From assembly GCA_963809895.1 (NCBI GenBank), contig CAWELD010000003.1, forward strand, positions 288,001 through 352,000: 64,000 nucleotides of DNA. The letters are read 5' to 3'. A model generated the notes under the pieces. That model saw only the letters and a program-made list of their open reading frames with translations. It was not told the DNA's origin and ran no database searches. Below, piece after piece: positions 1-64,000 of this stretch. This DNA comes from an uncultured Gemmatimonadales bacterium (GTDB lineage Bacteria; Gemmatimonadota; Gemmatimonadetes; Longimicrobiales; Gaopeijiaceae). The translations under genes and the position numbers were made by a program. Every line of letters starts with the position of its first letter. Position 1 is the first letter of the stretch.

Positions 1-371
1 CGCGGTCCTCGCGGGGCTCGGCTGGGATCGGCGAGTGGTCGGCGAATCTGAGCTACGCGCTCAACCGCCCTCGCTCCGGAGTCGGCGTGAGCCAGATGCT
101 GCAGGTGAACCTCCGGCTCCAGCCCACGGAACACTGGGAGATGACCTGGCGCACCGGCTACGACCTGGAGAACCACCAGTTCTCGGACCACGTGATCCGG
201 CTCACGCGCGACCTGCACCGGTGGCAGGCGGACTTCGACTTCCTGCAGACGCCCACGGGCAACTGGGCCTTCCGCTTCAACGTGACGCTCCTGGACAACC
301 AGGACCTCAAGTTCGACTACCAGCAGCGGAACGTGGATCGGAGCTCGTCGGCCCGTCAGCCGCCGTTTTAA
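1..371 (+). CDS. lptD: C-terminal part of putative LPS-assembly protein LptD (5' truncated by window)
   Basis: Frame is open from the window start. Alternating aromatic beta-strands, TRDLHRWQADF...FRFNVTL...DLKFDYQQR, typical of the C-termini of putative LptD proteins. Confidence 0.65.
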   Translation, partial: RSSRGSAGIGEWSANLSYALNRPRSGVGVSQMLQVNLRLQPTEHWEMTWRTGYDLENHQFSDHVIRLTRDLHRWQADFDFLQTPTGNWAFRFNVTLLDNQDLKFDYQQRNVDRSSSARQPPF

Positions 372-814
372 CCCGGCGGTCCCCCGAGCAGCAGCACCGG
401 ATCCTCCTCGCGTCCCCAGCGCCAGACCTCGAAGTGCAGATGGGGCCCCTCGGCGTTGCCGGAGCTTCCGCTGAGCCCGATCACCTGACGTGCCGTCACG
501 GGGTCCCCTGCACGCACGTCGATGCGCGAGAGATGGGCGTACACGCTGAGGACCGAGCCTCCGTGGTCGAGCCACACCACGCGACCGTATCCGGTCATGG
601 TGCCCGCGAAGCGGACCGAGCCCGGGGCCATGGCGTGCACCGGAGTGCCCTCGGCCACGTCGATGTCGACGCCTCGGTGCACCTCGGGCAGCCAACCGCG
701 CCAGCGCACGCCGAAGGGAGAGAGCAGTCGCCCTTCCACGGGCCACCGCGGGATGGCGCACCCCGCGACCACGACCAGAAGGGACAGAGGCGCCAGGCGC
801 CGAAGCCTTGTCAC
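368..814 (-). CDS. M23 family metallopeptidase, probable lipoprotein
   Basis: HRGVDI, YAHL and GPHLHFEV M23 motifs; VAGC lipobox. Confidence 0.9.
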   Translation of the reverse strand: MTRLRRLAPLSLLVVVAGCAIPRWPVEGRLLSPFGVRWRGWLPEVHRGVDIDVAEGTPVHAMAPGSVRFAGTMTGYGRVVWLDHGGSVLSVYAHLSRIDVRAGDPVTARQVIGLSGSSGNAEGPHLHFEVWRWGREEDPVLLLGGPPG

Positions 815-2151
815 GTCTCCCGCGCCTCCCGGGGGCGGTAGCCCGCGTCCCTGTCACCCCCTGCATCGTCGTCCAGCAGGATCACCTGGACGGGAGCGCC
901 CTCGTCCAGGCGCTCGATGCCTTCGGGCACCACCGCCAGACCGTCGGCGAGCCCGAGCCCCGAGACGAGGCCGGAGCCCTGGGGGCCCGTCAGCCGCACC
1001 ACCGGGCGCGAAGGTCCGCCTTCGAGCGTCACGCGATACAGGTGACAGAGGTCCGCGGGTGAGCGGAGGGCCTCGCCACATACGGCCTCCAGCACGCGTC
1101 GGTGCGGAGTCACGTGCCCGGCGCTCACCCGGACCCAGGGCCGGACGAGCACCTGGAAAGTCACGAAGGCCGAGGAGGGATTGCCGGGCAGCCCGAACAC
1201 CGGCAATGGCCGGCCCTTCTGGCGTGGAAGCCGTCCGAAGCTGAACGGGCTGCCGGGACGAATGCGGACGCGCCAGAAATCCAGCTCGAGCCCGTCCTCC
1301 AGGAGGGTGCGTTTGAGCAGGTCCGCTTCACCCATGGACGCCCCTCCCACCGTCACCAGCGCGTCGCAGTCCATGGCCTGGTGAACCCTGGCGCGCAAAT
1401 CGCCGGGATCGTCCCGTGCGATTCCCAGCAGCACCGGCTCGGCGCCGGCCTCGGTGAGGCACGCCGCGAGCGCGGGCCCGTTGCTGTCTACGATGGTTCC
1501 GGGCTCCGTGGGCGCCGACGACTCGGCCAGCGGGCGCAGCTCGTCACCGCAGGTCAGGACGGCGACGCGGGGACGTCGGTGCACCTCGACCTCGGCAATG
1601 GCGGCGGCCGCCAGGACCGCGGTCCATCCCGGCGTCACCTCCAGCCCTGCCGCCATGACCTGGTCTCCGGCCCGGAAATCCTGGCCACCCGGACGGATGT
1701 TGCGGCCCGCGTCCGCGTCATCGAAGATCCGCACCTTGCCCTGCGCGCCCTCTTCGGCGTCGGTGTGCTCCACGCGCACCACCGTGTCGGCTCCGTCGGG
1801 GACGCGCGCGCCGGTCATGATACGGATAGCCTGTCCTGGGGCGAGGGACTGGTCCTGGCCTGCGGCTCCAGCGCGTGCGGCCGACACCACGGGCAGCACT
1901 CGAGGCTCGGAGCGGGTCGCGCCCCCGACGTCGGCGGCCCTGACGGCGTACCCGTCCATGGCCGAGTTGTCGAAGGGGGGAAGATCGATCCGTGCCGAGC
2001 CGGGGCGCGCGAGCACTCGTCCGAGCGCTCGGACCAGCGGCACCGTACGGGAGGGAAGGGGTTCCGCCGCGTTCAGGATCCGCGCGACGGCCTCGTCGAG
2101 AGAGAGCCAGTCGGCGCGCAGGCGCTCGAAATCGGCGGTCATCGCCGTCAC
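811..2151 (-). CDS. moeA: Molybdopterin molybdotransferase MoeA
   Basis: PPFDNSAMDGYA, RIMTGA, GDEL, DSNGPAL and GLPGNPSS motifs. Confidence 0.95.
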   Translation of the reverse strand: MTAMTADFERLRADWLSLDEAVARILNAAEPLPSRTVPLVRALGRVLARPGSARIDLPPFDNSAMDGYAVRAADVGGATRSEPRVLPVVSAARAGAAGQDQSLAPGQAIRIMTGARVPDGADTVVRVEHTDAEEGAQGKVRIFDDADAGRNIRPGGQDFRAGDQVMAAGLEVTPGWTAVLAAAAIAEVEVHRRPRVAVLTCGDELRPLAESSAPTEPGTIVDSNGPALAACLTEAGAEPVLLGIARDDPGDLRARVHQAMDCDALVTVGGASMGEADLLKRTLLEDGLELDFWRVRIRPGSPFSFGRLPRQKGRPLPVFGLPGNPSSAFVTFQVLVRPWVRVSAGHVTPHRRVLEAVCGEALRSPADLCHLYRVTLEGGPSRPVVRLTGPQGSGLVSGLGLADGLAVVPEGIERLDEGAPVQVILLDDDAGGDRDAGYRPREARET

Positions 2152-2155
2152 CCGC

Positions 2156-2845
2156 TCACCAGCGGTAGGCGAGCCCCAGCGTGAGGGCGCCGTTGTTGAC
2201 CCACTCGCTGTTGGGCACGTTCTCGAACCCTCGCTCGGGATCTCGGTAGCCGTCCGGGTAGTTGAGCTTCCAGAGGCTCAGCGAGGCGTCCGCCCTGAGC
2301 ACGAAATGGCCGGGCAGCATGATCCGGAATCCCCCACCGAACACACCGGTGAACTTCGTCCCGAAGTCGAAGCGGTCGCCGGCTTCGAGAGGTTGGTCCT
2401 CCACCTGGGTGCCCGCGGCGTCGAAGGCCACGCCACCGCCAGCCAGGAGAAAGGGCTGGACGGCGTGCCAGGTGCGGCGACCGGTCAGGTCGAAGCGGAG
2501 CCGTACGTCGATGTCGTTCAGGAAGACCTCGGCCTCGTCGATCTTGCGGTCCCCCTCCGGGCGAGCGGGGTTGATGACGTCGCGCGTGGTGGGCAGGACC
2601 GTCCACACGCCCTCGAGAGCCAGAGGCCCGGCGAGCTCCACGGCGTAGCGGGCACCGAACCCGAGCGCGGGCGCCGGCCCGAACCCGAAGCGCCCGCGAT
2701 CGGGACTCAGGGTGCCCACGAAGAGCCCGCCTTCCTGACCCTCCTCGATGTACCGGTAGGGCGAGGGGATGCTCTGGGCGTGCAGGGGCGCGACGGCCGT
2801 GAGGAGCAGCCCGGTCAGGGCGGCGCCGAAACGGGATGGGAACAT
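2156..2845 (-). CDS. Outer-membrane beta-barrel protein (OmpA/OmpW-like small barrel)
   Basis: Signal peptide (LHA|Q), amphipathic strands, C-terminal LGLAYRW. Confidence 0.7.
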   Translation of the reverse strand: MFPSRFGAALTGLLLTAVAPLHAQSIPSPYRYIEEGQEGGLFVGTLSPDRGRFGFGPAPALGFGARYAVELAGPLALEGVWTVLPTTRDVINPARPEGDRKIDEAEVFLNDIDVRLRFDLTGRRTWHAVQPFLLAGGGVAFDAAGTQVEDQPLEAGDRFDFGTKFTGVFGGGFRIMLPGHFVLRADASLSLWKLNYPDGYRDPERGFENVPNSEWVNNGALTLGLAYRW

Positions 2846-3044
2846 CGGCCTCGGAGACTCGGGTGGCGCCCCCTGGGGGGCTCTGAATGGCGATCGCGGC
2901 GCCGAAGGTTAGGGGCGCCGCGCCGTCGAATCAACGTTCCGGGTCCTGATTGACCTCCCTGGAAGGTGCGGTCAGATTGCAGCGTCAGCGACCTGCCAGG
3001 ACCGGCATTCCCTGCCCGGATACGTTTCGGTGGTACACGCCCCC

Positions 3045-4106
3045 ATGTCGTTCGTTTCCCGAGCGGTCCCGCGCTTGCGGCTCCAGCTCTCGACCGTCGC
3101 CGTGTGCGTCCTTCTGGGGTCGCTGCCGCCGGCGCCCGTGGCGGCGCAGACCGCGACGGCGCGGGTCGAGGAGAATCTGCGGGCCGAGCCCAACGAGGTG
3201 GTCCTGGGCGTGTTGCGGCCCGGCGCCGAGCTTCCGGTCGTGGACCGGCGTCCAGGGTGGGTTCAGGTCGAGCTCGAGGGGTGGGTGTGGATTCGCTCTC
3301 TGCAGATCGTGGACCGCGACGGCTTCGACCTGGTGGTGGTGCCCGAAGAGTCCGGGGCGGACGGCGAAAACCTGCGCTCGCGGCCCGCGGGACCGGTGCT
3401 CGTGCGGCTCGCGGAGGGTGCCCTCCTTCACGAGGTCGAGCGCATCCCTGGGTGGGTTCAGGTGCGGCGCCGCGCCTGGGTCTGGTCGGCGTCGGTGGAC
3501 GTCGACGAGTCCGCCGAGCCTCCGGCGCCGGCGAAGCCACGGGCGGAGGCGTTGAGCCGCCCGCCGCATCCTGCGGCTCCGGCCTTCACGGCGGGCCCCC
3601 GGGGCGCCCCGGTGCTCGCTTCGCCCGACGGCGATACACTGGCGACCGTGGTGGCCGGCGCGGACCTGGCGGTGGTGGGGCGGCAGGGGAGCTGGGCCCG
3701 GGTCCGCATGGACGGCTGGGTGTGGATGCCGGACACCACGACGGTGGCCGCGCCGGAGGGGAACACGGCCGAGCCCGCGACGCCGGCGGCGGTGATGGCG
3801 GACCCCGCGGCCTGGCGGGGGCGTATTGTCACATGGCAGCTTCAGTTCATCTCCCTGGAGCACGCCGAGACGGTGCGCACGGACTTCTACGAGGGAGAGC
3901 CGTTTCTCCTGACGCGTCCGGCGGGAAGCGACGATACGGCGAGCTACGTCTACGTGGCGCTTCCCCCCGAGCGCGAGGACGAGTTCTCCGCCCTCCGTCC
4001 GCTGGAGACCGTCACGGTCGTGGGCCGGGTACGGGTGGGTGCGTCGGTTCTCACCGGCAGTCCCATCCTGGACCTGATGGAGGTGCGACGCGGCCGCGGT
4101 GGGTGA
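3045..4106 (+). CDS. Secreted protein with three bacterial SH3-like repeats and a C-terminal OB-like domain
   Basis: Signal peptide; repeated ENLR..P.G.VL..L..GA.L.....GW.QV....WVW units. Start at 3030 or 3045. Confidence 0.7.
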   Translation: MSFVSRAVPRLRLQLSTVAVCVLLGSLPPAPVAAQTATARVEENLRAEPNEVVLGVLRPGAELPVVDRRPGWVQVELEGWVWIRSLQIVDRDGFDLVVVPEESGADGENLRSRPAGPVLVRLAEGALLHEVERIPGWVQVRRRAWVWSASVDVDESAEPPAPAKPRAEALSRPPHPAAPAFTAGPRGAPVLASPDGDTLATVVAGADLAVVGRQGSWARVRMDGWVWMPDTTTVAAPEGNTAEPATPAAVMADPAAWRGRIVTWQLQFISLEHAETVRTDFYEGEPFLLTRPAGSDDTASYVYVALPPEREDEFSALRPLETVTVVGRVRVGASVLTGSPILDLMEVRRGRGG

Positions 4107-4141
4107 TGCGGTGAGCACCGACGCGGCCCCCGGAGTGCGCG

Positions 4142-4168
4142 TGAATCCCGCGGGGGGCCGTGCACGTA
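4142..4168 (+). promoter_or_regulatory. ECF (SigW-like) promoter TGAATC-N17-CGTA
   Basis: Same motif and spacing as three sites in the sigW-like operon; 54 nt upstream of the ATG at 4223. Confidence 0.65.
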
Positions 4169-4222
4169 TGGGAAGAGGTGTGAAGAAGGGAATCTGATCC
4201 AACGCGAGGATGCGCCCGGACG

Positions 4223-5011
4223 ATGCGCTGCTCCACATGTGGTGAAGGGCTAGAGCCCGGCGCCGACAGATGTCCCACCTGTGGGGCCACGGTCTCGCCG
4301 CGGGCGCTGCGCCGTATCTGGCCTTCCGAGGAGGGGGCGTCGGCGGTTCAGCAGTGCCCCCGGTGCGGGTATCAGGGGCACGGCGTCGGTTACTTCAGCC
4401 GACCTGGACACGTAGGCCTCCTCATCGGTGTCAGCCTCTTCACGTACGGTCTGGGGGGCCTGGTCTATTGGCTGGCCCGCCGCAAGCACTTCATCTGCCC
4501 GAACTGTGGCCTGGGCTGGGAACACGCCGGCCGCGCCCTGCCCTCGGGCTCCCGTCCCGATTCCAGACGTCTGGAAGGTGACGCCCCCCTGCCGTCCAGT
4601 GGGATCAAGCGCCGGGTCCTGGGCTCCATGATGGTGCTGCTGGCGTCGTTCCTCATCATGATGGGGATCATCGAGTTCGAGGCCGCGGCCATCGTCGTCG
4701 GCAGCGTGGCCGGTGCCGCCGGCTCGGGCACGTTCTTCTGGGGTTGGAAGGCGCTTCAGGAGCGTCGGCAGGCGCTGACGACCGGGCTGCAGCGCAAGGT
4801 TCTCCGGCTCGCGTCGCGCAAGGGCGGAACGCTCACCGTCACCGAGGTCGCGACGGATCTGAACCTGTCGCTGCCCGCGGCCGAGAAGCTGCTCATCGGG
4901 ATGGACGACGGGTTCCGGGTACGCTCCGAGATCACCAGAGAGGGCGTGCTTCTGTACGAATTTCCGGAGCTCAAGCACCGGCACGAGCTGGGGCCGGGCA
5001 CGGGCGTCTGA
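4223..5011 (+). CDS. Membrane protein with zinc ribbons, TM hairpins and a C-terminal winged-helix-like domain
   Basis: CSTC/CPTC, CPRC and CPNC pairs; hydrophobic segments; GTLTVTEVATDLNLSLPAAEKLL HTH-like segment. Confidence 0.75.
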   Translation: MRCSTCGEGLEPGADRCPTCGATVSPRALRRIWPSEEGASAVQQCPRCGYQGHGVGYFSRPGHVGLLIGVSLFTYGLGGLVYWLARRKHFICPNCGLGWEHAGRALPSGSRPDSRRLEGDAPLPSSGIKRRVLGSMMVLLASFLIMMGIIEFEAAAIVVGSVAGAAGSGTFFWGWKALQERRQALTTGLQRKVLRLASRKGGTLTVTEVATDLNLSLPAAEKLLIGMDDGFRVRSEITREGVLLYEFPELKHRHELGPGTGV

Positions 5012-5064
5012 TCGACGCGGCTGGGCCGCTGCGTCATGGTGACGACCTTTGCGAAACGGAACGG

Positions 5065-5094
5065 TTGCGGGAAGGCAGCGATCAGGGCTATTAT
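5065..5094 (+). promoter_or_regulatory. Putative sigma70 promoter TTGCGG-N18-TATTAT for the TPR gene
   Basis: Near-consensus hexamers 34 nt upstream of the ATG at 5129. Confidence 0.5.
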
Positions 5095-5128
5095 CGATCA
5101 GCCCCCCGGCTTATCCGGTTCGACCGAC

Positions 5129-6892
5129 ATGTCTACCACACGAGTACTACACCTCGACGCATATCGGGGGCAGCGCCAGCAGCGCGTCGAGCGAATGCTC
5201 GCGCTCCTGGGGCCCGATCCCATCCGGTATCGTCTCGCCCTGCGCCTCGCCGACCTCCTGCACTCCGTGGGAGGCGACCGCGCGGCTGTCGTGTGGACCG
5301 ATGAGTTCGGCTCTCTGGTCCCGCACCCCTTCGTCGTTCTCGACCTCACCTCCGATACTCCCAGGCGAGGTGTGGATGGCCGGATCCTGCGCACTGCGTG
5401 GGAGCGAGGCCTCCCGGGGGTCGTCGACCACCCGGATCTGCCCCGACGGGCGGTGCCGGAGGCGCCCCGGAGCGCTGCCTGTGTGTCGCTGGGAAGTGAC
5501 GGAGCCCGCACCTGGTTCGCCCTGGTCGACGCAGTGGTGCCGCGGACGCCGCTCTCCGACGAGGACCGGCAGACCCTGCTGCACCTGACGGGTGAGTGCG
5601 CGGCGGTCATTCTGCATCGGGACCTCCTGGACGAGCGCTCCATGCCCGGCAGTGCCGACGCCTTCACGGGTTGGTCGGTGCTCTCGGACGTCGACGAGCA
5701 CCCCGATGCCGAGGAACGCATCGGGAATCGCTTTCTCGTGCTCCGGCTGGTGCGCTCGCTGCTGGACGACGACCTGACGCCCGACCCCGAGAGCCTGTCG
5801 GCCCGCATCCAGGCGCTGCGCACCGAGTTCGACTGCGTCCAGGACGAGGACGAGGAAGTCGATCTGTGGCGCGCAGTGCTCGACTCGGCGGAACAGCATG
5901 ACCCGGCAGCCCTGGCGGAGGCGGTCCTCGACATGGGACTGCGCGCCGAGGACCTCGGCGAGCTCGAGGGTGCCCTGGAGGCCTTTCGCTCCAGCTACTG
6001 GGTAGCCGCCCTCGGGGGAGCCCTCGACGCAGCGGTCGATGCAGCCCGCTACCTCGGCCGCAGCCACCGTCGGGCGGGCCGCTGGGACGATTCGGAGTTG
6101 TGGTACGTGCGAGCCGCGGAGGTGGCGCGGACCTTCGACTCGCGGGCGGGAGAGGCGCTGGCGCTCGACGGTCGCGCGGCGACGCTCCGGGCTCGTGGGA
6201 ACATGCCGGCCGCCCGGCAGGTCCTGACGGACGCCCTGTACTCAGCCGAAGAATCGGGCGATCCCCACGCCCTGGGCAGCGTGCATCAGCACCTCATGAC
6301 CTTCCACCATCTCGTCGGAGAGGGCACCGAAGCCGTGGAACACGGCTGGCAGTCGGTGATGACCTTCCGCACCCGCCGGGACCGGCTGCGGGCGCTGGTC
6401 TCACTGGCCGGGATCCTCCTGGACCTCAAGGCCGTGGATCTGGCCGAGCAGGCCTACTCGCTGGCGGTGGAGCGGGTGGAGGAGGGATATTACCGGATCT
6501 TCGCGCTGGAGGGCTACGCTCACACCGCCGCCCTGAAGGGGGCGCGCGAGGAGTATGAGCAGCGGTACCGCGCCGTGACCGGGGCAGGTTGGGCGGCGGG
6601 AGGTGTCGAGTTCCAGGCTCAGGCGCTCCTGTACCGGGGGCGGGCCTATCAGGCCCTCCACGACTACGAGGAGGCGGAAGAGTGGTACGAACAGGCGCTG
6701 ACCTTCGCCACCAAGGCAGGGCTCAACGCATATGCCTTCCAGGCCGAGGATGCCCTGGCGCGCCTCGCGGCGGCCAGGACGTCGGGCTCGGTCGAGGAAG
6801 CGGCGCCGGCCGCGCTCCCGGCCCGTACCCTGGCCGAGGTCAGGGGGGGCCTGGGAGCGCTCCGGCAGGAGCTGGCCAGCGTGGCGTCCTGA
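5129..6892 (+). CDS. Cytoplasmic TPR-repeat protein with N-terminal GAF-like region
   Basis: Repeated TPR-like helical pairs (AARYLGRSHRRAGRWDDSELWY; ALLYRGRAYQALHDYEEAEEWYEQAL); no signal peptide; start chosen at ATG 5129. Confidence 0.8.
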   Translation: MSTTRVLHLDAYRGQRQQRVERMLALLGPDPIRYRLALRLADLLHSVGGDRAAVVWTDEFGSLVPHPFVVLDLTSDTPRRGVDGRILRTAWERGLPGVVDHPDLPRRAVPEAPRSAACVSLGSDGARTWFALVDAVVPRTPLSDEDRQTLLHLTGECAAVILHRDLLDERSMPGSADAFTGWSVLSDVDEHPDAEERIGNRFLVLRLVRSLLDDDLTPDPESLSARIQALRTEFDCVQDEDEEVDLWRAVLDSAEQHDPAALAEAVLDMGLRAEDLGELEGALEAFRSSYWVAALGGALDAAVDAARYLGRSHRRAGRWDDSELWYVRAAEVARTFDSRAGEALALDGRAATLRARGNMPAARQVLTDALYSAEESGDPHALGSVHQHLMTFHHLVGEGTEAVEHGWQSVMTFRTRRDRLRALVSLAGILLDLKAVDLAEQAYSLAVERVEEGYYRIFALEGYAHTAALKGAREEYEQRYRAVTGAGWAAGGVEFQAQALLYRGRAYQALHDYEEAEEWYEQALTFATKAGLNAYAFQAEDALARLAAARTSGSVEEAAPAALPARTLAEVRGGLGALRQELASVAS

Positions 6893-6906
6893 CGCGTCGG
6901 GACGCC
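6883..6906. terminator. Palindromic hairpin between convergent TPR and peptide genes
   Basis: GGCGTCCTGACG/CGTCGGGACGCC inverted repeat with one G-U pair. Confidence 0.5.
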
Positions 6907-6913
6907 GGGGGGG

Positions 6914-7051
6914 TCAGCTTCCGGAACCGGGGTGGCCGAACTCGCAGTTGGTGGCGTCGGGGGCGCAGTCGTCGTACGAAGTCGGCGATGAGCAGGCGCT
7001 GAAGGCCATGGTTGCCAGAAGGGCGAGGAGGGTGAGCCTGATGGTCCGCAT
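6914..7051 (-). CDS. 45-aa lipopeptide precursor MRTIRLTLLALLATMAFSA|CSSPTSYDDCAPDATNCEFGHPGSGS
   Basis: GGAG RBS upstream of the ATG; basic n-region, hydrophobic core, FSAC lipobox; GC3-rich codons. Confidence 0.8.
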   Translation of the reverse strand: MRTIRLTLLALLATMAFSACSSPTSYDDCAPDATNCEFGHPGSGS

Positions 7052-7183
7052 GATGAATGCTCCACGAGTCGGTGCCGCGTGTCGTGGCCGGGGAATCCGA
7101 CCAACTGCCACCGCAAGGATGGGCCATACGAGGCCCGACCACGTCATCGTCAGGCAAGCTGCCTATGTCTTTTCCGTAGCTTC

Positions 7184-7981
7184 ATGGCTCTGATCGCCCT
7201 GGCGTCGCGCGACCGGGAGCTGGTCCGGACCGTGCGCACCAGCCTGGATCGGCGCTGGCACGACCTCGTGCAGGCCAGGTCCTGGGAGGTTCTCCCGCGT
7301 CAGCTTCGGGAACGGCCGGTGTCCGCCCTGCTCCTGGACCTGGCGCTGCTGCCCCCGGTGGGACCCGTGGCCGTGCGGGCGCTCCAGAGGGGATTTCCGG
7401 GGTTGCCCCTGGTCGCCCTGGCCCGTCTGAAGGATCCCCGCACGGTGTTCGAATTGGGACAGCAACGGATTCGACACCTCATCGTCATGGATGCCGAGGC
7501 GTCGACCCTCGAGCTGCGTCGCAGCGTCGTTCGGGCCGGCGAGCGCGCCGCACCGGGTCTGGTCGCGCGCTGGCTGGGCGGGCTCGTGGATCCGAGGGGA
7601 CTGGAGGTGGTACGAGCGTCCCTGGAGCTGACCCACAGATGCTGGAGTGCGGATCGCTTCGCGCGCTCTTTCGGGCTGAGTCGACCGGTCCTGAGCGAGC
7701 ACCTCAAGGGCATGGGGTTGCCCTCGGTCGGTCAGCTCATGCTCTGGGGCCGATTGCTGCACGCCGGCCACTGGCTCCCGGATCCGGCGCGGTCCGGGGA
7801 GAGCGTCGCGCGTCAGCTGGAGTACGCGAACGGATCGGTCTTCCGCCGGGCGTTGAGGAGCCACGTGGGATGCACCCCCACGGAGCTCGCCGAGGGCGGT
7901 GGCCTGGGGCGGGTGCTCCGGGCCCTCATCCGCGGTCAGGATCTCCCGGTTCCGGGCGAGATGAGCGCATCGGTGGCCTGA
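7184..7981 (+). CDS. AraC-family HTH regulator with a receiver-like N-terminal domain
   Basis: C-terminal ESVARQLEYANGSVFRRALRSHVGCTPTEL AraC signature; N-terminal alpha/beta region with ALLLDL. Confidence 0.8.
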   Translation: MALIALASRDRELVRTVRTSLDRRWHDLVQARSWEVLPRQLRERPVSALLLDLALLPPVGPVAVRALQRGFPGLPLVALARLKDPRTVFELGQQRIRHLIVMDAEASTLELRRSVVRAGERAAPGLVARWLGGLVDPRGLEVVRASLELTHRCWSADRFARSFGLSRPVLSEHLKGMGLPSVGQLMLWGRLLHAGHWLPDPARSGESVARQLEYANGSVFRRALRSHVGCTPTELAEGGGLGRVLRALIRGQDLPVPGEMSASVA

Positions 7982-8079
7982 CCGCCAGCGGTTGTCAGGG
8001 CACCGGCCCGGAGGCCATCTTTCGACGTTCCCGGTCACTCTCGCGGTCATGGGCCGCAGCATCCCACGGAGTCCCGCAC

Positions 8080-8307
8080 GTGCTTCGCTTCACTGCCGCC
8101 GACGGCCGCGAGTGGGAGGTCGTGGCGGGACGGGAGTCGTGGGGAGCCATCGTGGCGATCTTCATCCCGGTGGGGGACGATCAGGCGTTGCGGCAGACCC
8201 ACCTGAGCGCCGCCTCGTACGAGGAGGCCAACGCCGAGCTCGGGGCGCTGGGGCAGGAGGCGTTACAGGCGCTGTTGGATCGCGCGATACCCAAGACCAT
8301 GGACTGA
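8080..8307 (+). CDS. Small hypothetical protein (75 aa, MLRFTAADGREWEV...)
   Basis: GGAG RBS before the GTG; coding-like codon usage; shares a motif with the next gene. Confidence 0.7.
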   Translation: MLRFTAADGREWEVVAGRESWGAIVAIFIPVGDDQALRQTHLSAASYEEANAELGALGQEALQALLDRAIPKTMD

Positions 8308-8342
8308 AGGCCTGCGGGCCGTACCAATCGAGGAGTCCGTCG

Positions 8343-8600
8343 ATGAGGGAGTTCGAAGACGCCGAGGGCCGTCGCTGGCTGACCCGGGTGGCCAGCCGGA
8401 GCGGACCCGACTACAAGGGCCGTTATCACCTGGTCATGGAGCCCGTGGACGGCGGGCCGGACGACGTGGTGGAGTTGGTCGACGTACGGTGGAACAGCGA
8501 GAAGACCGCGCAGCGCACCCTCGACACCATGTCGGGGGTGGAGTTGCGACGCCGGCTCAGATCCGCCCGCGGACGCGGGCGCTCGGTGTCACCGGCCTGA
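8343..8600 (+). CDS. Small hypothetical protein (85 aa, MREFEDAEGRRW...)
   Basis: GAGGAG RBS before the ATG; coding-like codon usage. Confidence 0.75.
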   Translation: MREFEDAEGRRWLTRVASRSGPDYKGRYHLVMEPVDGGPDDVVELVDVRWNSEKTAQRTLDTMSGVELRRRLRSARGRGRSVSPA

Positions 8601-10253
8601 GCTCGGAGGGCTGGCGGCCGCGGACGGGGGACTCTCGGCCGCGGCCGCCGCACCAGGCAACCTCACCACGTCGGCGAGCCGGGCGCCGATCCGGTCCTCC
8701 AGCCGCTTCGCTCCCCAGGAAGAGGGCAGGCGGTTCCCGACGATGGAGAACACGACCCGCTCACCGCCGGCGGTCTGCACGATTCCACTCAGGGCGGAGA
8801 CCCCCTCGATGGTGCCCGTCTTCGCTCGCAGATTGCGGGCGGCCGCCGTGCGCTGCATCCGGCGCAGGTGGCGGGTGCCCGCTTCCGGAAGGCTCTCCCT
8901 GAGCACGGGCCATTCGGCGGTGGTGGTCATGTAGGACAGCACCGCCACCAGGGCCGCCGGCGTGGCCCGGTTGTCGGCGGCGAGCCCGGACCCGTCGAAC
9001 ATGTGGACGTCTCCCTCGGGAACGCCCACCACGCGGGTGAGGAAACGCTCCACGGCCCGCGCGCCCGCCTCGAACGACCCTTCACCCTCGACGCTGCGAC
9101 CGATGGTCTTGAGGATGAGGTCCGCGAAGAGGTTGTGGCTCTCCTGGTTCACCACCTCGATGTAGTCGCTGAGAGGGCGTGACCGGTGGAGCGCCAGGAC
9201 CCGGGTCCTGGCCGCTCCGTCGCCCCCGGCGGCGAAGACGCGTCGTTCGCCCTCGAGGGAGGCGGTCCCGTCGGTGACCACTCCGGGGCTTCCCAGTACC
9301 ACGATGCCGGCACGCTCCAGCGCCTGCACCATGGCGTGGGCGGTGAACAGCGCCGGATCCTGCACGGTCATCTGGCGCCACACCTCGCGGCTGCCACGGT
9401 TCATCTGCCCTTCCACCACGATCGGTGCCGTCGGGTCGGTGCGAACCAGCGCGAGGCGCTGGGAGGCGCCGCCCGAGACGGTGAGGGCGTCGTTTCGTAC
9501 GGCGACGCCGCCCTGGTCGGGGAGTGAATGGATCGCCGGAGGCACGCCGGCCACCGTGGGCTCCACCCTGAGGCTGACCACGTTCTCGTTGTACGAGAGG
9601 GCGTCGGACGCGGCGGTGAACCATTCGTTGAGATCCCGGGGATCCCACCGATCGCTTCGCTCGGGGCCCTGGAAGAAGGTCCCGTCGCCCAGGACTCGCC
9701 CCTCGACGGTGCGCACGCCGGCGTCTCTCAACTGGAGCGCCAACGAGTCCAGCACGGCGCCCCTGGACGGGTAGAAGCGGTCGGAGATGCCCGGATCGCC
9801 GGTGCCGTAGAGGATCAGGTCGCCTCGGAGGTGCCCCTGCTCGAGCGGGGCGTCGCTCATCAACATCGTCAGCCAACGGTAGTCCGGGCCCAGGTAGTGC
9901 AGGGCCGCGGCGGTGGTGAAGAGCTTCTGGTTCGAGGCGGGCGCCAGTGCCTGGGTCGGCTCGCGGCTGTAGAGCGTGTCGCCCGAGTCCAGGGACACGG
10001 CGAGCACGCCGAAGGTCGCCCGCCGCCAGCGCACCGATCCCAGAACGGCGTCCAGGTCGGTCCGGAGTCCGGCCAGGACGGGGTCGTTCGAACCCTCGCC
10101 CTCACCGCTGCGGTCGACACGGAGTGCACCGCGCATCGCCGCGGTCGGGGTGCGCGTAGCCTCGCTGGATCGGGAGCGGAGCTCACCTGCCCGTCCGGGG
10201 AGGGCGCCGGCCAGCGCCGCCGCCACCACCAGGAGCAGGGCTCGCCTGATCAC
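8589..10253 (-). CDS. dacB: D-alanyl-D-alanine carboxypeptidase/endopeptidase PBP4 (peptidase S13)
   Basis: PASNQKL (SxxK), SHN (SxN), DGSGL and AKTGT (KTG) motifs; signal peptide. Confidence 0.93.
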   Translation of the reverse strand: MIRRALLLVVAAALAGALPGRAGELRSRSSEATRTPTAAMRGALRVDRSGEGEGSNDPVLAGLRTDLDAVLGSVRWRRATFGVLAVSLDSGDTLYSREPTQALAPASNQKLFTTAAALHYLGPDYRWLTMLMSDAPLEQGHLRGDLILYGTGDPGISDRFYPSRGAVLDSLALQLRDAGVRTVEGRVLGDGTFFQGPERSDRWDPRDLNEWFTAASDALSYNENVVSLRVEPTVAGVPPAIHSLPDQGGVAVRNDALTVSGGASQRLALVRTDPTAPIVVEGQMNRGSREVWRQMTVQDPALFTAHAMVQALERAGIVVLGSPGVVTDGTASLEGERRVFAAGGDGAARTRVLALHRSRPLSDYIEVVNQESHNLFADLILKTIGRSVEGEGSFEAGARAVERFLTRVVGVPEGDVHMFDGSGLAADNRATPAALVAVLSYMTTTAEWPVLRESLPEAGTRHLRRMQRTAAARNLRAKTGTIEGVSALSGIVQTAGGERVVFSIVGNRLPSSWGAKRLEDRIGARLADVVRLPGAAAAAESPPSAAASPPSSGR

Positions 10254-11836
10254 CGCGTCGCTCCGGTGGGGAGCTGGAGATCGGGTCCCTCGGCCAGTCC
10301 CGCCAGCGGGTCCTGGCCGGGGAGAGGCAGGATCACTCCCGGATTGAAGAGACCCTCGGGATCGAGCGTCGCCTTCACCGTGCGGAACGCCTCGACGGTG
10401 TCCGCTCCCCAGATGCGCTCCAGGTAGGGAGCCCGGATGCGTCCGTCACCGTGCTCGCCGGTCAGGGTGCCACCCAGATCGGCCACCAGTCGCACGGCCT
10501 CGTTCAACAGGCTTCGGACGCCGCCTCGCCAATCCGCGGCGGTCAGATCCACGAGCGGGTTCACATGGAGATTCCCGTCTCCGGCGTGACCGAAGATCAC
10601 GCCCTCCGTCTCGTGCCGCGCGAGAATCTCGTCCATACCTTCAAGATAGGCTCCGATACGCGTCGGCGGCACCACGCCGTCTTCGATGAACTGGAGCGAG
10701 CGCAGGCCCCGGGCCGCGGCGCGGGCCACCGTGGGGCTCGCGGCGTGGCGCACCTCCCACAGCGCATCCACCTCGTGGGGATCACGGGCCGCGACCCAGC
10801 CGCCGAGGTCCGCGCCCAACGCCGCCGCCGTACGCACCCCGGCCTCCACCTCGGCCGCGGTCCCCTCGAACTCCACCAGGGCGAGGCCCGCCTCGCCGCC
10901 GAGTTCGCCGGGGATGGCGGCGCCTCCTTCAGCCGCCAGCGCCAGCAGTCGGGCGCCGAAGTACTCGCAGGCCGAGGCGCCCCACGCGCGGGCAGCCCGC
11001 CCCACCTCGGCCAGCGCCTGGGCGTCCGGGATCTCCAGGAGCACGGCGGCCCTCGCCGACGGGATGGGGTGGACTCGCAGTCGTGCGGCGGTGACGATGC
11101 CCAGCGTGCCTTCGGCGCCCACGAGCAGCTGGGCGGCGTCGCCGGTGGGCAGGAAGCGGTCCAGGGCGTACCCGGAGCTGTTCTTGCGCACCGCCGGCCA
11201 GGTTGGGGGGTGCGCGCCCAGCGCGGCCCTCAGGTGGGCATGGAGGCCGGCCCAGGGACCGCCGGCGGCCTCACCCGAGACGAGCCATTCGGCGGTGCCG
11301 TCGGCGCGCACCACCTGCACGGCCTCCACCTGGGCGTGGGTGGCCCCGTACCGGAAGGAGCGCGCGCCCGCGGCGTTGCACGCCACCATGCCGCCGACGG
11401 AGCACCAGCGGGCGCTGGACGGGAGGCCGGTCAGCCGCAGTTCGTGCTCGCGGACGCGCTGGTCCACCGCCGACGCAACCGCCCCGGCGCCCACTTCCAC
11501 GGTCCCGGCGTCCGTGTCCACGTCGCCGATGGCGGAGAGGCCGGTGAGGTCGAGGACGGCCCCGGGGCCCACATTGCCGCCGGGCATGCCCGTGCCCGCG
11601 CCCCGGGGCGTGAGCGGCACGCCACGCTCCCGGCTCCAGGCCACGGCGCGGCACACGTCCTCCACCGAGGAGGGGCAGAGGACGATCCGTGGAGGCAGCC
11701 ACACCGGCCCACGAGAGCCGGACATCTCCCGCAGGCTGGGGAGGTCGCGATGGACGGAACCCCGGAATCCCGGGGGAGGAGGGAGGTGCGGGTCGGGCAC
11801 TACGCCGCGCCGGTCCGGATCAGGCCCGTGCCTCAC
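10250..11836 (-). CDS. FAD-linked oxidase (GlcD/D-lactate dehydrogenase-like); start may be near 11800
   Basis: RGAGTGMPGG, GAEGTLGIVT, GHAGDGNLH, GEHGDG and DPEGLFNPG motifs. Confidence 0.88.
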   Translation of the reverse strand: MRHGPDPDRRGVVPDPHLPPPPGFRGSVHRDLPSLREMSGSRGPVWLPPRIVLCPSSVEDVCRAVAWSRERGVPLTPRGAGTGMPGGNVGPGAVLDLTGLSAIGDVDTDAGTVEVGAGAVASAVDQRVREHELRLTGLPSSARWCSVGGMVACNAAGARSFRYGATHAQVEAVQVVRADGTAEWLVSGEAAGGPWAGLHAHLRAALGAHPPTWPAVRKNSSGYALDRFLPTGDAAQLLVGAEGTLGIVTAARLRVHPIPSARAAVLLEIPDAQALAEVGRAARAWGASACEYFGARLLALAAEGGAAIPGELGGEAGLALVEFEGTAAEVEAGVRTAAALGADLGGWVAARDPHEVDALWEVRHAASPTVARAAARGLRSLQFIEDGVVPPTRIGAYLEGMDEILARHETEGVIFGHAGDGNLHVNPLVDLTAADWRGGVRSLLNEAVRLVADLGGTLTGEHGDGRIRAPYLERIWGADTVEAFRTVKATLDPEGLFNPGVILPLPGQDPLAGLAEGPDLQLPTGATR

Positions 11837-12272
11837 CCGGATCGCACTGCGCGCAGTAGCCGGTGAGCTCGAGGCGGTATCCGGTGACCCGGAACTCGCG
11901 CGCCGACGCTTCGAGGCGCGCCACCTCCGAGTCGTCGACGCGACCGGGTAGATCGAGGACCCGCCCGCAGCCCAGACACCGCAGGTGATGATGATCGTCG
12001 GTCCGGCCGTCGTAGCGCGCCGATCCGTCGCCGTAGCTGAGCTTCACCGCCAGGCCGCAGCCGACCAGCGTTTCGAGGCTCTTGTAGACCGTGGCCAGCG
12101 AGATGCCGGGAACGTCCTGTCGGACCTCGAGGAAGACCTCGTCGGCGGTCGGGTGCGACTCCGTGCCGCGCAGAAACCGGAAGACGGCGGCTCGTTGCTC
12201 GGTGAACCGCTGTCCGTTCTCCTCCAGAGCGCGGCGGAGGATGGTCTCGCTCATGTCGGATGACGGCATCAT
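11820..12272 (-). CDS. Fur-family regulator, PerR/FurA-like
   Basis: HPTADEVF, SLATVYKSL, RYD, HHHLRCLGCGRVLD and CAQC: PerR-type regulatory-site residues plus two CxxC. Confidence 0.9.
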   Translation of the reverse strand: MMPSSDMSETILRRALEENGQRFTEQRAAVFRFLRGTESHPTADEVFLEVRQDVPGISLATVYKSLETLVGCGLAVKLSYGDGSARYDGRTDDHHHLRCLGCGRVLDLPGRVDDSEVARLEASAREFRVTGYRLELTGYCAQCDPGEARA

Positions 12273-12382
12273 GATCCGAGGTGTTCTGACGTTCTCTCGA
12301 AGCTCGACGGGGAATGAAACCCCGCAGAGGATGCCGGGTTTCGCACAGGCGCGTCAACCGCACCACCCACCGGGAGAAGGCA

Positions 12383-12928
12383 GTGTCGAAGCAGGGTCCG
12401 ATTCTCACGCTCGAGCCCCTCGTGGAGGGAGTCCGGGACGGCCTGGAGACCGCGGGGTGGGCCCTGTCCGGTCTCCAGAAGACCACCAGCCACGAGTTCG
12501 AGGGGCGCTGGGCCGGCGAATCCACGCGCAGCGCCTATCTCTTCTTCCACAGGGACGAGAACGAAGAAGCATCCATCGACGTCTATCTGGACGAAACCTC
12601 CCGTGGCCTGCAGGGCAATCTGGCGCTGGTGGTGGAGCTGGAGGAGGTCGAGGGGCTTCCCGGGACCCCGTCGCTGGTGGGCTCGCTGGCCGAGCTCGCC
12701 GCGGCGCACCTGCCCGAGGGCTACCGGACCCCGATCTCGCTGCGCTACCGTCTCGCCGACAGCGACACGTCCGTCACGCGGCTCCAGGTGGAGGCGCGCA
12801 TCAAGCTCCGCATCCCGGGAGCGGCCGTGGAAGCCGGCGCCAACGCGGTCTCGGCGCTGTCGGCCGCCACCGCCCGCAGCTTCGAGGCGGTGCTGGCCGA
12901 CGCGCGCATGCGGGCCCTCCTGGGATAA
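12383..12928 (+). CDS. Hypothetical protein
   Basis: GGAGAAGG RBS before GTG 12383; coding-like sequence (GWALSGLQKTTSHEFEGRWAGEST). Confidence 0.7.
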   Translation: MSKQGPILTLEPLVEGVRDGLETAGWALSGLQKTTSHEFEGRWAGESTRSAYLFFHRDENEEASIDVYLDETSRGLQGNLALVVELEEVEGLPGTPSLVGSLAELAAAHLPEGYRTPISLRYRLADSDTSVTRLQVEARIKLRIPGAAVEAGANAVSALSAATARSFEAVLADARMRALLG

Positions 12929-12930
12929 CG

Positions 12931-14931
12931 TCACGAGTCCCCCGTCGGTTTCGGGCCGCCCGTGAGCAGGCGCAGGCCGTTCAGCACCACCACCAGCGTG
13001 CTCCCCTCGTGGCCGATCACGCCGGTGGTGAGGCTCACCTTGCCGAGGAGCGCCAGCGTCACCAGGGTCAGCAGCACACCCGAGGCGAACACCAGGTTCT
13101 GGCGGATGACGCCGCGGGTTCTGCGGGCGAGCTCACGGGCGTACACCAGGCCGTCCAGGCGCTCGCCCATGAGCACGAGGTCGGCGGTCTCCAGAGCCAC
13201 GTCCGTGCCCGCCGCTCCCAGCGCCACTCCGACGTCCGCCGCGGCCAGCGCCGGGGCGTCGTTGACCCCGTCGCCCACCATGGCGACCGCTCCGTAGCGG
13301 CGTCGCACCCGCTCCAGCGCCGTAACCTTGTCCTCGGGCAGCAGCTCCGCCTCCACCTCCTGAATGCCCACCTCGGCGGCGATGTGCCGCGCCGTGGCGG
13401 AATCGTCTCCCGTGAGGAGCACCACGTGGCCCACGCCCAGCTCCCGGAGCTGGGCCACCGCCTCGGCGGCGCCGGAGCGCGGGCGGTCCGCAATGGCGAC
13501 GCCCCCGGCGGGGCGGCCGTCCACCGCCACCGCCACCGGGGTGGCGCCGGCGGCGGCCCGCGTCTCCAGCCAGCGGGTGAGCTCGTCGGGGACGGGCGAC
13601 TGGAGCGAGGTCTCGATCCAACCGGATCGACCCACCCGCACCTCGTGGCCGTCCACCCGGGCAGACGCTCCGTGACCCGGCACGGCCTGGAAATCCGTGG
13701 GCTCCGGGACGGCGAGGCCGGCTTCCTTGGCGGCCGCCAGGATGGCGGCGCCCAGGTGGTGCTCGCTCCTGGCTTCCACGCCCGCGGCCAGGGAAAGGAG
13801 CAGCGGAGCCCCCGACACCCCCGGCGCGCCGTCCTCCGGCAACAGCGAGAAGATCTCGGTCACCTCGGGCCGTCCCCGGGTCACGGTCCCGGTCTTGTCC
13901 AGGGCGACGGCGTCCACGTCGGCGAAGGCGTCCAGCGCGCCTCCCCCCTTGAAGAGGATCCCGTGGCGGGCCCCGTTGGAGACCGCCGACACGATGGTGG
14001 CGGGGATGGAGATCACCAGGGCGCAGGGCGATGCCACCACCAGGAGCGTCATGGCCCGGTAGAAGGCGTCGTGCCAATCCCATCCCAGCGCCACCACGGG
14101 TAGCACCATGGCCACGACGGACCCCAGGATCACGAGCGCCGCGTATCGGCCCTCGGTCTTTTCCAGCCAGCTCTGGGTCGGTGCCTGACGCTCCCGGGCC
14201 TCCTCGACCATCCGGATCACGCGGGCCAGGGTCGTCTCGCCGGATCGGCGCAGCACCTCCACGTCGAGGCTGCCACCGGCATTGAGCGTTCCGGCGAAGA
14301 CGGGACTTCCCACCTCCTTGGTCACCGGGTTGGGCTCGCCGGTGAGGGTGCTCTCGTCCACGGCGGAGCGGCCCGAGGTGACCCGGCCGTCCACGGGAAT
14401 GCGCTCTCCCGGGCGGATGCGCACCCTGTCTCCCGGCTGCAGACCGTCCACCGCCGCCTCCTGCTCGCTCCCGTCGTCGTCGAGGCGACTGGCCGTGTCG
14501 GGCCGGAGCGCCACCAGGGCGCGAATGGAGTGGCGCGTCCGGTGAAAGGCGTAGGTCTCCAGCGTGTTGCCGAGCGAGAACAGGAAGAGGAGGATGGCTC
14601 CCTCGGGCCAATGATCGACGGCGGCCGCGCCACCCGCCGCCAGCAGCATGAGGAGGTCGACGTGGATCTCGAGAGACCGGAGCGCCGCCACCGCCCTGCG
14701 CGTCGCATCCCATCCTCCGGCCACATAGGAGACCGAGAAGAGGCTCACCCCGAGCCACCCTGGCGCATCCGCGATCATCGCCGCGGCGCCGGCCAGCCCG
14801 AAGAGGGCGCACGCCACCGTGGCCAGCGCTTCTCGCCGCCACGGGGGCGGACCCGCCTCGGTGTCCACAGGCGGCGCAGGGCCGGTGGCGGCGGAGGGGT
14901 GGGGCGTCGGGGTCAGGGTGGTGGTTGCCAT
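12931..14931 (-). CDS. Heavy-metal P1B-4 type ATPase (PfeT/ZosA/CoaT-like)
   Basis: TGE, ASPCAL (SPC), [15 protein letters not shown] and HEGST motifs; no N-terminal metal-binding domain. Confidence 0.93.
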
Positions 14932-14939
14932 GGCAGGGA

Positions 14940-14966
14940 TCTTAACAAGAATTGTTCTTGATAAGA
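14940..14966 (-). promoter_or_regulatory. AT-rich inverted-repeat operator (core CAAGAA-N3-TTCTTG) overlapping an extended -10 (TGtTAAGAT) of a probably leaderless promoter
   Basis: TCTTAACAAGAATTGTTCTTGATAAGA is nearly self-complementary; TAAGAT lies 7 nt before the ATG; no RBS. Confidence 0.7.
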
Positions 14967-15107
14967 AGTCCGATCAGGGGTTCGGGCTGTGCTTGCCGGT
15001 GAGGCCCCGAGGCGCCTAATGTGGCCGGGCACGGCCTCGGGGCACACGACGGGTCCCCGGGCCACATCGTTCTTCCCCCCCACGGCATGGCACCACGGAG
15101 GCCTCGC

Positions 15108-17072
15108 ATGAGCGACGATACCGGCGCCCTCGACTCGCTTCTCCAGGAAGGCCGGCGGTTTCCGCCTCCGGACGCCTTCCGGTCCGAGGCGCACGTGTCC
15201 GATCCCTCCATCTACGCCGAGGCCGAGGAGGATCCAGAGGGCTACTGGGCGCGCTGGGCGGAGGAGCTGGACTGGTACGAGCCGTGGCACACGGTCCTGG
15301 AGTGGACGCCGCCCCATGCCAAGTGGTTCGTGGGCGGGAAGCTGAACGTCTGCCACAACTGCCTGGACCGTCACCTGACCGGACACCGCCGCAACAAGGC
15401 GGCGCTCATCTGGGAAGGGGAGCCCGGCGACGTCCGCGTCATGACCTATTACGGGCTGCACCGGAGAGTGACGAAGTTCGCAAAGGTCCTCCGGCAGTTG
15501 GGTGTGGAGAAGGGCGACCGCGTCGCGATCTACCTGCCCATGATCCCCGAGGCCGCCATCGCCATGCTGGCCTGCGCGCGCATCGGGGCGGTGCACTCCG
15601 TGGTGTTCGGAGGGTTCAGCCCGGATGCGCTGGCCGGACGCATCAACGACGCCGGGGCCCGGGTGCTCATCACCGCCGACGGAGGGCATCGGCGCGGGAC
15701 CATCATCCCCCTGAAGAATAACGCGGATCAGGCACTGGAGAACACACCGGGCATCGAGCACGTGGTCGTGGTGGCCCGTGGCACCGGCATCGCCCGCGAG
15801 CTGGATATGCGCATGAAGCCGGGCCGGGACCTCTGGTACCACGAGCTCATGCGCGACGTGGAGGGCGGCGTGCCCTGTGAGCCCATGGACTCGGAAGACA
15901 TCCTGTACACGCTCTACACGTCCGGGACCACCGGCAAGCCGAAAGGGGTGGTCCACACCACCGGCGGCTATCTCACCCAGGTCTACGCCACCACCAAGTG
16001 GGTCTTCGACCTCAAGGAGGAGGATCGCTACTGGTGCACCGCCGACGTGGGATGGGTGACGGGCCACAGCTACATCGTCTACGGTCCGCTGGCCAACGGT
16101 GCCACCGTGTTCATGTACGAAGGGGCCCCGGACTGGCCCGATCGCGGCCGCTTCTGGCACCTGTGCGAGAAGTACGGGATCTCGATCTTCTACACGGCGC
16201 CCACCGCCATCCGCGCCTTCATGCGCTGGGGGGAGTCCTGGCCGGAGAAGTACGATCTGTCGCAACTCCGCCTGCTGGGGACCGTGGGTGAGCCCATCAA
16301 TCCCGAGGCCTGGATGTGGTACCACCGGGTGATCGGCAAGGAGCGCTGTCCCATCGTGGACACGTGGTGGCAGACCGAGACCGGCGCCATCATGATCACG
16401 CCGCTCCCCGGGGTCACGGACACCAAGCCGGGCACGGCGACCCGGCCGTTCCCGGGCATCCAGGCCGCCGTTCGCGACGACGACGGCGACGACGTGAGGG
16501 CCGGCTACCTGGCCATCACCCGCCCGTGGCCGTCCATGTTGCGCACGATCTGGGAGGACGACGAGCGCTTCCAGAAGCAGTACTGGTCCAAGTGGGACGA
16601 CGTCTACTTTCCGGGAGACGGCGCCCACGAGGACGAGGATGGATACATCTGGATCCTGGGCCGCGTCGACGACGTGCTCAACGTGGCCGGTCACCGCATC
16701 GGCACCATGGAGGTGGAGAGCGCGCTGGTGGACGATTCCCGCGTGGCCGAAGCCGCCGTGGTGGGGAAGGCCCACGAGCTCAAGGGTCAGTCCATCGCGG
16801 CCTTCGTGACTCTCAAAGACGGGATCGACGCCAGCGATATGCTCGCGGACGAGCTCAAGGAGCACGTGGTGGAGAAGATCGGCGCCATCGCACGTCCCGA
16901 GGCGATCCTCTTCACCGCCGACCTGCCCAAGACCCGTTCGGGCAAGATCATGCGGCGCCTGCTCAAGGACATCGCCGAGGGGCGCGCGGTGGGTGACACC
17001 ACGACGCTCGCGGATCCCGAGGTGGTGCGCCGGCTCAAGCAGCGGTACGAGGAGGAGGGCGCCGAGGAGTGA
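15108..17072 (+). CDS. acs: Acetate--CoA ligase
   Basis: [30 protein letters not shown] and [12 protein letters not shown] motifs; GGAGG RBS. Confidence 0.97.
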
Positions 17073-17626
17073 AGACGCTACGGGCGGGGTGGGGGGCGGT
17101 GGTGGTCGTCGGCGCGTTGGCCTGCGGAGGGTCGATGGCCACGTCGGCCGGCAGTGGCGACCGCGTGGTGCGGGTGCGAAGCACCGGGGCCGACGAGCTG
17201 GTGAGCGAGGTGCGCACGGTCGATGCGGGCTCGCAGCAGGACCTGGCCGCTCCGCTGGCGAACGTACAGGCGGCGTTGTCGGCGGTGCACGACTCCCTGG
17301 GGTTGCCCACGAGCTGGCTCGACCCCGGGCGCACGGCCATGGGGTCCCGTTCCTTCAGCGTGCGCCGACTCGCCGGCGCCCCGCTGTCGCGCTGGCTGGA
17401 GTGCGGGCGCACGCCCACCGGCCGCGATCGGGCCGACGCCTACGACGTGACGCTCTCCGTGGTCACCTCGCTGGCGGTGCGGGACTCGGCGTCCACGACG
17501 GTCACGACCCGCCTGAGCGGCCGGGCGACGCCGCGCTCGGTGAGCGGCGGCGACGTGGCGTGCGGCAGCACCGGACGTCTGGAGCTGCGCATCCTGGAGG
17601 CGTTGGCCGCCCGGGTCCCGGGCTGA
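17069..17626 (+). CDS. Hypothetical lipoprotein
   Basis: LAC lipobox; [14 protein letters not shown]...CGSTGRLE Cys pair; GTGA overlap with acs. Confidence 0.7.
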
Positions 17627-17645
17627 GGTCTCCGGAGCGCTCCCG

Positions 17646-18509
17646 TCAGGCGCTGTCGGGTCCGGCGTCGTCCTCGCCGGTGCGTGCGGCGTCGGCCAGC
17701 GGGTCCGGCGTCGGGGGCCGCCGATTCGCGCGCTCCTCGGCGGGCTTCTCCTTCACCGCCCGCGCGGGAATCCCCACGTAGACCCAGTGGGGGTCCGTGT
17801 CCCGGGTCAGGATCGAGCCCGCGCCCACCATGGAGTCCCTGCCGACGCGGGTCCCCGCGAGAATGGTGGCGTGGTAGGTGATGCGGACCCCCTCTTCGAT
17901 CACGGTCTTCGGCGTGAAGACCTCACGGCCTTCCACGATGTCGTGGGTGTGCGAATAGACGTTGGCGAAGTCCGAGATGGACGCCCCGTCGCCGATCTCG
18001 ATCCCACCACGGTCGTCGAGAAGCACGTGGCGGTGGACCACGACGCCGTCCCCCACCTCCAGGTTGTATCCGAAGGAGAACTTGACGAAGTGGAAGGCCT
18101 TGAAGTCCCGCCCGCAGCGCTTGAAGATCCTGCGGGCCAGGATGCGCCGGAACAGGACGCCCAGATGCACGTTCTCGCCCAGGGGACTCTTGTCGAACAT
18201 CTCCCAGAGCCATTGCAGCGGCTTCACCCGGGCGTACCGTTCGGGATCGATGTCCCGATAGTATTCGGGCTCGAGGGTGATATTGCGGGGATCCATCTGG
18301 TCCAGCGCGATGCGGGTGGCCGGCGGCAGGGTGTCGGGGTCCACGCCGAGGTACCGGGGGTAGTAGAGCTCCGTGAGGATCCGGCGGCAGAGCTCGTTGC
18401 GGTCGGTGGCCGGATCGTCCAGCGCGCGATCCACCGAGTCGAGCCAGGCGTCGTAGCGTGACGCGACGGCGTCCGGCAGCGGAACGGGGCGCAGTGGAAG
18501 GAAAGCCAT
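17646..18509 (-). CDS. Hexapeptide-repeat (LbH) acyltransferase
   Basis: LEVGDGVVVH, IEIGDGASI, VGRDSMVGAGS and YVGIPAR motifs. Confidence 0.85.
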   Translation of the reverse strand: MAFLPLRPVPLPDAVASRYDAWLDSVDRALDDPATDRNELCRRILTELYYPRYLGVDPDTLPPATRIALDQMDPRNITLEPEYYRDIDPERYARVKPLQWLWEMFDKSPLGENVHLGVLFRRILARRIFKRCGRDFKAFHFVKFSFGYNLEVGDGVVVHRHVLLDDRGGIEIGDGASISDFANVYSHTHDIVEGREVFTPKTVIEEGVRITYHATILAGTRVGRDSMVGAGSILTRDTDPHWVYVGIPARAVKEKPAEERANRRPPTPDPLADAARTGEDDAGPDSA

Positions 18510-18660
18510 GGGACTCGGCGCTGAGCGGGATGCGGCGGACGGACTCTGAAGCTTACGGTGCGCGCCGGACATCGTCGAGCCCGGCTCCGGCGGAAGCACC
18601 GCAGCCCTGGAACCCGTACGGTGTTAGACTGGTTCCCACCACCTCCAACCCGACATTGCG

Positions 18661-19046
18661 ATGCACGACGTTCTGAGACAGCGGCTCCTGCGGCGGATCG
18701 AGAGCCTTCCCGAAGAGCAGGTCTACCAGGTCCTGGACTTCATCGAGTTCCTGGAATCCAAGTACGCCCGCGAGCTCAAGGCGGAGGCCTCGGGGCTCCA
18801 GAAGTTCGCCGAGGGCATCGAGGACCGCCTGCGCAAGCGGGCGGTGAGCCCCACCACGCTGCGCGAGGCCTTCCAGCTCATCGCGGCGGCCGACCGCGTG
18901 CTGTCGGGGGTGTCGAACGCGGGCAAGCAGCTCCTCAGCGACCTGGGATCCCTGGCCGAGCCCCAGGAGGAGCGCAACGGGCCTCGCGGAACGACCCCCA
19001 CCGCGCCACCGGATCCCCAGCCCGGCGAGGGCGGGTCCGACGCCAC

Positions 19047-19050
<4 letters not shown>
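18661..19050 (+). CDS. Hypothetical protein, DUF2281-like N-terminus
   Basis: IESLPEEQVYQVLDFIEFLESKY motif. Confidence 0.7.
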
Positions 19051-20700
<1,650 letters not shown>

Positions 20701-20747
20701 TCCCGATCCTCTCCTCCGCGGGCCTCCGGCCCACATCCCCCAACGCC

Positions 20748-21863
20748 ATGCACGCCCAGGAGCTTCAGCCCCGTCTTCTGCTCGGACCCGGGCCCTCGCC
20801 CGTGTCCGATCGCATTCTCCGGGCCATGGCCCGGCCGACCCTGGGGCATCTGGATCCGCAGTTCCTGCGTCTCATGGATGACGTCAACGATGGCCTGCGT
20901 CGGGTGTTCGGGACCTCCAATCGCATGACGTTCCCGGTGTCCGGGACCGGATCTGCGGGCATGGAGGCCGCGCTGGTGAACCTCCTGGAGCCGGGCGACA
21001 CGGCCATCGTGGGGATCAACGGGGTCTTCGGGCAGCGGCTCGCCGAGATGGCGCGGCGCATGGGTGCGAAGGTCGTGACCGTGGAGGCGGAGTGGGGCAG
21101 GGTCCTGGACACCGAGGCCATGGTGGAGGCACTGCGGGCGCATCCCGGCGCCCGCCTGGTGGCGCTGGTGCTCGCCGAGACCTCGACGGGCGTGTGGCAG
21201 CCCCTCGAGGAGATCGCCGGGGCGGTCACCGCCACGCCGACGCTCCTGGTGGTGGATGCGGTGACGGCTCTGGGCGGGATTCCGGTGGAGGTGGACCACG
21301 TGGGGATCGACGTCTGCTACGCCGGCACGCAGAAGTGTCTCGGAGTTCCGCCGGGCCTGGCGCCCATCACCTTCGGTCCGCGGGCCATGGAGCGCATCCG
21401 GAGCCGCACCACGCCCTGCCAGAGCTGGTACCTGGACGTGTCCCTCCTGGCGGGATACCTGGGCTCGGAGCGCAAGTACCACCACACGGCGCCCATCAAC
21501 ATGGTGTACGCCCTGCACGAGGGGCTCAGCGAGCTGGAAGAGGAGGGATTGCGCTCGCGCTACGCCCGCCATGCGGCGGTGGGAGAGCGCCTGCAGGAGG
21601 CGCTGCTGGAACGAGGCTTCAGTCTCTTCGCGCAGGAGGGGCACCGTCTTCCCCAACTCACGGCGGCACTGCTGCCGGAAGGGCTGGAGGAGGGCCCCCT
21701 GCGTCGGCGCATCCTGGACGAGCACGGCATCGAGATCGGCGGGGGACTGGGCCCCGCCAAGGGCAAGCTGTGGCGCGTGGGACTCATGGGCGCCGGCGCT
21801 CGAGACGCCAGCGTGGAGCGACTGCTGGCGGCCGTGGACGCCGTCATGGACGACGCCGCGTGA
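20748..21863 (+). CDS. Alanine--glyoxylate/serine--pyruvate aminotransferase (class V PLP)
   Basis: LLGPGPS, SGTGSAGME, ETSTGV, GTQKCLGVPPG and YHHTAPIN motifs. Confidence 0.93.
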   Translation: MHAQELQPRLLLGPGPSPVSDRILRAMARPTLGHLDPQFLRLMDDVNDGLRRVFGTSNRMTFPVSGTGSAGMEAALVNLLEPGDTAIVGINGVFGQRLAEMARRMGAKVVTVEAEWGRVLDTEAMVEALRAHPGARLVALVLAETSTGVWQPLEEIAGAVTATPTLLVVDAVTALGGIPVEVDHVGIDVCYAGTQKCLGVPPGLAPITFGPRAMERIRSRTTPCQSWYLDVSLLAGYLGSERKYHHTAPINMVYALHEGLSELEEEGLRSRYARHAAVGERLQEALLERGFSLFAQEGHRLPQLTAALLPEGLEEGPLRRRILDEHGIEIGGGLGPAKGKLWRVGLMGAGARDASVERLLAAVDAVMDDAA

Positions 21864-23224
21864 CGACGATGCGGACGGCGGCTGGCGCCGCCTCGCTCCT
21901 CGGCCTGCTGCTGGCGGGCTGTGCGTCGGGGGCCGGCGGGCGGCCGCAGGTACCCGATGAGCTGCCATCGCCGGCCGTTCAGGTGCGGGCCCCCGTGCTG
22001 GACGACGCGGCACCGGTGGTGGAGCCTCCGCCGGCGCCGCGCCGGGATCCCATCCTCGGCTCGCGGTGGGCGAGGGACCCCCGCATCGCCGAGCGCACCG
22101 AGTACTGGCGCCAGATCTTCAGCCAGCGGACGCCGGAAGATTTCACGGTCTTCCTGGAGCGCATGGGGTCGTACGCGACCCTGGTGGACTCCGCGCTGGC
22201 CGCCGAGGGGCTGCCGCGCTCGCTCCGCTACCTCCCCATCGTGGAGAGCGGCTACTCGCCGCGTGCGGTGAGCCGTGCGTCGGCCGTCGGGCTGTGGCAG
22301 TTCATGGCGCCCGTGGCTCGCGGCTACGGCATGCAGGTGACGCCGTTGGTGGACGAGCGCCGCGATCCGGTGAAGTCCACCCTGGCGGCCGCACGTTATC
22401 TGAAAGAGCTCCAGGAGCGCTTCGGATCCTGGTTCCTGGCGCTGGCGGCGTACAACGGAGGCCCGTCGCGGGTGGACCGGCTCCTGCGGGAGCAGGCCCC
22501 GCTGGCACCGCTGGGTGATTCGCTCTTCCTGGTGCTGTCTCCGTCGCTGCCCCGGGAGACGCGGGAGTTCGTGCCCAAGCTGCTGGCGGCCGCGTCGGTG
22601 GCGGAGCGACCCGAGCGGTACGGGGTGTCGGTACCGGTGGGGGCGGCCGCGTACGCCTTCGACGAGGTGGAGGTGCCCGATGCCACCTCGCTGGACGTGG
22701 TGGCCGGAGCCGCCGGTGTCACCGAGGACGAAGTGCGGGAGCTGAATCCCCACATCCTGAGAGGCGTCACGCCGCGGGGGCGGGCCACCGTCCTGCGGCT
22801 ACCGCCGGGCACCGGAGGCGCCTTCGCCGAGGCCTACGCCGAGATCCCCCCGTCGGAGCGGGTCACCGTGACCGAGCACGTGGTCGGCAGGGGCGAGACG
22901 CTCTCGGGGATCGCCCAGCAGTACGGGGTGCGGGTGTCGGAGCTCGAGGCGGCGAATCCGGGCGTGGAGCCACGGCGGATGCAGATCGGGGAGCGCCTGC
23001 TGGTGCCGCTGGTGCCCGGCGCCGCCGCCGGTCGGCGAGCCTCCAGGGTGGCGTCGGCGCCGGTGCCCTCTCAGGGCGTGCACGTGGTGCGCTCGGGCGA
23101 GAGCCTGTGGACCATCGCGCGCCGCTACGGTCTCACCGTGTCGGACCTGCGGTCCCTCAACGGACTGGGCGCCGGGGCGGTGCTGCACCCGGGCGATCGC
23201 ATCCGGCTGGTGGAAGGCGCCTGA
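21860..23224 (+). CDS. Lytic murein transglycosylase MltD-like lipoprotein with LysM domains
   Basis: LAGC lipobox; IVESGY, AVGLWQFM, AAYNGG and ETREFVPK SLT motifs; two clear C-terminal LysM repeats. Confidence 0.9.
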   Translation: MTTMRTAAGAASLLGLLLAGCASGAGGRPQVPDELPSPAVQVRAPVLDDAAPVVEPPPAPRRDPILGSRWARDPRIAERTEYWRQIFSQRTPEDFTVFLERMGSYATLVDSALAAEGLPRSLRYLPIVESGYSPRAVSRASAVGLWQFMAPVARGYGMQVTPLVDERRDPVKSTLAAARYLKELQERFGSWFLALAAYNGGPSRVDRLLREQAPLAPLGDSLFLVLSPSLPRETREFVPKLLAAASVAERPERYGVSVPVGAAAYAFDEVEVPDATSLDVVAGAAGVTEDEVRELNPHILRGVTPRGRATVLRLPPGTGGAFAEAYAEIPPSERVTVTEHVVGRGETLSGIAQQYGVRVSELEAANPGVEPRRMQIGERLLVPLVPGAAAGRRASRVASAPVPSQGVHVVRSGESLWTIARRYGLTVSDLRSLNGLGAGAVLHPGDRIRLVEGA

Positions 23225-23230
23225 CCCCGA

Positions 23231-23258
23231 ACGCCCGTCCCGCGGGTGGGGCGGGCGT
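23231..23258. terminator. GC-rich hairpin between convergent genes
   Basis: ACGCCCGTCC / GGGCGGGCGT inverted repeat. Confidence 0.55.
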
Positions 23259-23267
23259 CGCCGTGGC

Positions 23268-23780
23268 TCACTCCTGAGGTTCCGCCGTCCAGCGTCCGGA
23301 GCGGCCGCCTTCCTTCCGCACCAGGCGCACACCGTCGACCACCATGCCGCGATCCAGCGCCTTGGCCATGTCGTAGACCGTGAGCAGCGCCACGGACACC
23401 GCGGTCAGCGCCTCCATCTCCACCCCCGTGCGGCCCGTGTAGCGAGCCTCGGCGGTGACGCGCACACCCGGAAGCTCGGCATCCGGCACCAGCTCCACGC
23501 GCACCGACGCTCCGGGCAGGGCGTGACACAGGGGCACGAGCTCCGACGTGCGCTTGGCCGCCATGATGCCGGCCAGCCGGGCGGTACCGAAGACGTCGCC
23601 CTTGGGGAGGTCTCCGGCCCTGAGCGTGGCCAGCGTCTCGGGCCGCATGCGGATGCACCCTTCCGCCACGGCCACGCGCAGCGTCGCTTCCTTACCCGTC
23701 ACGTCCACCATGCGGGCCTCGCCTTCGGGGCCCAGGTGGGTCAGTCCGCCCTCGTCCACGTTCGGCTCCTCGTCGGTCAC
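23268..23780 (-). CDS. moaC: Cyclic pyranopterin monophosphate synthase MoaC
   Basis: [22 protein letters not shown] and [24 protein letters not shown] motifs; GTG start overlaps the holB stop. Confidence 0.95.
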
Positions 23781-24928
23781 GCCGCGCGGCACAGGCGGGC
23801 GCGCAGGCCCGCCACCATGCCGGTGATGATGAGCTGGGGATTGACGTTGCCCCGTGCCTCCAGGGCCGCCTCGTCCACCACGGCCAGGGCACGGGTCGCG
23901 GCCTCCGGATGCAAGCCGGCCTTGGCGGCGAGGTCGGTGAGCGTGGGCACCGCGTCCTGGTCGACGGCTCGCTGGGGGGCGCCGGCGGCGACGGCGGCGA
24001 GGTCCCGGACCCAGCCCTCCACCTCCGCCAGGAGGTCCAGCAGGCCGCGCGCGCCGGCGGGCCGGTAGCCCATGGCCAGCAGGTAGCCGGCCCCGGCATC
24101 GCCGGCCAGCGCCGCCTCCAGGACCCGAAACGCCTCTCGGTGGACCTCGTCCAGCGGCCCCGGGCTCCCGTCGGCCTGGGGCAGGAAGCCCAGGGCCCGG
24201 CCTATGGAGCCCTGGCCGAGCCGCGCGGCACGGCGAGCCTGGTCCGGCTCGGCGTCCACGGCTTCGGTGAGGAATCTCGCCACCCGGTCCGGGTCCAGCG
24301 GGCCCAGGTGGACGGGGACGGTGCGAGACCGGATCGTATCCAGCAAGCTGCCGGGCTCGCTGCTGGTGAGCATGAAGCGCGTGTCCGTAGGCGGTTCTTC
24401 CAGAAGCTTCAGCAGGGCATTCGCCGCCTCCTGGCTGGACTCCTGCGGCACCAGCATCTCTGCATCGGCGATGATGAAGATCTGCTGCCGCGACATGGAC
24501 GGCCGGCTCTGTGCCCGCTTGCGGAGCGTCTGCGCCGCCGCCAGATAGATCCCGGTAGGGTCGGCGTCGCTCACCGACGCCTGCAGCGGCGTCTGACGCA
24601 GCTCGGCCAGGCGGGCGTAGCGCGCTTCCTCCAACGCCTCGGCGAGCTTGTCGGACGGCGTCCCTCGAGGGCGGGACACGGGGAAGTGCCAGTGCAGGTC
24701 GGGGTGCTCGAGCTTGAGCGCCAGACGGCAGCTCCGGCACCGGTCGCAGGGCCCCTCGGGCCCCGGGTCGTCGCACAGTTGCAGTTGACCCAGCCAGAGG
24801 GCCAGCCGTTGCTTGCCGACGCCCCTGGGGCCGTGGATCAGGAGCGATGCGGGCAGGGTGTCGGCCGCGGTCGCCCGGATCAAGGCCGTGCGCATGGCTT
24901 CGTGTCCCTCCAGCGCGTGCAGCGTCAC
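23777..24928 (-). CDS. holB: DNA polymerase III delta' subunit
   Basis: [32 protein letters not shown] and TIRSR motifs. Confidence 0.9.
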
Positions 24929-26160
24929 AGGCCTCCTCCCCGAGCCCGGAGCCACTGGAGCGGATCCTGCGCCTGGGGAGATCCGCCCTGGGTGGGCGCC
25001 CGGATCTGGAACTCGATGTGAGGCCCCTCCGGGGTTCCCCGCCCGCCCACCGTGCCCACGACCTGGCCGGCCTCCACGTCGCGCCCCTGCACGACGCCGA
25101 TGTCGTCCAGGTAGAGGTAGAGGGTGTAGAATCCGTCGCCGTGGCTCACCACCACGCTGGGCCCGTAGCCCTCGAAGGGCCCGGCCAGCACGACACGGCC
25201 GTCCCGGACCGCGCGCACGGGCGTGCCCACCGGGGCGCCGATGCCGATTCCGTTGAAGCGCAGCACCGTTCCGTTGGGTCGCTGCTGGCGGCCGAAGCGA
25301 TAGACCACGTTGCCGTCCACCGGCCAGTCGAGCCGCCCCGCGTCGGCTCCGGTCAGCGTGCCGGGGTTCGCCGGATTGCCGCCCGACGCGGCCCGGCGTC
25401 GCTCCTCTTCGAGCCGTCGTCGGTCGAGCTCGACCACGAGGTCGGTGAGGCGCTTTTCGTCGGCCTCCAGCTTGTCCAGGCTGGAGCGGGTCGTGGCCTC
25501 CCGCGAGCGGAACTGCTCGAGGGTCCGCTGCCGCTCCTGCTCCACCGCCCTGAGCTGCGCCACCTCCGTGAGCTGGCTCTGTCGCAGCTGGCCCAGCTCC
25601 TGGAGCTTCTCGCGGAGATCGTCGTTCTGGGCCGCCAGCGAGGACTCGAGCTCGGACACCCGGTCCACGAGCCCGCGGTCGTAGGCGGCGATGAGGCGAA
25701 GGTAGCGGTACCGCGTCAGGAGGTCGCCGAACGATTCGGCGCTGAGCAGGACCCGGACCGTGTGTAGCGCGCCCATCTTGTAGATGTCACGCAGCCGGCG
25801 GTTGAGCACCGCCGAGTTCTCGCTCATGCGCTCCCGGGTGAGGAGGAGCTGGCGGGTCGTCTCCTGCACCTGCTGGTTGGTGGCGTCGACCTGGAACTCC
25901 ACTTCCGCCAGCGCCGAGCGGGAGGCGCTGAGCTGGCGCTCGATGTTGCGGAGGTTGGCCGAGGCGTCCTCGACGCGGCCCTGGACGTCGGCCATCTCCG
26001 CCTGCAGCCGGGCCCGTTCAGCGCGGATTTCCTCGAGGCGGCGCTGGCTGTCGCGGATCTGCTGCTGCAGGTCGCCCCCGGTCTGTTGGGCCGCCAGGAG
26101 GCCGGGCACGAGGAGCGTCCACAGGAGCAGGAGCACGCGCGTCACGGCCCTCACTGTCAC
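24925..26160 (-). CDS. envC: Murein hydrolase activator EnvC
   Basis: Signal peptide, long coiled coil, degenerate M23 domain (WPVDG, NGIGI, TLYLYL); directly downstream of ftsEX. Confidence 0.88.
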
Positions 26161-27020
26161 GTCACCTCCCGCAGATGGCGGCGCACGGCCAGGCTGCTGG
26201 CGCCCGCTCCGAAGACCGCACCGGCCACGACGCCCAGGAGGAGCCAGGTCGGAGGCAGCCAGTCGATTCCGAAGTCCAGGAAGCCGGTGACGGTCAGGAA
26301 GGCGACCCAGGTCAGCACGATGGCCACGACGCCGCCCAGAAGCCCGGTGAAGGCGCCCTCGAGGAGGAAGGGGCGGCTGATGAAGCCGTCGCGGGCCCCG
26401 ACGAGACGCATGACGTAGATCTCGTCGCGCCGGGCGAAGATGGCGATGCGGAGGGCTGTGCCGATGATCAGCGCGGCCACCAGCGCGAAGGCTCCTCCCA
26501 GGGCGACCGAGGCCACCGCGGCGATGCGTCGCAGACCGAAGAGACGGTCCACCCATTCCTGGCCGAAGGACACGTCCTCCACGAAGGGGAAGGCCGAGGC
26601 GACCTCCACGACCCGATCCACGGCGGCCCGGGTCCGGCTACCCTCGCGCAGCCGGACTTCCAGCGATGCGGGCAGCGGGTTCACCACCAGGCCCGTGAAC
26701 ACCTCGTCGAACTGGGGCATGTCGCGCCGGGCCCTCGCCAGCGCCGAGTCCTTGCTCACGTACAGCACGGACTCCACCGAGGGCATGTCGTTCAACTGTG
26801 CCACCCCGGCCTCGATCTCGTCGTTCATGGCGTCGTCACGCAGGTAGGCCACCACCTCCACTCGCGCCTCGACCCGGTTCAGCACCTCCTGGAGGTTGAA
26901 GGCCACCAGCCCGAACAGGCCCACCACGAACAGGGCCAGTCCCACCATGGCCGCGGCCAGCCCGGTGAGCACGGGGGCACGACGGAAGGCCGCCACGGCC
27001 TCGCGGAAGGCGTACCTCAC
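26157..27020 (-). CDS. ftsX: Cell division permease FtsX
   Basis: NPLPASLEV, RRDEIYVMRLVGA and PFLLEG motifs. Confidence 0.93.
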   Translation of the reverse strand: MRYAFREAVAAFRRAPVLTGLAAAMVGLALFVVGLFGLVAFNLQEVLNRVEARVEVVAYLRDDAMNDEIEAGVAQLNDMPSVESVLYVSKDSALARARRDMPQFDEVFTGLVVNPLPASLEVRLREGSRTRAAVDRVVEVASAFPFVEDVSFGQEWVDRLFGLRRIAAVASVALGGAFALVAALIIGTALRIAIFARRDEIYVMRLVGARDGFISRPFLLEGAFTGLLGGVVAIVLTWVAFLTVTGFLDFGIDWLPPTWLLLGVVAGAVFGAGASSLAVRRHLREVT

Positions 27021-27730
27021 CCCTCGTCCTCCGGTTGCGGCGCCTGGGGAGCCTGCGGCGCGGCCGCTTTCGAATCATAGACCAGGCGGCCTTCGTCCAA
27101 CTCCAGCACCCGGGTGTCGGAGTAGCGCTTCAGGAGCTCCAGATCGTGGGTGGCCATGAGGACCGCCATCCCCATGGCGTTGATCTCGCGAAAGAGCTCC
27201 AGGATACCCCGGGTGGCCCGCTCGTCGAGATTGCCGGTGGGCTCGTCCGCCAGAAGCACCACCGGGTCGTTGGCCAGAGCCCGGGCGATGGCCACCCGCT
27301 GCTGCTCCCCGCCCGATAGCTCGTGGACCAGGGCACCCACCTTGGGCGCCAGCCCCACCTGGGCCAGGAGCCGCTGGGAGCGGGGGCGGATCTCGGCCGC
27401 GTTGGTACCGGTGACCTCGAGGGCGAAGGCCACGTTCTCCAGGGCGGTGCGGCCGGGCAGAAGCCGGAAGTCCTGGAAGACGAAACCCACCCGCCGGCGG
27501 ATCTTCCACACGTCCCGGTCCGAGGTGCGCTCCGACGAGAAACCGCTCACCCGCACCTCACCGGCGGTGGGCCGCTCCGCCATGTGGACCAGCTTCAGCG
27601 TGGTGGACTTGCCGGACCCGGAATGACCGGTGAGGAAGGCGAACTCGCCCTTCCGGATGTGAAAGGAGACTCCCCGCAAGGCGGCCCCGCGCTTCGGATA
27701 TTCCTTGGAGACGTTGGTGAGCTTGATCAC
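27017..27730 (-). CDS. ftsE: Cell division ATP-binding protein FtsE
   Basis: GHSGSGKST, VFQDFRLL, LSGGEQQRVAIARA and ADEPTGNLD motifs. Confidence 0.95.
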   Translation of the reverse strand: MIKLTNVSKEYPKRGAALRGVSFHIRKGEFAFLTGHSGSGKSTTLKLVHMAERPTAGEVRVSGFSSERTSDRDVWKIRRRVGFVFQDFRLLPGRTALENVAFALEVTGTNAAEIRPRSQRLLAQVGLAPKVGALVHELSGGEQQRVAIARALANDPVVLLADEPTGNLDERATRGILELFREINAMGMAVLMATHDLELLKRYSDTRVLELDEGRLVYDSKAAAPQAPQAPQPEDEG

Positions 27731-27788
27731 GGGGATCCACCGAGGGAGATCGGGGGGTGTGCACGCGCAGGCGTGCGTCGGGGCCACA

Positions 27789-28733
27789 CTATGCGGACCG
27801 ACCCCGGCGCGCCAGACGCGCCGCCAGGCGCACGGCTTCGAGCATGGAGGTCGGGTCGGCCCGGTCCTGACCCACCAGGTCGAAAGCGGTGCCGTGGTCC
27901 GGCGACGTGCGGGGGAAGGGCAGGCCCAGCGTCACGTTCACGCCCGCGCCGAACGACACGGTCTTGAAGGCGGCCATCCCCACGTCGTGGTAGGGAGCCA
28001 CCACCGCATCGAAGGCCCCGCCCAGGGTGCGGGCGAACACCGTGTCCGCCGGCAGCGGTCCCTCCACCGAAAGCCCGCGCTCCCGGAGCCGCGCGGTCGC
28101 GGGGGCGAACACCCGGGCCTCTTCGTCGCCGAAGAGCCCGCCGTCGGAGGCGTGGGGGTTGAGCGCGCACAGCGCGATCCGGGGCTCCTGGATGCCCCAG
28201 AGGTCGCGGAGGGCGCCGTGCAGGAGACGCGCCTGGCTCTCGAGCAGCTCGGCGGTGACCAGGTCAGGGACGTCGCGGAGCGCCACGTGGGTCGTGGCCA
28301 GGAGGACCCGGAGCGGGGCGCCGAGCCGCGTGTGCTCGGCCGCCATGAGCATGCCCACCCGGGCCGCGCCGGTGAGACGCTGCAGCAGCTCCGTGTGGCC
28401 GGGCTCGTCGTAACCCGCCGCCCGCAGCGCCGGCTTGTGGATGGGTGCGGTGACCACGGCATCGGCTTCGCCGTCCAGGGCCAGGCGGACGGCCGCCTCG
28501 ATGGCGTGGGCGGCGATGCGCCCCGCGGCGCGGTCGTCGAGCGACGCCCCGGTGTCGCCGGCGGCCTCCTCGAGGTGCTCCGAGATGCCACCCGCGCCGA
28601 TGAAACGGAGCTCGACGGACGCACCGTGCTCCAGGGCCGCGACCGCCTTGCGGGTGACCTCGATGCCGATGCCGCGGGGGTCGCCCAGCGTGACCGCCAG
28701 ACGGGTCGCCGGCACGCCGCCTGCCGACGTCAT
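27789..28733 (-). CDS. pdxA: 4-hydroxythreonine-4-phosphate dehydrogenase
   Basis: GDPRGIG, GHTE, LNPHASDGG, YHDVG and RTSPDHGTAFD motifs. Confidence 0.95.
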   Translation of the reverse strand: MTSAGGVPATRLAVTLGDPRGIGIEVTRKAVAALEHGASVELRFIGAGGISEHLEEAAGDTGASLDDRAAGRIAAHAIEAAVRLALDGEADAVVTAPIHKPALRAAGYDEPGHTELLQRLTGAARVGMLMAAEHTRLGAPLRVLLATTHVALRDVPDLVTAELLESQARLLHGALRDLWGIQEPRIALCALNPHASDGGLFGDEEARVFAPATARLRERGLSVEGPLPADTVFARTLGGAFDAVVAPYHDVGMAAFKTVSFGAGVNVTLGLPFPRTSPDHGTAFDLVGQDRADPTSMLEAVRLAARLARRGRSA

Positions 28734-28745
28734 CGACCGACTACG

Positions 28746-30086
28746 CTAGAAGCGGATGTCGACGTAGGCGCGCTCCCGCAGCTGATCGTAGATGCGGTTG
28801 ATCTGCTTCTGCTGCTGGAGGCGCTGGCGGATGGTGTCCTTGAGGTCGTCGAACTGGAACTCGCCGGCCTCGCGGATATCGGACACCTTGACCACGACGA
28901 AGAAGGTCTGGCCGTTGATGGTGGTCTCGAAGGGGCCGACCACGTCCCCTTCCTGGGCCGTGCGCAACGCATCGGCGTAGCCCGGAGGCAGGTCCGTAGC
29001 GATACTGTCCCGCGGAATGGTGAAGACAGCGCTCTGCCGACTCTCACCGTAGCGCTGGTTGAGGTCCTCCGCCGACGCGCCGGCCCGGATGGAATCGGCC
29101 AGGGACGAGGCGAGCGCTCGTGCGCGGGCGGCATCTTCGGGGCTCGGCTCGGGGGTGATGAGGATGTGCCGCGCCTTCACCTCGCCCGGTCGGCTCCGCT
29201 CGACCTTGATGATGTGCCAGCCGTAGTCGGTGCGCACCGGATTGCTGATCTGACCGTCGCTGAGGCGGAAGGCCGCATCCTCGAAGGCCTGGATGAAGTT
29301 CCCGCGTCGGAACCAGCCCAGGTCGCCCCCGTTGGCCGCCGAGCCCGGATCGTCGGACATCTCCTCGGCGGTGGCGGCGAAGTCCGCTCCGGCACGCAGG
29401 GCGACCACCAGCGAATCGGCGACGCGCTTCGCCGCGGCCCAGGACGAATCGGGCGGAGACGGGCGCAGGATCACCTGTTCCAGGCTCAGGAACTCCGGAC
29501 GCTGCTGGAGTTGGTCCTTTTGTGACTCGAAGAGCTCCCGCATCTCGGCCTCGGTCACCGCCACCGCCGGCATCTGCTGGAGCTGCCGCTGCATGTAGAG
29601 CTGCTGGATCTGCTGCGTGCGGATCTGGCGGCGAAGCTCCTCGCGGTAGGTGGCCAACGTGAGGCCGTCCTGGTCCAGCGCCTGCTGCAGCGCCTGGGTC
29701 GTCCCGAACTGGCTCTGAACCTGCTGGACAGCCTGCTCGACCCGTTGATTCACGACGGCGTCGTCGGGGGTGAGCGTCGAGTCCAGCGCCGCGGCCTGCA
29801 GCACGAGCTGCAGGTCCACCAGGCTGTTCAGTAGCTCGGAGAAGGCCTGGCGGCGCTGGTCCGGGTCCGTGGGGAACGTCTGACCCTGTTGTTCGAGGAT
29901 CGCCGCCTGCTCCTGGAGCTGGGACATGAGGATCACCGAGTCGCCCACCACGGCCACGACCCGGTCCACGAGGCTGTCGGGCTCTCCCGGCACCTGGGGC
30001 GTTTGCGCCACGGCGCAGCGCGGAAGCAGGAGCGCTCCCGCAGCGAGGATCGGGGACAGTCTGGCGGCGAGCCGTCTCATGTGCAT
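28746..30086 (-). CDS. surA: SurA-like chaperone / parvulin PPIase
   Basis: DRVVAVVG N-domain; SDDPGSAANGGDLGWF and TDYGWHIIKV parvulin motifs; upstream of pdxA. Confidence 0.85.
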   Translation of the reverse strand: MHMRRLAARLSPILAAGALLLPRCAVAQTPQVPGEPDSLVDRVVAVVGDSVILMSQLQEQAAILEQQGQTFPTDPDQRRQAFSELLNSLVDLQLVLQAAALDSTLTPDDAVVNQRVEQAVQQVQSQFGTTQALQQALDQDGLTLATYREELRRQIRTQQIQQLYMQRQLQQMPAVAVTEAEMRELFESQKDQLQQRPEFLSLEQVILRPSPPDSSWAAAKRVADSLVVALRAGADFAATAEEMSDDPGSAANGGDLGWFRRGNFIQAFEDAAFRLSDGQISNPVRTDYGWHIIKVERSRPGEVKARHILITPEPSPEDAARARALASSLADSIRAGASAEDLNQRYGESRQSAVFTIPRDSIATDLPPGYADALRTAQEGDVVGPFETTINGQTFFVVVKVSDIREAGEFQFDDLKDTIRQRLQQQKQINRIYDQLRERAYVDIRF

Positions 30087-30204
30087 CGTGGGGTCGGTAC
30101 CCTTCGGGGGATCGAGCCGGCGCCTCCGGAAGGGGGAAACCGGCGCGGGTCGGCGCGAACGCCGACCCGCCGTGTCGTAAACCTGCGTCCGGGACGGGTT
30201 CCCG

Positions 30205-31656
30205 TCACGAGCCGCCGCTGGTGTCCGGGGGTGTCGCCGGGGGATTCGCGCCCGGCGCGGCTTGCTGCCCGGAGGGCGCCGGCTGCGTCGGCTGTGGACC
30301 GCGCACCCGCGTGATCGCCTCCACCGCGGCGTCGACCCCGGCATCGAAGGTGCGGGCGTCGTACTTGTTCCTGAGCACCACGCTGATGCCCGTCGTGGGC
30401 AGGATCTGCCGGGTACCCGCGACGATCCCCTGCAGATTCTCCTGAACCACGCGCTCCACGGCCTGGGCGCGGGTCTCGGTGCCCTTCACCTCGATGGGGA
30501 AGAGGCCCGCCGAGCGCGCCGCCTCTCGGAAGCGGGTGCGATACTCTCCGGCCAGGGAGTCACGGCGCGCCTCGCTGGGGCCCAGGCCGGCCGCGCGGGC
30601 GACCTGCACCAGGAGCTTCCGCTGCGTCAGGGCGCGCAGGAAGTTGTCGCGGATGACGTCGTCCGGCGCCGTCTGCAGACCCTGGATGAACTGGGGCTGG
30701 CGCGTGCGCAGGAACGCCTGCAGATCGCCCAGCGTGTACTTGCCACCGCCGTAGGTCACCAGGGCGCGCTTCGCCGCGCGGCTGCCGAGCTGCTGGCCCG
30801 GATCCTGGGCCAGATCCTTCACCAGCGCTTCGGCGCCGTCCTGTACCTCCATGTCGGCGTCGTTCTCGACGCCGGCGATGTAGGTCGATTCCGCCTGTTG
30901 GTAACGCTGCTGCTTGATCTGGCTCTCGAAGTCGGCACGCACGTCCTCGAACGAGGGAATCTCCTTGTCCTCCACCTTGATGATGTGGAGACCGAAGGGG
31001 CTTTCCACGATGCCGCTCACCTCGCCCGGGTCGAGCGAGAAGGCGGCGTCATCGAACGGCTTCACCATCTGTCCGCGCTCGAACCAGTCCAGGTCGCCCC
31101 CGTTCTGGGCGGTACCGGCGTCCTGGGAGTACTGGCGGGCCAGCGCTGCGAAGTCCTCACCGGCCCGCACCCGCGTAAGAACGCTGTCCATCCTGCGGCG
31201 CACGCTGTCGCGCTGCTCCTGGGTGGCCTGTTGGGGGAATCCCATGAGGATGTGTCGGGCGCGCACCCGGGCCCCGGGCGTGTCGGTGTCGTACTTGTTC
31301 CGGAGCTCCGCTTCGGTGACCACCGTATCGGGTTGGATCACCGAATCCTGGAGCGCCTGCACCATCTCCTGGTCGAACTGCTGATCCAGGAGCGGGCTCA
31401 TGTCCACGTCGTTCAGGGTGGAATCCCGGGCGGTGGCTTCGGCCAGCAGCGTGTAGTCGATCCACAGGTCCGCGAGGGCGACCACCACCTGGGGCTGATT
31501 CGGCACGTCCGTCGCGCTGGCAAGCAGGCGCACGGTCTCGTTCACCGTCAGCTCGTGGTCGTCGGCCCGGGCCACGACACCACCCGTGTCGTCGGCCGTG
31601 CAGGCGGACAGGATGAGCAGGGCGGCCAGCAGGACCGTCGTCGGCAATGTCTTCAA
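30205..31656 (-). CDS. Parvulin-type peptidyl-prolyl isomerase lipoprotein
   Basis: LSAC lipobox; ARHIL, FAALARQYSQD, GGDLDWF and SPFGLHIIKV motifs. Confidence 0.88.
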   Translation of the reverse strand: MKTLPTTVLLAALLILSACTADDTGGVVARADDHELTVNETVRLLASATDVPNQPQVVVALADLWIDYTLLAEATARDSTLNDVDMSPLLDQQFDQEMVQALQDSVIQPDTVVTEAELRNKYDTDTPGARVRARHILMGFPQQATQEQRDSVRRRMDSVLTRVRAGEDFAALARQYSQDAGTAQNGGDLDWFERGQMVKPFDDAAFSLDPGEVSGIVESPFGLHIIKVEDKEIPSFEDVRADFESQIKQQRYQQAESTYIAGVENDADMEVQDGAEALVKDLAQDPGQQLGSRAAKRALVTYGGGKYTLGDLQAFLRTRQPQFIQGLQTAPDDVIRDNFLRALTQRKLLVQVARAAGLGPSEARRDSLAGEYRTRFREAARSAGLFPIEVKGTETRAQAVERVVQENLQGIVAGTRQILPTTGISVVLRNKYDARTFDAGVDAAVEAITRVRGPQPTQPAPSGQQAAPGANPPATPPDTSGGS

Positions 31657-31659
31657 CGT

Positions 31660-35011
<3,352 letters not shown>

Positions 35012-35028
<17 letters not shown>

Positions 35029-36961
35029 TACGGTTGTCCGCTGCCGAGGTCGGTGAGGGTCGCCGCTCCGGCGTGCGTCCGCTTCCCGACGACGCCATCC
35101 AGCTCTCCAGGAGGAGGAGCAGGAGGGCGGCCAGGAGCAGCGGGCGCCAGAGCTCGTGTCCCTGCCGGCTCGTGAAGGTCTCGCGGCTCCAGGCTCGTGG
35201 CGTCGCGACGCTGATCACGCCGTCGCCCACGCGCTCCTGGAGGGCGTCCTGCGGGAGTGGATCGAGCAACGACTCGCGCACCGAGGCGTTGAGCGCCACC
35301 CTGGCCAGGACGGAATCTTCCCGGAGAATCGTGTAGATCCCGGGATCCCGCGTCGTTCGAAGCTCACTCGTACCGTCCACGGGGGTCCGGGTTCCGTCGG
35401 GCGACTCCACCTCGGTGGCGGCGGACGGAAGGGGGAGCGCCTCGCCCGTGAGCCTCGGCTGCGCGGACGCCGCCGCACCCCATCCCGAGAGCGCCCACTC
35501 GAGGAAGGGGACCATGGCGGCGTCGACGGGAAGGGTGGTGGCGTCGGCGTCCAGCGGCGACCCCAGCAGCAGGTACGACGCGGCGCCCACGTCTTCGGAG
35601 ATCAGCCAGGGCTCTCCGTCGGAGAGGCGGACCAGGACCGAGGCCGAGGGAGGGGCACCTTCGGGAGGCGCGAGACGATAGTGGCGGCGCACGCGCACCC
35701 CGTCGAGGGACAGCGGGACCCGGCTCTCGCCGACCCCGGCTTCACCACCCGTTTCCAGGGATTCGTAGCGCCAGGGGACCTGGGCGTCGGCGAGACGGCG
35801 GTTGAGGGCCGGGAGCAGCGCGGGATCGGCAGGGGGGACGACGATCCGGCGCGCCGCACGCGTGTCGCCGATGCCTGCGCCCCCGCCAGCCAGCAACACG
35901 TCTGCGGGCTGGCTCGGGCCGGCCGCGGCGAGGCGACCGCCCTCCTCGAGCACCGCCAGCGCCTCGCGCGCGAAGGTGCCCGGGTCTCCGGCCGACTCGA
36001 CCCGGGGCGGCGGCCGCACGTCGAAGGCCAGGTAGCGGCGATCGTCGGCGCGCAGCTCGTCGGGGTCGGCCTCGGCGTAGCCCTGGACGGAGCCGGTGGG
36101 GAAGGGCCCCACCGGCAGCACGGCGCTCCCGCCCGGACGCACGCTGGTGGCGCCTCGTACGCGCGCTTCCAGGAGGAGCCGCACCGTGACGGCGGCGGTA
36201 TCGGTGGGGGATCCGCCGAGCGCCACGGTGACGTCGGTGCGCCGGTTGGCCAATGGGGGAAGGCCACCGCCCGCGCTCGCGTCGCGCAGATAGTGGTTGG
36301 GCCCCGGCTCCGGAATCCCCGTGAACACCACCACGGGGACGCCGTCGGCCGGCGCGGCCCCGTCGCCGAAGGCCGACGCCTGGAGATCGGAGAGGAGCTG
36401 GATCTCCGCCGCCGGCAGGTCGGACTCGCGCACGAGGCCGGCGGCCCTACGAAGCGCCTCGTCGAGATCGCCCCGCGTTCCGGTGACCTCGGTCTCGGCC
36501 ACACGGCGCCGTGCCTGGGCCGGCGGACCGGGCACCGCCACCTCCCAGGGCTCCCCCGCGCGAATCACCCAGATGCGATCTTCCGGCGCCGCAGCGTCCA
36601 ACGATGCGTCGGCCAGCTCCCGGAGCCGGTCCAGGACCCGCTCGTCACCCACCACGCGCCCGGAGCTGAGGGAGTTGTCGACGATGAGTACCAGGGCGGT
36701 GGGCAGGTGGGCCGCCCCGCGGCCTCGCAGGAAGAGCCGTGCACCGGCGGCGACCAGCACCAGGACGGTCAGCACCCGCACCACCAGCAACAGGAGCTGT
36801 CGGGTGCGGATACGGCGGGCGTGCTCCCGTTCGGTGCGCAGCAGGTAGCGCAGCGCGGGGAACAGCACCGTGCGGCTCTCGTGGCGATGGAAGAGGTGCA
36901 GCACCAGCGGCACCGCCACGGCGGCGGCCGCCAGCAAGAAGAGGGGGTTCAGCCAGCCCAC
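35012..36961 (-). CDS. BatA N-terminal domain / vWA domain membrane protein
   Basis: MGWLNPLFLL...PLVLHL...FPALRYL BatA motif; IVDNSLS MIDAS-like motif; C-terminal ELWRPLLLAALLLLLLE. Confidence 0.85.
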
Positions 36962-36977
36962 GACACGCGCCTCCGCC

Positions 36978-37895
36978 TCACCCGAGCCGCTCTCGCTTCC
37001 GCAGGTAGGCGCGCAACGCCAGCGACAGCGGGCGGTCCGTGTCCACGATCTCGTAGTCGATCCCGTGGGGCTTGAGACTCCGCTGCCACTCGTCGAGGGC
37101 GCGGCGCACGGCGTCCCGGTACTCGGAGCGCACGTCGGCTACGCTCACCTGGAGCTCGGCCTGGGTCTCGGGATCCACGAAGCGCGCCTCCGCCGCCGCC
37201 GGGAGCTCGCGCTCGCCGGGGTCGATGAGGTGGAAGACCAGCACCTCGTGGCCGCGGTGGCGGAGGAAGCGCAGCGCCGTGCGGGTCTCGTCGGGGTCCA
37301 CCAGGAGGTCGGAGAGGAGGATGACCAGCCCTCGACGTCTGAGCCGGGTCGCCAGGTCGCGGAGGGCCGTCTGTGCCGCGGTGCGCCCGCCGGGCTGCAG
37401 GGCCCCGAGTTGCCGCACCAGCTCGTGCCACTGGCGACGGCCGCCCCGGGGATGGACCCGTTGCACCACCTGCTCGTGGAAGGCGGTCATCCCCACCGTG
37501 TCCCCCTGGCGCAGGAGGATCAGCGCCAGTGCCGCCGCGAGGTGGCGGGCGTACCAGAGCTTGGTGGGCAGCGTCGCATCCGAGCTCCATCCCATGGAAG
37601 CGCTCACGTCCATGAGAAGGTACGCTCGGAGATTGGTCTCCTCTTCGAACTGCTTCACGTAGAACCGGTCCGAGCGGCCATACATGCGCCAGTCGATGTA
37701 GCGCAGGTCGTCACCGGGCTGATACGCTCGAAGCTCCGCGAACTCGGCGGAGAACCCCCGATGGGGCGAGCGGTGTAGACCCATGAGGAACCCCTCCACC
37801 ACCTCGCGGGCGATGAGCTCCACGCCCCCGAGCTGAGCGAGGGTCGCTGGGTCCATGAGGTCGGGCCGGACGGCCGTGGGTTCGTGGGAAGACAT
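36978..37895 (-). CDS. DUF58 / vWA domain protein
   Basis: GLHRSPHRGFSAEFAELRAYQPGDDLRYIDW, VKQFEEETN and DVSASM motifs. Confidence 0.92.
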   Translation of the reverse strand: MSSHEPTAVRPDLMDPATLAQLGGVELIAREVVEGFLMGLHRSPHRGFSAEFAELRAYQPGDDLRYIDWRMYGRSDRFYVKQFEEETNLRAYLLMDVSASMGWSSDATLPTKLWYARHLAAALALILLRQGDTVGMTAFHEQVVQRVHPRGGRRQWHELVRQLGALQPGGRTAAQTALRDLATRLRRRGLVILLSDLLVDPDETRTALRFLRHRGHEVLVFHLIDPGERELPAAAEARFVDPETQAELQVSVADVRSEYRDAVRRALDEWQRSLKPHGIDYEIVDTDRPLSLALRAYLRKRERLG

Positions 37896-38114
37896 GAGCG
37901 CCGGAACCTAGAGGCCTGCGCGGTCCGCCACAATGCGGGTCCGGTGGGTGTCCACCCACGGGTCCTGGACCCGTCCACTCTCGTGGACACCGAGCAGCTC
38001 GACGGGCGGGTTTCCCGGCGCGGAAGGGCAGGCTGCGGCGCGCTCCGGGGCCTGGCACGGCCCGTGCGACGGAGTTCATCGGATCGATGTACCTGGCGGG
38101 ACGCGGGAGGAAGG

Positions 38115-39647
38115 ATGCCTGGCACGGCACGAGGCACAATGCGAGTGGGTCGGACCCTGGCGGCGCTGGCGATCACGCTGGCGGCCTCGGGTGCGGTCAC
38201 GCGTGCCATGGCGCAGCAGCCGGAGCTGACGGCTCGTATCTGGACCGACCGAAGCGAGGACGCGATCCTGCACCGCGGCGAGCGTCTCCGGCTCTACTAC
38301 CGCACGGCCGCCGACGCCTACGTGGCGATCTTCCAGATCGACACCAACGGCACCGTGCGTCTCGTCTATCCCCGCTCGCCCGAAGAGAACCACTACGTGC
38401 GGGGAGGGCGGGACTACAGGCTGCTCTTCCCCAGCGCCACCTGGTGGTACGTGCAGGATGATCCGGGCGTCGGGTACTTCTTCGTGGTGGCCTCTCCCGA
38501 GCCCTTCGACTTCAACGATCTGCGCTACTCGCACTACGAAGGCGGTTGGGACCTCTCCACGGTGGGGCGCAACGTCTACACGGATCCGTACGTGGCCATG
38601 GACGACTACGTGGCCACCCTGGTTCCGGATTGGGAGTACGTGCCCTACGCGTTGGACTTCCTCGAGTACTCGGTGGAGGACCGGTACGAGTATCCCCGTT
38701 TCCTCTGCTACGACTGTCACACCTTCCGGCCGTACTACACCTGGAACCCGTACCTCTATACCTGCACGAGCTTCCGGGTGGTCGTCTACGACAACCCCTA
38801 CTACTACCCGTCCACGCGTTATCGCGGGGACCAGGTCGTGTACGTGCGTCCTCCCTCTCCCGGTCAGCCCCGCTTCACCTTCAAGGAGCGCGGACGTGGC
38901 GAGGCCGGAACGCCCCTCGTCGTGGAACGGCCCCAGGTGGGGCGGCTCCCGGGTGTGCCGGGCAGCGCCCAGCCGAGACGCTCCACGGCCGGCATCGGAT
39001 CCGGTGGTGAGGCGCGGGGCTCGGTCCCCACGCGCAACGCCCCGGTCCCCATCCGCGGTCTCGGGGATCCGCGGGCGACGCCCCGCAGTTCTACGGGCCG
39101 TCCGTCCGATGCCCTGCCGGGGCGTGGCAACCCCGTCGGCGCCCCGCTGCCGGGCACCACGCAGCGGTCGGGTGGTGATCCCGGCACGCAGCGCCCGCCC
39201 GCCGGCGTGGACAGTCGCAAGCGACCCATTCTGCAGCGCCGGCCCACCGGGAGCGGCGGCAGCGGAGGGAGCACCCGCCCGACGCAGGCCCTGCCCAGGA
39301 CGAGCGGTGGCGGCTCGGCGCTGCCGACCCGGCCGACCGTGAGGCCTACCACGGGAGGCGGCGGCTCCTCTACCGGCTCGCCGACGCGGCGACCCGTGGT
39401 GCGCAAGCCCACCGGCGGTGGATCGTCATCGCCCCCGAAGCCCGTCGTTCGCAAGCCGCCCAAGACCGGCGGCGGCGGCGGATCGTCTCCGCCAGCGCGG
39501 CCCGTGGTGCGCAAGCCGCCCAGGACCGGCGGCGGTGGCGGATCGTCACCGCCCTCGAGGCCCGTCGTCCGTAAGCCGCCCAGGACCGGCGGCGGAGGCG
39601 GATCGGCGAGTCCCCCGCGCCGTGCCGGAGGCGGGGGCGGCTTCTGA
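38115..39647 (+). CDS. Secreted DUF4384-like protein with Tyr-rich region, CYDCH motif and Pro/Gly/Arg-rich repeat tail
   Basis: Signal peptide (AMA|Q); GERLRLYYRTAADAYVAIFQIDTNGTVRLVYP DUF4384-like segment; start at 38115 or 38139. Confidence 0.75.
   Translation: MPGTARGTMRVGRTLAALAITLAASGAVTRAMAQQPELTARIWTDRSEDAILHRGERLRLYYRTAADAYVAIFQIDTNGTVRLVYPRSPEENHYVRGGRDYRLLFPSATWWYVQDDPGVGYFFVVASPEPFDFNDLRYSHYEGGWDLSTVGRNVYTDPYVAMDDYVATLVPDWEYVPYALDFLEYSVEDRYEYPRFLCYDCHTFRPYYTWNPYLYTCTSFRVVVYDNPYYYPSTRYRGDQVVYVRPPSPGQPRFTFKERGRGEAGTPLVVERPQVGRLPGVPGSAQPRRSTAGIGSGGEARGSVPTRNAPVPIRGLGDPRATPRSSTGRPSDALPGRGNPVGAPLPGTTQRSGGDPGTQRPPAGVDSRKRPILQRRPTGSGGSGGSTRPTQALPRTSGGGSALPTRPTVRPTTGGGGSSTGSPTRRPVVRKPTGGGSSSPPKPVVRKPPKTGGGGGSSPPARPVVRKPPRTGGGGGSSPPSRPVVRKPPRTGGGGGSASPPRRAGGGGGF
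39393..39616 (+). repeat. Coding tandem repeat, period 60 bp (PVVRKPPRTGGGGGSSPP.. x about 4)
   Basis: GATCGTC/GATCGGC recurs at 39421, 39481, 39541 and 39601. Confidence 0.9.
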
Positions 39648-39653
39648 GGGCCG

Positions 39654-39671
39654 CCGGGCCGATCGGCCCGG
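39654..39671 (+). terminator. Palindrome after the DUF4384-like gene
   Basis: CCGGGCCGATCGGCCCGG perfect palindrome. Confidence 0.4.
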
Positions 39672-39794
39672 TTACCGGTAAGCGCGCGCGGCACGGACGC
39701 CGATTGTTGGGCGGGCCCGGGCCGCCGTTAGCTTTTCCCGCTCGCCGGCCCTCGCGGCCCGGCACGCGCTCCCCCGTCTCCAGCGACCTGTTCA

Positions 39795-41597
39795 GTGCGC
39801 CTCGATCACATCCGGAATTTCTGCATCGTCGCACACATCGACCACGGCAAGTCCACCCTGGCCGACCGTCTTCTCGAGCAGACGGCCACGCTGGACCGCC
39901 GACAGATGCGTGAGCAGGTCCTGGACTCCAACGAGCTGGAGCGGGAGCGGGGGATCACCATCAAGCTCCACGCCGTGCGCATGGACTACGTGGCGAGGGA
40001 CGGTGACAGCTACGAGCTGAACCTCATCGACACGCCCGGCCACGTGGACTTCACCTACGAGGTGTCGCGTTCCCTGGCGGCGTGCGAGGGCGCGATCCTG
40101 GTGGTGGACGCCACCCAGGGGGTGCAGGCCCAGACGCTCTCCAACCTCTTTCTGGCGCTGGACGCGGACCTGGAGATCATCCCGGTCATCAACAAGATCG
40201 ACCTGCCCGGGGCCGAGCCCGAACGGCGGCGCGAGGAGGTGGCGGACCTGTTGGGGGTGGACCGGGACACGGTGCTCCTGGCCAGCGCCAAGGAAGGCAT
40301 CGGCGTGCCGGAGATCCTGGAGGCCGTGGTCGAGCGGGTGCCGCCGCCGACCGGTGATCCCGACGCCCCCCTGCGTGCGCTCATCTTCGACTCGTACTAC
40401 GACAAGTACCTGGGCGCCGTCCCCTCGATCCGCGTCGTGGACGGCCAGCTCCGCCCCGGCATGACCGTCGCCTTCGGCGCGGTGGACGCCCGCTACGAGG
40501 TGACGGAGGTCGGGTACATGCGGCTGGGTCGGGTCAAGCAGGATCTGCTGGGACCCGGCGAGGTGGGCTACCTGGTGGCGGCCATCAAGGAGGTGGGGGA
40601 CACGCGCCCGGGAGACACGATCTTCGACGCGGAGCAACCGCCGGGCGAGCTCCTGCCGGGCTACCAGGAGGTTCGCCCCATGGTGTTCGCGGGCCTCTAT
40701 CCCACCGATTCGGACGACTACGAGGATCTCCGCGACGCCCTGGACAAGCTCAAGCTCAACGACGCCTCGCTCCACTTCGAGCCGGAGACGTCGGCGGCAC
40801 TGGGGTTCGGCTTCCGTTGTGGATTCCTCGGGCTCCTGCACATGGAAATCGTGCAGGAGCGGCTGGACCGGGAGTTCGGTGTGGACCTCATCACCACCGT
40901 GCCCAACGTGGAATACCACCTGCGACTCACCGACGGCACGGAGCTGGAGGTGGAGAGCCCCACCAACATGCCCGAGAGAGGTCGCATCGAGTCCGTCTCC
41001 GAGCCGGTGGTGAAGGTGCGCATCGTGGTGCCCGCCGACTACATCGGCAACGTGCAGAAGCTCGCCCACGACCGGCGGGGAGTCTTCACGCACATGGGGT
41101 ATCTGGACACGCAGCGCGTGGAGATCGACTACGAGCTGCCCCTGGCCGAGATCATCCTGGACTTCTACGACAAGCTCAAGAGCGGGACCCGGGGCTTCGC
41201 CGCCATGGACTACGAGTTCCTGGAGTACCGTGAGGACGACCTGGTGAAGCTCGACATCCTGGTCAACGCGGATCCGGTGGACGCCTTCAGCGTGATCATC
41301 CATCGTGACAAGGCCTACGAGTACGGACGGGAGATGACCCGCAGGCTCAAGGAGCTGATTCCGCGGCAGCAGTTCGAGGTGGTCCTGCAGGCGGCCATCG
41401 GCCAGAAGATCATCGCCCGCGAGACGGTGAAGCCGCTCCGCAAGAACGTGACGGCCAAGTGCTACGGCGGTGACATCACCCGCAAGCGCAAGCTCCTGGA
41501 GAAGCAGAAGGAAGGAAAGAAGCGCATGAAGCAGGTGGGAACGGTGGAGATTCCCCAGGAAGCCTTCCTCGCGGTACTCAGCCTGGGCGAGGACTGA
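39795..41597 (+). CDS. lepA: Translation elongation factor 4
   Basis: [43 protein letters not shown] and [18 protein letters not shown] motifs. Confidence 0.98.
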
Positions 41598-41639
41598 GCC
41601 GCGGCCGGAGCTCGCGGTCCGACATTCCCGGAGGACACG

Positions 41640-42638
41640 GTGGCGGACGGACGCTGGATCATCGGAGTGGACATCGGCGGTACCAACCTCGTGGTGGGGG
41701 TTCTGCCCAGGGGTGGGGGTGAGCCCCTCGCCCTGCGCTCCCGTGCCACCGAGGCCTCACGCGGCGCCGACGCCGTGGTGACCGACGTGGTGCGCATGGC
41801 CCGGGACGCGGCCCGGGAAGTGCTCCAGGAGCACGGCGACGGGTGGGACCAGATCCTGGGGATGGGTGTGGGGTCACCCGGTCCCGTGGATCGATCGTCG
41901 GGGCTGGTCCTGGAGAGCCCGAACCTGGGCTGGCGCGCCTTCCCGCTCCGGGACCGTGTCCAGGCGCTGGTGGACTGGCCGGTGGCGGTGGACAACGACG
42001 CCAACTGCGCGACGCTGGGCGAGTGGTGGCAGGGTGCCGGTCGGGGGCTCGACCCGCTGGTGGGCATCGTGGTGGGCACGGGCATCGGTGGGGGATACAT
42101 CCTGGACGGACGGCTGGTGCACGGCGCCTCCGACGGGGCCGGTGAGGTCGGGCACACCACCATCAACGTGGCCGGCCGGCGCTGTGCCTGTGGCAACTAC
42201 GGGTGTCTGGAGGCCTACGCCTCGGGGCCCAACATCGCCGCCCGGGCCCGGGAAGGGATCGAAGCCGGAGCCGAGTCGCTGCTCACCTCCATGGTGGACG
42301 GAGATCTGTCGGTCATCACCGCCGCCACCGTCTACGAGGCGGTGGCCCAGCAGGACGCGTACGCCACCGAGGTGATGAACGAGACGGCCAAGATGCTGGG
42401 CGCCGGGGTCGCCAACGTGATCAACCTCCTGAACCCACGGGCCGTGGTCATCATGGGCGGGGTGACCCGGGCGGGCGCGCACCTGTTCGCGCCGCTCAAG
42501 GCCGAGGTGCGGCGCCGCGCCTTCCGGGTGTTGGCCGAAGCGTGCGAACTGCTGCCGGCGGCGCTTCCGGCGACCGCCGGGGTGGTGGGCGCGGCGGGGG
42601 TCCTCAAGCTGGAGCTCCTGGGCGACGTGGAGGGCTAG
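41640..42638 (+). CDS. ROK family sugar kinase (glucokinase-like)
   Basis: GVDIGGT, DNDANCA, GTGIGGG and GEVGH...CACGNYGCLEAYAS motifs. Confidence 0.93.
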   Translation: MADGRWIIGVDIGGTNLVVGVLPRGGGEPLALRSRATEASRGADAVVTDVVRMARDAAREVLQEHGDGWDQILGMGVGSPGPVDRSSGLVLESPNLGWRAFPLRDRVQALVDWPVAVDNDANCATLGEWWQGAGRGLDPLVGIVVGTGIGGGYILDGRLVHGASDGAGEVGHTTINVAGRRCACGNYGCLEAYASGPNIAARAREGIEAGAESLLTSMVDGDLSVITAATVYEAVAQQDAYATEVMNETAKMLGAGVANVINLLNPRAVVIMGGVTRAGAHLFAPLKAEVRRRAFRVLAEACELLPAALPATAGVVGAAGVLKLELLGDVEG

Positions 42639-42940
42639 CAGGTCGCGGAAGAAGGGGAGTACCCCGCGCGCATGGCGCTTCCGCGCGTTCAGAGTAGGAA
42701 CGACGAGGAGTCGTAGCAGCGCTACGGCGACAAGGAGAGACGACCTATCAGCCGCGGAACCGCCATGCGCCCATCAACATGCGGGCTATGAACTTGGAAG
42801 GCAGAGGGTTGGGGCGGCACGGCCCCTCCTCCGTCGTTGAAGCTCCTAGACGTAGCTTTGGCTATGCCTTCGTCGCTTCGCCTAGGTTGAGGGGCCGTGG
42901 CGCTCCCAACGCGGGGTGCTCCCCTTCTTCCGCGACCTGC
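42638..42940. mobile_element. MITE-like non-autonomous element, 303 bp, 31-bp TIRs, TA target duplication
   Basis: GCAGGTCGCGGAAGAAGGGGAG(T/C)ACCCCGCG inverted at both ends (30/31 match); TA at 42636-37 and 42941-42; two long internal hairpin arms. Confidence 0.8.
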
Positions 42941-42944
42941 TAAG

Positions 42945-43931
42945 GTGCCGAGGCTGTGCGCGCTCGGAACCCTGGTGTGGGACACCATCGTGGCCAGGGA
43001 CGGTCGCGAGGCACCCGTGAAGGAGTGGGGCGGCATGGCCTACGCCTTCGGAGCCCTGGCCGCGGGTCTCCCCGCGTCGTGGGAGCTGGTCCCGGTCGTG
43101 AAGGTGGGACGGGATCTTGCGGAACCTGCGATGAGATTTCTCAGGTCATTGCCCCACAGCGACTTGACGTCTGGAGTTCGAGTCGTACCTGAACCGAACA
43201 ACCGGGTCGAGCTGCGCTATTTCGAAGGGGCCCGCCGCACGGAGCGGCTGTCCGGGGGCGTGCCCTCGTGGAGCTGGCCCGAGCTGGCGCCCATCGTGCG
43301 CTCCTGCGACGCCCTCTACGTCAACTTCATCTCGGGTTTCGAGCTGGAGCTCGACGTGGCCCGGTCGCTGCGCGCGGCGTATCCAGGCCCCACCTACGCG
43401 GACCTGCACTCCCTCTTTCTGGGCGTGGGCCGACAGGGGCTGCGCGTTCCGCGGGAGCTGCCGTCGTCGGGGGCCTGGCTGCGCTGCTTCGATGCGGTCC
43501 AGATGAACGAGGGCGAGTTCGAGCTCCTGGGGCGCGCCTGGGGCGATCCCTGGAGGCTCGCCGCAGAGGTGGTGGGCACCGAGTTGAAGCTCGTGTTGGT
43601 GACGCTGGGGGAGCGGGGCGCTGCCTACGTCACCGGACCGGGCTTTCGTCCCGATCCGGCGGCGTGGCCCGGCATGCGTCATCAGGTGGGTGTGGCCGGC
43701 GCCAGCCGCAGCGGCCACATGCCGCTGGCCGAGGGGCGGTTGGAGGGAGACCCCACAGGTTGCGGAGACGTGTGGGGAGCCACTTTCTTTGCACGTCTCC
43801 TGGCGGGCGACGCGCTGGACGCGGCCATCACGACCGCCAACGCCCGGGCTGCCCGCAACGTTCTGCATCGGGGCGCCCGGGGTCTCCACAGCTACCTGCT
43901 CGGCCGGCTGGCCGAGGGAACCGATCCGTGA
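42945..43931 (+). CDS. PfkB-family carbohydrate kinase-like protein
   Basis: WGGMAY, QMNEGE, VTLGERGA and DPTGCGDVWGA motifs; GTG start just after the inserted element. Confidence 0.85.
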   Translation: MPRLCALGTLVWDTIVARDGREAPVKEWGGMAYAFGALAAGLPASWELVPVVKVGRDLAEPAMRFLRSLPHSDLTSGVRVVPEPNNRVELRYFEGARRTERLSGGVPSWSWPELAPIVRSCDALYVNFISGFELELDVARSLRAAYPGPTYADLHSLFLGVGRQGLRVPRELPSSGAWLRCFDAVQMNEGEFELLGRAWGDPWRLAAEVVGTELKLVLVTLGERGAAYVTGPGFRPDPAAWPGMRHQVGVAGASRSGHMPLAEGRLEGDPTGCGDVWGATFFARLLAGDALDAAITTANARAARNVLHRGARGLHSYLLGRLAEGTDP

Positions 43932-44821
43932 ACGTCATCCCTTTGCCCGGGTCCCTGGATCACCGGACGCTGGACGGCTTCCTGGACGCCACCGCCGGCG
44001 CCGTCGGTGAGCGGATCCTCTTCGACGCCCGTCATCTGCGTTGGGTGGACCCTTCGGGGCTCGTGGGCCTGTTGGCGGCGGCGCGCCACGCCCAGCAGCA
44101 GGCCGGGGCCCGTCCCCGCATCCAGCTTCCCGAATCGCAGCAGGTGCTGGGCTACATGGCCCGCATGGGCTTCTTCCAGGCGGCCGAGGACATCCTGGAG
44201 ACGGACCAACGGCCCTCGCGGCGGGGTCAGGGCGACACCGACGTCCTCCTGGAGATCACGCCCATCACCACCAACGCCGACGTGCACCAGGTGGTGGACC
44301 GGGTCCAGCGCACCGCGGGCGCCATCCTCACCCGCACGCTGCACTACCCCGTGACGGCCGTGGTCCAGTTCAGCGTCATCCTGTCGGAGGTGTGCCAGAA
44401 CATCCTCGAGCACGCCCAGGCTCCGGGATGGGTGGCCGCGCAGGCGTACAACTGGCAGAAGCGGCTGGGGCGCCACGTGCTCGCCGTGGCGGTGGCCGAC
44501 CTGGGGATCGGCTTCCGCGGCTCGCTGGCCGATGAGCATTCGGCCCGTTTCGGTGACCGCTGGGGCGACGCCACCGCGCTGGAAGCCGCGTTCATCCACG
44601 GTCTGACGCGCTTTCCGGACTCGGGCCGAGGGCAGGGGATCCAGCAGATGCGGAAGCAGGTGCGCAAGTGGAACGGGGCCATCTCGATCCGCAGCGGCAC
44701 GGCCCGCATCGCCGACGTGCCGGACTGGGACGACGCGCCGCCTCTGCAGGACGGGCTGGCGGCCTTTCCGGGCTCCCAGATCTACATCCTCCTGCCCGGG
44801 CGGGAGGACGCGGATGCCTGA
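43928..44821 (+). CDS. STAS-like domain fused to a GHKL/HATPase_c (anti-sigma-kinase-like) domain
   Basis: FDARHLRWVDPSG STAS motif; SEVCQNILEHA (N box), VADLGIGF (G1) and GRGQGI (G2); GTG start overlaps the upstream stop. Confidence 0.8.
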   Translation: MNVIPLPGSLDHRTLDGFLDATAGAVGERILFDARHLRWVDPSGLVGLLAAARHAQQQAGARPRIQLPESQQVLGYMARMGFFQAAEDILETDQRPSRRGQGDTDVLLEITPITTNADVHQVVDRVQRTAGAILTRTLHYPVTAVVQFSVILSEVCQNILEHAQAPGWVAAQAYNWQKRLGRHVLAVAVADLGIGFRGSLADEHSARFGDRWGDATALEAAFIHGLTRFPDSGRGQGIQQMRKQVRKWNGAISIRSGTARIADVPDWDDAPPLQDGLAAFPGSQIYILLPGREDADA

Positions 44822-45404
44822 GTTGCGTCCCGATCCCATCCGTATCGACGTGGGCGCCCTGGTGCAGCGATCGGTGGCGTCGCTGTACGCGCACCTGGTC
44901 ACGCGCCCCACGGGGCGGGCCGTGCGTCTGGCCATCGAGAGTCAGCTCGCCGAGGCCGGCGACCCGGCGGTCTCGCTCATCGACCTGTCCGAGGTGACGA
45001 TCCTGGATTTCTCCTGTGCCGACGAGGTGGTGGCGAAGCTGCTGCAGCGCTATCTGGAGTCGGATCGCCCGCGCGAGGCGTTCTTCGTGTTCCGGGGGGT
45101 TCAGGCCCGGCACCGGGATCCCATGGAGGCGGTGTTGGAGCGGCAGTCATTGGCGGCAGTGGCCCAGCGCGAGGACGGGATCTTCGAGCTCATGGGGGCG
45201 CGCTCACCCGCGGAGCACCGGGTGTGGATGGAGGTGGAGGCCAGCGGGCGCATGGGCGGCGATCGGCTGCGTGCCTTGCCGCAGGAGTCCGAAGACCGCG
45301 TCGCCTTCGACCAGCTGGTCGCGCGCCGTCTGGTCTTTTCCACTCCCGGGTCCGGAGATCTGGTGGCGCTCAGCCGGCTGGTGCGGGGGCTGGTGCCCCA
45401 GTAG
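44814..45404 (+). CDS. STAS-like (DUF4325-like) protein with possible C-terminal winged helix
   Basis: LVTRPTGRAVR...IDLSEVTILDFSCADEVVAKL; C-terminal FDQLVARRLV. Confidence 0.7.
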   Translation: MPELRPDPIRIDVGALVQRSVASLYAHLVTRPTGRAVRLAIESQLAEAGDPAVSLIDLSEVTILDFSCADEVVAKLLQRYLESDRPREAFFVFRGVQARHRDPMEAVLERQSLAAVAQREDGIFELMGARSPAEHRVWMEVEASGRMGGDRLRALPQESEDRVAFDQLVARRLVFSTPGSGDLVALSRLVRGLVPQ

Positions 45405-45515
45405 AGGGGCGAGCCAGGGTCGGCGGGCACCGGGGTAGCCCACCACGGGACCGCCCGGTAGCTTGCGCTCGAGGGCCCCTAAGGGCCGCGTCGCACCCAC
45501 CTCCCCGACCTGACC

Positions 45516-46700
45516 ATGTCGCTACGATCACGAGCCCGCAGCCCGCGCCTGGGCCTCTCCACGCTGGGTATCCACGGAGGGGCCGACGTGCCGGAGCCGG
45601 GCGATCCGGTGGTGCCACCCATCGTGCAGAGCGCCACCTTCATGGGTGGGCGCCCGGGCGAAGAGCTGCTCTACAGCCGTTACGGCAACAACCCGCTCCA
45701 GCTCCTGGTGGGCCGCAAGATCGCCGAGCTCGAGGGTGCCGAGGAGGGATTGGTCCTGGGTAGCGGGATGGCGGCGATCGCCATGACGCTGCTGGCGATG
45801 ACCCGGGCCGGCGACCACGTGGTCGCCTCCAAGCACCTCTACGGCGCGACGCTTCAACTGCTGTCGGAGGAGCTGCCCCGGCGGGGCGTCGAGACCACCC
45901 TCGTCGATCCCTCGTCGGGCCGCACCTGGCGGCAGGCGCTTCGCAAGGAGACGCGCCTCCTCTACACCGAGGTCCCCACGAATCCCACGCTCAGGGTGTT
46001 CGATCCGGGCCCGCTCACGGACCTGGCCCACGACACGGGACTCCCCCTGGTGATGGACGCGACCTTCGCCACCCCCGTGAACCTGCGGCCCCTGGCGCTC
46101 GGGGTCGACGTGGTCATCCACTCCGCCACCAAGTACCTCGGCGGTCACTCGGACATCGTGGCGGGCGCCGTGGCCGGGCCCCGGAGCGTGGTGGGCGAGA
46201 TCGCGGACACCATGAAGCTCTACGGTCCCGCCGCGGATCCCCACATGGTCTGGCTGTTGGACCGGGGCCTGCGCACGCTGGACGTGCGCGTGCGGCGCCA
46301 GAACCAGACGGCGCTGGCGTTGGGCCGTTGGCTCGAGGGGCGCGACGAGGTGGAGCGCGTCCTGTACCCGGGTCTGGCCAGCCATCCCGACCACGCCGTG
46401 GCCGTCGAGCTGTTCCGGGAAGGCGCCGGCTACGGGGGCATGCTCTCGTTCGTGCTGGCCGGGGGCGGGCGGGCAGCGGACCGGTTCGTGGACCTCCTGG
46501 AGCTGGTGAAGGTGGCGCCCTCGCTGGGAGGGGTGGAGACGCTCGTCTCCCAGCCACGCTACACGTCGCATCGGGCGCTCACCGCGGTGGAGCGTCAGGC
46601 CCTGGGTATCCCCGACGGCTTCCTGCGCCTCTCCGTGGGGCTGGAGGACGAAGCCGACCTGAGGGCCGACCTGGAGCAGGCTCTCGACGGGATCGCCTGA
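45516..46700 (+). CDS. PLP-dependent trans-sulfuration enzyme (cystathionine gamma-lyase/synthase family)
   Basis: YSRYGNNP, SGMAAI, EVPTNP, HSATKYLGGHSD, SLGGVETL and RLSVGLED motifs. Confidence 0.93.
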   Translation: MSLRSRARSPRLGLSTLGIHGGADVPEPGDPVVPPIVQSATFMGGRPGEELLYSRYGNNPLQLLVGRKIAELEGAEEGLVLGSGMAAIAMTLLAMTRAGDHVVASKHLYGATLQLLSEELPRRGVETTLVDPSSGRTWRQALRKETRLLYTEVPTNPTLRVFDPGPLTDLAHDTGLPLVMDATFATPVNLRPLALGVDVVIHSATKYLGGHSDIVAGAVAGPRSVVGEIADTMKLYGPAADPHMVWLLDRGLRTLDVRVRRQNQTALALGRWLEGRDEVERVLYPGLASHPDHAVAVELFREGAGYGGMLSFVLAGGGRAADRFVDLLELVKVAPSLGGVETLVSQPRYTSHRALTAVERQALGIPDGFLRLSVGLEDEADLRADLEQALDGIA

Positions 46701-46701
46701 C

Positions 46702-49062
46702 GTGTCGCTTCGCCGTCTGGGATGGTTCGTCCTGGGCGTCTTCCTGGTGCTCGGGATCGGGGCGGGCGCGGTGCTGCAGAGGCTGCGGCGGGGTCCGGGG
46801 CTGCCTGGGAGCGCGGTGGATCTGCCCGGACTGTCGGCACCGGCCGAGGTGCTCTGGGACTCGTTGGCCATCCCCCAGGTGTACGCCGCCTCGGTGGAGG
46901 ACGCGTTCCGCGTGCAGGGTTGGCTGCACGGCCGCGATCGCCTCTGGCAGGTGGAGATGTTCCGGCGGGTGTCCCACGGTACGCTCTCCGAGCTCTTCGG
47001 CGAGGCGACGCTGGCCAGCGATCGCTTTCTGCGCACCCTGGACCTCGGGGGTGCGGCGGAGCGAACGGCGGATGCCCTGGATCCCGAGACCCGGCGGCTG
47101 GTGCAGGCGTACGTCGACGGGCTCAACGCCGCCGTGGACGGATGGTCGGGGCCCTTGCCCCCGGAATTCGTGGTCCTGGGTGCCGAGGCCGAGCACTTCA
47201 CCGTCCGGGACGCTCTGGCCCTGGAGAAGATCATGGCCTGGGACCTGGCCGCCTACGAGCTCACGCTGGACCTCACGGAGGCCTTCCGGGAGCTCGGCCC
47301 CGAAGGCTTCGAGGCCGTGCGCCCCTACCAACCTTCCGACGGCGTGACGATCCTGGGCGACGCGTACAGCGCGGCGGGATCGGAGGCTGCAGGCTCCCGG
47401 AGCCCCTCGGCGGTCGCGGCGGTGGTGCCGTCAGCGGCGCTGGCGGCGGCCGCCCGCGTGCCCCGCGTTGCCGCCGCGCTGCTCGACGCGGGCAGCATGG
47501 TGAGGGCGTCCAACGCCTGGGTGGTGGGCCCCGAGCGGAGCCGGTCGGGCAAGCCGCTCCTGGCCAACGACATGCACCTGACGCTGCGACAGCCGACGCT
47601 CTTCTATCTCGTGGGCCTGCACGCACCGGGGATGGACGTGGTGGGGATGAGCCTTCCGGGCACACCCGGGGTGGTTGCGGGCCACACGGGTGGCGTGGCC
47701 TGGGGCTACACCAACGCCTACGTGGACGACACCGACCTGTTCGTGGAGAAGGTCGATCCCGCCGATACCATGCGCTATCTGACGCCGACGGGCAGCGCGC
47801 CGTTCCGGCGCCGGGTCGAGGTGATCCCGGTGCGCGGAGGGAGCCCCGATACCATGGTGGTACGGGAGACGCGGCACGGCCCGGTAATCACGCCGGTGGA
47901 GTCCCGGGCCGGTGGGGAGTTGCTGGCGCTGCGCTGGATCGCCCTGGATGCGTCGACCTCGCCCGCGGGCATCATCCGCATGAACCGGTCCTCTACCGTG
48001 GCGCAGCTCCTCGAGGGGGTGGCGCTCTTCTCGGATCCCCACCAGAACGTGGTGTTCGCCGACACCGCCGGCGCGTGGGGCTACTGGATGGCCGGTCGGG
48101 TTCCCCGGCGGCCCGACACGCTGCCCCCGCTCCTGCCGGTTGCGGGCTGGACCGGAGCCCACGACTGGCAGGGCTACCTGCCGTTCGAGGAGCATCCGCA
48201 CGCCCTCGAGCCGGCGGCGGGATTCGTGGCCACGGCCAACAACCGCCAATCCCGGGCGCCGGTCTCGGACCGCATCTCCAACGGCGCGTGGGCGGCGCCC
48301 TGGCGTGCGCAGCGGATCACCGAGCTGCTGGAGGCGCGCCGGGATCACGACGCAGCCTCCATGACCGCCATCCAACTCGACGTGGAGAGCGTGTGGGTGC
48401 GGCGCCACCGGGGGGCGGCGGTGGAGGCCTTTCGAGCCGCGGGGTTGGACGGCGAGGCCGACGCCCTGGAGCGCTGGGACGGGCGCGCGACGTTGGACAG
48501 CCACGTGGCGACCGCCTTCTATCTGTGGATGGCTTCGCTGCGCCGGCTGCGTGCGCGAGCGCTCTACGGGCGCGACGGGGGCTATTTCCCGTGGGATGCC
48601 CTGGAGCGTGAATTGGTCCGGGGGCAGGTGCCTGTCGAGGACGCCGTCGCCGCCGCCCACGAGGCGGCCGCGGCCGGTGACCTGGCGTGGGGCGAGGCGC
48701 ACACGCTGACGCTGGACCATCCGCTGGCGTCGGTGCCGGTGCTGCGAGCCCTCTTCGGTTTCGGTCGGCGTGGAATCCCCAGGGCCGGTGGGCCGTATAC
48801 GGTAAGCGTGGCGGACTTCTCCGGCAGCGAGCCTCCGCTGGTGGTCACGCACGGCCCCAGCGAGCGACACGTGGTCGACCTGGCGGATCCCGACGGACCC
48901 GGGGGCTTCATCCTGCCGGGAGGGGAGTCGGGATTTCCGGGCGATCCCCACGGCATGGACCAGTTTCCGCGCTGGCAGCGCGGAGCCCTGGTACCCGTGC
49001 CCGTGGATCGCGGCGCCGCCGAGGCCCGGACGGTGTCGAGGATTCGGCTACGACCGGGCTGA
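46702..49062 (+). CDS. Penicillin acylase family Ntn-hydrolase (S45)
   Basis: DRLWQVE, SNAWVV nucleophile, LLANDMHL, ATANN and GGESG motifs; N-terminal anchor. Confidence 0.92.
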   Translation: MSLRRLGWFVLGVFLVLGIGAGAVLQRLRRGPGLPGSAVDLPGLSAPAEVLWDSLAIPQVYAASVEDAFRVQGWLHGRDRLWQVEMFRRVSHGTLSELFGEATLASDRFLRTLDLGGAAERTADALDPETRRLVQAYVDGLNAAVDGWSGPLPPEFVVLGAEAEHFTVRDALALEKIMAWDLAAYELTLDLTEAFRELGPEGFEAVRPYQPSDGVTILGDAYSAAGSEAAGSRSPSAVAAVVPSAALAAAARVPRVAAALLDAGSMVRASNAWVVGPERSRSGKPLLANDMHLTLRQPTLFYLVGLHAPGMDVVGMSLPGTPGVVAGHTGGVAWGYTNAYVDDTDLFVEKVDPADTMRYLTPTGSAPFRRRVEVIPVRGGSPDTMVVRETRHGPVITPVESRAGGELLALRWIALDASTSPAGIIRMNRSSTVAQLLEGVALFSDPHQNVVFADTAGAWGYWMAGRVPRRPDTLPPLLPVAGWTGAHDWQGYLPFEEHPHALEPAAGFVATANNRQSRAPVSDRISNGAWAAPWRAQRITELLEARRDHDAASMTAIQLDVESVWVRRHRGAAVEAFRAAGLDGEADALERWDGRATLDSHVATAFYLWMASLRRLRARALYGRDGGYFPWDALERELVRGQVPVEDAVAAAHEAAAAGDLAWGEAHTLTLDHPLASVPVLRALFGFGRRGIPRAGGPYTVSVADFSGSEPPLVVTHGPSERHVVDLADPDGPGGFILPGGESGFPGDPHGMDQFPRWQRGALVPVPVDRGAAEARTVSRIRLRPG

Positions 49063-49152
49063 GCGGCACCCGCCACCCCCTTTCGTGGTACGATCTCTCT
49101 GGTGACCCGACGGACACCCGGCCCCCGGGCCGGACAACAACGAATCGACATC

Positions 49153-50583
49153 ATGCGCGCACCATTTCTTCGCCGACCGGTCGTGCGGGCCGCTCTCTTC
49201 GTGGTGGTGGCCCTCCTGGCCTCTACCGTGGACCTGGCGGCCCAGACGGTCCAGGGCTCCCTGGTCGAATCCGACGACGGCGCGCCCATCAACGGCGCCA
49301 CCGTCATCCTCCTGGATCAGGGGGGCACCGAGGTGGGGCGGGGAAGCACGGACGCCCAGGGTGCCTTCCAGCTCCAGGCACCGGCGGCGGGGATCTACAT
49401 GGTGATGGTGGAGCGCGAGGGGTACGCCAATCACCTGACCGACACCTTCGCCCTGGCCGCCGACGAGACCTATCCGCTGGACCTGACGCTTCGTAGCCAG
49501 CACGTGGGGGAGACGGGTCTGTCGGCCATGGACACGCTGGAAGGAGCCGCCCTGGTGGCCGCGGCCATCTCCAACGCCTGCAGAGACGAGTTCGTCCCGG
49601 GGCTCCACGGGATCGCCTTCGGGATCATCCGGGACGAGGAGAGCGGGGATCCCATTCCCGGCGCGGCGGCGCGACTGCGCTGGAAGCCCGCCGACGGGCC
49701 GGGCGTGAGCCGTCAGGAGCGTACCACCCGCACCGACGAGGTGGGCGCCTACCTGGTGTGCGACCTTCCGGCGGGCCGCGACGTGGAGGTCACGCCCACC
49801 ATCGACGGGATCGATGGGGACGACGTCACCTTCCGCGTGCGCGCCGGCACCATGAGCAAGCACGACCTGACGATCCCGCTGTCGAATCCCGATCAGCCCG
49901 GCAACATCCTGGGTCACGTCACCGACAACAGCACGGGGCAGCCGCTGGCGGGAGCCACCATCCGGCTGCGCGATGCGGGGCGCAGCACCGTGACCAACTC
50001 CCGCGGCGTCTTCATCCTGGGCAACCTGCCCGCTGGGTTGGACGTGGTGGAGGTGGAGATGCTGGGCTACGCCGACCACGAGACGCCGGTTCGGGTCGTG
50101 GGTGGACGGGCCCAGGACATGGAGGTTCGTCTCACCACGCGCCCGGTGGAGCTCCCGCCGATCGTGGTCACGGTCCGCCCCCGCACGTGGTTCAGCGATC
50201 GCTCGCAGCTCGAGAGCCGCATCGAGCTCGGCAACGGCATCTTCCTGACCCGACCGGAGCTGGAGAAGCGGTCTCCAGTGCTGCTGGGCGACGCGCTGCG
50301 CGGGCTGCCCGGGGTGCAGGTCATCGGCTCCGGCGGTGGTCTGACAGCCAAGTACACCGTGCAACTGCGGGGCGCGGCGAACCTGAATTCCGAGATCTGC
50401 CAGCCCATGGTCTGGGTCGACGGCGTAAAATGGGGCAACGACGGGTCCGCGTTCAACGAGGTCCAGGGCTGGGAGTTGGACGCAGTGGAGATCTACCGCG
50501 GGGCCTCGGAAGTGCCGGGGGAGTTCGCCGGCGGAGAGGCGCGCTGCGGCGTGATCGTGGTATGGACCCGGCGGGGGCGGTAG
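49153..50583 (+). CDS. Secreted protein: carboxypeptidase-regulatory-like repeats plus TonB-plug-like C-terminal domain, no barrel
   Basis: Signal peptide; G.V.D...G.P..GA.I repeats; LRGLPGVQV and AVEIYRG...CGVIVVWTR end. Confidence 0.75.
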   Translation: MRAPFLRRPVVRAALFVVVALLASTVDLAAQTVQGSLVESDDGAPINGATVILLDQGGTEVGRGSTDAQGAFQLQAPAAGIYMVMVEREGYANHLTDTFALAADETYPLDLTLRSQHVGETGLSAMDTLEGAALVAAAISNACRDEFVPGLHGIAFGIIRDEESGDPIPGAAARLRWKPADGPGVSRQERTTRTDEVGAYLVCDLPAGRDVEVTPTIDGIDGDDVTFRVRAGTMSKHDLTIPLSNPDQPGNILGHVTDNSTGQPLAGATIRLRDAGRSTVTNSRGVFILGNLPAGLDVVEVEMLGYADHETPVRVVGGRAQDMEVRLTTRPVELPPIVVTVRPRTWFSDRSQLESRIELGNGIFLTRPELEKRSPVLLGDALRGLPGVQVIGSGGGLTAKYTVQLRGAANLNSEICQPMVWVDGVKWGNDGSAFNEVQGWELDAVEIYRGASEVPGEFAGGEARCGVIVVWTRRGR

Positions 50584-50704
50584 CCGGCCCGGATTTTTCG
50601 CCGCGCTGGAATCTCCGGGCACTTCGCTCGTATACTACGCTCGGAGGCCCGCCAGGGGCTCCCCGCCGCATGGCGGTTACGCACCCTCCCGCCGGAGAGC
50701 GTCC

Positions 50705-52048
50705 ATGCGCCTGCGCTCCACCCTGGCCCTGCCTGCCGTCGCGACGCTGCTGACGGCTCACCCCCTGTGCGCTCAGGCGGTGGTGGGGCGTGTCACGGCC
50801 CGGACGAGCCACCGCCCCCTCTCCGGCGTGCCCGTGGTGCTCGTCACCACCGATCTGGACACGGTGGTGTCGGTCCGATCGGATCCCGATGGACGCTACG
50901 TGCTCCGTCCTGGCCGCGCGGGCACGTTCCTGGTGGTGGTGGACGAGCCCGGCTTCGCTGCCCACCTGTCCAATCCCGTCGAGCTCAGGGCGGCGGAGCT
51001 CTACGACCACCCCGTGAGCCTGGCGCGGCTGACGGCGCCGTCGGCCGCGGAGCCGGAGCTTCAGTTGAGGGCCGTGGACGTGGCGCGGGCATGCGGCCGT
51101 GCCTTCGACCCCGACCGACACGGAATCGTGGTCGGCCAGGTCCACGACCCGGGCACCGGCACGAGCCTCACCGACGTCTGGGTGTCGGCCAGGAAGACCG
51201 GCGCCTCACGCCCGTGGGAAGCCCAGACCGGCGCCGACGGCCTCTATCTCCTGTGTGACCTTCCCGACGGTGCCGACGTGCGGCTGGCAGCGGCCGGTGG
51301 CGGCGTGAGCGGGCCCGGGCGTCAGGTGACGATCGCCGCCGGAACGGTCCGTCGGCTCGACCTCGAGCTGCCTCTGGCAGAGCCGGGCATGGGCAAGATC
51401 CTGGGCCGGGTGGTGGATGTCCTGTCGGGCCAGGCGGTGGACGGGGCGGAGATCCACGTTCGCGAGACGGGTCAGTGGGTGCTCACAGACCGTAACGGCA
51501 ACTTCGCCCTGGACTCGGTGGCAGCCGGCCTGCACCGCATCCAGGTCAAGCGCATCGGGTACGCCACGCGTGAGGTGACCTTTCGGGTGGAGCCCGGAGG
51601 TGCCCACGGCCTGCGCGTGCCCATGTCCACCGAGGCCATCGCCCTGGACCCCGTGGTGGTGACGGTCCGCTCGCCGCGCTGGGCACGGGAGATGCGCAGC
51701 CTGCAGCACAGGATGCGGACCACGGGGGGTGCGTTCTTCGCCCGCGAGGAGCTGGAGCGGCTGGCACCGCGCTCGCTCCTCGACCTGGTGCGCGACGTGC
51801 CGGGCATCACCCTGATCGCCGCCGATCTGCGCCAGCCGCCCCTGCTGCGCATTCGAGGCCGGCGGTGCCGGCCCGAGCTGGTCGTGGACCGCGTACTGCG
51901 TCGGGACGCCGCGCCCTGGACCTTCCTCCGTACCGTGGACATGGAGGCGGTGGAGGTCTACCGGGGCGCGGCGGAGAATCCCGGGGCCTACGGCACGGGC
52001 GGCGCCTGCGGGGCGGTCCTGGTCTGGACCCGGGCCGGCTGGAGCTGA
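50705..52048 (+). CDS. Paralog of the preceding gene (carboxypeptidase-regulatory-like repeats plus plug-like domain)
   Basis: Same architecture; VRDVPGITL and AVEVYRG...CGAVLVWTR. Confidence 0.75.
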   Translation: MRLRSTLALPAVATLLTAHPLCAQAVVGRVTARTSHRPLSGVPVVLVTTDLDTVVSVRSDPDGRYVLRPGRAGTFLVVVDEPGFAAHLSNPVELRAAELYDHPVSLARLTAPSAAEPELQLRAVDVARACGRAFDPDRHGIVVGQVHDPGTGTSLTDVWVSARKTGASRPWEAQTGADGLYLLCDLPDGADVRLAAAGGGVSGPGRQVTIAAGTVRRLDLELPLAEPGMGKILGRVVDVLSGQAVDGAEIHVRETGQWVLTDRNGNFALDSVAAGLHRIQVKRIGYATREVTFRVEPGGAHGLRVPMSTEAIALDPVVVTVRSPRWAREMRSLQHRMRTTGGAFFAREELERLAPRSLLDLVRDVPGITLIAADLRQPPLLRIRGRRCRPELVVDRVLRRDAAPWTFLRTVDMEAVEVYRGAAENPGAYGTGGACGAVLVWTRAGWS

Positions 52049-52060
52049 GGCGCGCGCCTC

Positions 52061-53689
52061 CTACTCGCTGTCCATGTAGGGATAGCGGTAGTCCGTGGGC
52101 GGCACGAAGGTCTCCTTGATGCTCCGCGGGGTAACCCAGCGCAGCAGGTTCAGGACCGAGCCCGCCTTGTCGTTGGTGCCCGAGGCGCGGGAGCCCCCGA
52201 AAGGCTGCTGCCCGACGACCGCCCCCGTGGGCTTGTCGTTGACGTAGAAGTTACCGGCCGCGTGCCTCAGCGCGTCGGAGGCCTGCCGGATCACCTCACG
52301 GTCCCGGGCGAACACGGCCCCCGTGAGCGCGTAGGGCGAGCTCGTGTCCACCAGCTTCAGCGTCTCGTCCCAGGCATCGTCCGGATACACGTGGATGGTC
52401 ATGACCGGCCCGAAGATCTCCTCGCACATGGTCTCGTAGCGGGGATCGTGGCTCAGGATGATCGTGGGGCGGATGAACCATCCCTTGCTGTCGTCGTAGT
52501 CTCCGCCGGCGATGACCTCCACGTCGTCCGCTGCGCGTGCGCGGTCGATGTAGGCGGAGATCTTCCTGAACGCCTTCTCGTCGATGACGGCGCCCATGAA
52601 GTTGTGGTGGTCCGTGGGGTCACCCATGGCAATGCCGTCGGTGTCCGCCACCAGATCGTCGCGAATGGCCGACCACAGGCTCTCGGGCACGTAGGCCCGC
52701 GACGCCGCCGAGCACTTCTGGCCCTGGTACTCGAAAGCGCCCCGCACGATGGCCGTGCGTACCGCGTCGGCGTCGGCGCTGGCGTGGGCCAGGATGAAGT
52801 CCTTGCCGCCGGTCTCACCGACGATGCGGGGGTACGACTTGTAGCCGGCGATGTTCTTGCCGATCCGCTCCCAGAACATCTGGAACACGGCGGTGGAGCC
52901 GGTGAAGTGGAGGCCGGCGAAGGCCGGGTCGGCCAGGAGCGCGTCGGTGATCTCTCGGGAATCCCCGGGAATGAAGTTGATGACGCCTCCGGGGAGTCCG
53001 GCCTCCTCGAACACCTTCATGATGTAGTAGTTGCTCAGCAGCGCCGTGTGCGAGGGCTTCCAGAGCACCACGTTTCCCATGAGCGCGGGCGCGCCGGGGA
53101 GGTTGCCGCCGATGGAGGTGAAGTTGAAGGGGGACACAGCGTAGATGAAGCCTTCCAGCGGCCGATATTCGGACCGGTTCCACATCCCGGGGCTCGACAG
53201 CGGCTGCTCGGCGTAGATGCGCTCGGCGAAGGCGGCGTTGAATCGCCAGAAATCCACCAGCTCGCAGGCGCTGTCGATCTCCGCCTGATGCACGGTCTTG
53301 CTCTGGCCGAGCATGGTGGAGGCGTTGGCGGTGCTGCGCCACTTGCCGGCCAGCAGATCGGCGGCCCGGAGAAAGACCGAGGCCCGGTCCACCCAGGGCA
53401 TGCGGGACCAGGACTGCCACGCGTCCTGGCTTGCCTCGATGGCCCGAGCGACCTCGTCGGGACCGGCCATGTGATAGTGGGCCAGCACCTTCGCGTGGTC
53501 ATGCGGAGCCCGGACCTCGTGGGTCCGGCCGGTCCGGATCTCCTCGCCACCGATGACCAGCGGAATCTCCACGGGCTCGGCGGCCAGCTCGGCCACCTTG
53601 GCGTCGATCTCGGCGCGCTCGGGCGTCCCGGGGGCGTAGCTGAGTACCGGCTCGTTCACCGGCATCGGGATCTTGATGGAACCGTTCAT
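52061..53689 (-). CDS. pruA: 1-pyrroline-5-carboxylate (glutamate semialdehyde) dehydrogenase
   Basis: NEPVLSYAPG, AEIDSACE, GETGGKDF, FEYQGQKCSA and NDKPTGAVVGQQPFGG motifs. Confidence 0.95.
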   Translation of the reverse strand: MNGSIKIPMPVNEPVLSYAPGTPERAEIDAKVAELAAEPVEIPLVIGGEEIRTGRTHEVRAPHDHAKVLAHYHMAGPDEVARAIEASQDAWQSWSRMPWVDRASVFLRAADLLAGKWRSTANASTMLGQSKTVHQAEIDSACELVDFWRFNAAFAERIYAEQPLSSPGMWNRSEYRPLEGFIYAVSPFNFTSIGGNLPGAPALMGNVVLWKPSHTALLSNYYIMKVFEEAGLPGGVINFIPGDSREITDALLADPAFAGLHFTGSTAVFQMFWERIGKNIAGYKSYPRIVGETGGKDFILAHASADADAVRTAIVRGAFEYQGQKCSAASRAYVPESLWSAIRDDLVADTDGIAMGDPTDHHNFMGAVIDEKAFRKISAYIDRARAADDVEVIAGGDYDDSKGWFIRPTIILSHDPRYETMCEEIFGPVMTIHVYPDDAWDETLKLVDTSSPYALTGAVFARDREVIRQASDALRHAAGNFYVNDKPTGAVVGQQPFGGSRASGTNDKAGSVLNLLRWVTPRSIKETFVPPTDYRYPYMDSE

Positions 53690-53879
53690 GACCTGTCCGT
53701 GGTTTCGTGATTTCAGGAGTCTCTGCGCCCGCTGGCGAGCCCCGAAATCTGCCAACGCGCCAGGTGGCACGCAACCGCGTCGGCGCCCCTGGCACGGGGC
53801 CTCCTGGCGGTTGAAGGGGCTTCCCCTCGCCGGTACATTCCGGAGCTTCCGACCCGTCCCCACACGATGTGACCTGCCC

Positions 53880-54980
53880 ATGGACAGTGAGACCCTCAAG
53901 CGAGCGGTCATGGCCGCCCTCTCCGACGTACGCCATCCCGCCACGGGCCAGGACGTCATCGCGTCGGGGCACGTGCAGAACCTGACCGTGGACGACGGTG
54001 GTGACGTGCGCTTCTCCTTCGGGCTGAAGACCGACGACCCGGGCCACCTGGTCAAGGAGGTGCGGGCCGCCGCCGAGGGCGTCGAGGGCGTCTCGGCGGT
54101 GAAGGTGAATGTGCAGCTCCCCAGCACGGGCCCCTCTCAGGGTGGGGCGCAGGCGGGCGGTGGCCTCAAGCCCGGCTCCGTTCCGGCGCCCACCCCGCGG
54201 CCCGGTCTGCTGCCCGCCGTCGACCACGTCCTGGCCGTGAGCTCGGGCAAGGGGGGGGTGGGCAAGTCCATGGTCGCGTCGAACCTCGCCGTCGCCATGG
54301 CGCGGCGGGGGCTCAGGGTGGGCCTCCTGGATGCCGACATCTACGGCCCCAACATTCCGCTCATGTTCGGCGAGACGCGGCGCCCGCGGGTGGCCGGCTC
54401 CAAGGGGCAGGAGCAGATCGAGCCCCTGGAATCCCACGGAGTCAAGCTCATGAGCCTGGGATTCCTGCTGGAGAAGGAGCAGCCCGCTATCATGCGCGGG
54501 CCCCTCATCTCCGGCATCCTCAAGCAGTTCCTGGAGCAGGTGGCCTGGGGGGAGCTGGACATCCTGGTGGTGGACATGCCGCCGGGTACCGGCGATGCCC
54601 AGCTGAGCCTGGTTCAGACCATCGACCTGGACGGTGCGTTGATGGTCACGACTCCGCAGGACGTCGCCACCGGCGACGTGCGTCGGGGCGTGCGCATGTT
54701 CGAGCGCGTCAACACGCGCATCCTGGGGCTGGTGGAGAACATGAGCGGGTTCACCTGCCCCTCGTGCGGCGAAGTGCACTACATCTTCGGCACCGAGGGC
54801 GGTCAGAAGCTGGCCGAGGAGCTGGAGATTCCGTTCCTGGGCCGCGTTCCCCTGGATACCGCCGTGCGGGAGGCCGGAGACCGGGGCGCCCCCACGGTGG
54901 CCTCCGCGCCAGACTCCGCGGCGGGGGCGGCGCTGGAGGCGGTAGCGGAGCGCGTGCTGGAGAGCCTCCGGAACGGCTGA
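53880..54980 (+). CDS. apbC: Mrp/ApbC (NBP35) Fe-S cluster carrier ATPase
   Basis: SSGKGGVGKS, DADIYGP, DMPPGTGD and ENMSGFTCPSCG motifs. Confidence 0.92.
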   Translation: MDSETLKRAVMAALSDVRHPATGQDVIASGHVQNLTVDDGGDVRFSFGLKTDDPGHLVKEVRAAAEGVEGVSAVKVNVQLPSTGPSQGGAQAGGGLKPGSVPAPTPRPGLLPAVDHVLAVSSGKGGVGKSMVASNLAVAMARRGLRVGLLDADIYGPNIPLMFGETRRPRVAGSKGQEQIEPLESHGVKLMSLGFLLEKEQPAIMRGPLISGILKQFLEQVAWGELDILVVDMPPGTGDAQLSLVQTIDLDGALMVTTPQDVATGDVRRGVRMFERVNTRILGLVENMSGFTCPSCGEVHYIFGTEGGQKLAEELEIPFLGRVPLDTAVREAGDRGAPTVASAPDSAAGAALEAVAERVLESLRNG

Positions 54981-54981
54981 C

Positions 54982-55749
54982 ATGCCGCCACGCGTCACGC
55001 TCCTCACCGACTTCGGAACCGCCGACGGTTACGTCGCGGCCATGAAGGGAGTGATGGCCGCCAGGGTGCCTGGCGTTCAGCTCGACGACGTCGCGCACGA
55101 CCTGGCCCAGGGCGACATCGTGACGGCCTCCAGAACGCTGGGGCGGTACTGGCACCTCTATCCCGAAGGCTCGGTGCACCTGGTGGTGGTGGATCCGGGC
55201 GTGGGTACGGGGCGACGGGCCCTGGCGCTGGAGTGTGAAGGGAGGCTCGTGGTGGCGCCGGACAACGGCGTCGTCAGCGAGGTCGTACGAACCGGCCAGG
55301 CGTGGCGCGCCGTGGAGATTGTGCACGTGAGGGCGCCCGGCGCCCCCTCGACCACCTTTCACGGCCGCGACGTGTTCGCGCCGGCGGCCGCGCACCTCGC
55401 CGCCGGCGGGCCGCTGGAGGATCTGGGACCGGCCCTGGAGGACCCCCTGCTCCTGGAGCGTCCCGAGCCGGAGCGCCTCGCCTCGGGAGGCGCGCGGGGC
55501 ACCGCCCTGGCCGTGGATCGCTTCGGCAATGTCGCCACCAACCTTCCCGGGGACTGGCTTCAGGGCGTCCGCGCCGTGGAGCTCTCCGGCCGTTCGCTTC
55601 CGGTGGCCTCCACCTACGGCGACGTGGCCCCGGGTGAGGCCCTGGTGCTGGTGGGCTCCGACGGGTACGTGGAGATCGCGGTCCGGGACGGCTCGGCGGC
55701 CGACGTCCTGGGGCTCGCCCCCGGCTCCGTGGTGGTCCTACCAGACTAG
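54982..55749 (+). CDS. SAM hydroxide adenosyltransferase (DUF62, chlorinase/fluorinase family)
   Basis: TLLTDFG, VVDPGVG, PDNG, TFHGRDVFAP and DRFGN motifs. Confidence 0.92.
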   Translation: MPPRVTLLTDFGTADGYVAAMKGVMAARVPGVQLDDVAHDLAQGDIVTASRTLGRYWHLYPEGSVHLVVVDPGVGTGRRALALECEGRLVVAPDNGVVSEVVRTGQAWRAVEIVHVRAPGAPSTTFHGRDVFAPAAAHLAAGGPLEDLGPALEDPLLLERPEPERLASGGARGTALAVDRFGNVATNLPGDWLQGVRAVELSGRSLPVASTYGDVAPGEALVLVGSDGYVEIAVRDGSAADVLGLAPGSVVVLPD

Positions 55750-55751
55750 AA

Positions 55752-55782
55752 CGGGCCCCCGGACATCGCGTCCGGAGGCCCG
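55752..55782. terminator. Hairpin between convergent genes
   Basis: CGGGCC-CCGGAC / GTCCGG-GGCCCG inverted repeat. Confidence 0.55.
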
Positions 55783-55816
55783 CCCGGGTCTTCGTCTCCG
55801 AAGCCCTCGTGTCAGG

Positions 55817-56050
55817 TCATTCGCCTTCGAGCCAGCGCCGGTCGGCCGCGGACAGCTTACCCGACGACCGGCGGTCGAGGATCTTCACCACCACCCATCC
55901 CACGAGCATGATCGGGGCGACCTTGAAGAGCAGGAACGCCGCCAGCGATCCCACCAGACCGATCACCGACCCCACCACGGCCAGGACGACTCCCGCCACG
56001 ATGAGGGTCAGGAGACCCACGGCGAAGAAGGTGAGAAGTGATCCGAGCAT
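55817..56050 (-). CDS. Small membrane protein (77 aa)
   Basis: GGAGG RBS; almost entirely hydrophobic; C-terminal LSAADRRWLE. Confidence 0.8.
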   Translation of the reverse strand: MLGSLLTFFAVGLLTLIVAGVVLAVVGSVIGLVGSLAAFLLFKVAPIMLVGWVVVKILDRRSSGKLSAADRRWLEGE

Positions 56051-56151
56051 GGTGACCTCCGGCCAACGCGATTCAGTCGTCAGGGTCCGGCGGGCGACGG
56101 CCCGCGGGGGGGTCTCGTCAGCGCCGGGAGGGCCTGGCCCTCATCATCACA

Positions 56152-56178
56152 TACGCCGAACCGCCCCCGAAAGATTCA
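56152..56178 (-). promoter_or_regulatory. ECF (SigW-like) promoter TGAATC-N17-CGTA
   Basis: Upstream of the 77-aa membrane gene; matches the other copies. Confidence 0.65.
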
Positions 56179-57027
56179 GCGGAGCCAGACGACCTTCACG
56201 CTCCCGAAAGCGGCCTGGACGTCGACGGTGATGTGGACCCGAGCCTCGTCGTAGTCCGGAGAATAATACGCGTCGCCCCGCTTGATGAGCCCCTCGGAGT
56301 CCAGCGACGTGAGGAAGGACTTCTTCCTGAGCATGACGCCCACGTTCTTGGGAAAACGCATCTCCAGCGAGCCCAGCCCCATGCCCACCTGCACGTCCAT
56401 GTCCCGGCGCCATTGGCCCGAGAAGTCCAGGGTCACCTCGCCGACACCGGCGCTCAGGTCCAGGTTCTCGGCGTTGAGATTCCCGAGCCGGCGGGCGGTG
56501 AAGTCGGCGGCTCCCACTTCGAGGTCCACCGAGTGGAGGACCTCCGGATTGGGAGCGGAGACGTCGATACGGGACTCGGAGGCCCCGGTGCTGAGCTTCA
56601 GGTCCCTGAGCCGCAGGCCGCCGAGATCCACGTCGGCCCGCACCGCGCCGAACTCCATGTCCAGCGACATGGGCACTTCCCGGGACAGCTCCACGGACAG
56701 GTCGCCGCCCTTGCGGTCCTTGCGGATGTGGATGTCGTCGTCGATGGCGTCCACACCCAGCTCGAGGCGCCCCCGATCGTAGGACACCACCGGATCGAAG
56801 GTGTCCTCGTCGTAGCGGAGCTGGACGCGGTAGAGCATGCCCGCTGCTCCGGGCCGCACCTCGAAATCTCCGGCCCCGTAGCGGACGCGTACATCCAGCG
56901 CGTCGTCGCCGTCGACCTGGCGGGACACCGTCATGGTGCGCCAGCTCTGGGCCTGCAGCCGGGCGGGTCCCAGGGTGCCGGCGGCCACGAGGGCCAGCAG
57001 GGCCACGCGGCGGTGCGGGTTACGCAT
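56176..57027 (-). CDS. Secreted LiaF/DUF2154 (toast-rack-like) beta-repeat protein
   Basis: Signal peptide (LQA|Q); repeated xGA/GVG beta-strand units (FGAVRADVDL, TGASES, VGAADF, AGVGEV). Confidence 0.7.
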   Translation of the reverse strand: MRNPHRRVALLALVAAGTLGPARLQAQSWRTMTVSRQVDGDDALDVRVRYGAGDFEVRPGAAGMLYRVQLRYDEDTFDPVVSYDRGRLELGVDAIDDDIHIRKDRKGGDLSVELSREVPMSLDMEFGAVRADVDLGGLRLRDLKLSTGASESRIDVSAPNPEVLHSVDLEVGAADFTARRLGNLNAENLDLSAGVGEVTLDFSGQWRRDMDVQVGMGLGSLEMRFPKNVGVMLRKKSFLTSLDSEGLIKRGDAYYSPDYDEARVHITVDVQAAFGSVKVVWLR

Positions 57028-58747
57028 CGTCGCCGCCCCCGGGGCTCTTCGTGTCGTCGTCGGCATCCGTGTCCGGTGCATCGGCATCGCCGCCGTTCCA
57101 GCCGTCACCGTGGTCGGCGTCACCGTCCTGCGCGCTCTCAGCGGTGGCGTCCGGCTCGGACGGGCTCGGCTCGGAGAAAGGCGCATCGGGCACGTCGGGG
57201 GCCGACGTCGCCGCTTCGGCCTCCGCGAAGTCGTCCCAACCCGCCGTGGATGCGGAGAAGAGGTCCTCACTCCAGAACTCGGGCCGACGCCCGGCACGCG
57301 TGAGGATCACGGCTCCGAATCCCACGAGCATGGCGAAGATCGTCGCCACCACGCCCGCCGTCACCAGGAGTCCCTCGAGGATTCCCAGGAAGGGAACGGC
57401 CGAGACCAGATGGGCCGCGATGAAGGCGGCCATGAGTACGCCCAGGCCCCCGAAGATGAGCGAGTACGGGTTCGTCACCCGCACCCAGTCCAGGTAGGGG
57501 TAGTGCTGTCGCGAGAGCCAGGAGCCCACGTTGCGGGCGACGGCCAGGTACCCCAGACCCGCAGCCAGGACCACGGCGACGGGAAAGAGCGGAATCCACA
57601 GGATCAACGCGGGGATCCCGATGATGGAGATGGCCAGCGCGATGATTCCGAGGATCCACGCGGGGAGCACCAGGAAGGCGCCCGCGGTGCCCACCAGGGC
57701 GGCGCGTCCCGGCGTGCGGCGCGCCGTCTCGGCCACCGCGTCGAGATTCGATCCCGCGAAGTAGAGGACGAAACCACCCACGATGCCCAGGATGAGGACC
57801 GTGAAGAGGTCTCCGAACGCCCCGCCCACCGCGTCGCCGACCCGGCTGAAGGCGCTCCAGCCCCGGTTCCTGCGCGTCGCCTCGCGAAGGCTCGTGCGAG
57901 TCGCGCTACGCACTTCGTCGCGAATGCGGTTGCGGATCTCCTGCTGGCTCACCACCGCGGGCGTGTCGACCTCGCGGACACCACCCTCGACTTCGCCGCC
58001 GTCGTTGCGCACGCGTCCGTCGGCGTGGCGCAACTCGCCGGTGATCCGGCTTCCGGGCCGCAGGTCCACGTCGCCTCCCACCACCACCACGTCACCCCGG
58101 ATGAGGCCTTCCACCTCCAGGTCGCCGTCCACCACCACCACGGTGGCGTCCACCTGGTCCTCGGGACCGACGGTCATGTCCTCGCCCACGGTGATGCGCA
58201 GGTCTTCCAGGTCCAGGTCGTCCAGCGCCGCGGCCAGGCCTGGCAGCGCGTTGGCGCGGCTCAGAAGCCGCGTGAGCGCGCCCACGTCCACGCCGGCGAC
58301 GGGAGCCTCGGGTGCGGCGGGCGCCTCGGCGGGAGCCGGAGACTCGAGCGCGTCCTCCAACGCCCCGTCGATGGCGTCGGCCACGCGGGAATCGGCGGCA
58401 TCCAGACCCTCGGGCGGCGACCATCCCACCAGCGCACGGGACAGGGGGCCGTCCTCCAGCGCCACCGCGGTGCCCAGGAGGGTCCTCCACGCCGTGTCCA
58501 GGGATCCACCGGGTGTGTACTCGCCCACCACCGCGTCGCCGATGGACACCTTGCCGCCGTCCAACGAGATATCCAGGGAGCCACCGCCGGCGATGTCCAG
58601 CCGCAGCACCGCTTCGTCGCGGCCCACGGTCACTTCCTTGGACACGATGTCCCGGGTTTGCTGGGCCTGCACGGCAGGAGCCGCGGCTCCTGCCAGCGCG
58701 GCGCTCAGAGCGAGCGCCCGGACCAGGTCAGATCGAAAGCTGCGCAT
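57020..58747 (-). CDS. Membrane protein with bactofilin-like (polymer-forming) beta-helix and C-terminal multi-TM domain
   Basis: Signal peptide; VVVDGDLEVEGLIRGDVVVVGGDVDL repeats; TM block with ISIIGIP; acidic tail. Confidence 0.75.
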   Translation of the reverse strand: MRSFRSDLVRALALSAALAGAAAPAVQAQQTRDIVSKEVTVGRDEAVLRLDIAGGGSLDISLDGGKVSIGDAVVGEYTPGGSLDTAWRTLLGTAVALEDGPLSRALVGWSPPEGLDAADSRVADAIDGALEDALESPAPAEAPAAPEAPVAGVDVGALTRLLSRANALPGLAAALDDLDLEDLRITVGEDMTVGPEDQVDATVVVVDGDLEVEGLIRGDVVVVGGDVDLRPGSRITGELRHADGRVRNDGGEVEGGVREVDTPAVVSQQEIRNRIRDEVRSATRTSLREATRRNRGWSAFSRVGDAVGGAFGDLFTVLILGIVGGFVLYFAGSNLDAVAETARRTPGRAALVGTAGAFLVLPAWILGIIALAISIIGIPALILWIPLFPVAVVLAAGLGYLAVARNVGSWLSRQHYPYLDWVRVTNPYSLIFGGLGVLMAAFIAAHLVSAVPFLGILEGLLVTAGVVATIFAMLVGFGAVILTRAGRRPEFWSEDLFSASTAGWDDFAEAEAATSAPDVPDAPFSEPSPSEPDATAESAQDGDADHGDGWNGGDADAPDTDADDDTKSPGGGDDA

Positions 58748-59669
58748 AACGGCGATCCTCGGGGTGCGAGGCGAAAACGTTCCGGTACAGGATCCACAGG
58801 GCCGCCATGATGAGGCCCGACAGCAGGGCCGCTCCAGCGGCCGCCAGGGTGGGGGACTGGAGCATTCCGCGCAGGACCTCCCAGGCCCTGAACACGTTGG
58901 AGCTCTCCAGCCCCGAAGCGCCCACCGCATCCAGCGCACGCTCCGCCAGGGTGGACGCCTTGAGCCAGGCGAAGGACGCCAGGCTCCCGACGGTCACCAA
59001 CGGATGCGAGAAGACGGTCTGCACCACCAGCGCCAGCGTCGCCACCGGGGCAACGGCAGCTCCGAGGGCGGCCGCCCAACCCCGGGGTGACGACGGTACG
59101 GCGCCCCGGATCCAGGCGAGCACGCGCTCGCGACGGGTCGTGGGAGCCAGGGCCGTCTCGGCGAGACGGCGGATGCGCACACCGGCCAACACCCGCTCCG
59201 AGAAGTCCTCGCAGGGAGCCAGCCGCGCGAGTCCCGCCAGTGCCCGTCCCAGAGCCTGGAACTCGTCCAGCTCGAGGCGGCACACGGCGCAGCTGTCCAG
59301 ATGCGCTTCGACGCGGGCCGCCGTGCGAGCCGCCAGCCGACCGTCCATGTAGTCCTGGAGACGCGCGGACCCCACGTGCGCCGCAGCCTGATTCTCGAGA
59401 CCGAGCCAGGCCCGCACTCGAGCGCCCGCTCCGGCTCGCCGGGGCAGGGACTCCACGATGCGCTCGCGGAAGGCCGGGGACGGGGACAGCTTCGGCAGCT
59501 CCGTGAGCTCGCCGAAGAGCGTCTCCCATGCCTCCATCTCCGAGCGGCAGCGCACGCACCCGTCCACGTGAGCGTGGGCGGCCCGGGCCTCCTGGAGGGG
59601 AAGCTCCCCGTCCAGGAGCGCCTGCAGCCGCTCGGCGCTCAGATGTCCGTTCATGTCGTCGTGCTTCAC
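58728..59669 (-). CDS. Zinc-binding anti-sigma factor with two tandem zf-HC2 (ZAS) domains
   Basis: HVDGCVRC and HLDSCAVC HxxxCxxC motifs; C-terminal TM helices; directly downstream of the ECF sigma. Confidence 0.85.
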   Translation of the reverse strand: MKHDDMNGHLSAERLQALLDGELPLQEARAAHAHVDGCVRCRSEMEAWETLFGELTELPKLSPSPAFRERIVESLPRRAGAGARVRAWLGLENQAAAHVGSARLQDYMDGRLAARTAARVEAHLDSCAVCRLELDEFQALGRALAGLARLAPCEDFSERVLAGVRIRRLAETALAPTTRRERVLAWIRGAVPSSPRGWAAALGAAVAPVATLALVVQTVFSHPLVTVGSLASFAWLKASTLAERALDAVGASGLESSNVFRAWEVLRGMLQSPTLAAAGAALLSGLIMAALWILYRNVFASHPEDRRYAQLSI

Positions 59670-59709
59670 GTGTGGCGTCTCCGCTCGGTGGTCGTCCTTC
59701 GTCCGACCC

Positions 59710-59736
59710 TACGGGATTCTCTCGGGACCGGTTTCA
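59710..59736 (-). promoter_or_regulatory. ECF (SigW-like) promoter TGAAAC-N17-CGTA in front of the anti-sigma gene
   Basis: Both elements match the B. subtilis SigW consensus. Confidence 0.75.
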
Positions 59737-59748
59737 CGGCAGCAGGCA

Positions 59749-60423
59749 TCAGGTTTCCAGGTGCGCCAGGTGGTCTTTCAGCTCGTTCCGCGCGCGGTGC
59801 AGATACGTCTTCACCGTACCCAGCGGGAGCTCCATGGTCTCGGCGATCTCGTCGTAGCTGTAGCCCTCTACGTGGCGCAGGAGGATCACCGTGCGATACT
59901 CGGGGCGCAGCGATCCGATGGCCTGCTCGATCTGGCTCCCCAGCTCCTTGTTCTCCACGAAGGCGTCGGGACGCTCGTCGGTGGATTCCACGACCAGGCT
60001 CGTGCGCGCTTCCTCCTGGGCCGAATCGGCATGCGGCGACCCGTGGATGGAGATCGTGTCCAGCTTGCGCTTGCGCAGGAAGTCGATGGTGTGGTTGTTG
60101 GCGATCTTGAAGATCCAGTTGGAGAACTTGTAGGAAGGGTTGTACGAGTCGATGGCGTTGAAGGCCCGGATGAACGCTTCCTGCGCCAGGTCCTCGGCGG
60201 TGTTGCGGTCGCGGACCATGCGGAAGACCAGCGAGAAGACGGGCCGCTCATAACGGGACAGGAGTTCCCGGTACGCGCTCTCGCGGCCCTGGGCCGCCAA
60301 TGCGGCCAGGTCCCGGTCTTCGAGCTGAGCGTAGTCGTGGGAGGACAGCGGTCCGGACCTCGTGTCGGTTGTGGACGCGAGGGGGACGGGGCCATCCGCC
60401 GTCGTTGCGGAGGAGCTTGCCAT
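59749..60423 (-). CDS. ECF RNA polymerase sigma factor, SigW-like
   Basis: AEDLAQEAFIRA, KFSNWIFKIANNHTIDFLRKRK and SYDEIAETMELPLGTVKTYLHRAR motifs. Confidence 0.93.
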   Translation of the reverse strand: MASSSATTADGPVPLASTTDTRSGPLSSHDYAQLEDRDLAALAAQGRESAYRELLSRYERPVFSLVFRMVRDRNTAEDLAQEAFIRAFNAIDSYNPSYKFSNWIFKIANNHTIDFLRKRKLDTISIHGSPHADSAQEEARTSLVVESTDERPDAFVENKELGSQIEQAIGSLRPEYRTVILLRHVEGYSYDEIAETMELPLGTVKTYLHRARNELKDHLAHLET

Positions 60424-60435
60424 GGCACCCGGCCC

Positions 60436-60462
60436 TACGCGGTGTCGGCCGGCGGAGTTTCG
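60436..60462 (-). promoter_or_regulatory. Autoregulatory ECF promoter cGAAAC-N17-CGTA
   Basis: 12 nt upstream of the sigma ATG; same spacing as the other copies. Confidence 0.7.
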
Positions 60463-60543
60463 GCCAGGGATGGAACCCGGCCTCCAACCCGGGTACGTTG
60501 AGGACCCCGTGGCGACAAGCTAGCAGACCCGAAACCCCGTGTC

Positions 60544-61272
60544 ATGGCGACCCATCCCCAGGCTGCCCCCTCGCAGGGCGAAGACCGCGAGCGGCAGGTC
60601 CGGACGCTCTTCTCGGAGATCGCGCCCCGCTACGACCTGCTGAACCACGTGCTCAGCCTCAACGTGGACCGGGCCTGGCGCCGGCGTGCGGTGGATCGGC
60701 TCGGGTGGCAGCGGACGCCGGAGGGCCTCTACCTGGACGCCTGCGCCGGGACCTACGATCTCAGCCTCGAGCTCGCCGACCGTGACGGGTTCCAGGGACG
60801 CGTGGTCGCGTCGGACTTCGCGCAGCCCATGTTGGTGGAGGGGCTGGACAAGCTCTCCGCATCCCCGGTGGCGCCGGTGTGTGGCGACACCCTCCGCCTC
60901 CCGTTCCCGGAGGACACCTTCCACGGGGCGACGGTGGGCTTCGGCGTGCGAAATCTCGCCGACCTCGAGCGGGGCTTCCGGGAGTTCCATCGCGTGCTCC
61001 GTTCCGGCGGGCGGCTGGTGATCCTGGAGTTCACCATCCCGCCGAATCGCCTGGTGCGGGCCGGCTACATGTTCTACTTCACCCGCATCCTGCCGCTCGT
61101 GGGCCGCATCGTGTCGGGGCACCCGTGGGCGTACAGCTACCTGCCCGAGTCGGTGAAGGAGTTTCCGGGCCCCGCTGCCCTGGCCGACACGCTACGGAAG
61201 GCGGGTTTCGCCGAGGCGGGCTACGACCTGCTCACCTTCGGGATCGCGGCGATCCACTGGGCCCAGAAGTAG
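60544..61272 (+). CDS. menG: Demethylmenaquinone/ubiquinone C-methyltransferase
   Basis: FSEIAPRYDLLNHVLS, LDACAGT, GFGVRN and YSYLPESV motifs. Confidence 0.9.
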   Translation: MATHPQAAPSQGEDRERQVRTLFSEIAPRYDLLNHVLSLNVDRAWRRRAVDRLGWQRTPEGLYLDACAGTYDLSLELADRDGFQGRVVASDFAQPMLVEGLDKLSASPVAPVCGDTLRLPFPEDTFHGATVGFGVRNLADLERGFREFHRVLRSGGRLVILEFTIPPNRLVRAGYMFYFTRILPLVGRIVSGHPWAYSYLPESVKEFPGPAALADTLRKAGFAEAGYDLLTFGIAAIHWAQK

Positions 61273-62734
61273 CCTCGGGTTCCGCCAGATCCAGGATCGT
61301 CACCGGTCCCAGGCTCTCCAGGGGCTCGTCGAAGGTATCCGGGTTTCCCACCACGAGGATCACCATTCGATCCAGGTCCAGGTAGCGACGGAACACATCG
61401 CGCACGTCGCGCGGGTGGACCTGTTGCAGGCCCCGCAGGTAGCGCTCGAGCCAGTCGGCGGGGAGGCCCGAGGCCTCGTAGAACATCTGGCGCGAGATGA
61501 CCTGCGACGGCGCCTGGAAGTTGAAGACGAAGCCGTTGGTGGCTTCCTCCACCGTGGTGGCGACCTCGTCGGAGTCCGGCGCCTCGTCGACCATGTCTTC
61601 CATGACCTGCTGCACGAGTCGGATGGCGGCCACGGTGGTCTCGCCGCGGGTCCGGGTGGTCGCGCCGATGAGCCCGTCGTAGCGGACCGGCGCGGTCCAC
61701 AGCGACGACGCGCTGTACGCGTAGCCGGCTTCGGTGCGCACCCGGGTGAGCAATCGGCTCGACAGCCCGCTCGCTCCCAGGATCGCGTTGCCGATGCGCG
61801 ACGCGAAATAGTCGCGGGTGTCGGATTGGCGCAGGGCGGTGGTGTGGGCCAGGACCACCGTGCTCTGGTCGATAGGCCGCGGGATGAGGAAGACGCCCGG
61901 CTCCGTCCGGATCGTGGGCAGGGGGGCCTCGGGTAGCGGTTCCGGGCAGGCGGGCCAGTCGGCGAGCAGAGCCTCCAGGCGTGGGCGGATCTCCTCCCAC
62001 GACACGTCGCCGGTCACGCCCAGGACCAGGTTGCCCGGACACAGGATGCGCCGCTGCAGCCAGCGCACCCGCTCCCTGGACAGTCGCTCCGGTGTGAGAT
62101 CGTCGGCCGCCAGCTCCCAGCCGATGGGGTGGTCGCCGTACATGAGGCGGTTGAACTCGGAGAAGGCCAGCTGCCCCGGGTTGTCCTTGCGGCGGGTGAC
62201 GCTCTCCTGCTCCTGTCCCCGCCACACCTCGAGTCGGGTCGAGTCGAAGCGCGGATGCTCGAGGATCTCGCCCCACACCGCCAGGGCCGGGCCGAGGTGC
62301 TCGCTCAGCGTGTTGAGGGCGGAGAAGGTGGACTCGCCCGCCCCACCGAAGGTGGTCTGGGCGGCGTAGTATTCCAGGAGCACGTCCACCGAGTCCGGCG
62401 TCAGGTCCCTGGTGCCTCCGCCCCGGAGCAGCGAGGGCAGCGCGGTTCCGGCGGCGTAGTACTCCCGGCCGAAGTTGGAGTACCCTCCCTCGAAACGGGC
62501 GAGCACGTTGACCAGGGGCAGCGAGTGGTCCTCCAGCAGATAGACCGGGACGCCCCCCGGGAGCTCGTGGACCTCGGGCTTCGGCGGATCGAAGCGCAGC
62601 TCGGGATAGCGCAGACGCTCCACGGCCCGCCGCCCCACGTCCTGGGCGTGGAGCGACGCCGCTCCCAGGGGTCCGGTGAGCGCCGCGCACGCCAGGGTCG
62701 CGCCGAGCCACCTCCTCGCCATCCCCGTCGTCAC
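61232..62734 (-). CDS. M16 family peptidase, non-catalytic subunit
   Basis: LLEDHSLPLV, ILGASGLSSRL and RTEAGYAYS motifs; no HxxEH; signal peptide. Confidence 0.85.
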   Translation of the reverse strand: MTTGMARRWLGATLACAALTGPLGAASLHAQDVGRRAVERLRYPELRFDPPKPEVHELPGGVPVYLLEDHSLPLVNVLARFEGGYSNFGREYYAAGTALPSLLRGGGTRDLTPDSVDVLLEYYAAQTTFGGAGESTFSALNTLSEHLGPALAVWGEILEHPRFDSTRLEVWRGQEQESVTRRKDNPGQLAFSEFNRLMYGDHPIGWELAADDLTPERLSRERVRWLQRRILCPGNLVLGVTGDVSWEEIRPRLEALLADWPACPEPLPEAPLPTIRTEPGVFLIPRPIDQSTVVLAHTTALRQSDTRDYFASRIGNAILGASGLSSRLLTRVRTEAGYAYSASSLWTAPVRYDGLIGATTRTRGETTVAAIRLVQQVMEDMVDEAPDSDEVATTVEEATNGFVFNFQAPSQVISRQMFYEASGLPADWLERYLRGLQQVHPRDVRDVFRRYLDLDRMVILVVGNPDTFDEPLESLGPVTILDLAEPEATSGPSGSPRSRR

Positions 62735-64000
62735 GATCCACCCCCGTCCGCCACGCCGGGCCCGTCGGGCTTCACCAGCGTCGCGACGGTCTCGTTGGCG
62801 CGCAGGAAATATTGGCGTGCCACGCGCTGGATGTCGGCGCGGGCGACCGCGTTCAAACGGTCCGTGAAGCGAAAGGTCTCGCGCCAGTCCCCGTGCAACG
62901 TGACCGAGCCCGCGAGCTGGAAGGCCAGGCCCAGGTTCGACTGGAGACGGCGCACCCGCCCCGCGTCGAGCTGATTCCTGACGCGCTCGAGCTCCTGGTC
63001 CGTGGGTGGTGCAGCGGCCAGGGATGCCAGCTCGTCCTCGATGGCGGCCACCACCTCGGCAGACGTGTGCGGAGCCCGGGGCACGGCATCGATGGTGAAC
63101 ATGCGCGGATCCCGCTCACCCGGCTCCAGCGACGAGCTCACGAAGGTGGCCAGCCGCTCCTCCACCACCAGGCGCCGATAGAGACGCGAGGTGCGCCCGC
63201 CGGTGAGGAGCGAGGTGAGCATCACCAGCGCCGGGGCGTCGGGATCGGTGACCGCGGGCACGTGCCATCCCACCCGCAGCAGCGGCTCGGCGTCGAGCTC
63301 CACCTCCACGCGGCGCTCCCCGCGCTGCGGGGGTTCCACGGCGCGCACCGGTGGTGGCGGGTCGCCGGCCGGCACGGCGTGGAAGTACTCCTCGGCCCAG
63401 GAGGCGACACGGTCCGGATCCAGGTCTCCCACGATGGCCACCACCGCGTTGCGGGCGCCGTAGTAGCGGTCGTAGTAGGCCTTCACGTCCTGGCGCGTGA
63501 GGCGCCGGAGATCGGCCATGTGCCCCACCACCGGCTGGCCGTACGGATGGACCTGGAAGGCGGTGGCCAGGAAGCTCTCGGCCAGGAGCCCTCCGGGCGC
63601 CGTTTCCACCCGCGTGCGCCGCTCCTCCATCACCACGTCCCGCTCCGTGTAGAACTCGCGAAAGACGGGATTCAGCATGCGGTCCGCCTCCATGACGAAC
63701 CACAGCTGGAGGCGGTTGGCTGGCAGCTCGACGTAGTAGGTCGTGCTCTCGGAGGTGGTGGTGGCGTTGAGGCTCCGGGCGCCGTTGCGCGTGAGAATCT
63801 GGTCGAACTCGTTGGAAACGACCCAGGTCCTGGCCGAGTCCTCCAGCGCGTGGATCCGCGCCCTCAGATCCTTCATGCGAGCGCTGTCCGGCGTGGGGGC
63901 GTCCTGAAGCCTGGCCAGCGTGTCCGCCGCCCCGTCCATGACACGAAAGAGCTTACGCTCGGCCTCCACGTCGCGGGTGCCGATGGTCGTGGTGCCCTTG
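62731..64000 (-). CDS. M16 family peptidase, probable catalytic subunit (5' truncated by window)
   Basis: KGTTTIGT, LNATT, FYTERDVVMEERR, HPYGQPVVG and GGRTSRLY motifs. Confidence 0.88.
   Translation of the reverse strand, partial: KGTTTIGTRDVEAERKLFRVMDGAADTLARLQDAPTPDSARMKDLRARIHALEDSARTWVVSNEFDQILTRNGARSLNATTTSESTTYYVELPANRLQLWFVMEADRMLNPVFREFYTERDVVMEERRTRVETAPGGLLAESFLATAFQVHPYGQPVVGHMADLRRLTRQDVKAYYDRYYGARNAVVAIVGDLDPDRVASWAEEYFHAVPAGDPPPPVRAVEPPQRGERRVEVELDAEPLLRVGWHVPAVTDPDAPALVMLTSLLTGGRTSRLYRRLVVEERLATFVSSSLEPGERDPRMFTIDAVPRAPHTSAEVVAAIEDELASLAAAPPTDQELERVRNQLDAGRVRRLQSNLGLAFQLAGSVTLHGDWRETFRFTDRLNAVARADIQRVARQYFLRANETVATLVKPDGPGVADGGGS

Follow-up and report, generated by a model that had tools for sequence, protein, structure and literature searches.

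The window, i.e., the entire 64,000-nt stretch of DNA analyzed, contains three neighboring genes encoding a TPR protein, a small lipoprotein, and an AraC-type regulator, which together with their control elements are arranged as follows:

5065..5094, + strand: sigma70-type promoter of the TPR gene, TTGCGG-18 nt-TATTAT (pattern in 50/50 orthologues)
5129..6892, + strand: gene for the 587-aa TPR protein, candidate peptide receptor and anti-activator (ORF, models, orthologues)
6914..7051, - strand: gene for the 45-aa pre-lipoprotein (ORF, lipobox, orthologues)
6917..6937, - strand: codons of the C-terminal heptamer GHPGSGS, predicted to be the ligand (aligns with the tandem unit)
7060..7063, - strand: Shine-Dalgarno GGAG of the peptide gene (sequence)
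7116..7121, - strand: predicted -10 of the peptide gene, CATCCT (ungapped footprint of 56 intergenic regions)
7146..7157, + strand: proximal direct-repeat box, consensus ATCatTT, degenerate in the window, adjoining the -35 position of the peptide gene
7164..7179, + strand: distal box TATRTCTTTTYCGAAG, directly before the AraC start and 21 bp from the proximal box (56-region footprint)
7184..7981, + strand: gene for the 265-aa AraC-type regulator (ORF, HTH_18, model)

The three ORFs, their coordinates, and the 21-nt stop-to-stop gap between the convergent TPR and peptide genes are all as given in the initial annotation. The sigma70-like promoter assigned there to the TPR gene also holds up: the pattern TTG-N3-N16-18-TAnnnT is found upstream of 50/50 orthologous TPR genes (shuffles: mean 1.7, maximum 7), though a generic strict-consensus promoter scan returned 0 sigma70 sites and missed it. 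Orthologues start at positions that support 5129 as the TPR start. The ribosome-binding site (GGAG), lipoprotein signal (lipobox FSA-C20, by pattern), and 26-aa mature part ending EFGHPGSGS ascribed to the peptide gene are likewise present, and purine-rich stretches lie ahead of most peptide genes at orthologous loci (judged by eye). The predicted -10 of the peptide gene is conserved in the 56 intergenic regions (A at position 2 in 52/56, T at position 6 in 55/56), and a -35 consensus is absent at the expected place. In one metatranscriptome, contigs cover the TPR and peptide genes, but the flanks are covered too; these contigs are unstranded and possibly of DNA origin, the peptide contig (6893-7147) extends beyond the predicted start, and among the contigs listed for the same run the AraC gene is uncovered. 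With the TPR protein alone as query, a metagenome scan returned no matches, and the TPR alignment is too variable for pattern scans.

Scanning homologous loci for adjacent small secreted peptides, a check suggested with the initial annotation, reveals a convergent small lipoprotein gene at 60/61 evaluable full-length TPR orthologue loci, compared with a chance expectation of 0.006 per 560-nt window (the lipoprotein filter passes 113 ORFs in the 5.33-Mb genome of origin). An AraC gene is found at 60/65 TPR loci, and from the AraC side the peptide gene is found at 67/71 and the TPR gene at 69/70 loci (in genomes that overlap the TPR-anchored set). At an empty site in 4/5 relatives lacking the cassette, all three genes are absent. 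These gene neighborhoods show that the three genes are inherited and lost together, as one conserved unit. A single copy of the cassette occupies a fixed chromosomal slot, next to dacB in 75/80 cases, and 77/80 of the AraC-anchored records are titled as Gemmatimonadota groups (the other 3 as 'uncultured bacterium'), in agreement with the diderm phylum proposed as host. The genome of origin encodes Lgt, LspA, LolA, Omp85, and two oligopeptide-type binding proteins (SBP_bac_5); within the three-gene unit, as delimited by the empty site, there is no gene for a protease, transporter, transfer machinery, or tailoring enzyme. An 85-aa gene (8343-8600) follows the AraC gene in 73/80 loci, yet it was rejected as a fourth member on account of its presence in 5/5 cassette-less genomes. 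A strict phylum-wide cassette is not supported as such by distant AraC homologues, for which 1.5-kb flanks (n=21) contain the TPR gene in 2 cases and the lipopeptide in none; among 19 wider loci, hand-selected and largely drawn from multi-copy genomes, the TPR gene occurs in 11 and the lipopeptide in 8, with the same layout.

The 45-aa precursor consists of a signal peptide (residues 1-19), the lipobox, a linker with a Cys pair (Cys29/Cys36), and a C-terminal heptamer. This heptamer ([HY]-x-[PLI]-[GD]-x-[GN]-x; GHPGSGS in the window) constitutes the family motif and is present in 1-8 copies; it is tandemly repeated in 39/61 peptides (up to 8 perfect copies), with 29 distinct repeated units. 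The GSG[SNG] ending that was expected to be conserved occurs in 10/61 peptides only and is rejected as a family motif; GSG-type ends do recur, as the annotation supposed for Gemmatimonadota, in distant paralogues. Similarly, HPGSGS was rightly placed in the C-terminal unit as the signal segment, but alignment with the tandem units makes the 7-mer GHPGSGS, rather than the 6-mer, the most likely unit of the window. Neighboring repeat units differ by 336 synonymous versus 24 non-synonymous changes (333/360 at third positions), where the selection of units at at least 5/7 identity caps the non-synonymous count and leaves the synonymous count uncapped, and for one unit the register was misread. The peptide gene of a near relative (L152) has 14 synonymous and 11 non-synonymous codon differences from that of the window, and the last 10 residues are identical, with 4 synonymous changes there. 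Judged by these codon patterns, the ORF is translated with a conserved C-terminus, as the annotation supposed, and the heptamer is under strong purifying selection and is the functional part of the small lipoprotein. DNA slippage as the origin of the repeats is rejected by the synonymous excess between units.

Searches of Pfam and NCBIfam with the peptide returned no family above cut-off. Weak NCBIfam matches (RiPP_TigB in 2/13 peptides, E 0.006; HaaT, E 1e-5, 24 bits versus a cut-off of 1125) would fit a repeat-core RiPP precursor with the TPR protein as its export or immunity partner (TigB-like or HaaA/HaaT-like); a related idea is that the signal peptide itself gives rise to a pheromone, as happens for enterococcal cCF10 and cAD1. 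Both are extremely improbable, since TigB and HaaA/HaaT clusters hold a tailoring enzyme with the precursor, which the cassette lacks, and since per-site variability at the end of the signal peptide (0.355) is double that of the heptamer (0.183), with no covariation between that end and the TPR groove (see below).

The cytoplasmic TPR protein comprises a GAF-like domain (~9-165), a three-helix linker (~192-255), and seven TPRs with a cap (~259-552), in a structure model with a pLDDT of 87.6. As the annotation claimed, Pfam finds TPR models and no HTH; the GAF-like N-terminus claimed there has no Pfam match for GAF, but is borne out by ESM Atlas feature matches to GAF clusters (0.97) and by a GAF-containing cyclase aligned over 29-294 of the model (Z 12.1). 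The groove is conserved across 65 loci at R307 (64/65), R311 (61/65), R314 (65/65), G348 (65/65), D/E461 (61/65), and E/Q/D498 (65/65). Among Foldseek candidates the best is RapJ-CSF (Z 22.7, rmsd 3.4, 273 aligned), with TONSOKU (Z 21.4) and MalT (18.9) close behind in the same comparison, and RapH aligns at Z 16.5 and rmsd 5.7 (model 196-531 versus chain 4-368). In a wide fold search, MalT (Z 18.9) stands above the Rap representatives (17.1, 16.0, 15.8), while NprR (14.1), PlcR (12.7), and AimR (12.6) score lower; the best sequence-profile matches are to LGN/Pins. The Rap branch is characterized by a three-helix bundle at the N-terminus, seven TPRs, and no HTH, but because MalT and TONSOKU score comparably, fold alone cannot assign a family. 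The proposed comparison with Rap, NprR, and AimR thus yields a modeled TPR fold that is compatible with Rap, but the match does not discriminate against other TPR proteins; MalT domain III, LGN/Pins, and other TPR superhelices have similar fold scores but no pairing with a peptide gene. A co-fold prediction of TPR residues 176-587 with peptide residues 16-45, run with no control complexes, scored 0.01 and is given no weight for or against binding.

Covariation of the heptamer with the TPR protein was analyzed in 25 disjoint species pairs with correction for overall divergence, replacing column-wise mutual information, which was dropped because it is confounded by descent; the heptamers follow a quick tree, which shows common descent only. 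Heptamer change correlates with change in the groove (rho 0.69) and not in the outer face (-0.40) or GAF-like domain (-0.08), and the control comparison of signal peptide with groove gives rho 0.19, the pairs having been hand-picked from a quick, unfinished tree after the groove table had been seen. Groove values of rho 0.74 or 0.62 are reached by entropy-matched nulls in 0-0.13% of 3000 sets, and those for the 19 closest pairs (0.65 or 0.60) in 0.2-0.5%. At the level of aligned sequences, these contrasts show that the heptamer changes together with the concave TPR groove and with neither the outer face nor the GAF-like domain, so the receptor-peptide covariation anticipated in the annotation is present and confined to the groove. 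Statistically, this pattern argues for contact with the heptamer, but it is silent on whether the heptamer comes from outside.

It is unlikely, though in keeping with the above, that the cassette is a cell-autonomous export or envelope sensor in which the TPR protein binds the precursor's own tail when it is unexported (e.g., under Sec, Lgt, LspA, or Lol stress), with the repeats raising avidity and release and uptake being unnecessary. Such a sensor would explain the linkage, the groove covariation, and the operator without a protease or importer; 48/61 genes end exactly on a full heptamer unit, which would provide a free C-terminus without processing, and the slot beside dacB also suits it. 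However, 13/61 peptides have an end other than a standard unit, and the tails following the repeats in several of these point to cutting; the diversity of units (29 distinct ones) is more in line with dialects than with housekeeping sensing; the dacB linkage remains in two cassette-less genomes; and neither the matrix search of the genome of origin nor the five-genome pattern search described below found a stress regulon.

The lipoprotein call rests on the lipobox pattern and an invariant Cys (61/61, the Cys being required by the filter itself), and Asp is absent from position +2 in 61/61 peptides, a position that governs lipoprotein sorting in E. coli. These features, along with the presence of LolA and of a Cys pair in 29/61 linkers, are also consistent with a contact- or vesicle-delivered kin tag, which would keep its lipid while sitting in the outer membrane or vesicles and would be cut after transfer to cells in direct contact. 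This possibility is distinctly unlikely, as the cassette comes without transfer machinery, and nothing separates a kin tag from free release. A kin tag would be a short-range form of Rap-Phr-like reading rather than a diffusible pheromone.

The AraC regulator combines an atypical receiver-fold domain (1-125) with an AraC-type double HTH (HTH_18 in 60/60 orthologues); its model (pLDDT 93.7) aligns with receiver domains at Z 16.9 and rmsd 2.1 over 120 residues. Canonical response regulators have an acidic pair after beta1, a Thr/Ser after beta4, and a Lys after beta5. The AraC partner shares the fold and the phospho-acceptor Asp (D52, 57/60), but across 60 orthologues it has a single D10 (38/60), A/G/V rather than a conserved Thr/Ser at the beta4 end, and no conserved Lys at 98-104. 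Upstream, the proximal box has T in 55/56 and C in 56/56 regions at fixed spacing, several columns of the distal box are invariant in 56/56 (some because the anchoring pattern fixes them), and a leave-one-out matrix ranks the distal-box site first in the genome of origin (15.6 bits). The operator is thus predicted to be placed for AraC to activate the peptide gene and to repress itself, and the two boxes support the annotation's suggestion that AraC controls the peptide. The geometry is that of divergent AraC/XylS class II promoters (araI1/I2 and XylS Pm), with two direct repeats (21 bp apart here, as measured), the proximal one beside the target's -35 and the distal one lying over the start of the regulator itself; unlike that class, the input domain is an atypical receiver fold instead of a cupin, and the sole predicted target is the peptide gene. 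Beyond the cassette, the two-box matrix finds only two weak sites in the genome of origin and no output gene, and a pattern search of 5 near-complete genomes gives 13 matches (5 being the cassette's own site) versus 5 for the reversed control. Near an extra perfect match (L142), TPR, AraC, and peptide genes are all absent.

That the boxes point at the peptide gene only could also mean that the lipopeptide is a mere output of a two-protein TPR/GAF-AraC regulator (e.g., surface decoration or an envelope-stress lipoprotein), with no binding to the TPR protein. GAF-less relatives (about 410-430 aa) have no adjacent lipopeptide at 28/32 evaluable loci, which means that the TPR-AraC pair of this group can do without the peptide. 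This explanation is nevertheless very unlikely given the groove-specific covariation and the decay of the groove where the peptide is absent: the R-R-R/G motif of the GAF-less clade is intact at 4/4 loci with a peptide and 8/29 without (by eye). A second gene order keeps TPR and AraC adjacent in 33/33 loci, and at L016, L017, L092, and L093 the peptide gene goes with the TPR gene and not with AraC.

Cytoplasmic TPR receptors reading peptide signals have been described for Bacillota and mobile elements (PMC10075063, PMC9765709), and a literature search found no description of such a cassette. RRNPPA receptors are 250-500 aa long (validated 285-473) and match TPR models (PMC10075063). Their propeptides, of 10-100 aa and with a signal for secretion, are encoded next to them at -60 to 400 bp, and the peptides mature outside the cell before being taken back up and bound by the receptor, whose specificity changes along with theirs. 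The precursor described here, at 45 aa, 21 nt away, and with a lipobox by pattern, falls within these bounds, and the co-change of specificity is found statistically in the 25 pairs; the receptor matches TPR models but exceeds the size range because of its extra GAF-like domain, and the host is a gemmatimonadote with Omp85 and LolA rather than one of the Bacillota or their mobile elements. The only Asn candidate facing the groove is N351 (29/65). Position 388, which is N in 3/65, is the inferred equivalent of the RRNPP Asn, derived from the equal start/end offset of 163 in the structural alignment rather than from a residue alignment, and from the RapF/RapJ numbering shift. According to PMC3601957, that Asn (RapF Asn227) is strictly conserved in TPR4 and binds the peptide backbone. 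The cassette is not filed as RRNPP because of the extra GAF-like domain, the lack of a conserved Asn at the inferred site, and the diderm host.

As in Rap-Phr systems (RapF/PhrF, RapH, RapJ/CSF; phage Rap3T, Rap105), an HTH-less TPR receptor lies beside a small exported propeptide, a helical bundle ahead of the TPRs aligns with Rap N-termini, and acidic residues occupy the inferred equivalents of RapF Asp338 (E/Q/D498) and Asp194 (E/D355 in 57/65; Ala in the window). A response-regulator-like partner is present in the cassette, just as RapF is reported to bind the response regulator ComA (PMC3601957). Rap-Phr propeptides are described as carrying a short C-terminal unit, often duplicated within the gene (PMC5199041; PMC11343458), repeated autoinducers are noted for Phr and NprX, with duplications in some nprX genes (PMC5199041), and 211/2,734 RRNPPA propeptides are predicted SPII substrates (PMC9765709). 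Unlike the mobile, multi-copy Rap-Phr systems, the cassette is single-copy in its fixed slot in a diderm host, with convergent gene order, a precursor that is always a lipoprotein, a dedicated receiver-fold AraC partner, an extra GAF-like domain, heptamers in up to 8 perfect tandem copies, and 10-12% identity to Rap. The heptapeptide-size signal (cf. PapR7) and the feedback on the peptide gene proposed here, which is known for PlcR, resemble PlcR-PapR, NprR-NprX, and AimR-AimP; PlcR, NprR, and AimR carry their own HTH, whereas here DNA binding resides on a separate AraC protein.

The three genes probably form a peptide-sensing circuit working like Rap-Phr. The precursor would be exported by Sec, lipidated by Lgt and LspA, and kept in the envelope, where a protease would free the heptamer units for import by an oligopeptide transporter into the cytoplasm of the same or a neighboring cell. 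The heptamer would bind the TPR groove with R307/R311/R314 holding its C-terminal carboxylate and D461/E498 its N-terminus, and the TPR protein, lacking a DNA-binding domain, would hold or release the receiver-fold AraC by contact, with the GAF-like domain adding a second input. Free AraC would induce more peptide in a feedback loop, and the 29 distinct units would represent lineage-specific dialects. With a lipid anchor in a two-membrane envelope, release and uptake are harder than in Bacillota. The chances are about even that this is a cytoplasmic-receptor pheromone system of two-membrane bacteria, with dozens of heptapeptide dialects in tandem copies on a lipid-anchored precursor, a GAF-TPR anti-activator, and a dedicated receiver-fold AraC, either invented independently along Rap-Phr-like lines or descended as a remote RRNPPA outgroup, which structural phylogenies are described as still seeking (PMC12700828).

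Since the tandem repeats mark the exact boundaries of the ligand, about 50 natural receptor-heptamer pairs are testable, and these could serve as orthogonal signaling parts. Even if the cassette were a cell-autonomous sensor, it would represent an undescribed sensing circuit. If the circuit is as proposed, TPR-receptor peptide communication would reach beyond Bacillota into a mostly uncultured phylum with two membranes, prompting the question of how a peptide with a lipid anchor gets across two envelopes.

The three genes that the initial annotation read as a peptide-signaling module are all present in the window, each where it had been placed.

5129-6892, + strand: TPR protein gene, 587 aa (ORF; Pfam TPR models)
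6914-7051, - strand: small peptide ORF, 45 aa (ORF; no Pfam match)
7184-7981, + strand: AraC-type regulator gene, 265 aa (ORF; Pfam HTH_18)

The cassette is real and conserved. When 401 genomes of the order were searched by alignment (E <= 1e-40; tally including the unpublished genome G115), the TPR protein was matched in 109, including 74/256 genomes of the window's own family (f1), 0/71 of f2 and 34/73 of f3; the window's genome contains one member of the cassette's TPR family. Amongst 65 TPR loci examined (63 of 64 full-length matches, one at a contig end being left out, plus two from another search), AraC lies inside the locus at 60. Small peptide ORFs with export signals beside TPR homologs, which the initial annotation had predicted, were confirmed as convergent lipoprotein ORFs at 60 of the 61 loci with at least 300 nt past the TPR stop (the window's own included), versus 0.006 expected per comparable window (113 ORFs pass the lipoprotein filter in the 5.33-Mb own genome). 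In the sole miss (L046) the gene lies across a run of N, and at one counted match (L067) the ORF stops ahead of its repeats. Anchoring on AraC, in a set sharing many genomes with the first, gave a divergent peptide at 67/71 evaluable loci (three of the four misses do have the gene on inspection) and a TPR gene at 69/70. By their record titles 77/80 relatives are Gemmatimonadota, many of them Longimicrobiales, and by extension the window would fall there too. Since a Zn-ribbon gene directly adjoins the downstream small genes in 4/5 tested TPR-less relatives, the three genes are gained or lost as a unit. The proposed sigma70-like promoter of the TPR gene is credible because a TTG-N3-N16-18-TAnnnT element precedes 50/50 orthologous TPR genes (shuffles: mean 1.7), though a strict promoter scan returned zero sites there. 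As to the neighborhood, the Zn-ribbon membrane protein (window 4223-5011, + strand; C-terminal HTH-like region) lies upstream of the cassette in 62/80 loci as well as at the empty site, and two small proteins without Pfam matches (window 8080-8307 and 8343-8600, + strand) have alike N-termini (xFxxAxGRxW); the 85-aa gene at 8343-8600 occurs once in 9/10 genomes tested and persists where the cassette is absent. Two loci (L160, L231) show, by eye, insertion-sequence-like ORFs upstream of AraC, and beyond the insertion L160 still has its peptide gene together with the two operator boxes.

The precursors share the order signal peptide, lipobox Cys, variable linker (two further Cys in 29/61 peptides) and C-terminal unit, with a full unit at the very end in 48/61. 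Of the 61 peptides, 39 repeat a 7-mer in tandem, with 2-8 copies each (e.g., HTLGSGN, YTPGPNS, YVPDPGN, HNPGGNG), and three have a 6-mer; the 29 distinct repeated units follow the pattern [HY]-x-[PLI]-[GD]-x-[GN]-x. Adjacent copies differ by 336 synonymous versus 24 non-synonymous base differences (third positions, 333/360), which shows translation of the ORF and constraint on the unit at the protein level. The window's peptide carries a single copy, GHPGSGS, with a Cys pair before it, and a near relative (L152) is identical over the final 10 residues but encodes a different residue at 11 other codons. The suggested GSG[SNG] ending describes only 10/61 peptides of the main family and fits better in distant paralogs (PTIGSGG, GHLGSGG, FLGSGGG), a group of 19 loci of which 11 have a TPR gene and 8 of these a lipopeptide in the same layout. 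More distant f1 TPR paralogs (L122-L133) mostly have their own convergent lipopeptide, with AraC absent from the locus and units including HTTSSGN, DPNSYC and HDPTPGN. Two peptide genes stand in tandem at L124 and L059, and the Trp-containing tails of three distant cassettes (DVRPWG, DVKPWG and QPWWLC at L273, L275 and L277) would be a second ligand chemistry.

The structure model of the TPR protein (pLDDT 87.6) begins with an alpha/beta domain (9-165), followed by three helices (192-255) and then seven TPRs with a cap. GAF-like, as initially described, the alpha/beta domain is also the best-conserved region (29 columns at 90% or more). RapJ-CSF gave the best alignment among the Foldseek candidates (Z 22.7, rmsd 3.4, 273 residues), and for several Raps the alignment takes in the N-terminal bundle; the anticipated likeness to Rap is thus borne out as compatibility but is not diagnostic, because TONSOKU (Z 21.4) and MalT (18.9) come close, MalT ranks first in the wide search and sequence profiles favor LGN/Pins. 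A stand-alone GAF-like homolog in the same genome (G000:C10:248028-248543, + strand) shares the N-terminal V/I-x-L-x-x-Y-x-R motif and has similar copies in relatives, and shortened paralogs (L097, L136; GAF plus two TPRs, about 340 aa) have no adjacent peptide or AraC. TPR positions 2, 5, 6, 9, 12 and 13 are taken here to be the usual groove-facing ones. A near-invariant Arg cluster occupies one end of the groove and D461/E498 the opposite end, a polarity matching the RapF peptide anchors Arg223 and Asp338 (PMC3601957). At the position inferred to correspond to the RRNPP Asn, the TPR orthologs show no conserved equivalent.

Covariation between heptamer and receptor, a check proposed at the outset, was positive. 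After correction for overall divergence, heptamer differences were set against how far sets of TPR positions had diverged in 25 disjoint ortholog pairs. These pairs, which take in 50 of the 54 loci where a heptamer could be assigned, were chosen by hand on a quick tree with the groove residues already known. Rho was 0.69 for the groove, -0.40 for the outer face and -0.08 for the GAF-like domain; at most 0.13% of 3000 entropy-matched random sets reached the groove value (0.2-0.5% for the 19 closest pairs), and for positions in the buried core the four settings yielded 0.41, 0.28, 0.30 and 0.06. The signal lies in repeats 2-5 and is absent in 6-7 over the full pair set, and repeat 4 alone stays below p 0.05 in the 19 close pairs. 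The signal-peptide end gave 0.19 against the groove. In the GAF-less f3 clade, AraC is directly upstream of TPR in 33/33 loci and the lipopeptide occurs in only 4/32; the groove motif is intact in 4/4 loci with the peptide versus 8/29 without (counted by eye; related genomes). The covariation and this f3 pattern are the best available evidence, at the level of sequence, for the heptamer as the putative TPR ligand. The heptamer very probably binds the TPR protein by some route, and probably does so between cells.

The N-terminal domain of AraC is modeled as a receiver fold (Z 16.9) retaining D52 in 57/60, with other canonical residues absent. AraC homologs occur in 197/301 phylum genomes (tally including four unpublished), many without a nearby cassette; a second receiver-fold paralog in the window's genome (G000:C4:125973-126752, + strand) has no TPR or lipopeptide gene within about 3 kb. 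In AraC-family class II activation, direct boxes lie beside the activated promoter. Two direct boxes 21 bp apart are present in 56/56 peptide-AraC regions (5/61 loci left out for want of AraC or for length; distal box as anchor), with a -10 element on the opposite strand at a fixed distance and no -35 consensus, and the distal box overlies the AraC gene's own start. This placement matches class II activation of the peptide gene and favors the suggested AraC control, as predicted from sequence. The AraC gene lacks a clear Shine-Dalgarno and the invariant box stops a few bases ahead of its ATG (window 7164-7186), so its transcript may be nearly leaderless. With the window left out of its construction, a matrix ranked the window's site first in its own genome, with only two weak others, and five other genomes yielded no shared second target; because no other target was found, the circuit may act through degenerate sites, through proteins that partner the GAF-like domain or through the lipopeptide itself.

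Direct support comprises linkage, selection, covariation and operator position, from which we infer all biochemical steps. On balance the favored scheme is that the precursor would be exported and lipidated, heptamers would be freed by proteolysis and taken up by cells, and a heptamer would bind the TPR groove and alter the TPR-AraC contact, after which the peptide gene would be induced. The host encodes Lgt, LspA, LolA, Omp85 proteins and two oligopeptide-type binding proteins, which are ordinary and permissive only. Among the rival readings, a cell-autonomous sensor of failed export is unlikely, a contact- or vesicle-borne tag more unlikely still, a peptide that is a mere output of the regulator very unlikely, and a RiPP or signal-peptide pheromone scarcely credible.

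The cassette resembles Rap-Phr in its working, including duplication of the signal within the gene (PMC5199041; PMC11343458). Propeptides of the lipoprotein type make up a recognized minority of those in RRNPPA (211/2,734; PMC9765709). The initial RRNPP analogy stands to that extent and does not extend to RRNPPA membership, from which the cassette departs in receptor length, in the conserved Asn and in its host range (PMC10075063, PMC3601957). No description of the cassette was found in the literature searched, which covers few subscription journals; the genome tables supplementing the papers cited could list a stray non-Bacillota match. The cassette probably senses a peptide, as a circuit of a kind for which that literature gave no description outside Bacillota, and, as the repeats delimit the ligand, the central claim is open to direct test.
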